A DNA stretch of 64,000 nt from NCBI GenBank assembly GCA_965659495.1, contig CBFHVR010000016.1, positions 12,387 through 76,386 of the forward strand, read 5' to 3'. The position numbers were made by a program, and so were the translations under genes. The notes below the pieces were generated by a model that was not told the origin of the DNA, made no database searches, and saw only the letters and a program-made list of their open reading frames with translations. Shown here one piece after another: positions 1 to 64,000 of the stretch (the stretch's first letter is position 1; every line of letters starts with the position of its first letter). This stretch comes from an uncultured bacterium. Lineage in GTDB: Bacteria > Fidelibacterota > Marinisomatia > SCGC-AAA003-L08 > D37C17.

Positions 1-2
1 AT

Positions 3-899
3 TTAACTAAACAAACGTGTTATCCTGGTAATGGTTATGATGTTGGAGATGATTGGAAACTAGCAGATTGGAATGGTGATCTAAATGGTGGTCACTACAA
101 TGTTATTTTTATTGATATGTCTGCAACTTGGTGACCTACATGTTATCAGTCACTTCAAGGCCCGGCGGGCGAAGTGCACCATAATTTTGAAGATAATGAG
201 TATGTTAAGTTTTTAGGAGCTTTGTCCGATTTAAATCAACCTTATTCGTGTACTCAATGGGGAAATGCTCCTGATGGGGGCTACTCTCAGATTATTCATG
301 ATACAGGAAGTTCAATCTATTCAATGCTTACTCCAAATAATTATGTTCCTGCAACAGTTTGGATTGACCATAAAATGCGTGTACATGATCAGATGAATAC
401 AGCAGGTAGTTGGTCTATATCATCAAGGATAAACGAGATGCTCGAAAGTTGTGGTGAATGTAGGATTGATGGTTCGTTAATTGAAGATTTTAGTTCTAGC
501 AATGATTCCTATCAGTCCTATTGTTGCGAAGACTTTGGTGGAACATATTATGAATTTAGTAATAGTGAAGATAACTATTGTGAAGGTTCAGATGCCACTT
601 GGATATCTTTATGCTCATCATGTACTGGTACTGTAGATACTGATAATGATGGACTGGCTGATGAATGTGATGATTGTTTAAATATGTCTGGTGATTTGAA
701 TGATGATATGATGGTTGATGTATTGGATTTAGTAGGTTTAGTTAATATAATACTAAATGTTACACAGGATACTTCTTCATGCATGCTAATTGATGCAGAT
801 ATGAATAATGATGATATTATTAATATCCAGGATGTTATTTTGGTTATTAATTCAATTCTTCGTGTTCAAATTGATTTTGATAAGTATCAAATTGATTAA
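3..899 (+). CDS. Thioredoxin-fold (TlpA/redoxin-like) candidate selenoprotein with C-terminal dockerin-like module; 5' partial; in-frame TGA (putative Sec) at 132-134
   Basis: The frame of tracked ORF 174-899 stays open back to the window edge (43 sense codons), interrupted only by TGA 132-134. Translation ...GHYNVIFIDMSATW[TGA]PTCYQS... is a thioredoxin-fold WCxxC motif with TGA at the first Cys. A downstream YVPATVWIDHKMRV resembles the cis-Pro loop/beta strand. The C-terminus has DTDNDGLADECDDC and two dockerin-like Ca-binding repeats (GDLNDDMMVDVLDLVGLVNIIL / DADMNNDDIINIQDVILVINSIL, nt 687-863). Confidence 0.65.
151..176 (+). promoter_or_regulatory. Putative bacterial SECIS-like hairpin downstream of the in-frame TGA
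   Basis: CACTTC (151-156) pairs with GAAGTG (171-176). An inner GCCC (160-163) pairs with GGGC (167-170), leaving an apical loop GGC (164-166) and a 3-nt AAG bulge. The stem begins 16 nt after the TGA. GGCCCGGCGGGC is a conspicuous GC island in very AT-rich DNA. Confidence 0.5.
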
Positions 900-929
900 T
901 TTTATAATAGTAATATTATTTAATAATTT

Positions 930-958
930 AAAAGGGGCTTTTTTAGCCCCTTTTTTTA
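930..958. terminator. Rho-independent terminator (bidirectional) between convergent genes
   Basis: AAAAGGGGCT (930-939), loop TTTTT, AGCCCCTTTT (945-954), with A/T runs on both sides. Confidence 0.8.
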
Positions 959-996
959 TATATAAAACAATTTGAATAATAAATTTGATATATCCA

Positions 997-1800
997 TTAT
1001 TGATTAAGAAAGTTTGCTATTTTCTGATATATCTGTTCAGGAATCTCCATTGGGAATAAGTGAGAACATTCATTTATAGATATTATTTTAATATTATTGT
1101 TTTTAATCTTATTTATTTTGTTTTCTGCTGATTTAAAAAAAGTGTTAGATTCATTAGCTCTTAGAATTAGTGTGGGTATGTTAATATTCTTAATATTTCT
1201 CCAAATATAATTATCTTCAACAATTCCTGTTTTGTATATTTTGTATTCCCATTCTTTTGGAAAAGTGATTTTGATAGTTTTATCTTTATTCTGTTTCGTT
1301 ATAGATTTTATATAAATATTTAAGTTTTTATCATTGATATACTTGAAGATACTTTTTTTTCTGTAAGATTTGTACATGGAATCATAATCTTCGTAAATCA
1401 TTTTTCTATTTAGAGTTTTTTTAGATAGGGGGTGCAAGCTATCATCTAATCTTAAAAGTCGTATAAATTTCCAAAAAAATATAATTTTTGGAGTAAATAA
1501 AGTAGGATCTAATAAAACTATTTTAGAAAATTTTTCAGGATGTGATATTGCAGATCTTAAAATTAAATTTCCACCAATTGAGTGTCCTATTCCAATGGTT
1601 TTGCTTCGAGATGAAAGCTCTTTAGTAAAATTTTTATGGAATTGTTCCCAATTTTTTAAGTTTTTTATATCTATTTTATCTGAAAATAAATTAAAATAAT
1701 TAACTTTGTAAGATTTATTAATTTTAGAAAATAACGAAGAATAGGCTCCTGGTGGATAACCGTTTGCATGAATAAAATGAATATTTTTGATATTTTTCAT
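997..1800 (-). CDS. Alpha/beta-fold hydrolase
   Basis: 267 aa. HANGYPPGAY near the N-terminus, a GHSIGG nucleophile elbow (GxSxG) and a C-terminal SHLFPME (His of the triad). Confidence 0.8.
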   Translation of the reverse strand: MKNIKNIHFIHANGYPPGAYSSLFSKINKSYKVNYFNLFSDKIDIKNLKNWEQFHKNFTKELSSRSKTIGIGHSIGGNLILRSAISHPEKFSKIVLLDPTLFTPKIIFFWKFIRLLRLDDSLHPLSKKTLNRKMIYEDYDSMYKSYRKKSIFKYINDKNLNIYIKSITKQNKDKTIKITFPKEWEYKIYKTGIVEDNYIWRNIKNINIPTLILRANESNTFFKSAENKINKIKNNNIKIISINECSHLFPMEIPEQIYQKIANFLNQ

Positions 1801-1885
1801 TTAATATAATCAATAATTTTTATTAAACTAATTTTATAAGTTATGAAATGCTAATTAAATTATAACTATAATTTTTAATTGAATT

Positions 1886-1959
1886 GCACCCGTAGCTCAA
1901 TTGGATAGAGCACTTGACTACGGATCAAGAGGTTGTAGGTTCGAATCCTACCGGGTGTA
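1886..1959 (+). tRNA. tRNA-Arg (anticodon ACG)
   Basis: Cloverleaf read by eye: acceptor GCACCCG/CGGGTGT, D-arm GCTC..GAGC, anticodon stem CTTGA/TCAAG with loop CTACGGA, T-arm GTAGG-TTCGAAT-CCTAC. TATAAT at 1867-1872 upstream. Confidence 0.92.
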
Positions 1960-2078
1960 CTTTTCTGTGATTGTATTATTTGTAAACTAGCTAAATTTTT
2001 GTTAAATTTCATATATATAAACGCGCAAATCGTGCAGATTTAAGTTTGTTTATTTAATTTTTTATTAAAGGAGAGAAA

Positions 2079-3038
2079 ATGAAGGTATCAGTTTTTGGTG
2101 GTAGTGGTTTTGTTGGAGATTATATAATTAGTGAACTAATTAAAAATAATTTAACTCCTTATGTTTTGGTTAGACTTGGAAATGAATCTAAAATTACTGA
2201 ATATAAAAAATGTAATATTGTTACTGGCGATATAGATAATGGTACAGCTGTTGAACAAACAATGATGAACACAGAAGCTATTATCTATAATATAGGAATA
2301 ATAAGAGAATTTAAATCATCTCCTTCTTTATCTGTTCCTGTGCATGATGAGGTAACGTTTGAAAAGTTGCATTTTGAAGGTCTTAAAAAATGTGTTGATC
2401 AGGCTAAAAAGTTAAATATTAAGAGATTTATATTAATGAGCGCAAATGGAGTTAAGGAAGATGGAACTGGGTACCAATCTACTAAGTTTAGAGCAGAAGA
2501 GTATTTGAAAAGTTCAGGGCTTGACTATACTATTTTCCAACCTTCTCTAATATTTGGAAATTCTTTTGGAAAGCAAGAGTTCTGTAAGCAATTAAAAAAT
2601 GATATGTTATCTTTACCTATTCCAGCACCTTTATTTCATCAAGGTTTTTTGCCCTTTAATGCAGGAAATTTCAAGATGAGTCCTGTTCATGTAGAAGATG
2701 TTGCTAAATGTTTTGTAAGTTCTTTAAAAGAAAAAAAATCATTCGGAAAAACATTTTCACTTGGAGGCAAAGAATTAACATGGAAGCAAATTACAAAAAC
2801 TATTGCTATTGCTTCTGATAAAGAGGATAAAATGTTTATTCCTGCTCCAGTTTTACCTGTTAAAATTATAGCTTCATTCTTTGATAGGTTTTCTTGGTTC
2901 CCTATTGCTAAAGATCAGCTTATAATGTTATTAGAAGGCAATACTTGCGATGGTTCAGAAGCATTTGAATTGTTTGATATAAAAGAACCTAAAGAATTTA
3001 ATATTGATTCATTAGATTATTTATCTAATGAAAAATAG
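2079..3038 (+). CDS. NAD(P)-binding SDR/NmrA-like (NDUFA9-like) protein
   Basis: 319 aa. N-terminal Rossmann motif VFGGSGFVGDYI. AGGAG-like RBS (aaggagag) upstream. Confidence 0.75.
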   Translation: MKVSVFGGSGFVGDYIISELIKNNLTPYVLVRLGNESKITEYKKCNIVTGDIDNGTAVEQTMMNTEAIIYNIGIIREFKSSPSLSVPVHDEVTFEKLHFEGLKKCVDQAKKLNIKRFILMSANGVKEDGTGYQSTKFRAEEYLKSSGLDYTIFQPSLIFGNSFGKQEFCKQLKNDMLSLPIPAPLFHQGFLPFNAGNFKMSPVHVEDVAKCFVSSLKEKKSFGKTFSLGGKELTWKQITKTIAIASDKEDKMFIPAPVLPVKIIASFFDRFSWFPIAKDQLIMLLEGNTCDGSEAFELFDIKEPKEFNIDSLDYLSNEK

Positions 3039-3546
3039 TGTTATAATCAATGTAATAGGTTTTTATATATGCTGGTGGTTAACTATTTATGGAGCTGTAT
3101 CAAAGTTATATTATATTGGTCCAGTAGCTACATTTATTTTTATTATCATTCACCTGGGAAAATTAACAAATCATAAAAAAGAAGATATTTTTCTATTAAT
3201 TTCTTTTTTTTTAGGTCTTTTTATAGAGACTCTTTTGCTTAATCTTGATATAATTATTCATAAAGGAATTCTTGTTAAATACAATATAGCTCCTTTCTGG
3301 TCTGTATCTCTTTGGTTATGTTTTGCAACAACATTACTTCATAGTTTTAAGTGGCTTAGTAAAAGATATTTAACAAGCTCTCTGTTAGGAATCTTATCAG
3401 CTCCTATGATTTATTTTTCAATGCAATCTATGGATGTAGTGACGTTTGGTGTTGATAAAATTATTGTAATAATATTTACATCTTTTCTATGGGGATTGTT
3501 TTTCCCATTATTTATTTATATATCTGATAGCATCTTAGAATCATGA
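3028..3546 (+). CDS. Multi-pass membrane protein (DUF2878-like)
   Basis: 172 aa with about 5 hydrophobic helices. Start overlaps the upstream gene and the stop overlaps the next start (ATGA). Confidence 0.55.
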   Translation: MKNSVIINVIGFYICWWLTIYGAVSKLYYIGPVATFIFIIIHLGKLTNHKKEDIFLLISFFLGLFIETLLLNLDIIIHKGILVKYNIAPFWSVSLWLCFATTLLHSFKWLSKRYLTSSLLGILSAPMIYFSMQSMDVVTFGVDKIIVIIFTSFLWGLFFPLFIYISDSILES

Positions 3547-4169
3547 TATATATTGTATTTATCTGCTCTCTTTTATTTTCTTCAAGTAATGAAAACTTAC
3601 TTTTAGAGATGTACGCTATTAGTGATTGGGAGCATTTGGAAATATCAGATAAAAAAAATATTTATGAAGCTGAAAGCAAAATTAATAATTATAAATATAT
3701 TAAGATAGAAAAAGAGGTTTCAAGAAATGTAGAGAGTATTTTAAATAATATTCAATCAATAGAAAATTGGAATCAAATAATATCTAATAAAAATATAGAA
3801 ACTAAATTATTATCCACTAATAATGATACTTTGGTTGTGATGCAAAAAATTTCTAATGTTATACCATTTACAAAAAATCGTATATATATCTTCAAACTGT
3901 TTAAAGTTAATTCAAACAGAATTGATTGGTATTTAACCACTGACTATAATAATTTTTTAGAAAATTATATGGATAATAACAATTATTTATTATCAGTAGG
4001 TGCTGGTTCATGGCAAATAAAAAAAATGGGTAATAAAAATAAATTATTATATAGATTATATTTAGATGATGAAGTAAATTTATCGTCAATGATTATTCAA
4101 AAACTAAGAATTAATTACGCTGTTGACATATTTAATGATATGCTAACTTATCAAACAGGAGAAAAATAA
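3543..4169 (+). CDS. Hypothetical secreted protein (possibly START/SRPBCC-like)
   Basis: 208 aa with an N-terminal signal-like segment MIYIVFICSLLFSSS. The fold assignment is a guess. Confidence 0.45.
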   Translation: MIYIVFICSLLFSSSNENLLLEMYAISDWEHLEISDKKNIYEAESKINNYKYIKIEKEVSRNVESILNNIQSIENWNQIISNKNIETKLLSTNNDTLVVMQKISNVIPFTKNRIYIFKLFKVNSNRIDWYLTTDYNNFLENYMDNNNYLLSVGAGSWQIKKMGNKNKLLYRLYLDDEVNLSSMIIQKLRINYAVDIFNDMLTYQTGEK

Positions 4170-4171
4170 TA

Positions 4172-4747
4172 ATGATGAAATATATTATAGTATTTGTGTG
4201 TGTTACTTTACTCGTAGGTTTTGTATACCCTTTTTTTAAGGCTAAAGAATTAGATGTTAAGAACTTATCTAAAAATTTTTATGATTATAATCTAGAATTA
4301 ATTGATGGAGAAAAAATTACATTAGATAAATATAAAGGTAAAAAAGTTATAATTGTTAATGTTGCTTCAAAATGTGGTTATACTTATCAGTACGGAGGAT
4401 TACAAAATCTATATGAAGAATATAGTGACAAAATAGAAATTATCGGTATCCCTACTAATGATTTTATGTGGCAGGAACCTGGCAAAAATAAGGATATTCA
4501 AACTTTTTGTAGCGTTAATTATGGTGTTACTTTCCCCATAATTAAAAAAACAGTTGTTAAGAAGAATATTAATCAACATCCAATATATTCTTGGCTATCT
4601 TCAAAGCAATTAAATGGATGGAATGATTCAGAGCCAGGTTGGAATTTTTATAAATACTTAGTTAATGAAAAAGGCGAGTTAATAGACATACTTTCTTCAA
4701 AAGTTAAACCACAAGATAAAAAAATAATTGATTTTATAAATAGTTAA
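4172..4747 (+). CDS. Glutathione peroxidase family protein (Cys type) with N-terminal membrane anchor/signal
   Basis: VNVASKCGYT (GPx active-site motif NVASxCGxT with Cys), NDFMWQEPG, and the YGVTFPI and WNFxKYLV motifs. Confidence 0.85.
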   Translation: MMKYIIVFVCVTLLVGFVYPFFKAKELDVKNLSKNFYDYNLELIDGEKITLDKYKGKKVIIVNVASKCGYTYQYGGLQNLYEEYSDKIEIIGIPTNDFMWQEPGKNKDIQTFCSVNYGVTFPIIKKTVVKKNINQHPIYSWLSSKQLNGWNDSEPGWNFYKYLVNEKGELIDILSSKVKPQDKKIIDFINS

Positions 4748-6993
4748 TGATTTTTAATAAACTAATATATCTTTTATTTTTTTCTTTTATGTATTCTGCT
4801 ATTATAGTTGGAACAGTCAAGGATGAAGAGGGAAGCCCTATCATTTATGCAAATGTGTATTTAAAAGATACCTTTGACGGAACCTCTTCAGATGATAAAG
4901 GTTCTTTTGCTTTTGAAACATACGAAACTGGAAATCAAACCCTTATTATTAGTTTTATTGGTTATGAATCTTATGAGAAGGAATATAATGTAGATGAAAA
5001 TTTAACTTTAGATATCATACTAAAACAGCTGATTACCAGAGCTGATGAGGTAGTTATAACAGCGGGTTCTTTTGGAGCTAGTGATGATGAAAAAGTTATT
5101 GTTTTAGATCCAATTGATATTGTCACTGTTGCAAGTTCACGAGGTGAAATATCTGGAGCACTAGAAGCACTTCCAGGTACTCAACCACAAGCTGATAAAG
5201 AAGGTGTTTATGTAAGAGGTGGAGATGCATCTGAAGCAAAACAAATTGTTGATGGGATGCTTATCCAAAACCCATATTTTAGTGATGTTCCTGATATTCC
5301 ACAAAGAGGTCGATTTGAACCCTTTGATTTTCAGGGTACTGCCTTTAGTCAGGGAGGATATTCTGCTCAATATGGGCAAGCATTATCAGCAATAGTTGAT
5401 CTTAAAACGTGGACAAGGTTTGGAGATTTTAATGCAAATACTTTTGGAATTACACCCCTTAGCTTAGGTTATGGAAGAGGCTATGGTAACGATAGTACTG
5501 CTTGTGGAATTAATATTGATTATTCAAATATAGAGTATTTTCAAAATTTTAATAACAGTTCTAATTTTATTAAAAGTAGAGTTGATTTTACTAGTCCTCC
5601 AGAAGGATTAGAAATTAAAACTAATTATGCTAAAAAATTTAAAAATGGTATTTATAAATATATAGGTAGAATTACAGATTATAGTTTAGGAACAAGAGAA
5701 GCAGATATAGGTTCTGGTTTTAATCTTGATAATAAAAATTTATTTTTATTATCAACTTACAGAGGAAAAATAAGTAAAAATTGGAGGGCTCAGTTTGGAA
5801 TTTCATATTCTGAGAATTCGAACGATGCTGAAATCATTTCAGAAGATTATATAGATCCATTAGATATAGACTCTTATGATGATTTATTTCAATTAAGAAC
5901 GGTATTTACTAAAAAATTTCTAGGCAGATCTAAAATTAATTTCGGAATTCATTTATTTGATCAGTCGAGTGAATTTATCAATTATACTTATGAATTTAAT
6001 GAAAACGATGAATCAGATGAATCTACTTTTGATCCACCTGACTTGGTAATGATTGATGAGTTTTTATCAACTGCATTTACTGAATTAGATTTACGTTTAT
6101 TTAAAAATTTTGCTATTAATGCTGGCATAAGGTATGAGAATTCTAAATTATTAGATAAAAGTAGCTTTTCTCCAAGATTTTCATCTGCAATTAAAGTAAC
6201 AAAAAATAGTCAGATTTCTTATGCTTATGGTGTGTATTATCAAACTCCCGATATGGGGTTTGATCAGTGGTACAGACAAAATAATTTAGATGTTGATTTT
6301 AATAATTCTGGGTTAGATTTTGAAAAATCGATTCATAATATTTTGAACTATGAGTGGTCAAAAAAGAAAAAAACAATACGATTTGAAATATTTAATAAAA
6401 AGTATGAAAATTTAGTTGTTTCCAATAGTACTGATTGTGGCTTTGAAGTTTGTAAAAATAATTTATCAAATCAAGGTTTTGGTTATTCAAGAGGAGCAGA
6501 ACTTTTTTGGAGGTCTAACCAAACTATTGATGGTATTGGTAAAGATATCTGGATTGCTTATTCATATTTAGATAGTAAACGCAAGTTTAAGCAGTTCTCA
6601 AATGAAATCATACCAAGCTTTGCATCGAATCATAAACTAACATTTATTTACAAAAATGCATTTAAGTTAAAAAATGGGGATGGATTTAATACTAGTCTTG
6701 CAATTACGGGTACTTCTGGATATCCATATTACGATCCTTTTAGAAATGAACAATTTGAATCTGATCCATACCTCTCGTTTGATATAGGAGGTAGCTATTT
6801 ACCTCAAGTTGACGATGGTTTTATGGTTGTTTTCTTTAATATTTCTAATCCGTTTGGCTATAGAAATAGTTTTGGATATAATTTTGTCGATTTTGATTCA
6901 ACTGAATTGGATTCACCTGATGAAAAGCTACCTGGAAGCTTGAGAAGTGTTTTTATTGGATGTTTTATGTTTTTTTCTGTAGATAAAGATTAA
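4747..6993 (+). CDS. TonB-dependent receptor-like outer membrane protein with CarboxypepD_reg-like N-terminal domain
   Basis: 748 aa. Signal peptide, then GTVKDEEGSPIIYANVYLKDTFDGTSSDDKGSFAF (carboxypeptidase-regulatory-like). Plug-like region ...ALEALPGTQP...GVYVRGGDASEAKQIVDGM. Long beta-rich C-terminal part. Confidence 0.7.
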   Translation: MIFNKLIYLLFFSFMYSAIIVGTVKDEEGSPIIYANVYLKDTFDGTSSDDKGSFAFETYETGNQTLIISFIGYESYEKEYNVDENLTLDIILKQLITRADEVVITAGSFGASDDEKVIVLDPIDIVTVASSRGEISGALEALPGTQPQADKEGVYVRGGDASEAKQIVDGMLIQNPYFSDVPDIPQRGRFEPFDFQGTAFSQGGYSAQYGQALSAIVDLKTWTRFGDFNANTFGITPLSLGYGRGYGNDSTACGINIDYSNIEYFQNFNNSSNFIKSRVDFTSPPEGLEIKTNYAKKFKNGIYKYIGRITDYSLGTREADIGSGFNLDNKNLFLLSTYRGKISKNWRAQFGISYSENSNDAEIISEDYIDPLDIDSYDDLFQLRTVFTKKFLGRSKINFGIHLFDQSSEFINYTYEFNENDESDESTFDPPDLVMIDEFLSTAFTELDLRLFKNFAINAGIRYENSKLLDKSSFSPRFSSAIKVTKNSQISYAYGVYYQTPDMGFDQWYRQNNLDVDFNNSGLDFEKSIHNILNYEWSKKKKTIRFEIFNKKYENLVVSNSTDCGFEVCKNNLSNQGFGYSRGAELFWRSNQTIDGIGKDIWIAYSYLDSKRKFKQFSNEIIPSFASNHKLTFIYKNAFKLKNGDGFNTSLAITGTSGYPYYDPFRNEQFESDPYLSFDIGGSYLPQVDDGFMVVFFNISNPFGYRNSFGYNFVDFDSTELDSPDEKLPGSLRSVFIGCFMFFSVDKD

Positions 6994-7655
6994 TGAAATA
7001 TAAAATTTATATAGTATTATTTTCCTTCATATTTTCTTCTGAGTATGCAGAGAGATACTATAGCGCAATGGATAAAGGTATTAAGATGTTTGAGTCCTCT
7101 GAAACAGAAGGTGAATTTTTAGAAACATCTAATTATTTTTACCGTATATCTCAGGTTGTTAAAGATGATTGGCTTTCTAGCTATTATTATGCCTATAGTA
7201 ATACAAGTTTAAGCATGATGCAAGATGATCCTGATATTAAGGAATTATATTTGGATAAAGCATTTGATATTATTTCTCCTTTTGATACTTTACAAATTTC
7301 TAATATAGACTCTATAGCGATGTCAGAAATACATACCTTGAAAGCCATGATTTATGTTGGAAAAATATTTATTAACCCAATGGTTAATGGTATGAAATAT
7401 GGTTCTTTAGCAGAAAAAAATATAAATAAAGCTATTTCATATTGTCCATCAAATCCTCGCCCCTACTATCTTAGTGGTCAATCAAAATTTTATACTCCTT
7501 CTGCATTTGGCGGTGGAATAGATAAAGCATTGCCACTTCTTAAAAAATCTTTGAATAATTATGAAATTTTTAAAGAAAAAAAATATTGGCCAAATTGGGG
7601 TCAAGAAAAATGTCAATTATTATATGAAAAGGCGTTAGCTGATGAAAAAAAATAA
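6993..7655 (+). CDS. Hypothetical secreted protein (helical/TPR-like?)
   Basis: 220 aa with a signal-like N-terminus. Translationally coupled to the upstream receptor (TAATG overlap). Confidence 0.45.
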   Translation: MKYKIYIVLFSFIFSSEYAERYYSAMDKGIKMFESSETEGEFLETSNYFYRISQVVKDDWLSSYYYAYSNTSLSMMQDDPDIKELYLDKAFDIISPFDTLQISNIDSIAMSEIHTLKAMIYVGKIFINPMVNGMKYGSLAEKNINKAISYCPSNPRPYYLSGQSKFYTPSAFGGGIDKALPLLKKSLNNYEIFKEKKYWPNWGQEKCQLLYEKALADEKK

Positions 7656-8835
7656 TAAGTACTTAATGTTTATAATCTTCTTTTTATCACTAATATTTTG
7701 TTCAAATGAAAAAGATGAATACGTAATTCTTGTATCCTTTGATGGTTTTAGATATGACTATACTGATAGGTTTGAATTGCCTTATTTTGATTATATAGAA
7801 GAATGGGGTGTTAAAGCTAAATCATTAAAGCCTATTTTTCCTTCCTTTACTTTCCCAAACCATTATGCAATTGCTACAGGGTGTTATGCTAATAAACATA
7901 AAATATTAGGTAATGAATTCAAGAATGAATTAGGTGAGTATTCTTACAAAGATAAAAATTCAGTCCAAGATGCTAAGTGGTATGGTGCTGAGCCTATTTG
8001 GGTTACTGCTGAAAAAAATAATATGATTACAGCAACTTATTTTTGGGTTGGTTCTGAAGCTCCTATTGGTGGATTGTATCCTACCTATTATAAAAACTAT
8101 GAATCTGGAATCAATCCATACGATAAAGTAGATCAAGCAATAGATTGGTTAGAATATCCGATATCTTCTAGACCTAAATTAGTATGCTTATATTTTAACG
8201 AGCCTGATCATGCAGGTCATGTATATGGAGCAAATTCATTGCAAGTAAATGAGGAGATTAAAGCTTCAAATGATATCCTAGGATATCTTCTAAAATCTAT
8301 TTCAAAATTAGATATTTTTGATAAGATTAATATTGTTATTGTTAGTGATCATGGAATGGTTGATGTGGGAAAAGAAAGAATAATTAATATTGATGATTTT
8401 AATATTCCAGGTATAGTTGATGGTGAAGGTCCTTTAATGAGTGTAAAGTTAGATTCAAATATAAATTTCAATATAGATGATTTAGCTATACCGAATGTTT
8501 CAATTGCATCATCAGCTAATAATGATATATTAAACTATCATAATCCTATATACGATTTTTTATTGATTGCTGATGAGGGATGGATGATGTATAGAAATAA
8601 TCATTTAAAAGCGTATAATAATAATCTTCCAGTTAAGGGGATGCATGGATATAGCTCGGATTATATGAATATGCATGCTATCTTCTATGCATGTGGACCA
8701 AGCTTTAAATCAGGTTATAAAATTGATACATTCGAACTAATTGATATTTATCCGCTTATATGCAGTATTCTACAAATTAAACCATATAATGATATCGATG
8801 GAAGTCTCGATGTATTTAAAACAATATTAAAATAA
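7642..8835 (+). CDS. Ectonucleotide pyrophosphatase/phosphodiesterase (NPP, alkaline-phosphatase superfamily)
   Basis: VSFDGFRYDY, FPSFTFPNHYAIATG (nucleophile Thr region), EPDHAGHVYG and VSDHGM metal-ligand motifs. Signal peptide present. Confidence 0.85.
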   Translation: MKKNNKYLMFIIFFLSLIFCSNEKDEYVILVSFDGFRYDYTDRFELPYFDYIEEWGVKAKSLKPIFPSFTFPNHYAIATGCYANKHKILGNEFKNELGEYSYKDKNSVQDAKWYGAEPIWVTAEKNNMITATYFWVGSEAPIGGLYPTYYKNYESGINPYDKVDQAIDWLEYPISSRPKLVCLYFNEPDHAGHVYGANSLQVNEEIKASNDILGYLLKSISKLDIFDKINIVIVSDHGMVDVGKERIINIDDFNIPGIVDGEGPLMSVKLDSNINFNIDDLAIPNVSIASSANNDILNYHNPIYDFLLIADEGWMMYRNNHLKAYNNNLPVKGMHGYSSDYMNMHAIFYACGPSFKSGYKIDTFELIDIYPLICSILQIKPYNDIDGSLDVFKTILK

Positions 8836-9549
8836 GTGGAATTTTTTTTTTCAGATAATATTATTGATAATATAATTACTTTAGATTCACAAGAATCAAA
8901 GCATTGTTCTAAAGTACTAAGAAAAAATATTGGAGATAATATTCACGTTGTTGATGGAAAAGGAACTCTATATAGTGGAAAAATAGTTCTAATCACCAAG
9001 AAAAAATGTGATATAAGTATTATAACAACTCAAAAAAATTATAATAATAAAAAATACTATACACACATTGCAATTTCTCCTATTAAAAATCATGATAGGT
9101 TGGAGTTCTTTGTTGAAAAGTCTATTGAAATAGGAGTAGATGAGATATCATTTATTCAATGCGAAAGAACATTAAGAAAAAAAATTAAATTAGAAAGAAT
9201 TAGAAAAATTGCTGTAACTGCTATGAAACAAACATTGAAAGCAAAATTACCTAAAATAAATGATGTCCAACTTTTCGGCTCTTTTATTGATAAATGTTCT
9301 AATAAATCTAAGTTTATATGTCATCTTGAAAATGAAAAAAGAAAAAATTTATTTTCTTACAAAGAAACTATTATTAAAGCGAAAAATAATTGTATTTTAA
9401 TTGGTCCAGAAGGAGATTTTACTGAGAAAGAAATTTTATTATCGAAAAATTTCAGTTTTAATCCTATAAGTTTAGGTCAGAGTCGCTTAAGAACTGAAAC
9501 GGCTGGTTTTGTTTCTTGTAGCATGATTAATATGATAAATGAATTTTGA
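8836..9549 (+). CDS. rsmE: 16S rRNA (uracil1498-N3)-methyltransferase RsmE
   Basis: 237 aa with a GTG start directly after the upstream TAA. HCSKVLR near the N-terminus and a GPEGDFTEKE...RTETA C-terminal SPOUT motif. Confidence 0.8.
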   Translation: MEFFFSDNIIDNIITLDSQESKHCSKVLRKNIGDNIHVVDGKGTLYSGKIVLITKKKCDISIITTQKNYNNKKYYTHIAISPIKNHDRLEFFVEKSIEIGVDEISFIQCERTLRKKIKLERIRKIAVTAMKQTLKAKLPKINDVQLFGSFIDKCSNKSKFICHLENEKRKNLFSYKETIIKAKNNCILIGPEGDFTEKEILLSKNFSFNPISLGQSRLRTETAGFVSCSMINMINEF

Positions 9550-10006
9550 TATTCATACTAAGTGGATGGAAGAGGCGTACAATTTGGCAATTAAGTCTTA
9601 TAATTGTGATGAAGTTCCTGTAGGTGCCATTATTGTTGAGAATAATAAGATTATTGGTAGAGGACATAATGAAGTTGAGAAGTTAAATGATTCAACTGCC
9701 CATGCAGAGATGATTGCTATTACTTCTGCTGCAAATTATAAAAATGATTGGAGATTAATAGATACGAGTATTTATATAACTAAAGAGCCTTGTATCATGT
9801 GTTATGGTGCTATTTTAAATTCGAGGATAAAAAACTTATATTATGGCGTAGAAGATCCAAAGTTAGGATTTAAAGTAAACCTAGTAGATCTAAATTATTT
9901 AAATATTCATCTCAATAACATTCAATCTGGAATATTACACGAAAAATGTAGAGTTATTTTAAAAGAATTTTTTCAAAATAAGAGAAAAAATAATAAAATA
10001 AAATAG
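9539..10006 (+). CDS. tadA: tRNA adenosine(34) deaminase TadA
   Basis: VPVGAIIV, HAEMIAI and PCIMCYGAI (H-A-E / PC-x2-C zinc deaminase motifs). Confidence 0.9.
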   Translation: MNFDIHTKWMEEAYNLAIKSYNCDEVPVGAIIVENNKIIGRGHNEVEKLNDSTAHAEMIAITSAANYKNDWRLIDTSIYITKEPCIMCYGAILNSRIKNLYYGVEDPKLGFKVNLVDLNYLNIHLNNIQSGILHEKCRVILKEFFQNKRKNNKIK

Positions 10007-10035
10007 TAATAATTCATTAAATTTTATATCATTAT

Positions 10036-10122
10036 GGAGAGGTGTCCGAGTGGTTTAAGGTGCACGCCTGGAACGCGTGTATGGATGAAAGTCCATCGGG
10101 AGTTCGAATCTCCCTCTCTCCG
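10036..10122 (+). tRNA. tRNA-Ser (anticodon GGA)
   Basis: Acceptor GGAGAGG/TCTCTCC, anticodon stem CACGC/GCGTG with loop CTGGAAC, long variable arm, T-arm GGGAG-TTCGAAT-CTCCC. Confidence 0.9.
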
Positions 10123-10134
10123 CATTTATAGATT

Positions 10135-12195
10135 ATGGGCTATAGAAAAAAAATATACATATTATTCTTTTCATTAATATTTTCATTTTCAAATAATAAA
10201 ATTGGATATGTTCATTTTATCGAAGGTGAATGTTATGTGAAAAATAATCAGACAAGTAATAAGTATTTTAAAGTTTATATTGGAACAGATATTTATGAAA
10301 ACGATTTCATTAAATCAAATGATGACTCTAACTGTATAATACGATTTAATGATGATAAAACTCATTTGTTTATTGAGCCTAAAACTATTGTTAGCTTGGA
10401 TGACGATAATTTTTCAAGATCAATTGATTTAATTAATGGTAGTATCTATATTAAAAATTTGTTTAATGACAAAAAAAATGTTTATGTTTTTACCTCTAAT
10501 AATCAAATCTCATTAACTAATAATAGATTATGGATTAAATCAACTAAACTATTATATGATTATATTTACTCCTTAGATAGTAATCTTGATATTTATAATG
10601 AATACCATAAAAAAAATATAAATATAGATAGACTGTCTTTAATGTATTTTGAGAATCAAAAATATAGCTACGTATCTAATTATGTTGACTTTATCCCAAA
10701 GTATATTTTAAATGATGGTTATGATTTTAATTTTAATAATAAAAAAATAGAAATAAAAAAATATGATATGATTCCTATATATGGAGATAGAATTATAAAC
10801 AATAGATTTGTTGATCCTTATAAAGTTTCTTTTGATTTAGGGACTAAAATATTAAATAATGATTCTCATGTTAAAGTTGGAATATATCCTAATTATCAAA
10901 ATAAAAACTTATCGATTCAAGCTAATATCGAATCATATGTTAGTCCTTCTGGAAATGATTTGGATAATTATTGGAATGATGGTTTTGATTATTTAGATAA
11001 GTTATCAATAAACTATTCATATTATAGAAATAAAAATCAAATGTATTTAGTATTTGGTGAAATTGAAAATGTCTCTTTTGCAAGTGGGTATATTCTAAAT
11101 TCAATCAGTAATTCAATAGATTATCCTAGAAAAATTAATTCTGGTTTGCATTTGAAGTATATCTTTGATACTAATTTTATGGATTTAGATTTATTAATAC
11201 CAAGTATTAGAGATTTTGGTAATAATGGTGGTATGGTAGCTGCAAGAACTTCTATTTATATATCACATAATTTTCCCTTGACTATAGGGTTAGGATTTAT
11301 AGTAGATTTTAATCAGTTCTCAGATATATCTCAATCATTAAATAAAAATGCTAAAAAAAGAGCAGCTCATGGTTTAGAATTAGATTTTAATTATAATTTA
11401 GTGTCTAGTATTGATTTAGATATAAACATTTTTGGTGAATTTGCTGGTCTTTGGTATCCAGAATACAACTACTATATTTTATATGATGGCCAAAATGTTT
11501 CTAATGATTTAAGATGGAGAAAAGGGTCTTGGGGTATCAATGCACCAGGTTTTTCAATTGAGGTTGATAATCGTTATTTATTTAAGTTTTCATTTAATTA
11601 TAACTCTGCAACATTTATACCAAATTATTTTAATTCAACATATTTATACAATAGGGCTAGGTATTATAAAGGAATCTTAGATTATCCAATGATACAAAAG
11701 CAAATAGATTATTTAAATGATAATTTTTTAGTTGGAGAATCTTGCGCAGCAGGAGAAGAGTGTGAATATTTGATTCCAAAAGATGTTTACCCTATATTAG
11801 TACAAAATGATGGTTTTAGTGGTTTTAATACATTTGGTTTTACATCAGAAATTAGGTATAAATTTCAATCTTTTATTAGTGCATCATTAATGTCATCAGT
11901 TTTTATTGAAGAGTCAGATAACTCTAATTCTTACTATTCATTCCAGTCATCAGTTAATATTGATAAGGGTTATATAAGAAACCTCGATTTCCTTAAATTC
12001 TATTTTTCAAATATATTTTTCTCTAAATTATCTGACAAATATAGGTCGGCATATGGTATAGAAGCAGGTGCTGAGTTGCCATTGAGTTTATCTTTGATAA
12101 TTAACTTAGGCCAAGTATATTACGACAAGAATCTGCTGACTAATGATATTGATAAAATGACAAATTTAGATTTTAGTATTAAATACAGTTTTTAA
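10135..12195 (+). CDS. Large hypothetical outer-membrane protein (FecR-like N-terminal domain plus predicted beta-barrel)
   Basis: 686 aa. Signal peptide, then a FecR-like GYVHFIEGECYV...DSNCIIRFNDDKTHLFIEPKT. Alternating beta-strand-like composition, and a C-terminal ...FSIKYSF (terminal Phe typical of OMPs). Confidence 0.5.
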   Translation: MGYRKKIYILFFSLIFSFSNNKIGYVHFIEGECYVKNNQTSNKYFKVYIGTDIYENDFIKSNDDSNCIIRFNDDKTHLFIEPKTIVSLDDDNFSRSIDLINGSIYIKNLFNDKKNVYVFTSNNQISLTNNRLWIKSTKLLYDYIYSLDSNLDIYNEYHKKNINIDRLSLMYFENQKYSYVSNYVDFIPKYILNDGYDFNFNNKKIEIKKYDMIPIYGDRIINNRFVDPYKVSFDLGTKILNNDSHVKVGIYPNYQNKNLSIQANIESYVSPSGNDLDNYWNDGFDYLDKLSINYSYYRNKNQMYLVFGEIENVSFASGYILNSISNSIDYPRKINSGLHLKYIFDTNFMDLDLLIPSIRDFGNNGGMVAARTSIYISHNFPLTIGLGFIVDFNQFSDISQSLNKNAKKRAAHGLELDFNYNLVSSIDLDINIFGEFAGLWYPEYNYYILYDGQNVSNDLRWRKGSWGINAPGFSIEVDNRYLFKFSFNYNSATFIPNYFNSTYLYNRARYYKGILDYPMIQKQIDYLNDNFLVGESCAAGEECEYLIPKDVYPILVQNDGFSGFNTFGFTSEIRYKFQSFISASLMSSVFIEESDNSNSYYSFQSSVNIDKGYIRNLDFLKFYFSNIFFSKLSDKYRSAYGIEAGAELPLSLSLIINLGQVYYDKNLLTNDIDKMTNLDFSIKYSF

Positions 12196-12200
12196 CATAG

Positions 12201-12395
12201 ATGAACAAGCTTAAATCATATTATTTTTCATTCATAGGTATAAGTCTTGTTGGTATATCGATTGGTTTTGTAGTTGGTTTTTTCTTTAAAAATTATTATT
12301 TAAACAATGATTTTGCATACTTGAGTGTTATTCCAATGGGGATAGGTTGTGCATTTATTATTTATGGTTCATTATATATAAAAAGTGAGAAATAG
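12201..12395 (+). CDS. Small two-helix membrane protein, hypothetical
   Basis: 64 aa with two hydrophobic segments, tightly packed after the 686-aa gene. Confidence 0.4.
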   Translation: MNKLKSYYFSFIGISLVGISIGFVVGFFFKNYYLNNDFAYLSVIPMGIGCAFIIYGSLYIKSEK

Positions 12396-12400
12396 TTTAT

Positions 12401-12727
12401 ATGGCATTAAAAAGAAATAAAAAAATTGGTTCTTCAAAAAATATAAATTTGAATGATTCTAATAATAAAAGAGCTGAAATGTTGGTAAAAATTGATTCAA
12501 TGCTTGAACAAATTGATACAAAATACGGCCCATATATTTTAGAAGAACTACAAAAAAGAATAGAGTTTACTATTGAGGAATTTTTTAATGATTTAAAACT
12601 TGTTCTAAATAACGTTTTTGATAAATCTAAAAATAATTCAAATAAAGTTAGTATAAATCACGATAACAATCAGATGGAAACGCCAGTATTTATTGCTGAG
12701 CATAATAAAAAAAGAACTAAAAAATAA
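12401..12727 (+). CDS. Hypothetical basic/charged protein
   Basis: 108 aa with no recognisable motif. Called on ORF length and packing only. Confidence 0.35.
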   Translation: MALKRNKKIGSSKNINLNDSNNKRAEMLVKIDSMLEQIDTKYGPYILEELQKRIEFTIEEFFNDLKLVLNNVFDKSKNNSNKVSINHDNNQMETPVFIAEHNKKRTKK

Positions 12728-12732
12728 AAACC

Positions 12733-13005
12733 ATTCTGTGCTAGATGGGGAGCTAGCGGTTCCTTGTAACCTGAAATCCGCTATATGCAGGATTGAATTC
12801 CAAGTAGAAGGGGTTTGATGAACTTAGTTTTTTTATACAAGCGGTGTTGATGTCTTCAGCTTTACGCAATTAGTATTTCTTGAATTCCGCCAGGTCTGGA
12901 AGGAAGCAACGGTAGAGAAGTATTCATGTGCCGTGAAATCCTGAAGTTGAGCTGGCTATATAAATAATTATTTTAACATAAACTTCAATTTTTGGTGCAC
13001 AGATT
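12733..13005 (+). ncRNA. ffs: Signal recognition particle RNA, long (Bacillus/archaeal-like) form with Alu-like 5' domain
   Basis: CCGCCAGGTCTGGAAGGAAGCAACGGTAG (12887-12915) is the conserved SRP RNA domain IV motif. CTTCAG (12854) pairs with CTGAAG (12941), flanking it as helix 5. 5' TCTGTGC (12735-12741) pairs with 3' GCACAGA (12997-13003). The 5' part GCTAGATGGGGAGCTAGCGGTTCCTTGTAACCTGAAATCCGCTATATGCAGGATT contains three hairpins and a UGUAAC turn typical of Alu domains. The region is GC-richer than its flanks. Exact ends are approximate. Confidence 0.8.
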
Positions 13006-13016
13006 ATTTAATAACT

Positions 13017-14708
13017 ATGGCATATAAAATACTATCTCTAAAATGGAGGCCTTCAAGTTTTTCAGAAGTTGTAGGCCAAGATCATATATCAAAAGCTTTA
13101 TCTAATGCAATTAAGCTAGATAGAATTGCACATGCATTTACCTTTTCTGGACCTAGGGGAGTAGGAAAAACTTCAACAGCAAGAATCTTAGCAAAAAATC
13201 TTAATCAGGTAGAAAATATTAATGAATCAATTGATATTATAGAAATGGATGCAGCTTCTAATAGAGGAATTGATGAAATAAGAAATTTAAGAGAAAGTGT
13301 AAATTATGCTCCATCAAATGGGAAATATAAAATTTATATAATTGATGAGGCCCATATGCTTACAAAAGAAGCATTTAATGCGTTGTTGAAAACATTGGAA
13401 GAACCACCAAGCCATGTTGTTTTTATTTTTGCGACCACAGAACTTTATAAAATGCCTGAAACAATTTTATCAAGAACTCAGCGTTATGACTTTAATAGAT
13501 TATCACTAGATTCAATTAAAAAACATCTTGAGTTTGTATTAAAATCTGAAAATATTAAATACGATGATGAAAGTTTAAATAAAATTTCAGAAAAATCTGA
13601 TGGAAGTATGCGTGATGCTCTAAGTATTCTAGACCAAATGATATGTATATGTGATAATAATATTACTATTGATAAAATTTCATCGTCTTTGGGCTTAGTT
13701 CCCGATCAAAATTACTTTAAAATTTTATCTTTTGTATCATCTAGAAATAGTTCTCAATTATTTGAATTATTTGATGAAGTAATTTCTTCTGGTATTTCGT
13801 TGCACGATTTTATAGATGGCCTAAACAAATTTTTGAATAAATGTATTTTAGCTAATTCATTGAGAAAAAGCTCTAAATATAGTAATTTTTACAAACAATA
13901 TTGCTCTTTTGATATTAAACTCGAAGAAATTGATTTACTCAGAGTCATGGAAATTTGTTTGAAATTCCAGTCTTCTATGCGTCAAATATCTCAACCAAGA
14001 ATTGCGATGGAAAGTTTGCTGCTTAAGTTGTCTTATTTGGATAGTTCAATTGATATCAATACTTTTTTTTCTAAAGTAAAAAAAAATAGTTATAATAAGG
14101 TAACTCCTGAACAACCTAATCATCCTATTAAAAAAAAAGAGTTAGAAGAAGCAACCATTGATGAAGATAAAAATAAATCTTATGATATTAAAAAATCAGG
14201 TGAAACTAATTTATATAAAAAAGAGACAAAAGATTTAAGTAGTAATGAAAAATTAAAAGAAATTTTACCTGATAAAACAGAATCAGTTAATTTAAATAGT
14301 GACTTAACTGAAAGTGGAAGTTCTTCTACAAATATTTCTAACAAAGAAAATAAAATAAGTATTGAGAGATTATCGAAAGATTGGAAAAATATTCTTTCAT
14401 CTATTTCAAAGAGTAATATTATTCATTCTTTAGAAAATATTAAAGTAAAAGAAATAACCGAAAAAAAAATAATTATATTAGTTTGTGATTTAAATGAATT
14501 TATGTTTAAAAATTTATTAAATGATGCAAGTTTAATAGAAGATAGTATTAATAAATATTTTAATATTAATTTATCTTTAGAATTATTGCTTGAAAAAAAT
14601 AAAAATAAACAAGAAGATAAAAAAACCAAACAAAAAGATACAATTGATAAAGATCACCCCTTATTTATGGATGTTTTAAATGAGCTTGAGGGTGAAATAA
14701 TAAAGTAA
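13017..14708 (+). CDS. dnaX: DNA polymerase III subunit gamma/tau
   Basis: LKWRPSSFSEVVGQ, Walker A GPRGVGKTS, IIDEAHMLT, and SRTQRYDF (sensor). Low-complexity Lys/Glu-rich C-terminal half. Confidence 0.93.
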   Translation: MAYKILSLKWRPSSFSEVVGQDHISKALSNAIKLDRIAHAFTFSGPRGVGKTSTARILAKNLNQVENINESIDIIEMDAASNRGIDEIRNLRESVNYAPSNGKYKIYIIDEAHMLTKEAFNALLKTLEEPPSHVVFIFATTELYKMPETILSRTQRYDFNRLSLDSIKKHLEFVLKSENIKYDDESLNKISEKSDGSMRDALSILDQMICICDNNITIDKISSSLGLVPDQNYFKILSFVSSRNSSQLFELFDEVISSGISLHDFIDGLNKFLNKCILANSLRKSSKYSNFYKQYCSFDIKLEEIDLLRVMEICLKFQSSMRQISQPRIAMESLLLKLSYLDSSIDINTFFSKVKKNSYNKVTPEQPNHPIKKKELEEATIDEDKNKSYDIKKSGETNLYKKETKDLSSNEKLKEILPDKTESVNLNSDLTESGSSSTNISNKENKISIERLSKDWKNILSSISKSNIIHSLENIKVKEITEKKIIILVCDLNEFMFKNLLNDASLIEDSINKYFNINLSLELLLEKNKNKQEDKKTKQKDTIDKDHPLFMDVLNELEGEIIK

Positions 14709-14718
14709 GGGAGAAATT

Positions 14719-15030
14719 ATGTTTAAAGGAATGTCAAATATATATAAACAAGCACAAAAAATGCAGAAGGATATGAAGAAGGTCCAAGACGAATTAGAGA
14801 ATTTGCAGATAGAAGGTCAATCTGGCGGTGGAATTGTAAAAGTCGTTGTAAATGGTAAAAAAGAGCCTAAAACCGTTATTATTGATGATAGTATTTTAAA
14901 AGAAGATAAAGATATGGTTGAAGATTTAATTTTGGCTGCAATGAAGAATGCATTTGATAATGCTGAAAAAGAATCTTCTGAAAAAATGAAGTCTGTAACA
15001 GGTGGTATGCCTAATATCCCTGGTTTTTAA
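14719..15030 (+). CDS. ybaB: Nucleoid-associated protein YbaB/EbfC
   Basis: 103 aa. MQKDMKKVQDELENLQIEGQSGGGIVKVVVNGK... is the typical YbaB pattern. GGGAGA RBS upstream. Confidence 0.9.
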   Translation: MFKGMSNIYKQAQKMQKDMKKVQDELENLQIEGQSGGGIVKVVVNGKKEPKTVIIDDSILKEDKDMVEDLILAAMKNAFDNAEKESSEKMKSVTGGMPNIPGF

Positions 15031-15617
15031 TGAATATTTATCCCAATACTTTAAAAGAATTAATCTTAAAGTTTTCTAAGCTTCCAGGAATAGGTAAAAA
15101 GACTGCTGAAAGACTTTCAATTTATATTTTAAATTCTAATAAAGAAGAAACAGTTGAGTTTTCAAATGCTCTTGTTAATTTAAAAGATTCAATTTCAACA
15201 TGTAATGTTTGTCATTGTTTTACTGAAGATCAATGTCATATATGTGGCAGTGAAAGTAGATTGAAAAATTTATTATGTATTGTAAAAGATCCAACAGATG
15301 TTTTTTTAATTGAAAAATCAGGTTTTAAGGGAGTATATCATGTTTTAGGTGGTCTAATAGCTCCCTTTGATGGAATTACACCTGAAAAGTTGAATATTGA
15401 TTTATTTTCTAAGCGTTTAGATACTATAGATGAAGTGATAATTGCTATTGAACCCTCACATGATGGTGATATAACTACAATATATCTATCAGATATTATA
15501 AAAGAAAAGGGAATTAAAGTTTCTAGGCTTGCAAGAGGAGTCCCTGTTGGTACAAGTTTAGAATTTATTGATGAAATAACTTTATCACATTCCATTAATG
15601 ATAGAGTAGAAATATAA
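15030..15617 (+). CDS. recR: Recombination protein RecR
   Basis: LPGIGKKTAERL helix-hairpin-helix, C4 zinc finger CNVCHC...CHICG, and a Toprim region. Confidence 0.93.
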   Translation: MNIYPNTLKELILKFSKLPGIGKKTAERLSIYILNSNKEETVEFSNALVNLKDSISTCNVCHCFTEDQCHICGSESRLKNLLCIVKDPTDVFLIEKSGFKGVYHVLGGLIAPFDGITPEKLNIDLFSKRLDTIDEVIIAIEPSHDGDITTIYLSDIIKEKGIKVSRLARGVPVGTSLEFIDEITLSHSINDRVEI

Positions 15618-16168
15618 TGTTTTTTAAATACAGATATATTCCTAATTATTTATCTCTATTTAGAATAGTTCTAACACCAATATTTACTATTGCAATGTTT
15701 CAAAATACATTTTTATATAAATTGATTTCATTGAATATTTTTTTTATTGCTGCATTAAGCGATTTTTTAGATGGTTATATAGCAAGAAAATATAACTTTA
15801 TTACAAATTTTGGAAAGAACATAGATCCATTATCAGATAAAATACTAATTGTAACATCTTTTATAGTTTTATCTATATTATATCCTAGCACTATAACTTT
15901 TTGGATGGTTTTTTTTATTGTATTAAGAGATGTGCTTGTGACTTTTTTAAGATATTATAGATTGAACACTTCAGATCCTCTGAACACAAGTTTTATTGCA
16001 AAAAGAAAGACATTAATTCAAATTATTCTGATTCACCTAATTTTAATTCTTAATGCATTAGATTCAAATTATATAATTAATAATCAATATTTATACTTTA
16101 TGATGTGGGTATCTGTCGCTTTATCATGGGTATCTGCTTTACCTTATATTATATTTTTTAAAAAATGA
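15617..16168 (+). CDS. pgsA: CDP-diacylglycerol--glycerol-3-phosphate 3-phosphatidyltransferase (CDP-alcohol phosphatidyltransferase family)
   Basis: DFLDGYIARKYNFITNFGKNIDPLSDK matches D-x2-DG-x2-AR...G-x3-D-x3-D. Multi-pass membrane protein, followed by pgpA. Confidence 0.8.
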   Translation: MFFKYRYIPNYLSLFRIVLTPIFTIAMFQNTFLYKLISLNIFFIAALSDFLDGYIARKYNFITNFGKNIDPLSDKILIVTSFIVLSILYPSTITFWMVFFIVLRDVLVTFLRYYRLNTSDPLNTSFIAKRKTLIQIILIHLILILNALDSNYIINNQYLYFMMWVSVALSWVSALPYIIFFKK

Positions 16169-16599
16169 ATTTAATATATAAATTCACTCTCACTTTTTTT
16201 GGTACTGGTTATATAAAATATGCTCCAGGAAGTATTGCGAGTCTTTTATCTATGATAATATGGTATTTCATACCAAATCATTTAATTATACAGTTATTAG
16301 TGCTCTTTTTAATTTTACTTCTATCTATTTTTTCTTGTTATAAGCATTCAGCTACATCTGACATTAAAGATCCCCCATATATTGTAATAGATGAAGTACT
16401 TGGAATGTCAATTTCATTGTTTCTTTTACCAAAGCAAATTACTCTATATCTATTAGCATTTATTATATTTAGAGTGTTTGATATATTAAAACCATCAATA
16501 ATTTATAATATTCAAGATTTAGATAATGGTATTGGAATTATAGCAGATGATATGGTGGCAGGATTATTTACATTTATAATTTTATACGGTTTAATATGA
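16165..16599 (+). CDS. pgpA: Phosphatidylglycerophosphatase A
   Basis: 144 aa. FGTGYIKYAPGSIASL and VIDEVLGM motifs. Membrane protein. Confidence 0.8.
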   Translation: MNLIYKFTLTFFGTGYIKYAPGSIASLLSMIIWYFIPNHLIIQLLVLFLILLLSIFSCYKHSATSDIKDPPYIVIDEVLGMSISLFLLPKQITLYLLAFIIFRVFDILKPSIIYNIQDLDNGIGIIADDMVAGLFTFIILYGLI

Positions 16600-17837
16600 G
16601 TAAAAAAGTTGGTATCATTTGTATAGGAGATGAATTGATTAATGGCTACACCATTGATACTAATTCTAATTTTATTGCTTCTAAAATCAGAAAATTTGAT
16701 AACTTAGATATATCAAATATTTTGGTAGTTGGTGATAATTTGGTATCAATTTCTGATAATCTTGATTATTTAATAGGTAAAAATATAAATTATATTTTTG
16801 TAACCGGTGGTTTGGGTCCTACACACGATGATTTAACAAAGAAAGTTTTATGTGAATATTTTAATTGTGAATTAAAAACATGTGAAAAGCACTACCAAAA
16901 ATTATGTGATAAGTATCCATCTAAAAAAAAGAAACATATAAAATCACAGTCTGAAATTTTAGAAATAAGCCAGCCTATACCAAATGATATTGGAACAGCT
17001 TTATCGATGCATTTTATGTTTAAAGGTATTAATTTTTTTATACTTCCAGGTGTTCCTTTAGAAGTAAATAAAGCAATGATGAATTATATATTGCCTGATT
17101 ACATAGAGCCATTTTATAAAGTGAATAATAACGTTTTAACAATATTAACATCAGGTATTTATGAAAGTTCTTTATATAATAAATTAAAAGATATTATAGA
17201 GGAATGGCGAGATAAAATAAAAGTTGCTTTTTTACCTGGATATTCTGGTGTAAAAATTAGGTTAACTTCATTGGACAGTAGTATATCAAAAGATGATTTT
17301 AGGCAGTTTAAGAATTTATTTGAGTATAAAATTAAAAAATATATTTATGGTTATGACGAAGATAAGCTCAATCATATTATAGGTGAAATCTTATCAAAAG
17401 AAAGAAAAACACTAGCTGTAGCTGAGTCTTGTACTGGCGGATATTTATCAAAAATTATAACAGATGTTCCAGGAAGTTCATCTTACTTTAAAGGTGGCAT
17501 TGTATCATATAGCAATGATATGAAAGTTAAAATATTAGGCATTAATAGTGATGTAATAAAGGAATATGGAGCTGTTAGTAAGGAAGTTGCTGTATTGATG
17601 TCTGAAAATATAAGAAAAAAATGTAATAGTGATTACGGGATATCAACAACTGGGATAGCTGGACCAAGTGGGGGGAGTAGTGATAAACCAGTTGGTCGCG
17701 TTTATATATCAATTTCAACAAAAAAAAATACAATATGTAAAGAATTTACATTTTCAAATCAGAGAAAAATTAATAGAAATATAACTATTTACATTAGTCT
17801 TTTCCTTCTGAAAAAAAATATAGAAATAAAAAAATAA
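16596..17837 (+). CDS. cinA: CinA family protein (competence/damage-inducible; MoCF-binding plus nicotinamide-nucleotide amidohydrolase domains)
   Basis: IGDELINGYTIDTNS, GGLGPTHDDLT, C-terminal AVAESCTGG...TGIAGPSGG. Confidence 0.9.
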   Translation: MSKKVGIICIGDELINGYTIDTNSNFIASKIRKFDNLDISNILVVGDNLVSISDNLDYLIGKNINYIFVTGGLGPTHDDLTKKVLCEYFNCELKTCEKHYQKLCDKYPSKKKKHIKSQSEILEISQPIPNDIGTALSMHFMFKGINFFILPGVPLEVNKAMMNYILPDYIEPFYKVNNNVLTILTSGIYESSLYNKLKDIIEEWRDKIKVAFLPGYSGVKIRLTSLDSSISKDDFRQFKNLFEYKIKKYIYGYDEDKLNHIIGEILSKERKTLAVAESCTGGYLSKIITDVPGSSSYFKGGIVSYSNDMKVKILGINSDVIKEYGAVSKEVAVLMSENIRKKCNSDYGISTTGIAGPSGGSSDKPVGRVYISISTKKNTICKEFTFSNQRKINRNITIYISLFLLKKNIEIKK

Positions 17838-17844
17838 AAAATAT

Positions 17845-17899
17845 TTGCATATAAGTATTTAAAAGTATTAATATTACTTACGAGTAACTTACGAGGTAA
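17845..17899 (+). promoter_or_regulatory. Putative lexA-recA promoter with overlapping operator-like tandem repeat
   Basis: TTGCAT (17845-17850), an 18-nt spacer, then TAATAT (17869-17874). Immediately followed by TTACTTACGAGTAACTTACGAGGTAA (17874-17899). This contains ACTTACGAG twice and the palindrome TTAC-GAG-GTAA (17889-17899). Confidence 0.4.
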
Positions 17900-17903
17900 T
17901 AAT

Positions 17904-18500
17904 ATGTTGTCACCAAAAAAACAAAAGTTTTTAGATTTTATTAAATCATTTATTAGCAGAAATGATAGACCACCAACGTTTGTAGAGATAATGAAAGGAC
18001 TGAAATTTAATTCTCTTGGAACAATTAATTGGTATATAGTTCAGCTAGAATCTGAAGGTCTTATTAAGAGAGTTAAAGGTTCTAATGGAAAAAGAGCACT
18101 TTCTGTATTAGAAAAAAATATTGGTAATAAATTACCAATGCTAGGATTAGTCGCTGCCGGAATGCCAATAGAAGTTTTTGATAATGTTGAATATGTTGAT
18201 GTGCCAAGTAAATACATAAATGATGAGAACTATGTGTTAAAAGTTGATGGTAACTCAATGATTGATGATGGAATCTTGGATGGTGATTATATAGTGGTAA
18301 AAAAATCTCAAATAGCAAGAGCTGGTGATACAGTAGTTGCTATTTTAAACGGTGAAGCAACTTTAAAAAAATATTATCTTGGGAAAAATGGAGTAGAATT
18401 ACACCCAAGGAATAGGAAGTATAATACAATATTTGTATCCACAGATGATCAATTGTATATACAAGGACAAGTTTTAGGTGTATTTAGAGAATATAATTAA
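17904..18500 (+). CDS. lexA: LexA repressor (S24 peptidase)
   Basis: N-terminal winged-helix region (PPTFVEIMKGL), cleavage-site region VAAGMP, catalytic GNSM (Ser) and ATLKK (Lys). Confidence 0.9.
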   Translation: MLSPKKQKFLDFIKSFISRNDRPPTFVEIMKGLKFNSLGTINWYIVQLESEGLIKRVKGSNGKRALSVLEKNIGNKLPMLGLVAAGMPIEVFDNVEYVDVPSKYINDENYVLKVDGNSMIDDGILDGDYIVVKKSQIARAGDTVVAILNGEATLKKYYLGKNGVELHPRNRKYNTIFVSTDDQLYIQGQVLGVFREYN

Positions 18501-18512
18501 ATCGGAGAAATA

Positions 18513-19511
18513 ATGGCAGAAAAGAAAAAAATTGATAACTTAAATCTGGTAATTGAACAAATTAAGAAGCAAACTAAAGATCCTAATGCAATAATGAGAT
18601 TAGGAGATAATAAAAAAAATATCAAAAAAATTGATGTTATATCAACTGGGTCGATTTCATTAAATACTGCACTTGGGATTGGAGGATTACCGAAAGGAAG
18701 AATTGTTGAGATATATGGACCAGAATCATCAGGAAAAACGACATTGACATTACATTGTATTGCAGAAGCTCAAAAAAATAAAGGAACAGCAGCATTTATT
18801 GATGTTGAACATGCTCTTGATCCAAAATATGCAAAAAATTTAGGTGTAGATACAAATAATTTATTAATATCACAACCAGATGACGGTGAACAAGCATTAG
18901 AAATAGCAGAAGCATTAATAAGAAGTGGAGAATTAGATATTTTAGTTATTGACTCTGTTGCTGCATTAGTCCCCAAAGCAGAATTAGATGGTGAAATGGG
19001 TGACTCTCATATGGGCTTACATGCAAGACTAATGTCACAAGCAATGAGAAAACTTACGGGTGTAGTTAGTAAATCAAAAACATGTGTTGTATTTATAAAT
19101 CAAATTCGTCATAAAATAGGTATTATGTTTGGTAGTCCTGAAACTACAACTGGTGGTAATGCTTTGAAGTTTTATGCTTCTTTAAGATTAGAAATTAGAA
19201 GAAAAGCTCAATTAAAAGATGGCGAAAGAGTAATTGGTAATAGAACTATGGTAAAAGTAGCCAAAAATAAACTAGCACCTCCATTTACTAAAGTTGAATT
19301 TGATATTATATATGGATTTGGAATTTCTTATGAAGGCGATTTAATTGAAAATGCTCTATCTGGTGATATATTAATTCAATCAGGTTCGTGGTTTTCATAT
19401 GAAAATGAAAAAGTTGCTCAAGGAAGAGAAAATCTAAGATTATTACTTAAAGAAAATCTTACTCTTCGAAAATCTATTGAAACTAAAGTAAAAAAATATT
19501 TAGGTATATAG
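18513..19511 (+). CDS. recA: Recombinase RecA
   Basis: GPESSGKTT Walker [25 protein letters not shown] and [10 protein letters not shown] motifs. Only 12 nt after the lexA stop. Confidence 0.97.
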
Positions 19512-19630
19512 TAAATAAGTGATTTATATCAAATTTTATTATATATAATATAATTAACTTGTTCTTGTAAGAAATAAATATATCATATAATCTTCTTCTT
19601 ACTCCTCATTAACCTTGAAATATTGATATA

Positions 19631-19665
19631 AAAGAAACTCCTTAACAGGAGTTTCTTTTATTTTA
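19631..19665 (+). terminator. Rho-independent terminator downstream of recA
   Basis: AAAGAAACTCC (19631-19641), loop TTAACA, GGAGTTTCTTT (19648-19658), then a TTTTATTTT tail. Confidence 0.8.
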
Positions 19666-19714
19666 ATATATGTTTATATTACATTTGTAAAATTAATTGA
19701 ATTAAGGAATAATT

Positions 19715-20095
19715 ATGGTCAACAATATTGTTTTTTTTATTTTTTCAATCAATATACTTATATCTAATAATGATATTAAATTAAGATCAAATTCTAATAA
19801 ATCTATTGTCGATAAGGATTTAATCAAGTGGTCAAAAGAAGATATCAATATTAATAATTCTGATTATCACGATGAAATTAATTATTTAATTGAGAACTTT
19901 AAAAAAGATAGAGCTTTAATCGTTGAAGAGTTTAAAAGAAATGTTAAACCTTATAAAGATATTAAAAATCAAAATTTAAAAGATATTAAATCCTTATATT
20001 CCAAAAAGAGAAGAGAAATAAAAAAGAAATATGGTATTAAAAATAAAAATAATATTTTGCCTAAAAATGAAATTAAGGACTTAAACAATAAGTAG
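19715..20095 (+). CDS. Hypothetical Lys-rich secreted protein
   Basis: 126 aa with a signal-like N-terminus and no recognised motif. Confidence 0.4.
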   Translation: MVNNIVFFIFSINILISNNDIKLRSNSNKSIVDKDLIKWSKEDININNSDYHDEINYLIENFKKDRALIVEEFKRNVKPYKDIKNQNLKDIKSLYSKKRREIKKKYGIKNKNNILPKNEIKDLNNK

Positions 20096-20104
20096 TCCTT
20101 TTTT

Positions 20105-20749
20105 ATGAAGCGTATCGAAAAGGGAATTAAAATTGCTAAAATTTTAGAAGATTTATATCCTAATACTCCTATTCCTTTAACCCACAAAGATTCTTATACT
20201 CTTTTAGTTGCCGTTATGCTATCTGCTCAGACAACTGATAAAAAAGTTAATGAAGTAACTCCGAATTTATTTAAACTAGCAGATAATCCTCATTCCATGT
20301 CAAAGCTAAGTATTAAAAAAATTGAATTTTTAATCAAACAAATTGGTTTAGCTCCTACTAAAGCTAGAAATCTTCATAATTTATCTAAAAAAATAATTGC
20401 TAAAGGAGGTATGCGTCCAGATTGGAATTTTCTTGAACAATTACCTGGTGTTGGTCATAAGACCGCTAGTGTTGTTATGTCTCAATGGTATGGTATACCA
20501 GCATTTCCGGTTGATACTCATATCCATCGTTTAGCTTCAAGATGGGGTTTATCAAAAGCCAAAAATGTTATTATGACGGAAAATGATTTAAAAAAAATAT
20601 GGCCTAAAATCTTATGGAATAAGTTACATCTACAAATTATATTTTTTGGAAGAGAATATTGTCCAGCTAGAAATCATAATATGCTTGAGTGTCCAATTTG
20701 TTCTTGGGCATCAACTCGTAAAAGAATAAAGTTTGAGATGTCTATTTAG
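20105..20749 (+). CDS. nth: Endonuclease III (HhH-GPD DNA glycosylase)
   Basis: LVAVMLSAQTTD, LPGVGHKTASVV (HhH), PVDTHIHR, and a C-terminal Cys cluster CPARNHNMLECPIC. Confidence 0.88.
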   Translation: MKRIEKGIKIAKILEDLYPNTPIPLTHKDSYTLLVAVMLSAQTTDKKVNEVTPNLFKLADNPHSMSKLSIKKIEFLIKQIGLAPTKARNLHNLSKKIIAKGGMRPDWNFLEQLPGVGHKTASVVMSQWYGIPAFPVDTHIHRLASRWGLSKAKNVIMTENDLKKIWPKILWNKLHLQIIFFGREYCPARNHNMLECPICSWASTRKRIKFEMSI

Positions 20750-23622
20750 TCATCTGATAATATTAGATTAACTAATATTACAATATCTAAAACATCAAAA
20801 TTAGTATCACCATTAAGATCTCCAGCCAGGATTTGGCTTGAATTAGGTTCTGAGTTACCAATAATGATATTTATTGCGACAACCAAATCTAGTACATTTA
20901 AGTATGTATCAGTATTTAAATCTCCAATTAAAATTGAATCTGAATAGTAATAACCTGTTTTGTGATTATCACCTCTATATGTATTCCAATAAAAAGCTTC
21001 AGTAGATGTTTCACTTTTAATATCAATAACTGATAAATTTTGACTGGTACCAATAATAACTTCTAAATCATTATCATTATCTAAGTTTGTTATTGTTGGT
21101 GAACTTTCAAATCCTGTACTAAATTGTATAGGGAAATTTTCAAATTGTGTACCATCAATGTTATATACAATTAATTTACCTTCATTAGTTGCTGATATAA
21201 CCTCAGGTATATTATTGTTATCTAAGTCTGCAAAAATAGGCGAAGAGTTTATTTTCTCATTTCCAATATACTGAGGCCAGTTATTTAAATTTTCTCCATT
21301 CCTATCTATCCCATAAAGATAACCATCTTCTGAACCAAAAAATATCATAACTTGATTATTATGTGTTATAAAGCCAGGCTCTGATTTTATATCATTATTT
21401 GTAGGAACGATAAATTTAACTGAACCATCAATATTTAGTCCGTAAAACATTCCTTCTGTATCACCAATTAATATTGTAATATCATCACCAGTATTAAGTA
21501 TTGAAGGAGCTGCTTTAAACTTATCTTGTGAATTGAAAATAGTTTCATAAGTACCATTATCAAAAATAATATGAACTTCTTTATCATTCTCAGTAGCAAC
21601 TACTATATCATCTTTTCCATTACTATTTAAATCATATATAGAAACTCCATTAAGGATTTTAGAGTTTATTTCAACTGGAAAATTATTAACATTGGTACCG
21701 TTGTGGTTAATAGCAAAGACATCTCCTGAATTTGAATAACCAGTAAATACTATTTCAAGATCATCATCATTATCAAGATTAGCCAATGAAGGTGTACCCA
21801 TTAAATATTGATCAGTTTCGTAGTCAAGTTCAATATTTCCATTTTCATCTATTATATAACAATGTTTATTTTTGGAAGTTATTATAAATTCAATTTCACC
21901 GTCATTATCAATATCTGCTGCAGCAGGAGAACCCCAAATTTCTTTACTAGTACCCTCAATCTCTACAGGAAAACCATTTAGTACATTTCCATTATTGTCG
22001 ACCCCATGAAATAAACCATTATCATCACCAAAAAATATTTCAGAGACTAAATCGTCATTAATATCAATTATTGTAGGAGAAGATTTAATTGTTGTTACTG
22101 TATTATATGGATTACCTTGATCATCAATAAGTGTTGTTGTGTAAGGAAACCCCGTTTGATCTAAAGTTGCATTTATTGTTATATCGTACTGATTCTCACT
22201 AGATTCGCCATTACTTGAAGTAGATATAACAGTTAGGTTTAAAATATGATTTGATAGACTGATATCTTCTGATAGTGAAACTAAGAAAGGACTATTATTA
22301 TTTATAAATGATTGGCCAACATTTAAATTATTAAATGACAGATATTCATTAATAATAGATATAGATTCGTCACTTGTAGATAAAATAACATCAGCATTTT
22401 CTGCATCATTCCATGGAACCAAATTTTCTAGTGTTACAAACAATTCAATTACTTCACCTGGATTTGCAACGTTATCACCATCTCCTTGAAATTCGTTATA
22501 TGAATAATCTTGCATTACAACATTTGGATTATCTAGACTTTGAGGCTCTATACCAATCAATGCTCCTTGATCATAATCAAAACCATTTAATGAACTTAAT
22601 AAATAATTTCCATTTTGTGAGCCACCCCATCCAAAATTATTATGAAAGTAATCTCCATCATAACCATCAATATTCCAAGCATGGCAGCCATCAGTATCAC
22701 AACCATCATAATACATTGGCCTATTAGAATCTAATTCATTTTGTAATATATTTCTAAATTGGGAAGAACTATAGCTGCTAGATGATATTTCACTAACATC
22801 ATTTTTAAATATAAAATAATTTCTTAATGCATTACGTGCTCTAGATGTCTGAGAACCAGAACCATCAATACCAAAGTTCATATTTACTGATACAGCACAA
22901 TGATAGAGTAACTCTTGACTTTCCGACGTAGGGTAAGTATTAGCCATTTGACTGTAATCATATACTGATGCTCCAAAGTTAGCATACTGATATCCATATT
23001 GATTATGAGTATATCCATGAGAACCATATCCGACATCAGGGTATGACCAATAATGCATTACTTGAGCCATTGCAACCGCAACACAGCCTACATATACATT
23101 GCCTCCAGGACCATCTTGATCTTCAGGACACATATCATTCCAGGATGAATCTTGATTCCAACGAGACTGAAGTAAAGGAGATACACTTCTATTTTGAACT
23201 TCATATTCTACTGGATTACTATATTTTATCCATTCGTTTTGGATATAATCCCTTTGAGTATTATTACTTTTTTCAATTGTTAATTCTCTTGAATAAAGGT
23301 TAAATAAATAATTAATATTTGATGGATATGAAGAAGATACCTCAAATTCATTATCAAAACTATAACCAAGAATTGGCATAATCAAATTATTAGCTGAGAC
23401 AAGTACAAAACCTCTAGGGTTTAGTTTAAAAACATAAAATATATCTTCATCACCATGATTAATAAGGCTAATCTCACTGAAGTTAAAATCAACTAAATCT
23501 CTTTGATTTTTAGAAAAGAAAAAGTTTTCAGCAATATCTATTGCTTCAGATTGTGATACAGATTCAGAGAAAGAGAAATTCATTAAAATTAATACATTTA
23601 ATATTAATATTGATATTTTCAT
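20746..23622 (-). CDS. Secreted C10 (streptopain-like) cysteine peptidase fused to FG-GAP/VCBS-like repeats and a C-terminal dockerin-like module
   Basis: 958 aa. Signal peptide; propeptide/inhibitor-like N-terminus (SEAIDIAENFF...). RWNQDSSWNDMCPED...YVGCVAVAMAQVMHYWSYP (catalytic Cys context) and CHAWNIDGYDG (His). Repeats of the type ADIDNDGEIEFI, LANLDNDDDLEIVF, ITNLDNDNDLEVIIG. C-terminal GDLNTDTYLNVLDLVVAINIII / GDLNGDTNFDVLDIVILVNLIL (nt 20749-20934). Confidence 0.8.
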   Translation of the reverse strand: MKISILILNVLILMNFSFSESVSQSEAIDIAENFFFSKNQRDLVDFNFSEISLINHGDEDIFYVFKLNPRGFVLVSANNLIMPILGYSFDNEFEVSSSYPSNINYLFNLYSRELTIEKSNNTQRDYIQNEWIKYSNPVEYEVQNRSVSPLLQSRWNQDSSWNDMCPEDQDGPGGNVYVGCVAVAMAQVMHYWSYPDVGYGSHGYTHNQYGYQYANFGASVYDYSQMANTYPTSESQELLYHCAVSVNMNFGIDGSGSQTSRARNALRNYFIFKNDVSEISSSSYSSSQFRNILQNELDSNRPMYYDGCDTDGCHAWNIDGYDGDYFHNNFGWGGSQNGNYLLSSLNGFDYDQGALIGIEPQSLDNPNVVMQDYSYNEFQGDGDNVANPGEVIELFVTLENLVPWNDAENADVILSTSDESISIINEYLSFNNLNVGQSFINNNSPFLVSLSEDISLSNHILNLTVISTSSNGESSENQYDITINATLDQTGFPYTTTLIDDQGNPYNTVTTIKSSPTIIDINDDLVSEIFFGDDNGLFHGVDNNGNVLNGFPVEIEGTSKEIWGSPAAADIDNDGEIEFIITSKNKHCYIIDENGNIELDYETDQYLMGTPSLANLDNDDDLEIVFTGYSNSGDVFAINHNGTNVNNFPVEINSKILNGVSIYDLNSNGKDDIVVATENDKEVHIIFDNGTYETIFNSQDKFKAAPSILNTGDDITILIGDTEGMFYGLNIDGSVKFIVPTNNDIKSEPGFITHNNQVMIFFGSEDGYLYGIDRNGENLNNWPQYIGNEKINSSPIFADLDNNNIPEVISATNEGKLIVYNIDGTQFENFPIQFSTGFESSPTITNLDNDNDLEVIIGTSQNLSVIDIKSETSTEAFYWNTYRGDNHKTGYYYSDSILIGDLNTDTYLNVLDLVVAINIIIGNSEPNSSQILAGDLNGDTNFDVLDIVILVNLILSDD

Positions 23623-23719
23623 AATTACCTTTGTTTTTACGTTTATAAAATTTATCTAATAATTGTTTATAATATATAATAAATTTTGTAACTAATTATA
23701 ACAAACAAAAGATACAAAA

Positions 23720-24199
23720 ATGAATTTTATATCACAAGAATTTAAAACGACACTTTTTTTAAAATTTTTTGGTTTTTTAAAAGTACCTATGATTTATTAT
23801 TGCAATCCAAAAGTAATTAATATATCAAAAGAAAGTGTTGAAATTAAAATTTCATTAAAAAGAAGAACTAAAAACCATGTGGGAAGTATGTATTTTGGTT
23901 CATTATCAGTAGGTGCTGATGTAACTGGTGCTGTTATAGCCCTAGATTTAATTAAAAAATCTAAATTTAAGATTAATTTATTATTTAAAGATTTTAAAGC
24001 AGATTTTTTAAAAAGAGCTGAAGGTGATGTACATTTTATTTGTAATGATGGTAAGCTAATATCTGAAATGATTAAAGAAACTGAGCTATCTAAGAAGAGG
24101 GTAAATAAACCCATTGATATTACGGCATATGTTCCAAGTAAATTAAAAGATACGCCAGTAGCAAAGTTCATTTTAACTCTATCATTAAAAGCTTACTAA
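23720..24199 (+). CDS. Hot-dog fold protein (DUF4442/PaaI-thioesterase-like), tentative
   Basis: 159 aa. KNHVGSMYFGSLSVGADVTG resembles the thioesterase-like hot-dog core. Weak call. Confidence 0.45.
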   Translation: MNFISQEFKTTLFLKFFGFLKVPMIYYCNPKVINISKESVEIKISLKRRTKNHVGSMYFGSLSVGADVTGAVIALDLIKKSKFKINLLFKDFKADFLKRAEGDVHFICNDGKLISEMIKETELSKKRVNKPIDITAYVPSKLKDTPVAKFILTLSLKAY

Positions 24200-24222
24200 C
24201 ATAATAATAATATTTGTAATCA

Positions 24223-26145
24223 TTGAAAAATATCTTCATAAAATTAATTTTAGCTACTAATTTAATATTTTCATATGAATTGATAATTGAACAGGATTTT
24301 GCAAAAATTATTTATAATGATATCGAATATGAAAGCCCTTTTTTAGGTGGATTTAATAAACCTAAAATACAATGGGCAGACTGGAATAAAGATGGTTTTG
24401 TTGACTTATTTCTCCTAGACGAAGATGGGCATATAAGATATTATATAAACGAAAATCAAAATTTTAAATTGCAAACCACTAACTTTTTAAATCTTTCAAA
24501 CATAAATTGGTTTTACATATATGATTTTGATTATGATTTTGAATATGAAATAATCACTTCGAGTTATCTATTTCCAGGGGGAGTATCTTATTTTGATTAT
24601 ATAGATCAAGAGTTGGTGTATATATCTGAGATAGTCAACGAAAATAACAATTATCTAGATATTGATCAATCAATGATACCGACTTTTTCTGATATTGATG
24701 GTGATGAAGATCTAGATTTGTTTTCAGGTAATATTATTGGAACACTAAATTTTTTTGAAAATAAGGGACTAATTAATAATATTCCAGTTTTTAATCTTGA
24801 ATCTAATTATTGGCAGGAAATTTATATAGTTGGACAATCAAGGCATGGAGCTAGTGCAATTAGTTTCATAGACTTAGATAATGATTCTGATCTTGATTTA
24901 TCTTGGGGCGATTATTTCCAACAGAGTCTATATATCATTTGGAATATAGGTGATATATTTAATCCTATTATGGATAATGGTAGCATTATAACACAATTCC
25001 CTTTTAGTAGCCCTGTAAATACTGCTGGATTAAATTTACCATCTTTTGTTGATATAGATAATGATAATGATAATGATTTATTTGTTACAACTTTATCTGG
25101 AGCGTTTGGATATCAATTGACAAATAATTTTATGTATTATGAAAATACAGATAATCAGTATTCTCTTCAAACTAATAACTTTATTGAGACTATTGATTTA
25201 CTATCAGATATAAATCCAAAAATAATAGATATTGATAATGATGGAGATTTAGATTTGTTTATAGGAACAAATTATGACCCAACATCATTTCCATGGATAG
25301 GTAAAATTATTTTTTATGAAAATATGGGTCTTGATTCAGAAAATCATCCGATTTGGAATAATAATGATAATAATAATTTTTTAAATGTAGATTTAGGAAA
25401 TAATTTATTTCCTGAATTTGTTGATATAGATAATGATAGTGACTTTGATTTATTCGTAGGTAATTATAATGGTGTTATCCACTATTTTGAAAATATTGGG
25501 ACAGAGTATAACTACAACTTTCAATACATTGGAATTGTAAATGATATTGATTTACAAGGATATTCAAGTCCAGAATTTATTGATATTGACAGTGATGAAG
25601 ATTATGATTTACTAATTGGTTGCATTGATGGAAGTATATACTTTTATGAAAATATTGGTGATAAATATAATTTTGATTTTTATTTAAGAGATAATATTTT
25701 TAATAATATAAATGTTGATTCTAGATCTACTATTCTATCTATTGATTTCGACTTAGATAATGATTATGATTTATTAATAGGTTCTGGTAATTCAAATATA
25801 TTTTATTATGAAAATTCAGGAAATGAATTTAATCCCCAATTTGAATTAAATAATGATTTTATTTTACCTTATACTGGAAGAAATGTATCTCTTGACTATT
25901 ACAATTCTTGTTCTTATAGTGGAATTGTTAGTGGTATATCAACTGGTGGAATGTATTTTATACCAATAAAAAATAATTTATTTGGAGATATAAATAATGA
26001 TGATATTCTGAATATTTTTGATATTATCATTTTTATCGAGTCAATATTAAAAAATAGCTACAGTGGACTAATTGACCTTAACTCTGATTGTGTAATAGAC
26101 ATATCAGATGCCATTATTTTAATAAACTTGATATTGGACACATAA
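24223..26145 (+). CDS. Secreted FG-GAP/VCBS repeat protein with C-terminal dockerin-like module
   Basis: 640 aa. TTG is the first start after in-frame TAA 24217-24219. About 8 repeats of the type FxDIDNDGDLDLFxG...G.I.YYEN. C-terminal GDINNDDILNIFDIIIFIESIL / DLNSDCVIDISDAIILINLIL (nt 25978-26142). Confidence 0.8.
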   Translation: MKNIFIKLILATNLIFSYELIIEQDFAKIIYNDIEYESPFLGGFNKPKIQWADWNKDGFVDLFLLDEDGHIRYYINENQNFKLQTTNFLNLSNINWFYIYDFDYDFEYEIITSSYLFPGGVSYFDYIDQELVYISEIVNENNNYLDIDQSMIPTFSDIDGDEDLDLFSGNIIGTLNFFENKGLINNIPVFNLESNYWQEIYIVGQSRHGASAISFIDLDNDSDLDLSWGDYFQQSLYIIWNIGDIFNPIMDNGSIITQFPFSSPVNTAGLNLPSFVDIDNDNDNDLFVTTLSGAFGYQLTNNFMYYENTDNQYSLQTNNFIETIDLLSDINPKIIDIDNDGDLDLFIGTNYDPTSFPWIGKIIFYENMGLDSENHPIWNNNDNNNFLNVDLGNNLFPEFVDIDNDSDFDLFVGNYNGVIHYFENIGTEYNYNFQYIGIVNDIDLQGYSSPEFIDIDSDEDYDLLIGCIDGSIYFYENIGDKYNFDFYLRDNIFNNINVDSRSTILSIDFDLDNDYDLLIGSGNSNIFYYENSGNEFNPQFELNNDFILPYTGRNVSLDYYNSCSYSGIVSGISTGGMYFIPIKNNLFGDINNDDILNIFDIIIFIESILKNSYSGLIDLNSDCVIDISDAIILINLILDT

Positions 26146-26230
26146 TCGATGTAACACGATGTAAGTGTGACTTATATCTCATTGAATTATGTTTGTTTAT
26201 TAGTAAGTTAGATGTGAACTTTAAATTAAT

Positions 26231-29200
26231 ATGAATTATAAATATATATATATAACACTGATTATCTACTCATTTGTTTTTACTTCTGATGCTACAGAAA
26301 AAAAACAAAATTCTAGTTTTTACAATAAAGATGGTAGTTCTAAAATTAATTTAATCAGTTCTAATATAAGTAAGACAATCTTAGAAATAACAGTTGATGG
26401 CTATACTATTAATGAAGTTTTAGAAGATCAGTATAATATTAAAATTGATAAAGGTTCACCAATCCTATTGGAAGGTGCGCCTGATTTACCTAGGTTGAAT
26501 ACATCTATAATTATACCTGATCAAGAAAATATGAGCATTAAAGTTATAGATAGTGATTATATTGAATTGGAAGATATAAATATAATTCCTTCAAAAGGAA
26601 ATTTAACCCGAGATATAAATCCTAGTTCAGTGCCTTATACATATAGTAAGCATTATCAAAAAGATACATTTTATCCTAATAATTTAGCTTCTCTTGGAAA
26701 TCCTTATATTATTAGAGATATTAGAGGTCAATCAGTAATTATTAATCCTATTCAATATAATCCAATTACTAAGGTTTTAAGAATTTATAATAGGATTGTA
26801 GTTGATGTTTATGAAAATAAAAATATTTTTAATAAAGAAGCGAAGAATTCAATTCGAAGATATAATAGTGAAGTTAAATCTTCAAAAGAGTTTAATAATA
26901 TTTATAATAATTTATTTATAAACTTTCCTCAAGATCTAAGATTTGAATATATATCTGATCAAGGTAATATGTTAATAATTTGTTATGATGATTTTCTTGA
27001 ACCAATGAATCCATTTGTAGAATGGAAAAATAAAAAAGGAATACCTACAGAAATTGTAGCATTAAGCTCAATAGGAAATACTGTTGATGTAATTCAAGAT
27101 TTTATTAATAATTATTACAATAATAATGGATTGAGTTATTTGCTGTTAGTCGGAGATGCAGCACAATTACCAACTCATATTATTAACGGCTCAGCTTCGG
27201 ACCCAACTTATGGCTTTATTCAAGGAGATGATGCTTACTCTGAGATTATTGTAGGAAGATTCTCAGGAAATAATTTATCTCATATAGAAACTCAGGTTCA
27301 AAGAACTATAGAATATGAAAAATTTGAAAATTTCGATTCAAGCCATCTAAGCAAAGCGCTTGGAATAGCATCAACTCAAGGTCCTGGGTATGGGGGGTTA
27401 TCCGATAATGAATTTAACGATTTATTAGCAAATGATTTTTTATTAGAATATACTTATGACAATTATCAAGGTTTATATGATTCAAATGCAAATGTTTCAG
27501 ATGGTATTGATGCGATCAACGAAGGTGTTGGATTAATAAATTATACTGGACACGCAGGACCAACAGGATGGGGTAATGGTGCACCATTAAATGGAAGCGA
27601 TGTAAATAACTTAATAAATACTAATAAGTTACCTTTTATTTTTACCGTTGGATGTAATCCAGGTCAATTTAATGACTATACAGAGTGTTTTTGTGAATCT
27701 TGGATGTGGTCTACTGATAATAATGGTAATCCAACCGGAGCAGTTGGTCATTTGGGTTCAACAATAAGTCAGTCTTGGGAACCTCCTATGCATGGTCAAT
27801 GGGCAATGAATGCTATATTAACAGAGTCATATGATGAACATTTAACTCGTTCTTTTGGTGGAATTATTGTTAATGGATGCATGCACATGAATGAAGCACA
27901 GGGTTCTTCTGGAATTAATGAAACAAAATACTGGACTTTATTTGGTGATCCATCTCTATCAATAAGAACTGATGAACCTGATTATTTAGAACCAATCTAT
28001 GATCAGAATATATTGCTAGGTCAAACTGAATTTGTTGTTGATGTTGGTATTGAAGGTGCTTTAGTCGCATTGTCTAGCAATGGAATTTTACAAAGTTCTG
28101 CATATTCCATTGGTGGTGTTGCAGTTTTAGATGTTTCTAATATTACCACTTCTCCTGCTTCATTGGATATGATTATATCTGGATTTAATAATTTTCCTTA
28201 TGAATCTTCACTAGAAGTTATCTCAGCAAATGGGCCTTTTTTAGTGTATAATAATTTTGAAATTATAAATGATTCAAATTTTAATAATCTCATTGAATAT
28301 GGTGATGAAATAAGTTTGAATTTACTTGTAGATAATGTAGGTAACATTAATGCTAATAATATTTCTGTTACTTTAAACACCGATGATGAATTTATATCTA
28401 TAGCAAATTCAACTTCTATAATTGAATATGCTTACATTGGTCAATCTTCATCAACAGATGAACCTTTAGTTTTTTCTGTTCTAAATAACGTTCCTGATGG
28501 ACATAGTGTAAATTTTACTGCGAATCTTGATGATGGTGAAACAGAATGGAATATTAGTTTTAATACGCATATTAGTGCTCCTAAATTTGAAATAGAAAAC
28601 CCAGTGATTATTGATGAAAATCAAGATGGAGTTTGGAATATAGGTGAGAGCGCTACAGTCCAGGTTGATTTAATTAATTCTGGTTCATCTAGTTTTCCCT
28701 ATTACCCTGGAGCAACAATAACCTCAGATAATCCTTATGTTACTATTTTATCAAATGATAATGATAATACTTTTATAGAAATTGGACCAAATTCAACGTA
28801 TCAAGGTTCATTTTCTGTAATTTCAAGTATTGATACACCAATAAGTACTGAGGTAACATTTAATATTAGTTGGGGGTATAGCTTAACAAACCCATGTCAA
28901 GATGTTTGTGTAGAGCAAGCTGATTTAAATTATACAACGACTATAGGTCATCCATCAATTTTAATTTGGGATCCAACAAATGAACATCAATCTGGAGAAA
29001 AATTAGTTGATTTCTTTAATCAAAATAATATTCAAGGTTTTGATTATATAAATTCATCAGAAATCCAGTCTGTTGAAAACTATAGTACTGCATTTATACT
29101 CCTTGGTGTCTATCCTAATAATTATGTTATTCAAGATAGCCAATCTGATTCTTTTTTAAATTTATTGAATAATGGTGGAAATATCTATATGGAAGGTGCA

Positions 29201-30373
29201 GATACATGGTTTTTTGATTCTCAAACTGACTTACATAGTTATTTTGGTTTAGTAGGAGAAGCAGATGGTTCAGGAGATCTCTCAACAATCAATGGTATCG
29301 AAGGTACTTTTACTGAAGGTCTTTCATTTAACTATAATAGTGATAATTCATATATAGATCGAATTGTACCATCTGGTGGTTTTTCTATATTGCAAAATGA
29401 GAATCCTGAATATACTACTGCAGTTGCTTATCAAAATGATGAATTAGATTATAGAACTGTAGGCTCTAGCCATAATTTAGCAGGCTTGGAAGGTAATTAT
29501 TTTTCTGAATATATATATTCAATTATTAATTTTTTCGATAGTGGTTCTAATATTAATCCTGAATGTTTGGCAGGAGATGTTAATAATGATGGTTCAATAG
29601 ATGTAGTTGATATTGTAAGACTTGTAAATATAATTATTAATTCTGGTAATCCTACTGAACAGGATGAATTATGTGCGTCAGATATAAATGAGGATGGTAT
29701 GATAAATGTACAAGATATAGTTATTATCACTGGTATAATTTTATCAAATGATAGGTTAGGAATTAATACTAGATCTCGAATTGTAAATGAAGTAGATGTT
29801 GAAATTGAAAATAATTCCTTTAATTTTAAAACAGAAGGTTCAATTAGAGGATTAGAGATGATTATTAATTCTGAAGATGCAATATTCATTAATAATGATA
29901 TTGATATGGATATTGCATATAATATTAATGAAGATAAGCATCATATCGTAATTTATAGCATTGAAGGAAAATCCTTAAGACATGGTAATCATAAACTATT
30001 TGAATCAACTGGTTTTTTTGAAGTTGAACATATATTAGCTGTTAACAGCAATAACGAACCTGTTAATATTTTAATTAACGAAAATATGTACCCTGAAGAA
30101 TTTTTATTAAAACAAAATTTTCCAAATCCATTTAATCCAATTACAAATATTGAGATAAGCTTATCTTCCTCTGAAAATATCAAATTGATAATATTTGATA
30201 TAAATGGAAAAGAAATTAAAAAACTTGCAGATGGTTTTTATAGATCAGGAAGTTATAATTTTAGTTGGAACAGTCAAGATGCAAATGGCTTTTATGTATC
30301 GTCAGGAGTTTATATATATCAATTAATAACTGATAATAATGTATTCTCAAAAAAAATGTTATTACTTAAATAA
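26231..30373 (+). CDS. Secreted C25 (gingipain-like) cysteine peptidase with internal dockerin-like module and T9SS C-terminal sorting domain
   Basis: 1380 aa with a signal peptide. MLIICYDDFLEPMNPFVEWKNKKGIPTEIV and LLLVGDAAQLPTH are typical of C25. INYTGHAGPTGWG is the His context and FIFTVGCNPGQF the Cys context. Dockerin-like GDVNNDGSIDVVDIVRLVNIII / SDINEDGMINVQDIVIITGIIL (nt 29561-29752). C-terminal FPNPFNPITNIEISL...IFDINGKEIKKL...SSGVYIYQL...SKKMLLLK (nt 30095-30370) matches the Por/T9SS sorting-domain pattern. Confidence 0.85.
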   Translation: MNYKYIYITLIIYSFVFTSDATEKKQNSSFYNKDGSSKINLISSNISKTILEITVDGYTINEVLEDQYNIKIDKGSPILLEGAPDLPRLNTSIIIPDQENMSIKVIDSDYIELEDINIIPSKGNLTRDINPSSVPYTYSKHYQKDTFYPNNLASLGNPYIIRDIRGQSVIINPIQYNPITKVLRIYNRIVVDVYENKNIFNKEAKNSIRRYNSEVKSSKEFNNIYNNLFINFPQDLRFEYISDQGNMLIICYDDFLEPMNPFVEWKNKKGIPTEIVALSSIGNTVDVIQDFINNYYNNNGLSYLLLVGDAAQLPTHIINGSASDPTYGFIQGDDAYSEIIVGRFSGNNLSHIETQVQRTIEYEKFENFDSSHLSKALGIASTQGPGYGGLSDNEFNDLLANDFLLEYTYDNYQGLYDSNANVSDGIDAINEGVGLINYTGHAGPTGWGNGAPLNGSDVNNLINTNKLPFIFTVGCNPGQFNDYTECFCESWMWSTDNNGNPTGAVGHLGSTISQSWEPPMHGQWAMNAILTESYDEHLTRSFGGIIVNGCMHMNEAQGSSGINETKYWTLFGDPSLSIRTDEPDYLEPIYDQNILLGQTEFVVDVGIEGALVALSSNGILQSSAYSIGGVAVLDVSNITTSPASLDMIISGFNNFPYESSLEVISANGPFLVYNNFEIINDSNFNNLIEYGDEISLNLLVDNVGNINANNISVTLNTDDEFISIANSTSIIEYAYIGQSSSTDEPLVFSVLNNVPDGHSVNFTANLDDGETEWNISFNTHISAPKFEIENPVIIDENQDGVWNIGESATVQVDLINSGSSSFPYYPGATITSDNPYVTILSNDNDNTFIEIGPNSTYQGSFSVISSIDTPISTEVTFNISWGYSLTNPCQDVCVEQADLNYTTTIGHPSILIWDPTNEHQSGEKLVDFFNQNNIQGFDYINSSEIQSVENYSTAFILLGVYPNNYVIQDSQSDSFLNLLNNGGNIYMEGADTWFFDSQTDLHSYFGLVGEADGSGDLSTINGIEGTFTEGLSFNYNSDNSYIDRIVPSGGFSILQNENPEYTTAVAYQNDELDYRTVGSSHNLAGLEGNYFSEYIYSIINFFDSGSNINPECLAGDVNNDGSIDVVDIVRLVNIIINSGNPTEQDELCASDINEDGMINVQDIVIITGIILSNDRLGINTRSRIVNEVDVEIENNSFNFKTEGSIRGLEMIINSEDAIFINNDIDMDIAYNINEDKHHIVIYSIEGKSLRHGNHKLFESTGFFEVEHILAVNSNNEPVNILINENMYPEEFLLKQNFPNPFNPITNIEISLSSSENIKLIIFDINGKEIKKLADGFYRSGSYNFSWNSQDANGFYVSSGVYIYQLITDNNVFSKKMLLLK

Positions 30374-31496
30374 ACATATCTGAAGATATATCATCTACAA
30401 ATAACATACCATTTTTTTTTAATTTAATATGTTCTTGAGTCACATCAAGGCAGTCCCATTTTGATGTTATTGAACTAATATAGTTATTATAATTTTCACC
30501 ATGAAATTTTTTTAATTTTGATATTTTAATTCCTTCATTAAGTCTTAATCCATTTAATATAGTTTCATTGTAGTTATCTTTATCATCTAGTTTTTCATAA
30601 CCTCCAACCGGTAATGAGCAACTATCTAATAAAGATAAGTATTTCTCTAGTGATTTAACATTCCACCATCTTTTTTTAGTATCATATGAATGTGCAGAGG
30701 GTCCAAATGAAAGATAAGGATTTAATTTCCAATAATTAATATTATGATTACATTCTTTGTTTTTCTTTGAATAATTTGAAATTTCATATTGAAAATAATT
30801 GTTGTCAAATAAAACTTGTTTTGTTATTAAAAACTGTTCAATATCTATCTCTTCTTTAGGCATAAGAATTTTTTTATTTTTAACAAGATTGAAAAGTTGT
30901 GTTGATGGTTCAACAGTTAAAGAATATGCTGATATATGCTCTGGCTCTAAAGATATTAATTTATTTAAATCTTCTATCCATTTCTTTGTTGATAATTTCG
31001 GAATATTGAAAATCATATCAGTATTTATGTTATCAAAACCTGCCTTTCTAGCATTATCAAAAGTGTTGAAACAATCTTTAGATTTATGAATTCTACCAAG
31101 CTTTTTTAATAATGAATTATCAAAACTTTGAAATCCCATGGATAATCTATTAACTCCAATATTTTTAATATCTTTTAAAAATTCAAACGAAGCTTCTCCT
31201 GGATTTGCCTCTAGTGTTATTTCTCTAACATTCGAAATATCAAATGTATTATCTAATTCTTTGAGTATCTTTTCTATATCTTTAGCAGGTAAAATAGATG
31301 GTGTGCCTCCTCCAAAAAATATAGTATTAAAATTCCAATTATTTTTTTTATAATCTCTATAATATCTTATTTCTTTTAAAAGGAGTTTTGTAAATAACGG
31401 AATTTGATTTTCACGATTAGTAATTGAATAGAAATCACAGTAAATACACTTTACTTTGCAAAAAGGGACATGAATATATATAGCACTATTTTTCAT
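30366..31496 (-). CDS. hemW: Radical SAM HemN-like protein (heme chaperone HemW / coproporphyrinogen III oxidase-like)
   Basis: YIHVPFCKVKCIYCDF (CxxxCxxC), GGGTPS, and an HemN C-terminal-like region. 376 aa. Confidence 0.85.
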   Translation of the reverse strand: MKNSAIYIHVPFCKVKCIYCDFYSITNRENQIPLFTKLLLKEIRYYRDYKKNNWNFNTIFFGGGTPSILPAKDIEKILKELDNTFDISNVREITLEANPGEASFEFLKDIKNIGVNRLSMGFQSFDNSLLKKLGRIHKSKDCFNTFDNARKAGFDNINTDMIFNIPKLSTKKWIEDLNKLISLEPEHISAYSLTVEPSTQLFNLVKNKKILMPKEEIDIEQFLITKQVLFDNNYFQYEISNYSKKNKECNHNINYWKLNPYLSFGPSAHSYDTKKRWWNVKSLEKYLSLLDSCSLPVGGYEKLDDKDNYNETILNGLRLNEGIKISKLKKFHGENYNNYISSITSKWDCLDVTQEHIKLKKNGMLFVDDISSDMFI

Positions 31497-31597
31497 AATA
31501 ATTGTAAAAAAAACAACTTATGTAATTTAAAGCATTGAAATAAAGAATTTACTTAATAAATTCACTTGTTAATATCCCCTTAAAATTTGGTATACAT

Positions 31598-33586
31598 ATG
31601 TCGTTTGAAAAAAAAGATATAGATCAAGTTTCTATTAATTATGCAAAATCTTTAATAATGGACACTGTCCGAAATGCAAATTCTGGACATACGGGCGGCC
31701 CACTTTCTTCGTTAGATTTTACCTATATTTTGTTTAAAGAATTTTTAAAATTTGATCCTGAAAATCCAGATTGGAAAAATAGAGATCGATTTGTAATGTC
31801 TGTTGGCCACGAATCAGCATTGATTTATGTTATGTTATACTATATTGGTTGGTTAGAATTAGAAGATTTAAAAAAATTCAGGCAGATTGGTTCAAAAACA
31901 CCTGGTCATCCAGAAAGAGGACTAACTCCAGGAATAGAGGCTACAACAGGACCTCTAGGGCAAGGTGTTGGAAATGCTGTAGGTATGGCAGTGGCTGAAA
32001 AAATATTATCTGAAAAATTTGGATCTGATGTTGTGAATCATTTTACTTATGTTTTGCATGGCGATGGTGATATACAAGAACCTGTTGCTCAAGGTTCAAT
32101 AGCATGTGCTGGACATTGGAAATTAGAAAAATTAATTGCATTCTATGATTCAAATGATGCACAAATTTCAGGAAAAGTATCTAGATCTGATTCAACTGAT
32201 TATAAAAAAATGTATCAATCTCATGGATGGCATGTTCAGGTAATTGATGGTCACAATCATGATGAAATTAGATCAGCTATTAGAATTGCTCAAATGGAGG
32301 TTGATAGACCATCTGTAATCATAGGTGAAACAATCATGGCTTATGGAACAGCTAATGTTGAAGGAGATCACAATACTCATGGTGCTCCGCTTTCTCACGA
32401 AGAAATTAAATTAACAAAGAATAAATTAGGATTAGATCCAAATAAATTATTTCAAATATCTGATGATGTTTTAAAAGACTTTAGATCTGGTTACAAGTAT
32501 GCTAAGCAAGAAGTTGATACTTGGAATAAAATTTTAAATAAAAAATATAGTGATAAAATCTTTAAAGAAGCATGGGAAAATTCAAATAATTTATTGGTTC
32601 CAAAATCTGTAAAGTGGCCTATCTATAATTTTGGAGATAATATAGCAACTAGAAAAGTTTGGGGAGCTGTTATTGAAGAGTTAGCCAACAATAATATGTT
32701 TCTTGTTGGTGGATCTGCAGATTTAGAACCTTCTAATGTTACTGGTGGGTTTGCCTCAATAGTAGAAGATTTTAATTCAAATAATCCATCAGGAATGAAT
32801 TTAGCTTATGGCGTTAGAGAATTTCCTATGGGTGTGATTAATAATGGAATTGCTCAGCATGGAGGATTGTTTCCTTTTGGAGCAACTTTTTTTGTATTTG
32901 CAGATTATGAAAGACCAGCTATAAGATTAAGAGCTCTTCAAGGTTTACCTTGTATATCAGAATTTACTCATGATTCAATTTATGTTGGTGAAGATGGCCC
33001 TACGCATCAACCCATTGAGCATTTAATGTCTTATAGAAATATTCCTAACCTATTAGTACTTCGTCCTGCTGATGCAAATGAGGCAGTGATTGCATCTAAA
33101 ATTGCATTTGAACAAAAAAATAGACCTTCTTTAGTGCTTTTAACTAGACAGTCTATTCCAGTACTAGATAGAAACAGATATGCTCATTTTTCTAATGTTG
33201 AAAAAGGAGGTTATATAATAAGTGATTCTGATAATCCAGATGTTCTTATATTTGCTTCAGGTTCTGAGGTTTGGGTAGCATTAGAAGTGAAAGAGATGCT
33301 ATCGAAAAGTCATAAAGTAAAAGTTGTTAACCTTTGTTGTTGGGAATTATTTGAGGAACAAGAAGAAATGTATAAAAAATCTGTTCTCGATTGTCATAGC
33401 AATACACTCCTAGTTTCTATTGAAGCAGGGACAACTGATGGGTGGCAAAAGTTTACAGGAAGATTTGGGCTAAATATTGGAATTAATTCTTTTGGTGAAT
33501 CAGGTCCTGGAGCTGAAGTTGCTGAATACTTTGGAATAACGCCAAAAAATATTTTTGATAAAATAATTAAAAAGCTAGGTTCTTAA
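31598..33586 (+). CDS. tkt: Transketolase
   Basis: NSGHTGGPLS, GDGDIQEP, TGPLGQG, FTHDSIYVGEDGPTHQPIEH. Confidence 0.96.
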   Translation: MSFEKKDIDQVSINYAKSLIMDTVRNANSGHTGGPLSSLDFTYILFKEFLKFDPENPDWKNRDRFVMSVGHESALIYVMLYYIGWLELEDLKKFRQIGSKTPGHPERGLTPGIEATTGPLGQGVGNAVGMAVAEKILSEKFGSDVVNHFTYVLHGDGDIQEPVAQGSIACAGHWKLEKLIAFYDSNDAQISGKVSRSDSTDYKKMYQSHGWHVQVIDGHNHDEIRSAIRIAQMEVDRPSVIIGETIMAYGTANVEGDHNTHGAPLSHEEIKLTKNKLGLDPNKLFQISDDVLKDFRSGYKYAKQEVDTWNKILNKKYSDKIFKEAWENSNNLLVPKSVKWPIYNFGDNIATRKVWGAVIEELANNNMFLVGGSADLEPSNVTGGFASIVEDFNSNNPSGMNLAYGVREFPMGVINNGIAQHGGLFPFGATFFVFADYERPAIRLRALQGLPCISEFTHDSIYVGEDGPTHQPIEHLMSYRNIPNLLVLRPADANEAVIASKIAFEQKNRPSLVLLTRQSIPVLDRNRYAHFSNVEKGGYIISDSDNPDVLIFASGSEVWVALEVKEMLSKSHKVKVVNLCCWELFEEQEEMYKKSVLDCHSNTLLVSIEAGTTDGWQKFTGRFGLNIGINSFGESGPGAEVAEYFGITPKNIFDKIIKKLGS

Positions 33587-33591
33587 AAATC

Positions 33592-35100
33592 ATGAAAAAT
33601 AAAATATGTTTAATTCTTTTGATTGTTGGTTATATATATACGCAAGATATAGATCCTGTATATACTGGATCATTTGGTTCTGTTACTATTAATAACCAGG
33701 TATATAATCAATTTTCATTAAGACCTGAGTTAATTTTTGGTAAAATAGGTTTAGGCTTAGACCTTTATTTTTATTTTGATCAAGATGGTAATTTATACGA
33801 TGAAAATTGGAATTTTTCGTCCTCAAAAGATGTTTATAAAACTCTAGTAGATAAAATTTATTATTTACGGTACGGAGTCCCAAGTGATGATTTGTATTTT
33901 AGGATTGGTGCATTACCATCAATAACCTTGGGTCATGGTTCTCTTGTTAATGGTTATTCAAATGTTATGGATTATCCTAGAGTAAGGAGAACAGGTGTTA
34001 ATTTTAAATATAATTTTCCTAATTTTAAATTTCATATTGTTCATAGTGATCTTAAAGAAGCAAAAGAACCAGGATTGTTTGCCATTGGAGGTAGCTTTGA
34101 ATATGTAAAAAATGTTGATTTCTCATTTAATATTATTGTTGATCCAAATCAAAGAAAAGGATTATTGGATTCCGATAGAGATGGATACCCCGATTTTGTT
34201 GAGCCAAATTATGCAAACGATTCAAGTCAATGGCATCTAAATCAAGATATTATTTCTTGGATAAATGATAATTGTCCAGTTGATGATGATTGTTCAGATC
34301 AAATAGCATTAGCACAGGATGAAATGGATCAAGCAGCTTATTTATTAGATCTGAATGATAAAAATCAGGTAGCAGGTATTTCTCTGGGATTAACATATAA
34401 TCTAAATAATAGAATGAAATTATTTTCAGAGTTTTCACAACTATCTGGTGAAACATTAAACCCTTATGATATTCTAACGCAGCAGGATGATTATAATAGT
34501 TTTGATAACAGGTTAGGATTTGGCTATATACCTATTGGCTTTATAGCAGAGTGGGATAAAGTAACTCTAACACTTGATTTACGACAAAATTCAGAAAATT
34601 ATTTATTTAACTATTGGGATCAAAATTATGATCATACTCGTGCGATGGTTATCGAAGAAAATGATGCAAATGTTGTTAGAACAAAAGAAGATAAGCTCTA
34701 TTTATATGGAAAATCGAAAGGGGCAAGCTTAAATATAGTTAGTAATTTTCTTAAGATTTTTCAGTTAGAAATGATGTATCAATATTTAAATGGAGATAAG
34801 TGGGATGAAAGCATAAGTAATTATAAATCTAATCAAAATAGTACTTTTTATACGAAGCTTGATATTGATACTTCAATCATACAAAAAGTTCGAATTGCTG
34901 AAATTTTTTATCAACAGAGCTATTCTGATAAACCATTTAGTTTTAAACCTGATCAAAATACATTGTTTGGATATAATATTGGTGTAGAAATGGCAGATAA
35001 TATGATTTTAATACTTAAAGGAAGAAAATCATACGTTTTCGATAATGATGGTTTTAGGCCAGTTAAAACGACACAGATTGAAACTCAAGTTATCTTCTAA
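33592..35100 (+). CDS. Hypothetical outer-membrane beta-barrel protein
   Basis: 502 aa with a signal peptide and a C-terminal ...QIETQVIF (terminal Phe). Internal DSDRDGYPDF Ca-binding-like motif. Confidence 0.5.
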   Translation: MKNKICLILLIVGYIYTQDIDPVYTGSFGSVTINNQVYNQFSLRPELIFGKIGLGLDLYFYFDQDGNLYDENWNFSSSKDVYKTLVDKIYYLRYGVPSDDLYFRIGALPSITLGHGSLVNGYSNVMDYPRVRRTGVNFKYNFPNFKFHIVHSDLKEAKEPGLFAIGGSFEYVKNVDFSFNIIVDPNQRKGLLDSDRDGYPDFVEPNYANDSSQWHLNQDIISWINDNCPVDDDCSDQIALAQDEMDQAAYLLDLNDKNQVAGISLGLTYNLNNRMKLFSEFSQLSGETLNPYDILTQQDDYNSFDNRLGFGYIPIGFIAEWDKVTLTLDLRQNSENYLFNYWDQNYDHTRAMVIEENDANVVRTKEDKLYLYGKSKGASLNIVSNFLKIFQLEMMYQYLNGDKWDESISNYKSNQNSTFYTKLDIDTSIIQKVRIAEIFYQQSYSDKPFSFKPDQNTLFGYNIGVEMADNMILILKGRKSYVFDNDGFRPVKTTQIETQVIF

Positions 35101-37697
35101 TGAAATATAGTTCTCAAAAAGTAAGAAATGATTTTATTAACTTTTTTGCTTCTAAAGCTCATAAGTTTGTAAGAAGCTCACCAGTATTTCCTTCAGATGA
35201 TCCCACTTTATTGTTTACTAATGCAGGAATGAATCAGTTTAAAGATATCTTTTTGGATAAAAAAATAAGTGATTTCAAAAGGGCTGTAAATTCTCAGAAA
35301 TGTATAAGAGTTAGCGGTAAGCATAATGATTTAGAAGAAGTAGGTGTTGATTTGTATCATCATACATTTTTTGAGATGTTAGGAAATTGGTCATTTGGGA
35401 ATTATTATAAAAAAGAAGCTATACAATGGTCATGGGAACTTCTAACAAAAGTCTGGAATTTAGATAAAGAAAGACTTTGGGTGACCGTTTATAAAGATGA
35501 TGATGAATCTAAAAAAATATGGGAAGATTTCACTGATATTGATTCTAATAGAATCCTAAAGTTTGGAAATAAAGAAAATTTTTGGGAAATGGGAAGTACT
35601 GGCCCTTGTGGTCCATGTTCAGAAATTCATTATTTTATTGGTGATTTAAACAAACAAGATAAAAAAGGTGTTAATAAAACTGATGAATATAGAGAATTGT
35701 GGAATTTGGTTTTTATGCAATTTAATAGAACGCAAGATGGAAAATTAGTAAACTTGCCTAAAAAACATGTTGATACTGGTTTAGGTTTGGAGAGAATGGT
35801 AGCTACTCTGAATAATTTAGATGATCATTATCAAACTGATTTGTTTTATCCTATAATTGAAAAAATAGTTAAGATCTCAAATAAAAAGTATACTTTTAAA
35901 AATGGAATTCCTCACAGAGTAATTGCAGATCATTTAAGAATGATTTCATTTTCAATATCGGATGGTATTATGCCTTCAAATGAAGGAAGAGGTTATGTTG
36001 TTAGAAGAGTTTTAAGAAGGGCTTCTAGATATGGAAGGGTTCTGGGAATTAACACATCATTTTTATATTTATTATATGATTCGCTTGTTAAAGTTTTAGG
36101 TGATGCTTATCCTGAGTTACTTGATAAAAAAGATTATGTAAAACAAGTTATTAAATCTGAAGAAGAAGCTTTTGGTAAAACACTTGATAGAGGTCTAACA
36201 ATTTTTGAAGAAATTTGTTCCAATATAAATGGAAAAATAATATCTGGAGCAGATGTTTTTAAACTATATGATACCTATGGTTTTCCTGTCGATTTAACAT
36301 ATTTATTAGCTAAAGAAAAAAAAATTGGAATAGATGAAAATAAATTTAATTTATTAATGGATGATCAAAAAATAAAAGCTAGAGAATCTAATAAATTTAA
36401 ATTGGATAATCAGAAAATTGATTGGATCATTTTAAATCAATTAAATAAGCCTTCAAATTTTATTGGATATGATTATTGTAAGTCAGAATCAATAATAACA
36501 AAATATAGAGAAAATAATGGGAATTTTGAAATAGTTCTAGATAAGACTCCTTTTTATGCAGAGTCTGGGGGCCAAATAGGTGATATTGGTATTATAAGTT
36601 GTAAAGATTTTAAGTTTATTGTTTCTGATACATATAAATACGGTGATGATATTTGTCACTTTGGATATTTTGAAAATGGAAACATTAAAAAAAATAAAAA
36701 AATTAATGTAAATGCACAAATTAATAAAAAAAGAAGAGATTCAATTAGATTAAATCATACGGCAACTCACCTTTTACACAAAGCTTTGAAAATTGTTTTA
36801 GGAAAAAATGTACAGCAGGCTGGTTCATTAGTTTCACATGACCATTTAAGATTTGATTTAACGCACTATAAAAAAATAAAAAAAAATGAGATTAACGAAA
36901 TTGAAGATATTGTTAATAAAATAATCTTAGAAAATGTAAATCTTAATGTAGATATTAAAAAATTTAGTGATGCAAAATCAGAAGGTGCTGAAGCTTTGTT
37001 TGGTGAAAAATATGGCGATAATGTAAGAGTTGTTAATGTAAATGGATTTTCAAAAGAATTATGTGGTGGTACTCATGTTAATACCACTTCTGAAATTGGT
37101 TTATTTAAAATTACTTCTGAGAGCTCATTAGCTTCTGGAATAAGAAGAATTGAAGCTGTAACAGGCGAATATGCTTTTTCTTATTTTAGAGATAAGGTTA
37201 ATATTTTATCAGGAATTAAAAATATATTAATGTGTAATGAAGAAGATTTGTTAAAAAAAGTCGAAAATATTTTATTATCAAACAAGAAATACAAGAAAGA
37301 TATTGAAAATCTAAATGTTAAAGAATCAAAGTTAATTATTAAAGATTCAATTAAAAAAAATAAGAAAAGTATTAATAGTATTAATATTTTTTTAGATACT
37401 TTCTGTTTAAATATTAAGCCTAATATTCTTAGTGATTTAATTAGAGACAATCTTAAAAGTAAAGGTATCGGATTGGTGGCTTTAAAAACAAATGATGGAA
37501 ATATTATTATCTGTTCTTTAACAAAAGACTTTAATGATTCTATTAATGCTGGAGATATTATTAGAAAGTTAGCTAAAGAAATAGGTCTAAATGGTGGTGG
37601 TTCTAAATATATGGCAATATTAAAATTAAGTAGTGATTATTCATCAAAGAAAATATTAAAAACTGGATTAAATCTTATAAAAGGAATTATTAAATGA
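35100..37697 (+). CDS. alaS: Alanine--tRNA ligase
   Basis: FTNAGMNQFK, HHTFFEMLGNWSFG, GPCGPCSEIH, the editing-domain HTATHLL motif and CGGTHV. Confidence 0.97.
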   Translation: MKYSSQKVRNDFINFFASKAHKFVRSSPVFPSDDPTLLFTNAGMNQFKDIFLDKKISDFKRAVNSQKCIRVSGKHNDLEEVGVDLYHHTFFEMLGNWSFGNYYKKEAIQWSWELLTKVWNLDKERLWVTVYKDDDESKKIWEDFTDIDSNRILKFGNKENFWEMGSTGPCGPCSEIHYFIGDLNKQDKKGVNKTDEYRELWNLVFMQFNRTQDGKLVNLPKKHVDTGLGLERMVATLNNLDDHYQTDLFYPIIEKIVKISNKKYTFKNGIPHRVIADHLRMISFSISDGIMPSNEGRGYVVRRVLRRASRYGRVLGINTSFLYLLYDSLVKVLGDAYPELLDKKDYVKQVIKSEEEAFGKTLDRGLTIFEEICSNINGKIISGADVFKLYDTYGFPVDLTYLLAKEKKIGIDENKFNLLMDDQKIKARESNKFKLDNQKIDWIILNQLNKPSNFIGYDYCKSESIITKYRENNGNFEIVLDKTPFYAESGGQIGDIGIISCKDFKFIVSDTYKYGDDICHFGYFENGNIKKNKKINVNAQINKKRRDSIRLNHTATHLLHKALKIVLGKNVQQAGSLVSHDHLRFDLTHYKKIKKNEINEIEDIVNKIILENVNLNVDIKKFSDAKSEGAEALFGEKYGDNVRVVNVNGFSKELCGGTHVNTTSEIGLFKITSESSLASGIRRIEAVTGEYAFSYFRDKVNILSGIKNILMCNEEDLLKKVENILLSNKKYKKDIENLNVKESKLIIKDSIKKNKKSINSINIFLDTFCLNIKPNILSDLIRDNLKSKGIGLVALKTNDGNIIICSLTKDFNDSINAGDIIRKLAKEIGLNGGGSKYMAILKLSSDYSSKKILKTGLNLIKGIIK

Positions 37698-39154
37698 TAA
37701 TTGATACACCTCTAATTTTTGAAAAGAGTCAAAAAGGATGCATTGGTTTTAAAATTTCAAAATCGACTGTGCCTGATACGGCATTAAATAAGTTTATACC
37801 AGAAAATATCATTAGTAATAAAGGTTTAAATTTACCGGAGCTTACTGAATTTCAAGTAGTAAGACACTATACAAATTTATCCATTAAGAACCATCATGTT
37901 GATAAGAATTTTTATCCTTTAGGATCTTGTACAATGAAATATAATCCTAAAATTAATGATTCTATTGCTTTGCATCCTGGTTTTTCATTGATTCATCCAA
38001 ATCAATTAGATTCAACTGTTCAAGGAGCTCTAGAAATATATTCTAATTTAGAAAAAGTATTATTGGAGCTTACTGGAATGGGAGCAATAACCCTACAACC
38101 ATCAGCTGGATCCCAAGGCGAAATGGTTGGTCTATTATTAATGAAGAAATATCATGAGGATAAAAAAAATAAAAAGAAATTTGTGATAATTCCTGAAACA
38201 GCGCACGGAACTAATCCTGCTAGTGTAATCATGACTGGATACAATGTAAGGCAGGTTAGGTCAGATTCAAGAGGAAGAGTAGATATTGAACATCTAAAAG
38301 AATTAATTGATGATGAAGTAGCTGGATTAATGTTAACTCAACCAAATACGTTGGGTTTATTTGAAAATAATATTGAACAGATTTCTAAAATGATTCATGA
38401 TGTTGATGGTTTAATGTATATGGATGGTGCTAATCTTAATGCACTTGTCGGTGTTGCTAAGCCAAGATTAATGGGTTTTGATATTATGCATATTAATTTA
38501 CATAAAACTTTTTCTACCCCACACGGTGGTGGTGGACCTGGTTCTGGGCCAGTTGCAGTGAACTCTAAATTAAAAAAATATTTACCATCAGGATTTATAA
38601 ATAAAAACGAGAATAATTATTATATTGATAGTAACGTTGAAACTATAGGTAAAGTACATACGTTTTATGGTAATTTTGGTATATTGGTTAGAGCTTATGT
38701 ATATATTTTAAGCTTAGGTAATATTGGTTTGAAAAATATTGCTTTATTTTCAGTCCTTAATGCTAATTATTTAAAGTTTTTATTAAGCACTAATTATGAA
38801 GTTCCTTTTTCTGATGGAACATTACATGAGTTTGTTATTTCAGCTGTAAGACAAAAAGATAAAGGTATTAAAGCTCTTGATATAGGCAAATCTTTACTAG
38901 ATTTTGGATTTCATGCACCAACAGTCTATTTCCCAACAAATATAAAAGAATCAATTATGATTGAACCTACAGAGACAGAAGATAAAAAAACTCTTGAAGA
39001 TTTTGCAAATGCTATGATCAGTATAGATGAAAAAATTGATTCTGATTCTGATTATTTATTAAGTAGTCCTTATAATACTCCAGTAAGGAGATTAAATGAG
39101 GCTAAAGCAAATAGAGAATTAGATATAAATTATTATGAAATACAAAATAAATAA
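37694..39154 (+). CDS. gcvPB: Glycine dehydrogenase (decarboxylating) subunit 2
   Basis: LGSCTMKYNP and NLHKTFSTPHGGGGPG (PLP-Lys region). 486 aa. Confidence 0.93.
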   Translation: MIIDTPLIFEKSQKGCIGFKISKSTVPDTALNKFIPENIISNKGLNLPELTEFQVVRHYTNLSIKNHHVDKNFYPLGSCTMKYNPKINDSIALHPGFSLIHPNQLDSTVQGALEIYSNLEKVLLELTGMGAITLQPSAGSQGEMVGLLLMKKYHEDKKNKKKFVIIPETAHGTNPASVIMTGYNVRQVRSDSRGRVDIEHLKELIDDEVAGLMLTQPNTLGLFENNIEQISKMIHDVDGLMYMDGANLNALVGVAKPRLMGFDIMHINLHKTFSTPHGGGGPGSGPVAVNSKLKKYLPSGFINKNENNYYIDSNVETIGKVHTFYGNFGILVRAYVYILSLGNIGLKNIALFSVLNANYLKFLLSTNYEVPFSDGTLHEFVISAVRQKDKGIKALDIGKSLLDFGFHAPTVYFPTNIKESIMIEPTETEDKKTLEDFANAMISIDEKIDSDSDYLLSSPYNTPVRRLNEAKANRELDINYYEIQNK

Positions 39155-39563
39155 TGATAGATTATTTATAAGTTTGCAAACAGGTGATGAACTTGTAACA
39201 TCTATAACGGACGTTTTAATAAAAGAAAAAATTAATTCAGGTATAATCAATGGTATTGGTGCTATCAATAAAGTTGAGCTTGGTTTTTATAATTTAGAAT
39301 TAAAAGAATATAATAAAAAGCTATTCAGTAAAGACTATGAGTTGACATCATTAATGGGAAATATAACTTTAAAAGATGATAATCCATTCATTCATGTTCA
39401 TATAAATATATCAGATGATAATTTTAATGTTTTTGGAGGACATCTTTTTAGTGCTTTTACAGCTGCAAGTGCTGAGATTATAATTTTATTAAATGATGAA
39501 AATATTAGAAGAGAACTTGATAAGGATGTTGGTCTTTCCCTTTGGGAGTTTAGTTGTGAGTAA
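39135..39563 (+). CDS. PPC (DUF296) domain protein
   Basis: 142 aa. The pattern ...GIINGIGAINKVELGFYN...GNITL..D.PFIHVHINISD...GGHL is typical of the PCC/DUF296 fold. Confidence 0.65.
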   Translation: MKYKINNDRLFISLQTGDELVTSITDVLIKEKINSGIINGIGAINKVELGFYNLELKEYNKKLFSKDYELTSLMGNITLKDDNPFIHVHINISDDNFNVFGGHLFSAFTAASAEIIILLNDENIRRELDKDVGLSLWEFSCE

Positions 39564-39942
39564 AACTATAATATCAACAACTAATTCACCAGAGGCTATT
39601 GGTCCTTATTCACAAGCAGTAAATATTAAAGGTGGATTAACATTCACTTCAGGACAAATACCGCTTAATAAATCAGGAATTATAATTTCTAATGATTTTG
39701 AAGAACAGGTTTCTCAAGTTCTTAAAAATATTCAAGGCATTTTAAATGAGAGAAATAGAGATATCTCAGATATTATAAAATTAACAGTTTTTATTATTGA
39801 TTTATCAAATTTTAAAATTTTAAATAAAATTTTTGAAGATTTTTTTAAGGGTCATGATTTTCCATCTCGATCTGTAGTTGAAGTAAGTAAACTACCAAAA
39901 AATTCTCAAGTTGAAATAGAGGCTATATTCTCAGATGATTAA
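39556..39942 (+). CDS. ridA: RidA/YjgF family reactive-intermediate deaminase
   Basis: VSKTIISTTNSPEAIGPYSQAV...FTSGQIP...PSRSVVEVSKLPKNSQVEIEAI. A GTG start at 39556 gives the canonical length of about 128 aa. The tracked ATG at 39493 lies deep inside the upstream gene. Confidence 0.85.
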   Translation: MSKTIISTTNSPEAIGPYSQAVNIKGGLTFTSGQIPLNKSGIIISNDFEEQVSQVLKNIQGILNERNRDISDIIKLTVFIIDLSNFKILNKIFEDFFKGHDFPSRSVVEVSKLPKNSQVEIEAIFSDD

Positions 39943-40303
39943 GTTTATTTTAATTATATCTATAGGTTTCATCTTTGGAGATAGTCCTATAAAAAGCGAT
40001 TCAACAAAAAAAATAATTAATCATGATTGGAAGTTAAATGTTCTTTCTCTTGGAAAAGGTATGATACCAATTGGTCAATTTGAAAATAATAAACCATTAA
40101 AAGCTATTGCACTTATGAGTATTAAATTTTATTGGCTGCAAGAATTCCAAATTGCAAAGGATATTAGTAATATTTCTGATAGGAATAGAAGTTTTTGGTG
40201 GCTTCTAATGTTGAATTTATATGGAGTTATTGATTCATATGTTGATCATCATTTGAAAGATTTTCCAAATAATAATAAAAAAGAAAAAAAGGAAGAAAAT
40301 TAA
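39935..40303 (+). CDS. Hypothetical small membrane/secreted protein (DUF5683-like?)
   Basis: 122 aa with a signal-like N-terminus and a Lys/Glu-rich tail. Weak family guess. Confidence 0.4.
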   Translation: MIKFILIISIGFIFGDSPIKSDSTKKIINHDWKLNVLSLGKGMIPIGQFENNKPLKAIALMSIKFYWLQEFQIAKDISNISDRNRSFWWLLMLNLYGVIDSYVDHHLKDFPNNNKKEKKEEN

Positions 40304-40305
40304 TT

Positions 40306-41751
40306 ATGTGTGCAATTGTTGGTGTCCATACAGATAAACCAAATGCTTGTTTAACTTTATACAATGCAATGACTGTTTTACAGCATAGGGGTCAAGATGC
40401 TGCAGGAATGGCTGTATTTAACGATAAAGGTAAGTTAAATATTTATAAAAATAATGGATTAGTCAGAGATGTATTTTCTGAAAATGAAATGATGAAATTA
40501 AAAGGTTCTGTTGGCCTGGGTCATACTCGTTACCCAACGGCTGGTTCATATAACTTTGAAGAAGCGCAACCTTTTTATGTTAATTCTCCATATGGTTTAG
40601 TACTTGTTCATAATGGTAATTTAGTAAATGCAGAGAAGTTAAGAAACGAATTATTTGAAAAGGATTTAAGACATATTAATACTAATTCTGATTCTGAAGT
40701 CTTACTAAATATATTTGCCAATGCTCTTCAGGATAGAAAACAAGTTTCATTAACAAAAAAAGATATTTTTAAAGCTGTAGATGAAGTACATAGTAGAGTT
40801 AAAGGAGCATATTCAGTAATTATTATGATATCAGGGTATGGTATGGTTGCTTTTAGAGATCCAAATGGTATAAGACCGTTGATTTTTGGTAAAAAAGATA
40901 ATTCTAAATATATGTTTTCATCAGAAAGTGTTGCATTAGATTGCTTAGGGTATCATATAGAAAGAGATGTTAATCCTGGTGAAACTATTTATATAAATAA
41001 AAAAGGTGATTTGTTTAGCCATAATTACAAAAAGAAAATAAATCATACTCCATGCATTTTTGAATATGTATATCTTGCAAGACCTGATAGCACAATAGAT
41101 AAAATCAATGTTTATAATTCTAGATTAAAAATGGGTGTTATGCTTGCAAAAAAAATAAAAAAAGAATTATCCAGTAAAGAATTAAACGATATAGATGTGG
41201 TTATTCCTATACCAGATACAAGTAGAACAAGTGCTTTACCTCTTAGTATTGAGCTTGATAAAAAACTAAGAGAAGGCTTTGTGAAAAATAGATATATTGG
41301 AAGAACTTTTATTATGCCTGGACAAAAGATTAGAAAAAAGTCAGTTAAACAAAAGCTTAATACAATTATAAAAGTTTTTAAAAATAAAAATGTATTATTA
41401 ATTGATGATTCTATTGTTAGGGGAACAACTAGTAAACAAATAATACAAATGGCAAGAGATGCTGGAGCTAAAAAAGTTTATTTTGCAAGTGCATCACCTC
41501 CAATTAGATTTCCAAATGTTTATGGTATTGATATGCCTTTTGTTGAAGAATTAATTGCATATAATAAAACAGTAGAAGAAATATCTAATGCTATAAATGC
41601 AGATAAACTTATATATCAAAACTTGGAAGATTTAGTTAGTTCTGTTTCTAATAATGATATTGATTCATTTGATACATCCTGTTTTAATGGAGAATATATT
41701 ACTAAAGGTGTAGATAGTAAGTATTTAAAAAACTTGTATAAAACGAGATAA
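40306..41751 (+). CDS. purF: Amidophosphoribosyltransferase
   Basis: MCAIVGV N-terminal nucleophile Cys, HRGQDAAG, HTRYPTAG, and the PRTase motif LLIDDSIVRGTT. Confidence 0.95.
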   Translation: MCAIVGVHTDKPNACLTLYNAMTVLQHRGQDAAGMAVFNDKGKLNIYKNNGLVRDVFSENEMMKLKGSVGLGHTRYPTAGSYNFEEAQPFYVNSPYGLVLVHNGNLVNAEKLRNELFEKDLRHINTNSDSEVLLNIFANALQDRKQVSLTKKDIFKAVDEVHSRVKGAYSVIIMISGYGMVAFRDPNGIRPLIFGKKDNSKYMFSSESVALDCLGYHIERDVNPGETIYINKKGDLFSHNYKKKINHTPCIFEYVYLARPDSTIDKINVYNSRLKMGVMLAKKIKKELSSKELNDIDVVIPIPDTSRTSALPLSIELDKKLREGFVKNRYIGRTFIMPGQKIRKKSVKQKLNTIIKVFKNKNVLLIDDSIVRGTTSKQIIQMARDAGAKKVYFASASPPIRFPNVYGIDMPFVEELIAYNKTVEEISNAINADKLIYQNLEDLVSSVSNNDIDSFDTSCFNGEYITKGVDSKYLKNLYKTR

Positions 41752-42698
41752 TGGTTAAAAAATTTTTTAGAGATCATTCTGTACATAAAAAAATTGCTCC
41801 TTTTTTTGATGAGTTATTTTTTTTAAATCCAATGAATTATTATTTTTCTTGGCTAATGATTTGTACTGGTATTTATTTGAATCTATTTTTATCTGATTTA
41901 TCTCCTCAGTTTTTATTTTCATTTAATAGTGGCTATGTATTTTTGTTTGTTGGTCTATCTTTTTTATTAAGTAGTATCTATATTAATAAAGAGATAACAA
42001 AAAGTAGCAGTAGAAATAAAACTTTTAATTTTATAAAAGAAAAATATTCTATTACCAAAATTATTATTTTTTTAAGATTGTTGAGTATTGTAGGTGTTAT
42101 AATTTTATTTTTTGCTTCCTGGATTAATGCACTTATTGGACTTTTATTGGGTTTATTGGGTTTGGTTATAAATCAGTTATTTAAAAATAAAATCGTTTAT
42201 TATTTTATCGAATCTATTATCTTATTTTTTAGCGGTTGGTATTACACATGCTTCGTAAATACCAGTAGGAGTATCATTGTTTATGATTTATTATTTATTT
42301 TTCCATATTTTATACTTTGTTATTGTATATATATATCAAAATTAAAATCAGATAATTTTAAAAATAATGGTATAGAAATTAATAAATATGATTTTAAATT
42401 ATTATTATCTTTAATTTTAATATTACTTTGCTTCTTTATGGGCGTATCAAATAACGACCCACTACTCTCAATAATTTCTATAACATCAGCTGGTTTTTAT
42501 TTTTATTCTGTTCTGCGTGCACAACAAAAAGATATTATTAGATCTTTTGTATATCCTCTTGCGTTATTTAATATTTTTCTAATGACAATATTCCCCTATT
42601 TATTTATTTTTCATTACATTCTTTTTTATATTAGTAAATATTATTATTGGCATCGATTTAATATTCATTATCCTACATTTTTAGTAGATAATGAATAG
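41751..42698 (+). CDS. Hypothetical polytopic membrane protein
   Basis: 315 aa with roughly 8-9 hydrophobic helices and no recognised motif. Confidence 0.5.
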   Translation: MVKKFFRDHSVHKKIAPFFDELFFLNPMNYYFSWLMICTGIYLNLFLSDLSPQFLFSFNSGYVFLFVGLSFLLSSIYINKEITKSSSRNKTFNFIKEKYSITKIIIFLRLLSIVGVIILFFASWINALIGLLLGLLGLVINQLFKNKIVYYFIESIILFFSGWYYTCFVNTSRSIIVYDLLFIFPYFILCYCIYISKLKSDNFKNNGIEINKYDFKLLLSLILILLCFFMGVSNNDPLLSIISITSAGFYFYSVLRAQQKDIIRSFVYPLALFNIFLMTIFPYLFIFHYILFYISKYYYWHRFNIHYPTFLVDNE

Positions 42699-42773
42699 TA
42701 AAATTTAATTTAATTAAAAATTAGTTGAATATTTAAATTATGTTAATATTTTTAAATTTTAAAGGCTATTATA

Positions 42774-45527
42774 TTGGATCTTAAACAAATTTATTTAGAT
42801 AGTTTTGTATCTATTGATTTAGAAACTACAGGTTTAAATTATAAAACAGATAAAATCATCGAAATATCAGCGGTAAAGTATGAATCAGGTAAAGTCGTTG
42901 GTTCTTTTTCCAAATTAGTCAATCCAAATAAGCTTATATCACCTTTTATTACAAACCTGACAGGTATTAAAAATTCAGATGTAGAGAATAAAAAAAGTTT
43001 TTTAAATATATCAGAAGATTTTATTAGTTTCATTAAAGATTTACCAATAATTGGACATAATATTCAATTTGATTTAAAATTTATCGATAATGCTTTGGAA
43101 AATTCATATGATATTTTTAGTCATTCATATGTTTGTGATACATACTTTCTTTCTAAGATTTTCCTTTATTATTCTAATTCATTTAAATTAGAATCACTGT
43201 GCAATGATTTTGGTATTAATACAGGAAGTTCACATAGAGCAGAAGATGATGCTAAAAGTGCTGGTGATTTATTTGTAGTTTTACTTGAAAAAATAAATAA
43301 TTATGATTTAAATACTATTAATGAAATTTATAAGTGTTATAAAGATAGTATGACAATTAATAAGGATCTTTTTTTCCATATTATAAACTATAAAATATCA
43401 GAAAATAAAAAACCTCTTAATATGGATTTATCTCAAAATCTACATAATGAAAATTTATTTGAATATTTTAGTAAAACAAACAAAAGCTTAAATTTTGAAG
43501 AAATTTATTTAGACAAAGGTTTATTAGATACTAAAATTAAAAATTATGAATTTAGACCTTCTCAGTACGAATTTTCAAAAGATGTTTTGAAATCTTTCGG
43601 TAGTAGTTCAATATTTATTGCAGAAGCAGAGACTGGTTTAGGAAAGAGCTATGGATACCTTGTTCCCGCAATGCTTAATTCATTTGATAATAAAATATTA
43701 ATTTCTACTAGTACTCATAACCTACAAGAGCAATTATTTAATAAAGATATACCTTCTTTATCTGAAGCTTTAGATATATCAATTAAAGCAAGTATAGTTA
43801 AGGGAATGAAAAATTATATATGTGTGAAAAGATTTAAAAATTTATTTGATAATTTGGATTTATTAAATGATAAAGATATTTATGAGCTATTATCATTATC
43901 TGTATGGATAAAAAATACAAAAACAGGGGATGTAAGCGAGTGTAATAGTTTCCCGATAGATAGATTGTATTATTTGTGGGATATGATTAATTATGATTAT
44001 CAATTTTGTAGCTTTCATAGTAATGATAATACTGATTGCTTTTATAATAAACTAAAAAAAGAAATACCAAAATCAAATTTATTAGTTATTAATCATTCAT
44101 TGCTTGCAACTATTTACAATAAAGAGGAGTCTGTCTTTGATGATTTTAATTTGTGTGTAATTGATGAGGCTCATAAGGTATCTGAAAATTGTAGAATGCA
44201 TTTAAAACAATTTATAAGTTTAAAATCTATAACTGGTTTGTTTGAATCTTCTATTTATTTATTTGAAAAAATAATTTCGTATAATACTGATCATGATATA
44301 TATAATCAGCTTGTTAATATTAAATCTAAAATTGAGTTAGATTTTAATCATTTTACTAGTACCTTTAGAGAAGTAACAAATGAATTTGGATATTCAAATT
44401 TACTATCTAAAATGAATTTTAATGGACAACATGATATAAGGTTTAAAATTGATGAGGTAAACAGAATTGAGTTTAGTGACTTTATTGATTTTTTTTCAAT
44501 TATATTAGAAGATTTAAAAATATTTATAGAATCAGTCAATAGTTCTAAGTCTTTTAAAATAAATAAGGCTAATAAGCTAGATTTATCATTAAAGTTTAAT
44601 AAATTTCAAGAACTAGATAAGTCAATGAATAAAATTTTTATTAAATCAAGTAATCAAGTAAAATGGATCTCAGCATTTATTAATAATAAAAAAATATCTT
44701 CGCTGTCTTTTAACTCTGTACCTTTAGTAGTTGAGCAAGTTTTTGATTTCTTTTATAAAAAATTTGATTCTATGATATTAACTTCAGCTACATTGACAGT
44801 TGATGATTCTTTTGATTACATTCTAAATGAACTTGGAATAAATGATTTTTCAATTGATAAATCAATAAACACAAAAAAATTTACATCTCCTTTTTTTTTA
44901 AAAGATCAAATTAAATTATTTGTTAATAATTCAAGTCTAGTAATTGATAGTGACAGCTTTATAAATGATATAAAAAATATTATTTTAGATTTAAGGAATC
45001 ATGTTCCAAAGAGAATGTTAGTTTTATGTACTTCTTATAAACAAATAATAAATTTTAAAAATATATTATCAAATTTCGATAATATATACTATCAAGATAA
45101 AACTACTTCAAAAGATATTTTAATTAAGAATTATTTATCTAATAATAATTCAATTTTATTTGGTACTTCCTCATTTTGGGAAGGTGTTGACTTGCCCAAT
45201 GATAAGTTGGAAATTTTAATTATTTTAAAAGTACCTTTTTCAAATCCTTATAATCCGATTGTCGAAGCTAAAATAGAAAAGTTTAGAAGCAATAATGTTG
45301 ATCCCTTTATTAATTTTCAGCTATCTGAAGCAATATTAAAATTAAAACAAGGTTTTGGAAGACTTATAAGGCACCAGAATGATATAGGTGTATGCATAAT
45401 TGCTGATCCAAGAATATTAAATAAATCATACGGTCAAATAGTTTTAGATTCACTGCCTGTTGATTATATTAGTTATAATAGTTCAAGTATTATTATAAAT
45501 GAAATAGATAAATTTTTAGGAAAATGA
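42774..45527 (+). CDS. dinG: DinG-family ATP-dependent helicase with N-terminal DnaQ-like 3'-5' exonuclease domain
   Basis: TTG start. Exo motifs VSIDLETTGL, GHNIQFDLKF, HRAEDDA. Helicase motifs AETGLGKS, VIDEAHK (DEAH), SATL, and TSSFWEGVD...QGFGRLIR. Confidence 0.85.
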   Translation: MDLKQIYLDSFVSIDLETTGLNYKTDKIIEISAVKYESGKVVGSFSKLVNPNKLISPFITNLTGIKNSDVENKKSFLNISEDFISFIKDLPIIGHNIQFDLKFIDNALENSYDIFSHSYVCDTYFLSKIFLYYSNSFKLESLCNDFGINTGSSHRAEDDAKSAGDLFVVLLEKINNYDLNTINEIYKCYKDSMTINKDLFFHIINYKISENKKPLNMDLSQNLHNENLFEYFSKTNKSLNFEEIYLDKGLLDTKIKNYEFRPSQYEFSKDVLKSFGSSSIFIAEAETGLGKSYGYLVPAMLNSFDNKILISTSTHNLQEQLFNKDIPSLSEALDISIKASIVKGMKNYICVKRFKNLFDNLDLLNDKDIYELLSLSVWIKNTKTGDVSECNSFPIDRLYYLWDMINYDYQFCSFHSNDNTDCFYNKLKKEIPKSNLLVINHSLLATIYNKEESVFDDFNLCVIDEAHKVSENCRMHLKQFISLKSITGLFESSIYLFEKIISYNTDHDIYNQLVNIKSKIELDFNHFTSTFREVTNEFGYSNLLSKMNFNGQHDIRFKIDEVNRIEFSDFIDFFSIILEDLKIFIESVNSSKSFKINKANKLDLSLKFNKFQELDKSMNKIFIKSSNQVKWISAFINNKKISSLSFNSVPLVVEQVFDFFYKKFDSMILTSATLTVDDSFDYILNELGINDFSIDKSINTKKFTSPFFLKDQIKLFVNNSSLVIDSDSFINDIKNIILDLRNHVPKRMLVLCTSYKQIINFKNILSNFDNIYYQDKTTSKDILIKNYLSNNNSILFGTSSFWEGVDLPNDKLEILIILKVPFSNPYNPIVEAKIEKFRSNNVDPFINFQLSEAILKLKQGFGRLIRHQNDIGVCIIADPRILNKSYGQIVLDSLPVDYISYNSSSIIINEIDKFLGK

Positions 45528-45572
45528 ATAAATATTTTAATAACTTATAAAAATAATTAAGAAAAGATAACT

Positions 45573-47099
45573 ATGATTAAAGAAATAAATGGGAAAAATT
45601 TATCTATAGATTTTTTAGTTTCTGTAAGTAGAGATAACTGTAAAATAAAACTTTCGGATGACTCTATTGAAAAAATTAATAAATGTAGACAATTAGTAGA
45701 TAAAAAGATTTCTGATGGTGAGATTATGTATGGAATTAATACTGGTATAGGAGAATTTTCAGAAACTATATTGAATCTAGATCAAATAAAAGATTTCCAA
45801 AAATATTTGGTTTATAATCATGCAGCAGGTATTGGAGAACCTGCACCTCTTGATCATGTAAGAGCTGCAATGTTAAGTAGAATTAATGTTCATGCAAAGG
45901 GTATGTCTGGATGTAGATTAATCATTACAGAGACATTAGTAAAAATGTTAAATAAAGGTGTTACTCCATATGTATGTTCTAAAGGTTCTGTTGGTGCTTG
46001 TGGCGATTTAGCTCCTATGTCACAAATTGCACTCGTTCTCCTTGGAGAAGGAAAAGCATATTTTAAAAATCAACTATTAGATGGAAAAGAAGCAATGAAT
46101 AAAGCTGGTATACCTATTCCAGGTTTAGAAGCTAGAGATGGGCTATCTGTAATTAATGGATCAAACTTTTTAACAGGTATGAGTGCTTTATTTATACATG
46201 ATACAAAAAAATGGTTTAAACAGTCTAATATTGCTGCTGCAATGTCTATGGATGCATTGATTTCTAATCTTGGACCTTTAAATAAATTGATTCATCAAGT
46301 TAGGGGGTTTCAGGGTGCTATTAAATCATCGAATTCTTTAAGGAGAATTTTAGAAAATGGTGATTTATTAAATGGAGTTTTGGATACCAAGGTTCAAGAT
46401 GCTTATTCTTTAAGGTCTACTCCGCAAGTTATAGGTTCTGCTATAGACTATATAGATTACTGTCAAAAACAGGTAGAAATTGAGCTTAATGGAGTAGGTG
46501 ATAACCCTATATTTTTTGTTGATAGAAATATTCAATTATCAGGAGCAAATTTTCAAGGTACACCTGTATCCTTACCACTTGATATGCTTGGTGCAGCAGT
46601 TACCATGGTATCAGTGCTTTCAGAGCGACGAATGAATAGATTAAATAATCCTGCATTAAGTAATGGTCTTCCAGCATTTTTAACAAAAGGTGCTGGAATG
46701 TTCTCTGGTTTGATGTTAAGTCAGTATACAGCAGATACACAAATTGTTGAACAGAAAATTTTATCTGCGCCAGCAAGCATACAATCTATTCCTGCAGCTG
46801 CAGATCAAGAAGATTTTGTATCTATGGGAATGAATACTGCTCTGAAAAATTTCCAAATTCTAGATAATGCTTATGGTATTCTAGGTATTGAGTTTTTTGC
46901 TGCAGCTCAAGCTTTAGATTTAAGAGAACATAAGTTTGGTGATGGTGTTACTAAAGCTCATAGAGTAATTCGTAAAAGTGTTGAATTCCTCGATATTGAT
47001 AGACCATTGTATAATGACCATAATAAAATGAAAAATCTTGTAAAATCTTGTAAAATATTAGAACAAGTTGAATTAGATTTAGGAGATATTTATAAATAG
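45573..47099 (+). CDS. hutH: Histidine ammonia-lyase family (aromatic amino acid lyase, MIO-type) protein with Ala-Cys-Gly triad
   Basis: YGINTGIG, NHAAGIG, GSVGACGDLAPMS (the usual motif is GSVGASGDLAPL), QDAYSLR, and NFQGTP/ADQEDFVSMG. The substrate cannot be assigned from sequence alone. Confidence 0.8.
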   Translation: MIKEINGKNLSIDFLVSVSRDNCKIKLSDDSIEKINKCRQLVDKKISDGEIMYGINTGIGEFSETILNLDQIKDFQKYLVYNHAAGIGEPAPLDHVRAAMLSRINVHAKGMSGCRLIITETLVKMLNKGVTPYVCSKGSVGACGDLAPMSQIALVLLGEGKAYFKNQLLDGKEAMNKAGIPIPGLEARDGLSVINGSNFLTGMSALFIHDTKKWFKQSNIAAAMSMDALISNLGPLNKLIHQVRGFQGAIKSSNSLRRILENGDLLNGVLDTKVQDAYSLRSTPQVIGSAIDYIDYCQKQVEIELNGVGDNPIFFVDRNIQLSGANFQGTPVSLPLDMLGAAVTMVSVLSERRMNRLNNPALSNGLPAFLTKGAGMFSGLMLSQYTADTQIVEQKILSAPASIQSIPAAADQEDFVSMGMNTALKNFQILDNAYGILGIEFFAAAQALDLREHKFGDGVTKAHRVIRKSVEFLDIDRPLYNDHNKMKNLVKSCKILEQVELDLGDIYK

Positions 47100-47123
47100 T
47101 ATTTTTATTATATATAAAATTAT

Positions 47124-48599
47124 ATGAACAAACAATTTAAAACAGCCTTAACATTTGATGATGTTTTACTTAAGCCAAAGTTTTCTTCAGTATTACCAAA
47201 AGAAGTCGATTTATCTATCAATTTATCAAAAACTTTAAAACTTAAAATTCCTTTTTTAAGTGCAGCAATGGATACTGTTACTGAAAGTAAGCTTGCGATA
47301 TCTTTAGCAAGAAAAGGTGGACTTGGAATAATTCATAAAAACTTTTCAATTGAACAGCAGGCTTTTGAAGTTGATAAAGTTAAAAGATCCGAAAGTGGAA
47401 TGATACTTGATCCAATAACAATTGAACCTGAATTTAAAATTTCAAAAGCAATGGAAATTATGGCAAATTATAAAGTCTCCGGATTGCCTGTTATAAAAAA
47501 TAAAAAACTTGTCGGAATTTTAACCAATAGAGATATAAGATTTGAAAATAACTTTAATCTAGAAGTTAAAGATAGGATGACGTCATCTAATTTAATTACA
47601 GTACCAGAAAGTACCACACTTGAACAAGCAAAATCTGTACTTCAAAAGCATAGAATAGAAAAGTTATTAGTTGTCGATGATAGTGGTCAATTAAAAGGTC
47701 TTATAACAGTAAAAGATATTTTAAAAAAGGAAGATCATCCTAATGCCGCTGTTGATGTCCATGGTCGTCTTCTTGTTGGTGCTGCTGTTGGGATAGAAAA
47801 AAATACTCTTGATAGAGTTTCTGCTTTGGTAGAAAAACAGGTGGATTGTATTGTTGTAGATACTGCCCATGGTCATTCTAAGAGTGTATTGAAAACAGTT
47901 GAGGCTATAAAAAAAATATATTCAAATATTAATTTAATTGTTGGTAATGTTGCGACGGGTCAGGGAACCAAGGCTTTAATTGATTCTGGAGCTGATATAG
48001 TTAAAGTTGGTATTGGTGCTGGTTCTAGTTGTACAACTAGAATAGTTGCTGGTGTCGGCGTACCTCAATTATCAGCTGTGCTTGAGTGCTATGAGCAAGC
48101 TGATAAATTAAATAAAAAGATAATATCAGATGGAGGAATGAGATATTCAGGCGATATAGCTAAATCTTTAGCAGCTGGAGCAAATTGTGTAATGCTAGGA
48201 AGTATTTTTGCTGGATTAGAAGAAACTCCTGGTGAAGTAGTCCTAAGAGATGGTAGAAGTTATAAGTCATATAGAGGTATGGGTTCAGTTGCTGCCATGA
48301 AAAAAGGAAGCCATGATAGATATTTTCAAGATTTAAAATCTAATAAAAAACTAGTACCCGAAGGTATCGAAGGATTAGTTCCATACAAAGGAAAATTAAA
48401 TGATACTGTTGAACAACTAATTGGAGGTATAAAATCTTGTTTTGGATATTGTGGATCTAAAAATATAATGGAAATAAAAGATAAAGCAGAGTTTATACAA
48501 ATCACATCTTCAGGAATAATAGAAAGCCACCCTCATGACATAAATATCACAAAAGATTCTCCCAATTATAGAAAACCTGATTTTAATTTAGACTTATAA
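47124..48599 (+). CDS. guaB: IMP dehydrogenase
   Basis: LTFDDVLL, tandem CBS inserts, [11 protein letters not shown] (catalytic Cys loop), [14 protein letters not shown]. Confidence 0.97.
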
Positions 48600-48845
48600 A
48601 CTGTTTATATGTTTATATAAGCTAGACTTTTTATTTGCTGCTTTATTTTTATGAATAATACCTTTAGAAGCAACTTTGTCAATTAATTTAACTGCTTCAT
48701 TTAGTTTTTTTTCAGCTAAATCTTTTTTCTTTTCAATAAGTACTTTTTTTACAGCTGTACTAATTTTAGATTTATAAGATTTATTAACTAAATTTGCTTT
48801 ATTTGACTGTCTAACTCTTTTTAGTTCTGATCCTTTTGCACTCAT
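48594..48845 (-). CDS. rpsT: 30S ribosomal protein S20
   Basis: 83 aa and basic. KRVRQSNKANLVNKSYKS... is the typical S20 N-terminus. Confidence 0.9.
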   Translation of the reverse strand: MSAKGSELKRVRQSNKANLVNKSYKSKISTAVKKVLIEKKKDLAEKKLNEAVKLIDKVASKGIIHKNKAANKKSSLYKHINSL

Positions 48846-48991
48846 ATATTATATTTTATCTTATATTTTAATAATTAAAAATTAACCACGAAATATAGAT
48901 TTATTTATAGGTAAGATACTATACTTAAATAAAATAAGTAAAAAATTAATTTAATTTAAGCTAAATTCTTCTATACAAATTTGGAGATTTT

Positions 48992-49669
48992 ATGCATAAA
49001 GATTTTATATCATCTGTATCTATATTTGAAAATTTAAATGATACAGTTCTTGAGGAAATATCATCGTTAGTTAGTGTAAGAGATTACCCTAAAGGTAGCA
49101 TGATTATACTTGAAGAAGAATTCGGTGATATTGTTTTTATTATTAAGAAAGGTACAGTTAAAATAACTAGAGTTAATGATGAAGGTAAAGAAGTAATTTT
49201 AGCTATGCTTGGTGAAATGGAAGTTTTTGGAGAAATGGCAATTATTGATGGTGAATCTAGATCTGCAAATGCTTTAGCTCAAGAAAATTGTGAATTATTA
49301 GCAATAAGTAGTGAAGAATTTATAAAGCTATTAAAAAATCATTTTTCTGTTTCCCTTGGATTAATGTCTGAGTTAGCTAAAAGACTTAGAAAGTCAGATC
49401 AGCATATTGAAGCTTTGTCATTATCGGATGCTGAACATAGAATAGGTGTCTCCATATTAAATTTAGCTGAAGAAATAGGAGTTATAAGGAAAGGGAAGGT
49501 AACTATAGAAAATCTACCCTTCCAACAAGATATAGCTAATATGTCAGGTACCTCAAGAGAAACGGTATCTAGAATCTTAAAAATATTTGAAGATAGACAA
49601 CTAATATTAAAAGAAGGTCATAAAGTTTTAATTCCTGATTACTTATTTTTTAAGAAATCTTTTGGATAA
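48992..49669 (+). CDS. Crp/Fnr family transcriptional regulator
   Basis: cNMP-binding beta-roll (FGEMAIIDGESRSANA) and a C-terminal HTH (QQDIANMSGTSRETVSRILK). Confidence 0.85.
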   Translation: MHKDFISSVSIFENLNDTVLEEISSLVSVRDYPKGSMIILEEEFGDIVFIIKKGTVKITRVNDEGKEVILAMLGEMEVFGEMAIIDGESRSANALAQENCELLAISSEEFIKLLKNHFSVSLGLMSELAKRLRKSDQHIEALSLSDAEHRIGVSILNLAEEIGVIRKGKVTIENLPFQQDIANMSGTSRETVSRILKIFEDRQLILKEGHKVLIPDYLFFKKSFG

Positions 49670-49674
49670 GAATT

Positions 49675-50619
49675 GTGTTCGATAAATTATTATCTGAGAT
49701 TAAAAAAAATAATTATAAATCTATTTCTAAAGCAATTTCATTGGTTGAGAATAATAATACTGACTTAATAAATGAAATATCATCTTGTTTCCCAATTAGC
49801 AAAAAAGTTCACCGAATTGGTATAACTGGTCCTCCTGGAGCAGGCAAAAGTTCAATAACAAATTTATTAATTAAAAAATATAGAAAAGATAATTTAAAAG
49901 TTGCCGTATTGTTGGTTGATCCATCGAGCCCTTTTACAAAAGGAGCAGTTTTAGGAGATAGAATTAGAATGCTTAACTATTATAATGATGATAATGTTTT
50001 TATAAGAAGTTTTGGATCAAGAGGAAGTAGTGGGGGATTATCGGAAAATATAAATGAGATAGCTGATATTTTTAGTTTAGCTTGCTATGATATCATTATT
50101 TTTGAAACAGTTGGTGTTGGACAAATTGAAATAGATGTAGTTGAACAGGTAGATTCGGTTATTCTTGTTTTGGTTCCTGAGTCTGGTGATGATATACAAA
50201 TGTTAAAAGCTGGAATAATTGAAATAGCTGATATCTTTGTAATTAATAAATCTGATCGTTCAGATGCTGATAAATTGCTAGTTTCTCTAAAGAAAATATT
50301 ATCTTTAGTAAGTTTAGATAATAATGATTTAGTTTGGAATTATCCAATAATAAAAACTGTAGCAATAAAAGATTTTGGAGTAGATGATTTAATGAAAGAA
50401 TTAAACAATCATTTTATTTTTTTAAACAATCAAAATAATATTATTAACAACAAAATTAATAATAGGTATTCTAACCAAATTAATAAAATCCTAAATAAGA
50501 AATTAATAGATTTGTTTTGGAATGATAAAAATACAGAGATTCTTAATAATGAATTAAAAAAAGATATTAAGGATAGATCATCTCCATATCGTTTAGTTCA
50601 GAAGTTATTAAATGATTAA
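49675..50619 (+). CDS. meaB: MeaB/ArgK-type G3E GTPase (methylmalonyl-CoA mutase accessory)
   Basis: GTG start. GITGPPGAGKSS P-loop, DPSSPFTKGAVLGDRIRM, ETVGVGQ, NKSD. Confidence 0.85.
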   Translation: MFDKLLSEIKKNNYKSISKAISLVENNNTDLINEISSCFPISKKVHRIGITGPPGAGKSSITNLLIKKYRKDNLKVAVLLVDPSSPFTKGAVLGDRIRMLNYYNDDNVFIRSFGSRGSSGGLSENINEIADIFSLACYDIIIFETVGVGQIEIDVVEQVDSVILVLVPESGDDIQMLKAGIIEIADIFVINKSDRSDADKLLVSLKKILSLVSLDNNDLVWNYPIIKTVAIKDFGVDDLMKELNNHFIFLNNQNNIINNKINNRYSNQINKILNKKLIDLFWNDKNTEILNNELKKDIKDRSSPYRLVQKLLND

Positions 50620-51328
50620 AAATCGTTCAAAGAAACCATTTTTTGAGCACTTAGAAGAATTAAGGTCAAGAATTATAAAATGTTTTATTACTATTATTTT
50701 TGTTTCAATTATAAGCTATTTATTCTCTAATGATATTATAAGATTTTTAATCAATCCTGTTGGAAAGTTAAATATATCATTTCAAGTACTAAAAATTACT
50801 AGTATCTTTTTAGTAAAAATAAGTTTAGCTATTATTTGTGGATTCCTTTTTTCTCTTCCAGTAATCCTGTATCAATTTTTAACATTTTTATTACCAGCTT
50901 TTGAAAATAATGTAACAATAAATAAGATAATAAAGTACGTATTCATTAATTTATTATTTTTTATTTTGGGTTTAGCTTTTGGGTATTACGTTCTAATTCC
51001 AATATCTATACAATTTTTTAGTTCATTATCGGTACAAATTGACTTTATTGAATTGAATTACACACTTGAAAATTATTTATTTTACATGGTTTGGTTAATG
51101 GCTATATCTTCATTTGTATTTCAATTACCATTTATTTTATTTATTTTTAATAAAATAGGAATTATTAATAAAGATTATTTAATTAATAACAGAAGAAGCG
51201 TTATCTTGTTATTTTTTATATTAGGTGCATTTTTTACTCCACCAGACCCCTTAAGCCAAATTATTGTTGTTGCACCTATGTATATACTTTTTGAAATAAG
51301 TATTTTTTTTATGAGTAGACAAAAATGA
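50612..51328 (+). CDS. tatC: Twin-arginine translocase subunit TatC
   Basis: FFEHLEELRSRII N-terminal motif, six hydrophobic helices, FFTPPDPLSQ. Confidence 0.85.
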   Translation: MIKNRSKKPFFEHLEELRSRIIKCFITIIFVSIISYLFSNDIIRFLINPVGKLNISFQVLKITSIFLVKISLAIICGFLFSLPVILYQFLTFLLPAFENNVTINKIIKYVFINLLFFILGLAFGYYVLIPISIQFFSSLSVQIDFIELNYTLENYLFYMVWLMAISSFVFQLPFILFIFNKIGIINKDYLINNRRSVILLFFILGAFFTPPDPLSQIIVVAPMYILFEISIFFMSRQK

Positions 51329-52293
51329 AAAAAATAATTAATCATATAAGTAGAGAGCTCAAGGATGACATTGTATTATATAATGAATATCTAAGTAACT
51401 CATTAGAATCAAGAGTTAGCCTTATTAATAAGGTTCTAAGGTATGTGATTAAATTTAAAGGAAAGCAATTTAGACCCTTACTTTGCATTTTAAGTTCAAA
51501 ATTAGCTGGGAAATCAAATGAAATGACTTTTTTATCAGCATCTACAGTTGAAATGTTGCATGTAGCAACATTACTTCATGATGATGTGGTTGATGAATCT
51601 TATTTGAGAAGAGGGTGGCCAACAATTAATAAAATTTGGGGTAATAAATTATCGATATTAATTGGTGATTATATGTTTTCTAAATCATTAGATAATATTG
51701 CTTCCTTTAATGACTTTGAACACATTAAAATATTATCTAATATTTCTAGAAGGCTTAGCGAAGGTGAAATATTGCAAATTGAAAATGCAAAAACAAAAAA
51801 TATGTCTGAAGATATTTATTTTAAAATGATTTCTGATAAGACGGCATCATTAATTAGTGCTTCATGTAAATTAGGATATATAAGTGTCTTAAATGATAAT
51901 AAAAAAAATAATTTAGAAAAATTTGGTGAATACCTTGGTATTGCTTACCAGTTAAAAGATGATTTATTTGATGTTTTAGGAAAGCTTGAAGAAACAGGAA
52001 AGCCTGCAATGTTAGATTTAAAGAGAAATATGTTAACTCTTCCATACATATATGTTTTAAATAATGTAAAAAATAAGAATAAGATTTTAACTAAAATAAA
52101 ATATTTTTCTAAAAAAGATGATTTTAATAATTTAAAAGATTTGATTTATAGTAATGGGGGAGTAAAATATACCCAAAAGATGATTGAACAATTTTCAGAT
52201 AAAGCTTTTGAAGAATTAAAAGTATTTAATGATTCTAAATATAAAAGTTTATTAATAGATACGATAGAATTTAATAGAATCAGAAAATCTTAA
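51325..52293 (+). CDS. Long-chain trans-polyprenyl diphosphate synthase
   Basis: GKQFRP, first DDxxD motif LLHDDVVDE, second motif QLKDDLFD. Confidence 0.88.
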   Translation: MKKIINHISRELKDDIVLYNEYLSNSLESRVSLINKVLRYVIKFKGKQFRPLLCILSSKLAGKSNEMTFLSASTVEMLHVATLLHDDVVDESYLRRGWPTINKIWGNKLSILIGDYMFSKSLDNIASFNDFEHIKILSNISRRLSEGEILQIENAKTKNMSEDIYFKMISDKTASLISASCKLGYISVLNDNKKNNLEKFGEYLGIAYQLKDDLFDVLGKLEETGKPAMLDLKRNMLTLPYIYVLNNVKNKNKILTKIKYFSKKDDFNNLKDLIYSNGGVKYTQKMIEQFSDKAFEELKVFNDSKYKSLLIDTIEFNRIRKS

Positions 52294-52294
52294 A

Positions 52295-52843
52295 ATGTTA
52301 AAGAACTTACCTAATATAATGAGTATTTCAAGAATTTTTTTAATGTTTCCTTTAATTTCATTTTTAAATTTAGTTAATCAATCTCCCAAATATCAAATTT
52401 ATTCTTTTTTTATAATACTTTTAGTTTTTCTAACAGATGTTCTTGATGGGTATTTAGCAAGAAAATTAAAAGCAGTTACTTCAATTGGAAAAATATTAGA
52501 TCCTGTATCTGATAAAATTTGTCTAATGATAATATTAATTTATTTAATTAATAAAGTAGGTTTTATTTTTTTTATTTTTTTTATTTTGCTATCCATTAGA
52601 GATATAGTCTTGATTTCTTTATCTTGCTATTTAGCAATTGAATATGGTTTTGTTTCTCAAGCAAATAAAATGGGTAAAAATTTTATGTTTTCATCTTTCA
52701 TAATGATTATTTTATTTTTATTTAATTTTAATTATTATATTTCTTTTTCATTTTATATTATTTCAATATTAATGTTATTTATAAGTACAGTTATGTATAC
52801 TGTTGAACATTTAAAAAATATTAAAAAATATGAAAATATTTAA
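52295..52843 (+). CDS. CDP-alcohol phosphatidyltransferase family protein (second paralog)
   Basis: DVLDGYLARKLKAVTSIGKILDPVSDK motif. Membrane protein. Confidence 0.75.
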   Translation: MLKNLPNIMSISRIFLMFPLISFLNLVNQSPKYQIYSFFIILLVFLTDVLDGYLARKLKAVTSIGKILDPVSDKICLMIILIYLINKVGFIFFIFFILLSIRDIVLISLSCYLAIEYGFVSQANKMGKNFMFSSFIMIILFLFNFNYYISFSFYIISILMLFISTVMYTVEHLKNIKKYENI

Positions 52844-53705
52844 AAATACTTTTTCTAAAATATTTAAATCAAAGAGTAAAATAAAAGAAACTTTTTCTAA
52901 TATTTTATCTTTTTCATCGTTAACAGATAATGATAAAGAAAAAATAGAAGAATGTTTGCTTTCGTCAGATTTAGGATGGGAATTAACTGAAAAGACCATA
53001 AGTAATTTAGAAAAAATTGAAGTTAATGAAACATGGGAAGATGTATTATTTAAGACTCTAAAACGTTCTATTAAAAATTCAAATATAAATGATAGTAGTT
53101 TAAAAAAAGTATTAATTATTGTAGGTGTTAATGGTTCTGGAAAAACAACAAGTGCAGCAAAAATAGCTAATTTCTTTAAATTGAATAACAAATCGGTAAC
53201 CCTTGTTGCTGCTGATACATATAGAGCTGCTGCTGTAGAACAATTAAAAATTTGGGCTAACAGAACAAATATAAATTTTATTTCAAATCCAAATACTAAA
53301 GATCCAGCATCAATAGCATTCGATGGAGTTAATTCTGGTATTTCAAATGGAGATGATTATATTATCATTGATACTGCTGGAAGATTGCATACATCTAAAA
53401 ATCTTATGAATGAGTTAGAAAAAGTATATAGAGTTATAAGTAATTTAACAAAAGAAATTTCAGTCTTAATATCAATTGATGGAAATACTGGTCAAAATGG
53501 TATCAAGCAAGCAAAAGAATTTGGTAAAATATTACCTGTAGATAATATTATATTAAATAAAATGGATGGTACAGCAAAAGGTGGAGTAGCTTTGTCAATT
53601 ATGCATGAACTATTGATTCCTATCTCTTTTCTAGGTGTTGGAGAGTCATTTGAAGATTTGCTAGAATTTGAATTAGATAGCTATTTAAAATCATTAATTA
53701 TATAA
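52830..53705 (+). CDS. ftsY: Signal recognition particle receptor FtsY (short N-terminus)
   Basis: GVNGSGKTTS, AADTYRAAAVEQL, DTAGRLH, LNKMDGTAKGG. Confidence 0.92.
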   Translation: MKIFKNTFSKIFKSKSKIKETFSNILSFSSLTDNDKEKIEECLLSSDLGWELTEKTISNLEKIEVNETWEDVLFKTLKRSIKNSNINDSSLKKVLIIVGVNGSGKTTSAAKIANFFKLNNKSVTLVAADTYRAAAVEQLKIWANRTNINFISNPNTKDPASIAFDGVNSGISNGDDYIIIDTAGRLHTSKNLMNELEKVYRVISNLTKEISVLISIDGNTGQNGIKQAKEFGKILPVDNIILNKMDGTAKGGVALSIMHELLIPISFLGVGESFEDLLEFELDSYLKSLII

Positions 53706-53706
53706 T

Positions 53707-54999
53707 ATGAATAATAATATTTATTTCGTTAGTTTGGGTTGTTCAAAGAATTTAGTTGATTCAGAAATTCTTATGGGTGGTCTTAAAAGTCAGGATTATA
53801 AAATTGTCAAAGATCTAAAATTATCTGATACAATTATAATAAATACTTGTGGTTTTTTAGATGTTGCTAGAGAAGAATCTGTTGATACTATTTTAGAGTG
53901 TTCAAATTTAAAGAAGCAAGGTATTGTTAAGCAATTAATTGTAATGGGTTGTTTTTCATCTAGGTATAAAGATGATTTAGTTAAAGAAATTCCAGAAGTA
54001 GATGCTTTTTTTGGAACTTCAGATCACTCAGAAATTTTATCATTTATAACCGGTAAAGATTTTAAAAAAGATGATCCTGATTATTTTCGTTCTCTGCTAA
54101 CACCAAAGCATTATGCCTATCTTAAAATTGCTGAGGGTTGTGATAATGTATGTTCCTTTTGTTCAATTCCATTGATGAGAGGATTGCAAAGAAGTAATAC
54201 TTTAGAACAAAATGTATTAGAGGCAAATAATTTGGCTAATAGAGGTGTGAAGGAGCTTTTATTAATTGCTCAAGATTCTACAACTTATGGTAGAGATTTA
54301 AATCCAAAATCATCACTATATGAATTAGTCCAGGTTTTAGATAAAGTTAATGATATAGAATGGATAAGATTACATTATGCTCATCCTGCTCATCTAAGCA
54401 GGAAAATGATTAAACAGTTTTCTGAATTAAAAAAATTAATTCCATATATTGATATGCCAACGCAACATGGATCTGATAAAATGTTAAAGGATATGAAGAG
54501 GGGTTTAAATTCAGCAGGTATTAAAAATCGAATTGATTTACTTAGAAAAACAAATGAGAATATTGCTATTAGAACATCTGTTATTGTTGGTTTCCCTAAT
54601 GAGACGGATAAGGATTTTAATAATTTAGTTAATTTTGTTGAAGAAACTCAATTTGATAGATTGGGAGTTTTTAAATATTCTGAAGAAGAAGGTACTAGTG
54701 CTGCTGTAGATTTTAAAGATAATATTCCAAAAAATATCAAAGAAGAACGCTATGAAGTAATAATGAAAATTCAACAAAAAATAAATCTATCTAAAAATAA
54801 ACAAAGATTAAATAAAAGAGAAAAAATTATTATTGATGTCTCAAATGAAGATGGCTGGTCTCTTGGGAGATCTTTCATGGATGCTCCTGAAATAGATAAT
54901 TATGTTAAAATTAATCAAAAATTAGATGTCGGTAAGTTTTATGATATTTTAATAACAGATGCTTATGAATATGATGTTGTAGGAGAATTAATTGATTAA
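53707..54999 (+). CDS. rimO: Ribosomal protein S12 methylthiotransferase RimO
   Basis: N-terminal MTTase Cys triad (SLGCSKN...NTCGF...GC), radical SAM CDNVCSFCSIP, and a C-terminal TRAM region. Confidence 0.9.
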   Translation: MNNNIYFVSLGCSKNLVDSEILMGGLKSQDYKIVKDLKLSDTIIINTCGFLDVAREESVDTILECSNLKKQGIVKQLIVMGCFSSRYKDDLVKEIPEVDAFFGTSDHSEILSFITGKDFKKDDPDYFRSLLTPKHYAYLKIAEGCDNVCSFCSIPLMRGLQRSNTLEQNVLEANNLANRGVKELLLIAQDSTTYGRDLNPKSSLYELVQVLDKVNDIEWIRLHYAHPAHLSRKMIKQFSELKKLIPYIDMPTQHGSDKMLKDMKRGLNSAGIKNRIDLLRKTNENIAIRTSVIVGFPNETDKDFNNLVNFVEETQFDRLGVFKYSEEEGTSAAVDFKDNIPKNIKEERYEVIMKIQQKINLSKNKQRLNKREKIIIDVSNEDGWSLGRSFMDAPEIDNYVKINQKLDVGKFYDILITDAYEYDVVGELID

Positions 55000-55417
55000 A
55001 AAAAATTTTAAAGTATTAAGTATAGATCATATTGCTATAGCATCAAAAGACTTTAGTGGTTTAGAGCATTTGTTTTCAGAAGTATTAGGTCTCACATCAA
55101 CAAAAAAAGAAAGAGTTAAAACAGAGCTTGTAGATGTTTTAAAATTATATTCTGAAGATAATAAAACAGCTATAGAGCTATTGGAGCCTATTGAAAATAA
55201 CACTACAGTTAGTAAGTTCTTAAATTCAAAAGTTCAAGGGATTCATCATATAGCATTAACAGTTGATAATATTAGTAATGCAATATCATATTTAAAATAT
55301 AAAGATATTAAACTTGTATATGAAAAACCAAAAATAGGATCTGATAATAAATTAATAACTTTTATTCATCCAAAATCATCTCCAGGTATTTTAATAGAAC
55401 TTTGTCAAAATCAATAA
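54992..55417 (+). CDS. mce: Methylmalonyl-CoA epimerase (VOC superfamily)
   Basis: IDHIAIAS, IELLEP, GIHHIALTVDNI, FIHPKSSPGILIELCQ. Confidence 0.8.
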   Translation: MIKKNFKVLSIDHIAIASKDFSGLEHLFSEVLGLTSTKKERVKTELVDVLKLYSEDNKTAIELLEPIENNTTVSKFLNSKVQGIHHIALTVDNISNAISYLKYKDIKLVYEKPKIGSDNKLITFIHPKSSPGILIELCQNQ

Positions 55418-55423
55418 ATTAAA

Positions 55424-57241
55424 TTGAATTTTAAACAGATAGTTAAAAACCTTCCTCCAAATCCAGGTGTCTATTTTTTTAAGGATAAAAAAAATCAGAT
55501 TATCTATATAGGTAAAGCTAAAAATTTAAAGAAACGAGTCTCTTCATATTTTAGTAAGAGTAATACTTCTTCAAAAAATAAGGTAATGATTTCTAAGGCA
55601 GTAGATATTGAAATTATTATAGTTGAATCAGAGGTTGAAGCATTAATAACTGAATCAAATCTCATTAAAATTCATAAACCACACTATAATGTATTTATGA
55701 AAGATGATAAGACATTCCCATATATTGTTATATATAATGAGACTTATCCAAGAGTTGAAACAATAAGGAAAAAGAAGATTGTAAAAGATAGTAATATTTA
55801 TTTTGGCCCTTATACTGATGTTTACTATCTGAAGTCTGTTTTAAAAACATTGCATCATGTTTTTCCTTTAAAAACTTGTATTGAAAATACTTATTCTAAA
55901 AATAAAGCATTTAGACACAATACATGCTTTTGTGGTTTCTGTTTAAGTGAAAATAGTATTAGTCGCACTGAATATAATCATATGATTAATCAAGTTGTCT
56001 CTTTCTTAAAAGGAAAAAATAGTGATGTTAAATCTTATTTAAAAAAAATGATGGAACAGTCAAGTACAAATATGCAATATGAAAAAGCAGCCAAAATTAG
56101 AAATCAAATTTTTGCCTTAGAAGAATTCATAAAAAAACAAAAAAAACTTACGCAAAATTTTGAAAACCAAGATATAATTAATATCTCTTACAAAGATAAT
56201 TATGGAATAGCATTTGTAATGAGGATAAGAAATGGACTGCTTGTAGGTAGAGAATCATTTGATTTAAAAATTAACAATAATTTTAATATTTCTAATGAAT
56301 TGGATAAGTTTATAGTACAATACTATCATTTAACTATGGATATTCCTTCTGAGATTATAGTCCCCTTTGAAATTGAAAATGAACAAAATATTAAAGATTG
56401 GTTATTTGAAAAGTTTAAAAAACGTGTATTAATAATTTATCCTAAAATAGGAAGTAAGAAAAAAATACTTCAGATTTGTATAAAGAATAATGAATTAAAG
56501 TTAAAAGAAATGTTATTTAAAAAAATTAAAAGAAAAGAATATATTCCTAAAATTTTATCTCATTTAAAAGAAGCATTAAATATGCCTGTAGTTCCTAGAA
56601 GGATAGAGGCTTTTGATAATTCAAATATAAATGGAAAAAATCCTGTTGCAGGTTTAGTATGTTTTGTAAATGGGAAGCCAATTAAAAAAGAATATCGACA
56701 TTATAATATTAAAACTGTTGAAGGAATTGATGATTTTGAATCTATGCGAGAAGTTGTTTACCGAAGATATAAAAGACAAATAAGTGAAAAAAATAAATTA
56801 CCTGATTTAATATTAATAGATGGTGGTAAAGGTCAACTATCAGCAGCTAAAAGTTCACTTGATAAGTTGGGCTTAGAATATATTACAGTTATTGGATTAG
56901 CAAAAAAATTAGAAGATGTTTACTTGCCAGGTATGTCTAGTCCTCAGAATATAAGTAAAACATCATCTTCGTTGTATTTACTAAGAAATATAAGAGATGA
57001 AGTTCATAGGTATTCAATTAATTTTCACCGGTTAAAAAGATCAAAAACTTTAATTAATTCAAATCTTAAGGATATTAAAGGTCTAGGAGATAAAAAAATT
57101 AGAATTATATGGAATAATTTTGATAGTTTAAAAAAATTTAAAGATACGAATTTAAAAGAAATAAAAAGTAAAACAGGTTTTTCAGAAACATTAATAATTA
57201 AAATAAAAAAAAGTTTAGATGAAAAAAATAATATTAGTTAG
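55424..57241 (+). CDS. uvrC: Excinuclease ABC subunit C
   Basis: TTG start. GIY-YIG domain (PGVYFF...IIYIGKAKNLKKR), UVR domain (YEKAAKIRNQI), endonuclease V-like domain (IEAFDNSN), and C-terminal HhH. Confidence 0.93.
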   Translation: MNFKQIVKNLPPNPGVYFFKDKKNQIIYIGKAKNLKKRVSSYFSKSNTSSKNKVMISKAVDIEIIIVESEVEALITESNLIKIHKPHYNVFMKDDKTFPYIVIYNETYPRVETIRKKKIVKDSNIYFGPYTDVYYLKSVLKTLHHVFPLKTCIENTYSKNKAFRHNTCFCGFCLSENSISRTEYNHMINQVVSFLKGKNSDVKSYLKKMMEQSSTNMQYEKAAKIRNQIFALEEFIKKQKKLTQNFENQDIINISYKDNYGIAFVMRIRNGLLVGRESFDLKINNNFNISNELDKFIVQYYHLTMDIPSEIIVPFEIENEQNIKDWLFEKFKKRVLIIYPKIGSKKKILQICIKNNELKLKEMLFKKIKRKEYIPKILSHLKEALNMPVVPRRIEAFDNSNINGKNPVAGLVCFVNGKPIKKEYRHYNIKTVEGIDDFESMREVVYRRYKRQISEKNKLPDLILIDGGKGQLSAAKSSLDKLGLEYITVIGLAKKLEDVYLPGMSSPQNISKTSSSLYLLRNIRDEVHRYSINFHRLKRSKTLINSNLKDIKGLGDKKIRIIWNNFDSLKKFKDTNLKEIKSKTGFSETLIIKIKKSLDEKNNIS

Positions 57242-57707
57242 GCATGCTCAATCTCCTATTGAATATGCAAATATAATAGATTTTGATAGACCTTTAAATA
57301 ATAAGGGGGTATTAGAGGCAGAGCTTATGTCCAATAAAATTAAAAAATTTATATCCAAAGTAGATGTTATTATATCCAGTGGTGCCAATAGAGCATTAAG
57401 TACTTCAGGAATTATTGCAGCTAATATTAATTTTAATAGTGATGATATAATAATAGATGATAATATTTATAATTCTTCAATAGATTATATGTTAAGCTTA
57501 ATCTACTCCATTCCAAATAAACATGAAATAGTAATGCTTTTTGGACATAATCCAACATTCCATAGATTGTCACAATTATTGATTAAAGAGAGAATTCATA
57601 TTTTTCCTACTTGTGCAATGTTTGGTATAAAATTTAATGTAAATAGTTGGACAGATATTGATAAAGGAATAAAAGATTTTATGATTTATCCAGATTCATT
57701 AAAATAA
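57219..57707 (+). CDS. Histidine phosphatase family protein (SixA-like)
   Basis: ILVRHAQS (RHG-type motif) and a later GHNP. 162 aa. Confidence 0.7.
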   Translation: MKKIILVRHAQSPIEYANIIDFDRPLNNKGVLEAELMSNKIKKFISKVDVIISSGANRALSTSGIIAANINFNSDDIIIDDNIYNSSIDYMLSLIYSIPNKHEIVMLFGHNPTFHRLSQLLIKERIHIFPTCAMFGIKFNVNSWTDIDKGIKDFMIYPDSLK

Positions 57708-57756
57708 TAATATAAATCTATATTTTGATATACAAATTGATTCATAAATTACCTTT

Positions 57757-58302
57757 ATGAAAATAACATATATTTTAGCCTTAATATTAGTGTTTTCTTG
57801 CAGTGAAGATAGGTATGTAAAACATTATATAATACCAAAATTAGTTATAGTTGATGAAATAAAAAATGAATTATCAACAAACAATGATATGAAAGCATTC
57901 AGTTGGGATGTTCCTGAAAATTGGATGACAGGTAAAAAATCTTCTATGAGATTGGCAAGTTATAGTATACCTTATGATGAAACAATGGCTGATGTATCTA
58001 TTACAAATTTCTCAGGTGATGGAGGAGGTATAGAGCAAAATATTAATAGATGGAGAAAACAATTAAACTTACAATCTTTATCAATTGAAGATATTGAAAA
58101 TTTAATAATAAATAAAAGCTCTAAGTTAGGTAGTTATAAATTTATCAGAATAATTAATAGTGATAATAAAAATTCTGCTTTTTTATGTTCTATAATGCAA
58201 GTAGAAAATAGTACCATATTTATTAAATTAAATGCATCTTTTACTGGAGTTCAAAAATTAGAGCCTCAATTTCTAGATTTTTGTTCATCATTTAAATATT
58301 GA
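57757..58302 (+). CDS. Hypothetical lipoprotein
   Basis: Lipobox LVFSC. Conserved-looking SGDGGGIEQNINRWRKQLNL segment. Function unknown. Confidence 0.5.
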   Translation: MKITYILALILVFSCSEDRYVKHYIIPKLVIVDEIKNELSTNNDMKAFSWDVPENWMTGKKSSMRLASYSIPYDETMADVSITNFSGDGGGIEQNINRWRKQLNLQSLSIEDIENLIINKSSKLGSYKFIRIINSDNKNSAFLCSIMQVENSTIFIKLNASFTGVQKLEPQFLDFCSSFKY

Positions 58303-59405
58303 AAAATATAAAAAAATATATTACAATTATTGGTTCTCCTAAAATTTTTTCTTTTACAGTAATCTGGTTAATTGTTTTGGTTTTTGTAGGAACAATTGTT
58401 CAAAAAGATATAGGCTTATACGCTGCTCAAATGGATTATTTTTCTAGTTGGTTTAAGTGGATAGGGTTTATTCCCTTGCCAAGTGGAAAAATAACAATGT
58501 TAATAATGTTTATAAATTTATCTTGTTACTTTTTCAGATCTAATATTTTTTCTAAAAATAAACTTGGAATTACTATCACTCATTCAGGCGTTATTTTGAT
58601 GCTTTTAGGTGGTGGGTTAACCGCTTATTTTAGTACAGAGGGAAGTGTGGTAATAGATGAAGGTAATAAATCAAATTTTTATGAAAATTATTATAATAAA
58701 GAATTTACAGTAGTTGATACTTCTAGTCCAGATTTCGATAGATTTATAGTATTTGATGATCCCTTACTAAAAGTTAATAATATTTTATCTGATAATTCTA
58801 TTCCATTTGAAATTGAAATTCTTGATTATTATATAAATTGTAAGCCTGTCTCAAGAATATATGAAGGTGGTAGTGAATTTAAAGGAATGGCTAAAAATTT
58901 TTTTCTACAAGAACTTCCAAACGAGAAAGAATATGAAAAAAATATTTCAGGTATCATTTATAAAATTTTGAAATCAGATTCTTCTGATGGTATTTATATT
59001 AATTATATTGGACAACCAATAACCCAAACAATAAGTAATAACACAAAAGATTATATGTTGTTTTTAAGGAGGCAAAGAGCATATTTACCCTTTGAATTAG
59101 AACTGATTGATTTTGAGAAAACAATGCATCCAGGAACAGATATAGCTAAAAGCTTTTCATCTTTAGTTAATTTAATTGAAGATAATGTTCCTCGAAAAGT
59201 TTTGATTTCTATGAATGAACCCCTCCGTCATAGAGGCTATACTTTTTATCAAGCTTCTTTCATTGAGGAAGGTCTTAAGCAAACAACTGTACTTGCAACA
59301 GTTAAAAATCATGGTCGATTATTTCCATATATATCTACTATAATCATGTGTATAGGTATTTTGTATCATATGTTTTTTATGTTTGTGAGGAAAAAGAAGG
59401 TATGA
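58299..59405 (+). CDS. ccsB: Cytochrome c biogenesis protein, ResB/Ccs1-like (system II)
   Basis: TTG start. N-terminal TM helices, a large soluble loop, and C-terminal MNEPLRHRGYTFYQASF followed by a final TM helix. Confidence 0.78.
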   Translation: MKNIKKYITIIGSPKIFSFTVIWLIVLVFVGTIVQKDIGLYAAQMDYFSSWFKWIGFIPLPSGKITMLIMFINLSCYFFRSNIFSKNKLGITITHSGVILMLLGGGLTAYFSTEGSVVIDEGNKSNFYENYYNKEFTVVDTSSPDFDRFIVFDDPLLKVNNILSDNSIPFEIEILDYYINCKPVSRIYEGGSEFKGMAKNFFLQELPNEKEYEKNISGIIYKILKSDSSDGIYINYIGQPITQTISNNTKDYMLFLRRQRAYLPFELELIDFEKTMHPGTDIAKSFSSLVNLIEDNVPRKVLISMNEPLRHRGYTFYQASFIEEGLKQTTVLATVKNHGRLFPYISTIIMCIGILYHMFFMFVRKKKV

Positions 59406-61234
59406 TAAAAAAATTATATAGTATTGTTGTATTTCTTTTATTTTCTTTTTCATTCAACTCTGAATTTACGTATAAAGATTTACCTGTATTACAGTCAGGA
59501 AGAATTAAGCCACTAGATACATTTGCAAGAAATCATCTTTTACAGTTTTATGGTAAGAAATCAATTAAAACATCTGATAAAAATAATAAAATTAAAGCTA
59601 TAGATTGGATATATGAATCTTTTATAAATACTGATTTAGAAATAGACAGGCAGATTTTTAATATAAGAAATCCTGAGGTTTCTTTTGGATTGTATCTTGA
59701 TAAAAATGATGAACATAGATATAGCTTTAATGAAATCCTAAATGGATTTAGAAATAATCAAGATTTAATTGATGTTTTAAAAATTAAAGATGTAGAAAAT
59801 CAAAGTTTAGTCGATAAGCAAATAATTGAAATTTATAATAATATCGTATCATATGATCAATTGATGCATAGTTTCTACTGCTTTTTACCTCTAATTGATT
59901 TATCAAATGAAATCAATATAAAATTCATGGGTTTAGATTCAAATAATTCTGTTAGTTATTCATATTTTATGAGGAATATAGATAAATTTAGATTTTTATT
60001 ACAAGATTTGCTAAGTACCAATGAAAACAATTGGAACGAATCACATAAGGAACTAAGTAAAATTGCTATCCAATTAGAAAAGATGACCCAATTTCAATAT
60101 GCCCAATCCATTAAAATTATTCCTGACAAAGAAGGTAATTGGTTATCTGCATGGGAAATGATGGATGGAAGAGAATTAACACCTTTCCAAAATGAAATCC
60201 TAGAATTATATGAAAAATTGATTCATTCTTATATAAATAAAGATATTGAGTTAGCAAATGAGCATGCAACTCAAATAATAAATAAAATAGGTGAAGACAA
60301 AGGAATAAAGACATCATTGCTTTCCCTTGAAACATTCTATAATAATATTAATATTTTTTTATATAGCATAATTTTCTACATAATGGCATTTTTCTTGATA
60401 GGTTTTAGCTGGATGATTAATAATAAATATATTAGATTGTTTTCATTTCTATCAATGATTATTGGATTCTTTTTACATGGATATGGTTTGATTTTAAGAA
60501 TGATAATTATGCAAAGACCACCAGTGAGTACATTATATGAATCTATAATATTTGTTGGTTTGATTTTAGTTTTATTTGCCTTGTTATTTGAATATTTTAG
60601 GAAGGATACTGTCGGCATATTAATAGCATCAGTTGGAGGTTCATTTTTACATTTTATTGGTTTTAAATATGCAGCAGATGGTGATACTCTAGGTGTACTT
60701 GTTGCTGTTTTGAATTCAAACTTTTGGTTGTCCACACATGTTACAACAATTACAACAGGCTATGGCGTCGCGTTAGTTGCAGGATTAATGGCTCATATTT
60801 ACCTGATTGTTAATTTTATAAAACCAAAGAGTAAAAAACTATTAAATAAAATTTTTAGTAACGCTTACGGATTAACTCTGATGGGTTTATTTTTTACAAT
60901 GTTCGGCACGATTCTAGGAGGTATTTGGGCCGACCAATCTTGGGGTAGGTTCTGGGGATGGGATCCTAAAGAAAATGGTGCTCTGTTAATAGTCCTATGG
61001 CTGCTTATGATGCTCCATTTGAAAGTATCTGGTCTTGTTGGTAAACTGGGCTATGCATATGGATTATCTCTTGTAAATATTATAGTTGCATTAGCATGGT
61101 TTGGTGTTAATCTTTTAAATGTTGGATTGCATAGTTATGGATTTACAGATAATGTTGCTATGAATTTATTGGTTTTTATAATAATTGAATTATTGTTTAC
61201 ATCAACATTTTTTTACCTATCTAAAAGAAAATAA
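59402..61234 (+). CDS. ccsA: Cytochrome c biogenesis protein CcsA/ResC with long N-terminal extension (system II heme handling)
   Basis: W-rich heme-handling motif WADQSWGRFWGWDPKENGAL. Start chosen at ATG 59402 (ATGA overlap with the ccsB stop); the tracked start at 59348 lies inside ccsB. Confidence 0.87.
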   Translation: MIKKLYSIVVFLLFSFSFNSEFTYKDLPVLQSGRIKPLDTFARNHLLQFYGKKSIKTSDKNNKIKAIDWIYESFINTDLEIDRQIFNIRNPEVSFGLYLDKNDEHRYSFNEILNGFRNNQDLIDVLKIKDVENQSLVDKQIIEIYNNIVSYDQLMHSFYCFLPLIDLSNEINIKFMGLDSNNSVSYSYFMRNIDKFRFLLQDLLSTNENNWNESHKELSKIAIQLEKMTQFQYAQSIKIIPDKEGNWLSAWEMMDGRELTPFQNEILELYEKLIHSYINKDIELANEHATQIINKIGEDKGIKTSLLSLETFYNNINIFLYSIIFYIMAFFLIGFSWMINNKYIRLFSFLSMIIGFFLHGYGLILRMIIMQRPPVSTLYESIIFVGLILVLFALLFEYFRKDTVGILIASVGGSFLHFIGFKYAADGDTLGVLVAVLNSNFWLSTHVTTITTGYGVALVAGLMAHIYLIVNFIKPKSKKLLNKIFSNAYGLTLMGLFFTMFGTILGGIWADQSWGRFWGWDPKENGALLIVLWLLMMLHLKVSGLVGKLGYAYGLSLVNIIVALAWFGVNLLNVGLHSYGFTDNVAMNLLVFIIIELLFTSTFFYLSKRK

Positions 61235-61237
61235 ATA

Positions 61238-62092
61238 ATGTCTAAAAATAAAAGTCTATCCATTGTTTTATTTGCATATTCTTTGTGTTTTATTACATTT
61301 ATTTTTGTTTTAAAAAAAATTAATTATGGTATTTTTTATGATATATTAATCGTTGATGTAATTGCAACAGTAATTATTTATTTCTTTAGTTTTTATTTTA
61401 AAAATTCCTCAATCTATGATCCATACTGGAGCGTTATTCCACCCATTATTTTATTTTATTTTATCTACATTGTAAATGAAATTAATTTCCAAGCTTATTT
61501 ATTACTATTTAGCGTATTTTTTTGGGGTTTAAGATTAACTTTTAATTGGATGAGGAGTTGGCCTGGAATGCATCATGAAGATTGGAGGTATATTGATATG
61601 AGAAAATCTTCAGGAAAGTACTTTCAGTTTTCTAATTTTTTTGGTATCCATCTTTTTCCAACATTAATAGTTTTTGCATGTTGTATACCCATGTACGATG
61701 CTTTAAATAAACAAATTGATGTTTTTACATATTTTGGTTTTTCGCTTTGTTTTATTGGAGTTCTTTATGAAATAATTAGTGACCAACAATTGTATAATTT
61801 TAAAAAAAACAATACTGGTATTATTAATTCAGGTTTATGGAAATATTCAAGACACCCGAACTATTATGGTGAAATACTTTTTTGGTGGGGTATTTATTTT
61901 TATGGAGTTTCTAGTGGAACTGTTTTCAATTGGATTTTTGCACCAATTGCAATGACAATTATGTTTCTTTATGTTAGTATCCCATGGATAGAAAATAAAA
62001 TTATTAAAACAAGACCTAAGTATCTTGAATATAAAAATAAAGTTAGTGTATTATCTCCTGAATTTGCTTACATCAGAAGTTTATTTAAATAG
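61238..62092 (+). CDS. DUF1295 / steroid 5-alpha-reductase-like membrane protein
   Basis: GLWKYSRHPNYYGEILFWWG motif. Polytopic. Confidence 0.72.
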   Translation: MSKNKSLSIVLFAYSLCFITFIFVLKKINYGIFYDILIVDVIATVIIYFFSFYFKNSSIYDPYWSVIPPIILFYFIYIVNEINFQAYLLLFSVFFWGLRLTFNWMRSWPGMHHEDWRYIDMRKSSGKYFQFSNFFGIHLFPTLIVFACCIPMYDALNKQIDVFTYFGFSLCFIGVLYEIISDQQLYNFKKNNTGIINSGLWKYSRHPNYYGEILFWWGIYFYGVSSGTVFNWIFAPIAMTIMFLYVSIPWIENKIIKTRPKYLEYKNKVSVLSPEFAYIRSLFK

Positions 62093-62302
62093 TTTGTAAA
62101 AAAAATTAAATAAAAATGATAGTACTAAGCTTACAATAATCATACTACCAAATGGAGCAAAAATCCTCGTTTTTCTACTTTCATATTTAAAATCAAAGGG
62201 AAGATTCCCAAACCAGCCCAATTTATTTTCAAAAAAGTAAATTATTAATCCTGATGTTAATAACAGCATTCCTGTAAAAATTAATAATTTAGACATGCTC
62301 AT
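62081..62302 (-). CDS. Small membrane protein (DUF2905-like)
   Basis: 73 aa with two TM helices and a central GNLPFDF segment. Confidence 0.5.
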   Translation of the reverse strand: MSMSKLLIFTGMLLLTSGLIIYFFENKLGWFGNLPFDFKYESRKTRIFAPFGSMIIVSLVLSFLFNFFYKLFK

Positions 62303-62308
62303 AAAAAT

Positions 62309-62830
62309 TTATTTATTATAATTTTTACTAAAAAATTTATCAAGTTTAGGTTTAATAACAACTGTGCAATAAGGTTGAGATGAATTATTATAATAATAAT
62401 CTTGATGATAGTTTTCAGCTTTATAGAAAGTATCTAATTTTGTGATTTCTGTTACGATAGTGTTTTTGAATTCATTGCTTTCATTTAAAGTTTTTTTATA
62501 ATAATCAGCAGATATCCTTTGTTCCTCAGTATTAAAAAAAATAGCAGATCTATATTGAGTTCCAATATCAGCATCTTGTCTATTTAATGTTGTTGGATCA
62601 TGGTTTTCAAAAAAAACTTGTAATAGCTTTTCATAGGATATGATTTCAGGATTATAAATTATTTTGCAAACCTCAGCATGTCCTGTTTTGCCAGTGCAGA
62701 TATCTTTATATGTTGGATTTTTTGTATTTCCACCAGTATATCCCGATATAACATCTGATACGCCATTTAATTGAGAGAAAATTGCTTCTACACACCAAAA
62801 ACATCCTGCTCCAAATATTGCATAATTCAT
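62309..62830 (-). CDS. msrA: Peptide-methionine (S)-S-oxide reductase MsrA
   Basis: FGAGCFWCVEAIF active site, GHAEV, HDPTTLNRQ, YHQDYY. Confidence 0.93.
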   Translation of the reverse strand: MNYAIFGAGCFWCVEAIFSQLNGVSDVISGYTGGNTKNPTYKDICTGKTGHAEVCKIIYNPEIISYEKLLQVFFENHDPTTLNRQDADIGTQYRSAIFFNTEEQRISADYYKKTLNESNEFKNTIVTEITKLDTFYKAENYHQDYYYNNSSQPYCTVVIKPKLDKFFSKNYNK

Positions 62831-62884
62831 AATATTCCTTATTATTTTTTGTTTTTATTTCTAAATTCATTCATGATTAATTTA

Positions 62885-63394
62885 ATGAAAATATTATTTT
62901 CTTTTATATTTATTGTTTCCTGCAGTAATGACGACCCAGTATCTGTAAATCAGGATTGCAACTATGATGTTAATTGTTGTTTATGTTTTGAATTTACAAA
63001 ACTAAATAATGCTGATTCTCAAGAATCGAATAATCAAGATTGTGTTTTTGATAATATATGCTTGACAAGAGGTAATAATGGAGCGTTGTATAATGCTTTT
63101 TATTATACTAGTTATAATGAAATGTTAAATGCTTACGAAAATGGTGATAATCCACTAATTAAATGGTCAGAAGGTACAGTTGAGCAGGCTCAAAATGGTG
63201 AGCTTGTTTTCTATAATGGTTTAACCAATGAAGCTGGAAATTTTGGTCAATTAGTTCAATTACCTGATAGAAATATTGTTGCGTATTTAGTTGAACATGA
63301 AATTTATTTGAATTTTGATTTTTTAAGCTGGTCCTCAGGACAGCAAGGAGGAGGATTTTCTTATCTTAGAGATATTCCTAACATTGCACAGTAA
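62885..63394 (+). CDS. Hypothetical Cys-rich lipoprotein
   Basis: MKILFSFIFIVSCSND lipobox. The start is moved to ATG 62885 because the tracked 62771 start overlaps msrA on the opposite strand. Confidence 0.5.
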   Translation: MKILFSFIFIVSCSNDDPVSVNQDCNYDVNCCLCFEFTKLNNADSQESNNQDCVFDNICLTRGNNGALYNAFYYTSYNEMLNAYENGDNPLIKWSEGTVEQAQNGELVFYNGLTNEAGNFGQLVQLPDRNIVAYLVEHEIYLNFDFLSWSSGQQGGGFSYLRDIPNIAQ

Positions 63395-63452
63395 AAATAA
63401 ATAAAATACTTAGATAAAAGAAATATTGTCATTATTTTAACAGAAGTGAAAA

Positions 63453-64000
63453 ATGAAAATAATAGACAATATGGCAGACTTTAAAATAACTTCTAAATAT
63501 AAGCCATTAGGAGATCAGCCAAAGGCAATTAAATCTCTAGTACATGGTCTTAATAATAATGAACGAGATCAATCCTTGCTTGGAATTACAGGTTCTGGCA
63601 AGACTTTCACAATTGCAAATGTAATTCAACAAGTTCAAAAACCAACTTTAATTTTATCTCATAACAAAACTTTAGCAGCTCAATTGTATGGTGAATTTAA
63701 ATCTCTTTTTCCCAATAATGCTGTTGAATATTTCATTTCTTACTATGATTATTATCAACCTGAGGCATATATGCCTGTCACTGATACATATATTGAAAAA
63801 GATTCTTCGATAAATGAAGAAATTGATAAATTAAGAATTAAATCATCAACCTCGCTTGTATCTAGGAAAGATGTTATTGTTATAGCAAGTGTAAGTTGTA
63901 TTTATGGTGTAGGATCACCAAAAGAATATTCAGATTTATTAATTCCGATTAATAAAAATCAAATTATTGTTCCCAAAGAATTATTTAAATCATTAGTTGA
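63453..64000 (+). CDS. uvrB: Excinuclease ABC subunit B (3' partial, runs off the window)
   Basis: Not in the ORF track because there is no stop in the window. My own translation from ATG 63453 reads [30 protein letters not shown]...[10 protein letters not shown]...[37 protein letters not shown]. These are canonical UvrB motifs. Confidence 0.95.

Follow-up and report, generated by a model that had tools for sequence, protein, structure and literature searches.

A predicted selenocysteine codon in the gene for a secreted thioredoxin-fold UxxC protein of marine SAR406 bacteria

The UGA codon at positions 132-134 of the DNA analysed here (a stretch of 64 kb, referred to below as the window) very probably encodes selenocysteine (Sec) in a secreted thioredoxin-fold protein with a UxxC motif, as judged from sequence comparisons. 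Site-specific recoding of this codon had been put forward in the original prediction, and is now strongly supported by the presence of either TGA or a Cys codon at the same column in homologs, by coding selection both before and after the codon, by a conserved hairpin downstream of it, and by the use of the standard genetic code in the window. The gene is cut by the left edge of the window and has its last base at position 899. It would encode a single protein of about 330 residues, in which a signal peptide and a TlpA/ResA-like domain with the motif W-U-P-T-C are followed by a Cys-rich linker and a dockerin-type module. The gene belongs to a separate ortholog group within a predicted selenoprotein family that is already known, presumably relying on the standard bacterial mechanism.

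Translation of the window shows that frame 3 runs from base 3 to TAA 897-899 with TGA 132-134 as its sole interruption. From base 3 it reads LTKQTCYPGNGYDVGDDWKLADWNGDLNGGHYNVIFIDMSATW*PTCYQSLQGPAGEVHH..., with 43 sense codons (3-131) ahead of the TGA, in agreement with the open frame originally described at the window edge. Across the TGA, the translation is ...GHYNVIFIDMSATW-[TGA]-PTCYQSLQGPAGEVHH..., which places the codon within the motif S-A-T-W-[TGA]-P-T-C. The gene start and the signal peptide are expected, from the orthologs, about 32 codons upstream, beyond the left edge of the window. The ORF list places the start at GTG 174 (174..899, 241 aa), as had been pointed out before, but this GTG is an internal Val codon in the 3' arm of the hairpin. 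In a scan of the 64-kb window for TGA codons lying between two open stretches of at least 35 codons each, only that at 132-134 falls on a coding strand; the other 14 candidates of the same scan are antisense shadows of real genes, and no further in-frame TGA candidates were found in the window genes. The features of the gene, together with their basis, are the following:

3..131, + strand: N-terminal coding part, 43 codons (open frame; the orthologs L001, L002, and L018 extend upstream)
120..143, + strand: redox motif S-A-T-W-U-P-T-C, with W at 129-131, U at 132-134, and C at 141-143 (family alignment; homolog model)
132..134, + strand: predicted selenocysteine codon, in-frame TGA, the U of UxxC (TGA/Cys column in homologs)
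135..899, + strand: remaining coding sequence, including the stop TAA 897-899 (ORF, translation, orthologs)
149..179, + strand: SECIS-like hairpin (MFE -12.9 kcal/mol; synonymous-recoding test; upper-stem pairing)
3..455, + strand: predicted thioredoxin-fold domain of TlpA/ResA-like type, cut by the window edge (P0016 model, Foldseek, weak Pfam matches of homologs)
456..689, + strand: Cys-rich linker, CGEC...YCCED...YCEG...LCSSC...DECDDC (alignment A1, columns about 270-320)
690..860, + strand: C-terminal dockerin-type Ca-binding repeat pair (Pfam Dockerin_1)

In order to follow this codon across relatives, one genome per GTDB species was scanned, yielding 40 loci, and those records that name a lineage are nearly all metagenome-assembled or single-cell genomes of Candidatus Neomarinimicrobiota (Marinimicrobia, SAR406). 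The distinct gene copies in these loci, which share 30-90% identity, carry TGA (45 copies) or TGT/TGC (14 copies) at the motif column, and TGG in none. A similar distribution is observed in 80 metagenome loci retrieved with the part of the gene downstream of the TGA as query, where the column is TGA in 97 copies, TGT in seven, and TGG in none, and where TGA is present without exception in the ortholog group of the window. The homologs thus carry TGA or Cys at this position, as had been anticipated for a Sec site, and the family alignment shows no variation in the flanking residues W43 and C47. The recurrence of W-TGA-x-x-TGY in well over 100 independent homologous genes means that the pattern is not due to chance.

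Three orthologs (L001, L002, and L018), with 89-91% protein identity to the window gene, are full-length, starting at an ATG and presenting a signal peptide (MNKILYTILFFTLSFS, followed by YSVGD) and 72 in-frame codons before the TGA. Relative to the window, the synonymous/nonsynonymous changes in L001, L002, and L018 are 7/1, 8/1, and 12/9, respectively, in the 43 upstream codons, and 4/0, 11/2, and 17/10 in the 60 downstream codons. Change is therefore mostly synonymous both upstream and downstream of the TGA, indicating that the two halves are under coding selection as one frame.

The original prediction had asked whether a SECIS element follows the TGA, and we identified in this region a conserved and covarying SECIS-like hairpin (149-179). 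Its stem begins 14 nt past the TGA codon (135-148 lie between), and includes a lower stem in which 149-156 pairs with 171-179, a bulge (AAG, 157-159), an upper stem in which GCCC 160-163 pairs with GGGC 167-170, and an apical loop (GGC, 164-166). This loop opens with two guanosines; published figures of bacterial SECIS elements mark guanosines as what is conserved in the loop. The hairpin occupies a GC-rich patch that is conspicuous in a genome of 27% G+C. The native structure has a z-score of -4.76, and none of 300 synonymous recodings was as stable. In the same test, the TGA-type genes have a mean z of -1.04 and 11 of the 45 reach p <= 0.05, whereas the Cys-type genes have a mean z of +0.22, with none of 14 at this level (Mann-Whitney p = 0.0004). 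Against dinucleotide shuffles the hairpin is not significant (z -0.7 to -1.1), since a patch this rich in GC folds whatever the order of its bases; synonymous recoding is the relevant control because it keeps the peptide.

Nearly all TGA-type paralogs have a small hairpin with the loop about 29-33 nt after the U of the UGA, and these loops are G/U-rich (GGC, GGA, GUC, GUU, AGUUG, GGUUU). Base pairs were counted in 52 distinct sequences with a downstream x5-G-P motif, including the related EGPVG paralog group, and only the upper stem was used, because the register of the lower stem shifts between the GPAGE and GPGAQ types. In this set, pairing is found in 81.5% of the upper-stem cells, compared with 73.0 +/- 1.3 in shuffles (0/500). 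Covariation scores 0.339, the shuffles giving 0.185 (0/500), and the chosen register is better than all slid registers. One upper-stem pair is fully compensatory (CG in 23, GC in 17, and UG in 11 of these sequences, which are related to each other). A swap in the RNA, from GCCC/GGGC to GGGC/GCYC, accompanies the peptide change from GPAGE to GPGAQ, and at the upper stem the peptide appears to follow the RNA. There was no match to Rfam, either at gathering scores over the whole window or at E <= 10 in the region 100-260; the bacterial SECIS models are described in the literature as imperfect.

A different decoding of the TGA has to be considered, in which it would specify a standard amino acid without selenium, namely Trp (code 4), Gly (code 25), or Trp/Cys by near-cognate read-through. 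The AT-rich genome (27% G+C in the window) is like that of code-4 organisms, the Sec machinery was not seen in the window and related loci, and public databases show a Trp at the column. A protein search with the read-through product (with C at the stop) gave 123 matches, all of them marine metagenomic and one named Candidatus Marinimicrobia. Among the more distant homologs, the full-length ones include a signal peptide and extend across the site, with Cys at the column in some cases (SATWCPPC in P0084 and SATWCGPC in P0103) and Trp in most of the full-length ones (SASWWGPC, SATWWGPCYTS, SASWWGSCYTT). This Trp is an artefact that results from gene callers translating TGA with code 4, which was confirmed for P0016: where its record has SASWW, the corresponding contig (L123) reads TGG TGA, and code 11 does not yield the database record. 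Moreover, the window follows the standard bacterial code, under which 47 non-overlapping long ORFs (the longest with 1383 codons) cover 90% of its length and end in TAA (32), TAG (8), or TGA (7). The ATGA overlaps pointed out originally are among the TGA stops, with ORFs ending in TGA at 3546, 16168, and 37697, and TGA is found in-frame in no other gene. Since the rest of the window uses TGA as an ordinary stop, the recoding at 132-134 is site-specific and the code is not reassigned, as had been argued before. At the column, Cys codons are the only alternative to TGA and TGG does not occur, and the dedicated downstream hairpin is found in TGA-type genes only. For these reasons we regard incorporation of a standard amino acid as very unlikely.

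We consider still less probable that TGA 132-134 is a true stop, with the product being the 241-aa protein from GTG 174 and the upstream frame a relic or a small peptide. This would match the gene-caller annotation and the closest proteins in the databases (P0001-P0003, with 81-92% identity and 240-241 aa), which start with MHH.... However, such a product would miss the active-site motif as well as the signal peptide and the first strands of the fold. The 43-72 codons upstream of the TGA are conserved, their changes being mainly synonymous, and GTG 174 is part of a hairpin arm that is itself conserved. Furthermore, more than 100 diverged genes keep the TGA at precisely this column, and in their Cys-type homologs the frame continues straight across it. 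Homologs that begin downstream of the motif had been named beforehand as evidence that would speak against recoding, and P0001-P0003 do begin there, but their late start reflects the same mis-call, because the DNA of the orthologs is complete and contains the in-frame N-terminal half and the signal peptide. The statement that standard ORF calling truncates this gene is therefore borne out, both for the start at GTG 174 and for the similarly mis-called P0001-P0003. Finally, the TGA might stem from an error in sequencing or assembly, or mark a recent pseudogene, with TGT or TGC as the real codon. A single base change would be enough for this, but the possibility is excluded for practical purposes by the TGA/Cys alternation at the column, a classical Sec/Cys signature, and by the ortholog group, in which the same TGA recurs, at protein identities of 52-92%, in assemblies that come independently from many projects and oceans.

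With the UGA decoded as selenocysteine, the analogy to the standard bacterial mechanism suggests that release factor 2 would be outcompeted by a complex of SelB, GTP, and Sec-tRNA(Sec), bound to the hairpin at 149-179 when the ribosome reaches the UGA. The genome would be expected to encode SelA, SelB, SelD, and tRNA-Sec. In the 64-kb window and the 40 genome loci (L001-L040, up to 21 kb per genome), ARAGORN did not find a tRNA-Sec, and tblastn with E. coli queries gave no match to SelA, SelB, or SelD. Peng et al. (2016) reported three SAR406 single-cell genomes, which are incomplete, with SelD and without the other trait genes ('orphan' SelD). This listing was the only one found in a literature search combining Marinimicrobia or SAR406 with selenocysteine or selenoprotein, and the phylum is not mentioned in the 2022 and 2026 reviews or in the BSepDB paper.

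The proposed thioredoxin/TlpA fold is supported by homologs and by a structure model, whereas the window protein itself has no thioredoxin-family match: in Pfam and NCBIfam, the read-through protein of the window and the full-length ortholog have Dockerin_1 as their only match, and within NCBIfam the window protein has none. The fold assignment thus rests on the homologs, which have weak Pfam matches to Redoxin, AhpC-TSA, and Thioredoxin (the Redoxin E-values are 0.0008-0.0025 in P0084 and P0029, and only the Thioredoxin match of P0103 passes the cut-off, with 24.9 bits versus 23.5), and on an AF2 model of P0016, which shares 52% identity with the window protein (alignment A1). No selenoprotein model in NCBIfam matches the family. 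The P0016 model, obtained with a 29-sequence alignment, has a mean pLDDT of 80.5, and shows a strand (68-75) followed by a helix (76-84), with W77-U78-x-x-C81 at the junction, as in thioredoxins. In a Foldseek search against the PDB, the top matches were extracytoplasmic thiol-disulfide oxidoreductases, namely a Bacillus protein (4nmu), the pneumococcal surface thioredoxins Etrx1/2 (4hqs, 4hqz), ResA, and DsbE-like proteins, with target-normalised TM-scores of 0.70-0.80 and E-values of 2e-07 to 1e-05, and with peroxiredoxins close behind. A Pro with at least 90% conservation is present in a YVP(A/S)T motif ahead of a strand (P116 in A1, P152 in A2), and is a candidate for the cis-Pro; the domain at 3..455 includes this residue, in YVPATVWID, and a conserved NQPYSC-QWGN motif. 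A peroxiredoxin proper (AhpC/TSA) was also considered and rejected, because there is no PxxxT/SxxC(U) motif, the Thr is two and not three residues before the U, there is no Pro four residues before the U, and the PF00578 matches are sub-threshold.

The Cys-rich linker that follows the thioredoxin-fold domain is peculiar to the ortholog group of the window, being present in P0001-P0006 and absent from the other aligned full-length homologs. The Dockerin_1 match (PF00404, residues 230-286) is marginal, at 23.4 bits versus a cut-off of 22.9, and reaches 51.2 bits in the homolog P0084; other homologs carry PKD and/or T9SS Por_Secre_tail domains after the dockerin. The combination of a signal peptide with dockerin, PKD, and T9SS modules indicates an exported protein, which is probably surface-associated or secreted. 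From this architecture, the protein probably has an extracellular location and a redox role, and it would most likely act outside the cytoplasm, on the surface or in secreted form, as a selenol/thiol oxidoreductase in which a Se-S bond would form between the U and the C three residues on.

In many genomes, the window included, the genes of this family form a cluster upstream of tRNA-Arg(ACG), and the window opens inside the last gene of this cluster. In isolate MED764 (L001), the ortholog is the third of three tandem genes for UxxC selenoproteins, with TGA codons at 6913, 8135, and 10130, and other genomes have up to four tandem copies, with Sec and Cys forms mixed. The neighbouring genes encode an alpha/beta hydrolase, an NAD-binding epimerase-like protein, a DUF2878 protein, a glutathione peroxidase (4172-4747, which is of the Cys form), a TonB-dependent receptor, and a phosphodiesterase. 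There is no obvious redox partner among the window neighbours, and no cytochrome-maturation or Msr genes are adjacent.

The family is not new, contrary to what the original prediction implied. A selenoproteome catalogue of the GOS data (Zhang & Gladyshev 2008, PLoS Genet 4:e1000095; PMC2398784) includes in its Table 2 a family named 'Prx-like 3' (pfam08534 with E > 0.001, UxxC), with 68 selenoproteins and 2608 Cys homologs. In the available part of its supplement, two reads listed under '#Prx-like 3' have motif regions identical to those of paralogs in our loci: JCVI_READ_1091138274397 (...NGGDYFITFVDMAATWUGSCYSSIGFMDAQEEYWHETNPAVFFIT...) to L030-1927, and JCVI_READ_1093011906937 (MSASWUGTCISLAPSVDELEQQFSDYNVKFITSF...) to L001-6913, two genes upstream of the ortholog of the window gene. 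The window protein has 35% identity to the first of these reads (E = 3e-30), with the U on the TGA column, and matches JCVI_READ_1304752 with E = 9e-16. This similarity to listed reads indicates that the gene is a new member of the predicted family published in 2008. As far as the listed entries show, the two also share the UxxC after F/S-[AT]-[ST]-W, the (N/G)QPYSC-(E/Q)W motif, a weak similarity to pfam08534 Redoxin, and, in many cases, C-terminal DxDxDG/dockerin-like extensions. The 'Prx-like' name is historical.

Within this family, the ortholog group of the window is distinguished by SATW-U-P[TS]C...GPAGE and by the Cys-rich insertion, 'SATWU' not being among the Prx-like 3 entries in the available part of the supplement. 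The GOS sequences, as listed there, were unassembled reads, without taxonomy, tandem-cluster context, or structure. In the literature searched, we did not find an assignment of Prx-like 3 to Marinimicrobia, its tandem clusters, its T9SS/dockerin architecture, or the Trp artefact in the databases. The TlpA, ResA, CcmG (DsbE), and Etrx proteins (4nmu, 4hqs, 4hqz, 2h1a, 3gl3) are the best structural matches of the P0016 model, and have in common with the family a W-C-x-x-C-type site at the start of helix 1, an export signal, and an extracytoplasmic location. In contrast, the identity between the two is only 14-18%, the N-terminal Cys is replaced by Sec in the family of the window, and its members are fused to dockerin, PKD, or T9SS modules in place of a membrane anchor or lipobox. 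Other thioredoxin-fold UxxC proteins predicted as bacterial selenoproteins also have Cys homologs, but are defined by clear PF00578 or PF13098 matches, whereas the present family has only sub-threshold matches to PF00578, PF08534, and PF00085.

The main practical value of these findings concerns annotation; neither a new decoding mechanism nor a new protein class is revealed. The entries of this gene and of hundreds of its relatives in public databases are either truncated after the TGA or present a Trp in place of selenocysteine, and code-4 gene calling makes the active-site residue of an abundant marine family systematically wrong. A more speculative possibility, which we consider unlikely, is suggested by the domain architecture and the gene clustering: that the up to four tandem secreted Sec/Cys paralogs, with their dockerin and T9SS modules, form a surface-tethered selenium redox system, or that UGA is decoded in a non-canonical way, given the orphan SelD. 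A surface system of this kind, if real, would be previously unrecognised, and might serve, for example, to reduce or detoxify substrates outside the cell in dark or oxygen-poor waters of the ocean.

Coming back to selenocysteine insertion at UGA 132-134 by the standard mechanism, the Prx-like 3 selenoproteins of the GOS data can now be assigned to Marinimicrobia (SAR406), where they occur as clusters of tandem Sec/Cys paralogs that encode exported proteins with dockerin or T9SS tags. This points to an extracytoplasmic, selenium-dependent redox chemistry in SAR406, which is among the most abundant lineages of the deep ocean, and to a selenium requirement of these uncultured bacteria.

In the related locus L001, three genes for UxxC selenoproteins stand in tandem (6685-10897), with their TGA codons at 6913, 8135 and 10130. 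The start of the window corresponds to about position 9999 of L001, and only the last gene of this cluster falls inside it. At other Neomarinimicrobiota loci (e.g. L003, L006 and L007) up to four copies are found, with Sec and Cys forms mixed. The features of the window considered here, starting with the one just downstream of the selenoprotein cluster, are:

1886-1960, tRNA-Arg(ACG)
4172-4747, glutathione peroxidase gene (PF00255, 108 bits)
4747-6993, TonB-dependent receptor gene, with the glutathione peroxidase gene directly upstream
12736-13002, bacterial large-type SRP RNA (RF01854, 134 bits, full length)
20746-23655, minus strand, large gene of 970 codons

A tRNA-Arg(ACG) just 3' of the selenoprotein cluster is also present in L001, L003-L005, L007, L008, L013, L014, L017, L018, L020 and L026, often accompanied by tRNA-Gln(CTG) and tRNA-Glu(CTC), and is a conserved syntenic anchor.

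As for the remaining features, the active site of the glutathione peroxidase (NVASKCGYT) carries Cys, not Sec, and the SRP RNA of this Marinimicrobia-like genome is of the large type, not the small 4.5S type. GC skew is negative only at 20001-24000, a turn that coincides with the sole large minus-strand gene in a window otherwise coded almost entirely on the plus strand.

The Sec position is misrepresented in the databases in two ways. Public records of the family, including the homologs P0015, P0016, P0021 and P0023, among others, show Trp at this position ('SASWW...'), the result of translating the contigs under code 4, in which TGA stands for Trp; in L123, the contig encoding P0016, the DNA at the 'WW' of the protein record reads TGG TGA (349-354). 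For the closest database relatives of the window gene, the start was placed after the TGA and the product is truncated. Both kinds of entry are a systematic annotation artefact, with hundreds of entries affected.

The NCBIfam model NF045500, 'Omp28-related selenoprotein', matches the homologs P0029, P0084 and P0021 weakly (E-values of 7e-05 to 5e-04, far under the cut-off) and solely in their C-terminal dockerin-like part (55-110 residues), so this module may be common to the family studied here and a different curated selenoprotein family.

Across the alignment of 52 orthologous sequences, the upper stem of the SECIS-like hairpin (window 160-170) swaps between GCCC/GGGC and GGGC/GCYC, and the encoded peptide changes alongside from GPAGE to GPGAQ; RNA structure seems to dictate the amino-acid sequence at this stem. 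The TGT-type (Cys) paralog at L003 11542 has a small AUGG-GUC-CCAU hairpin where TGA-type genes carry the SECIS, which may be a fossil of Sec-to-Cys conversion.
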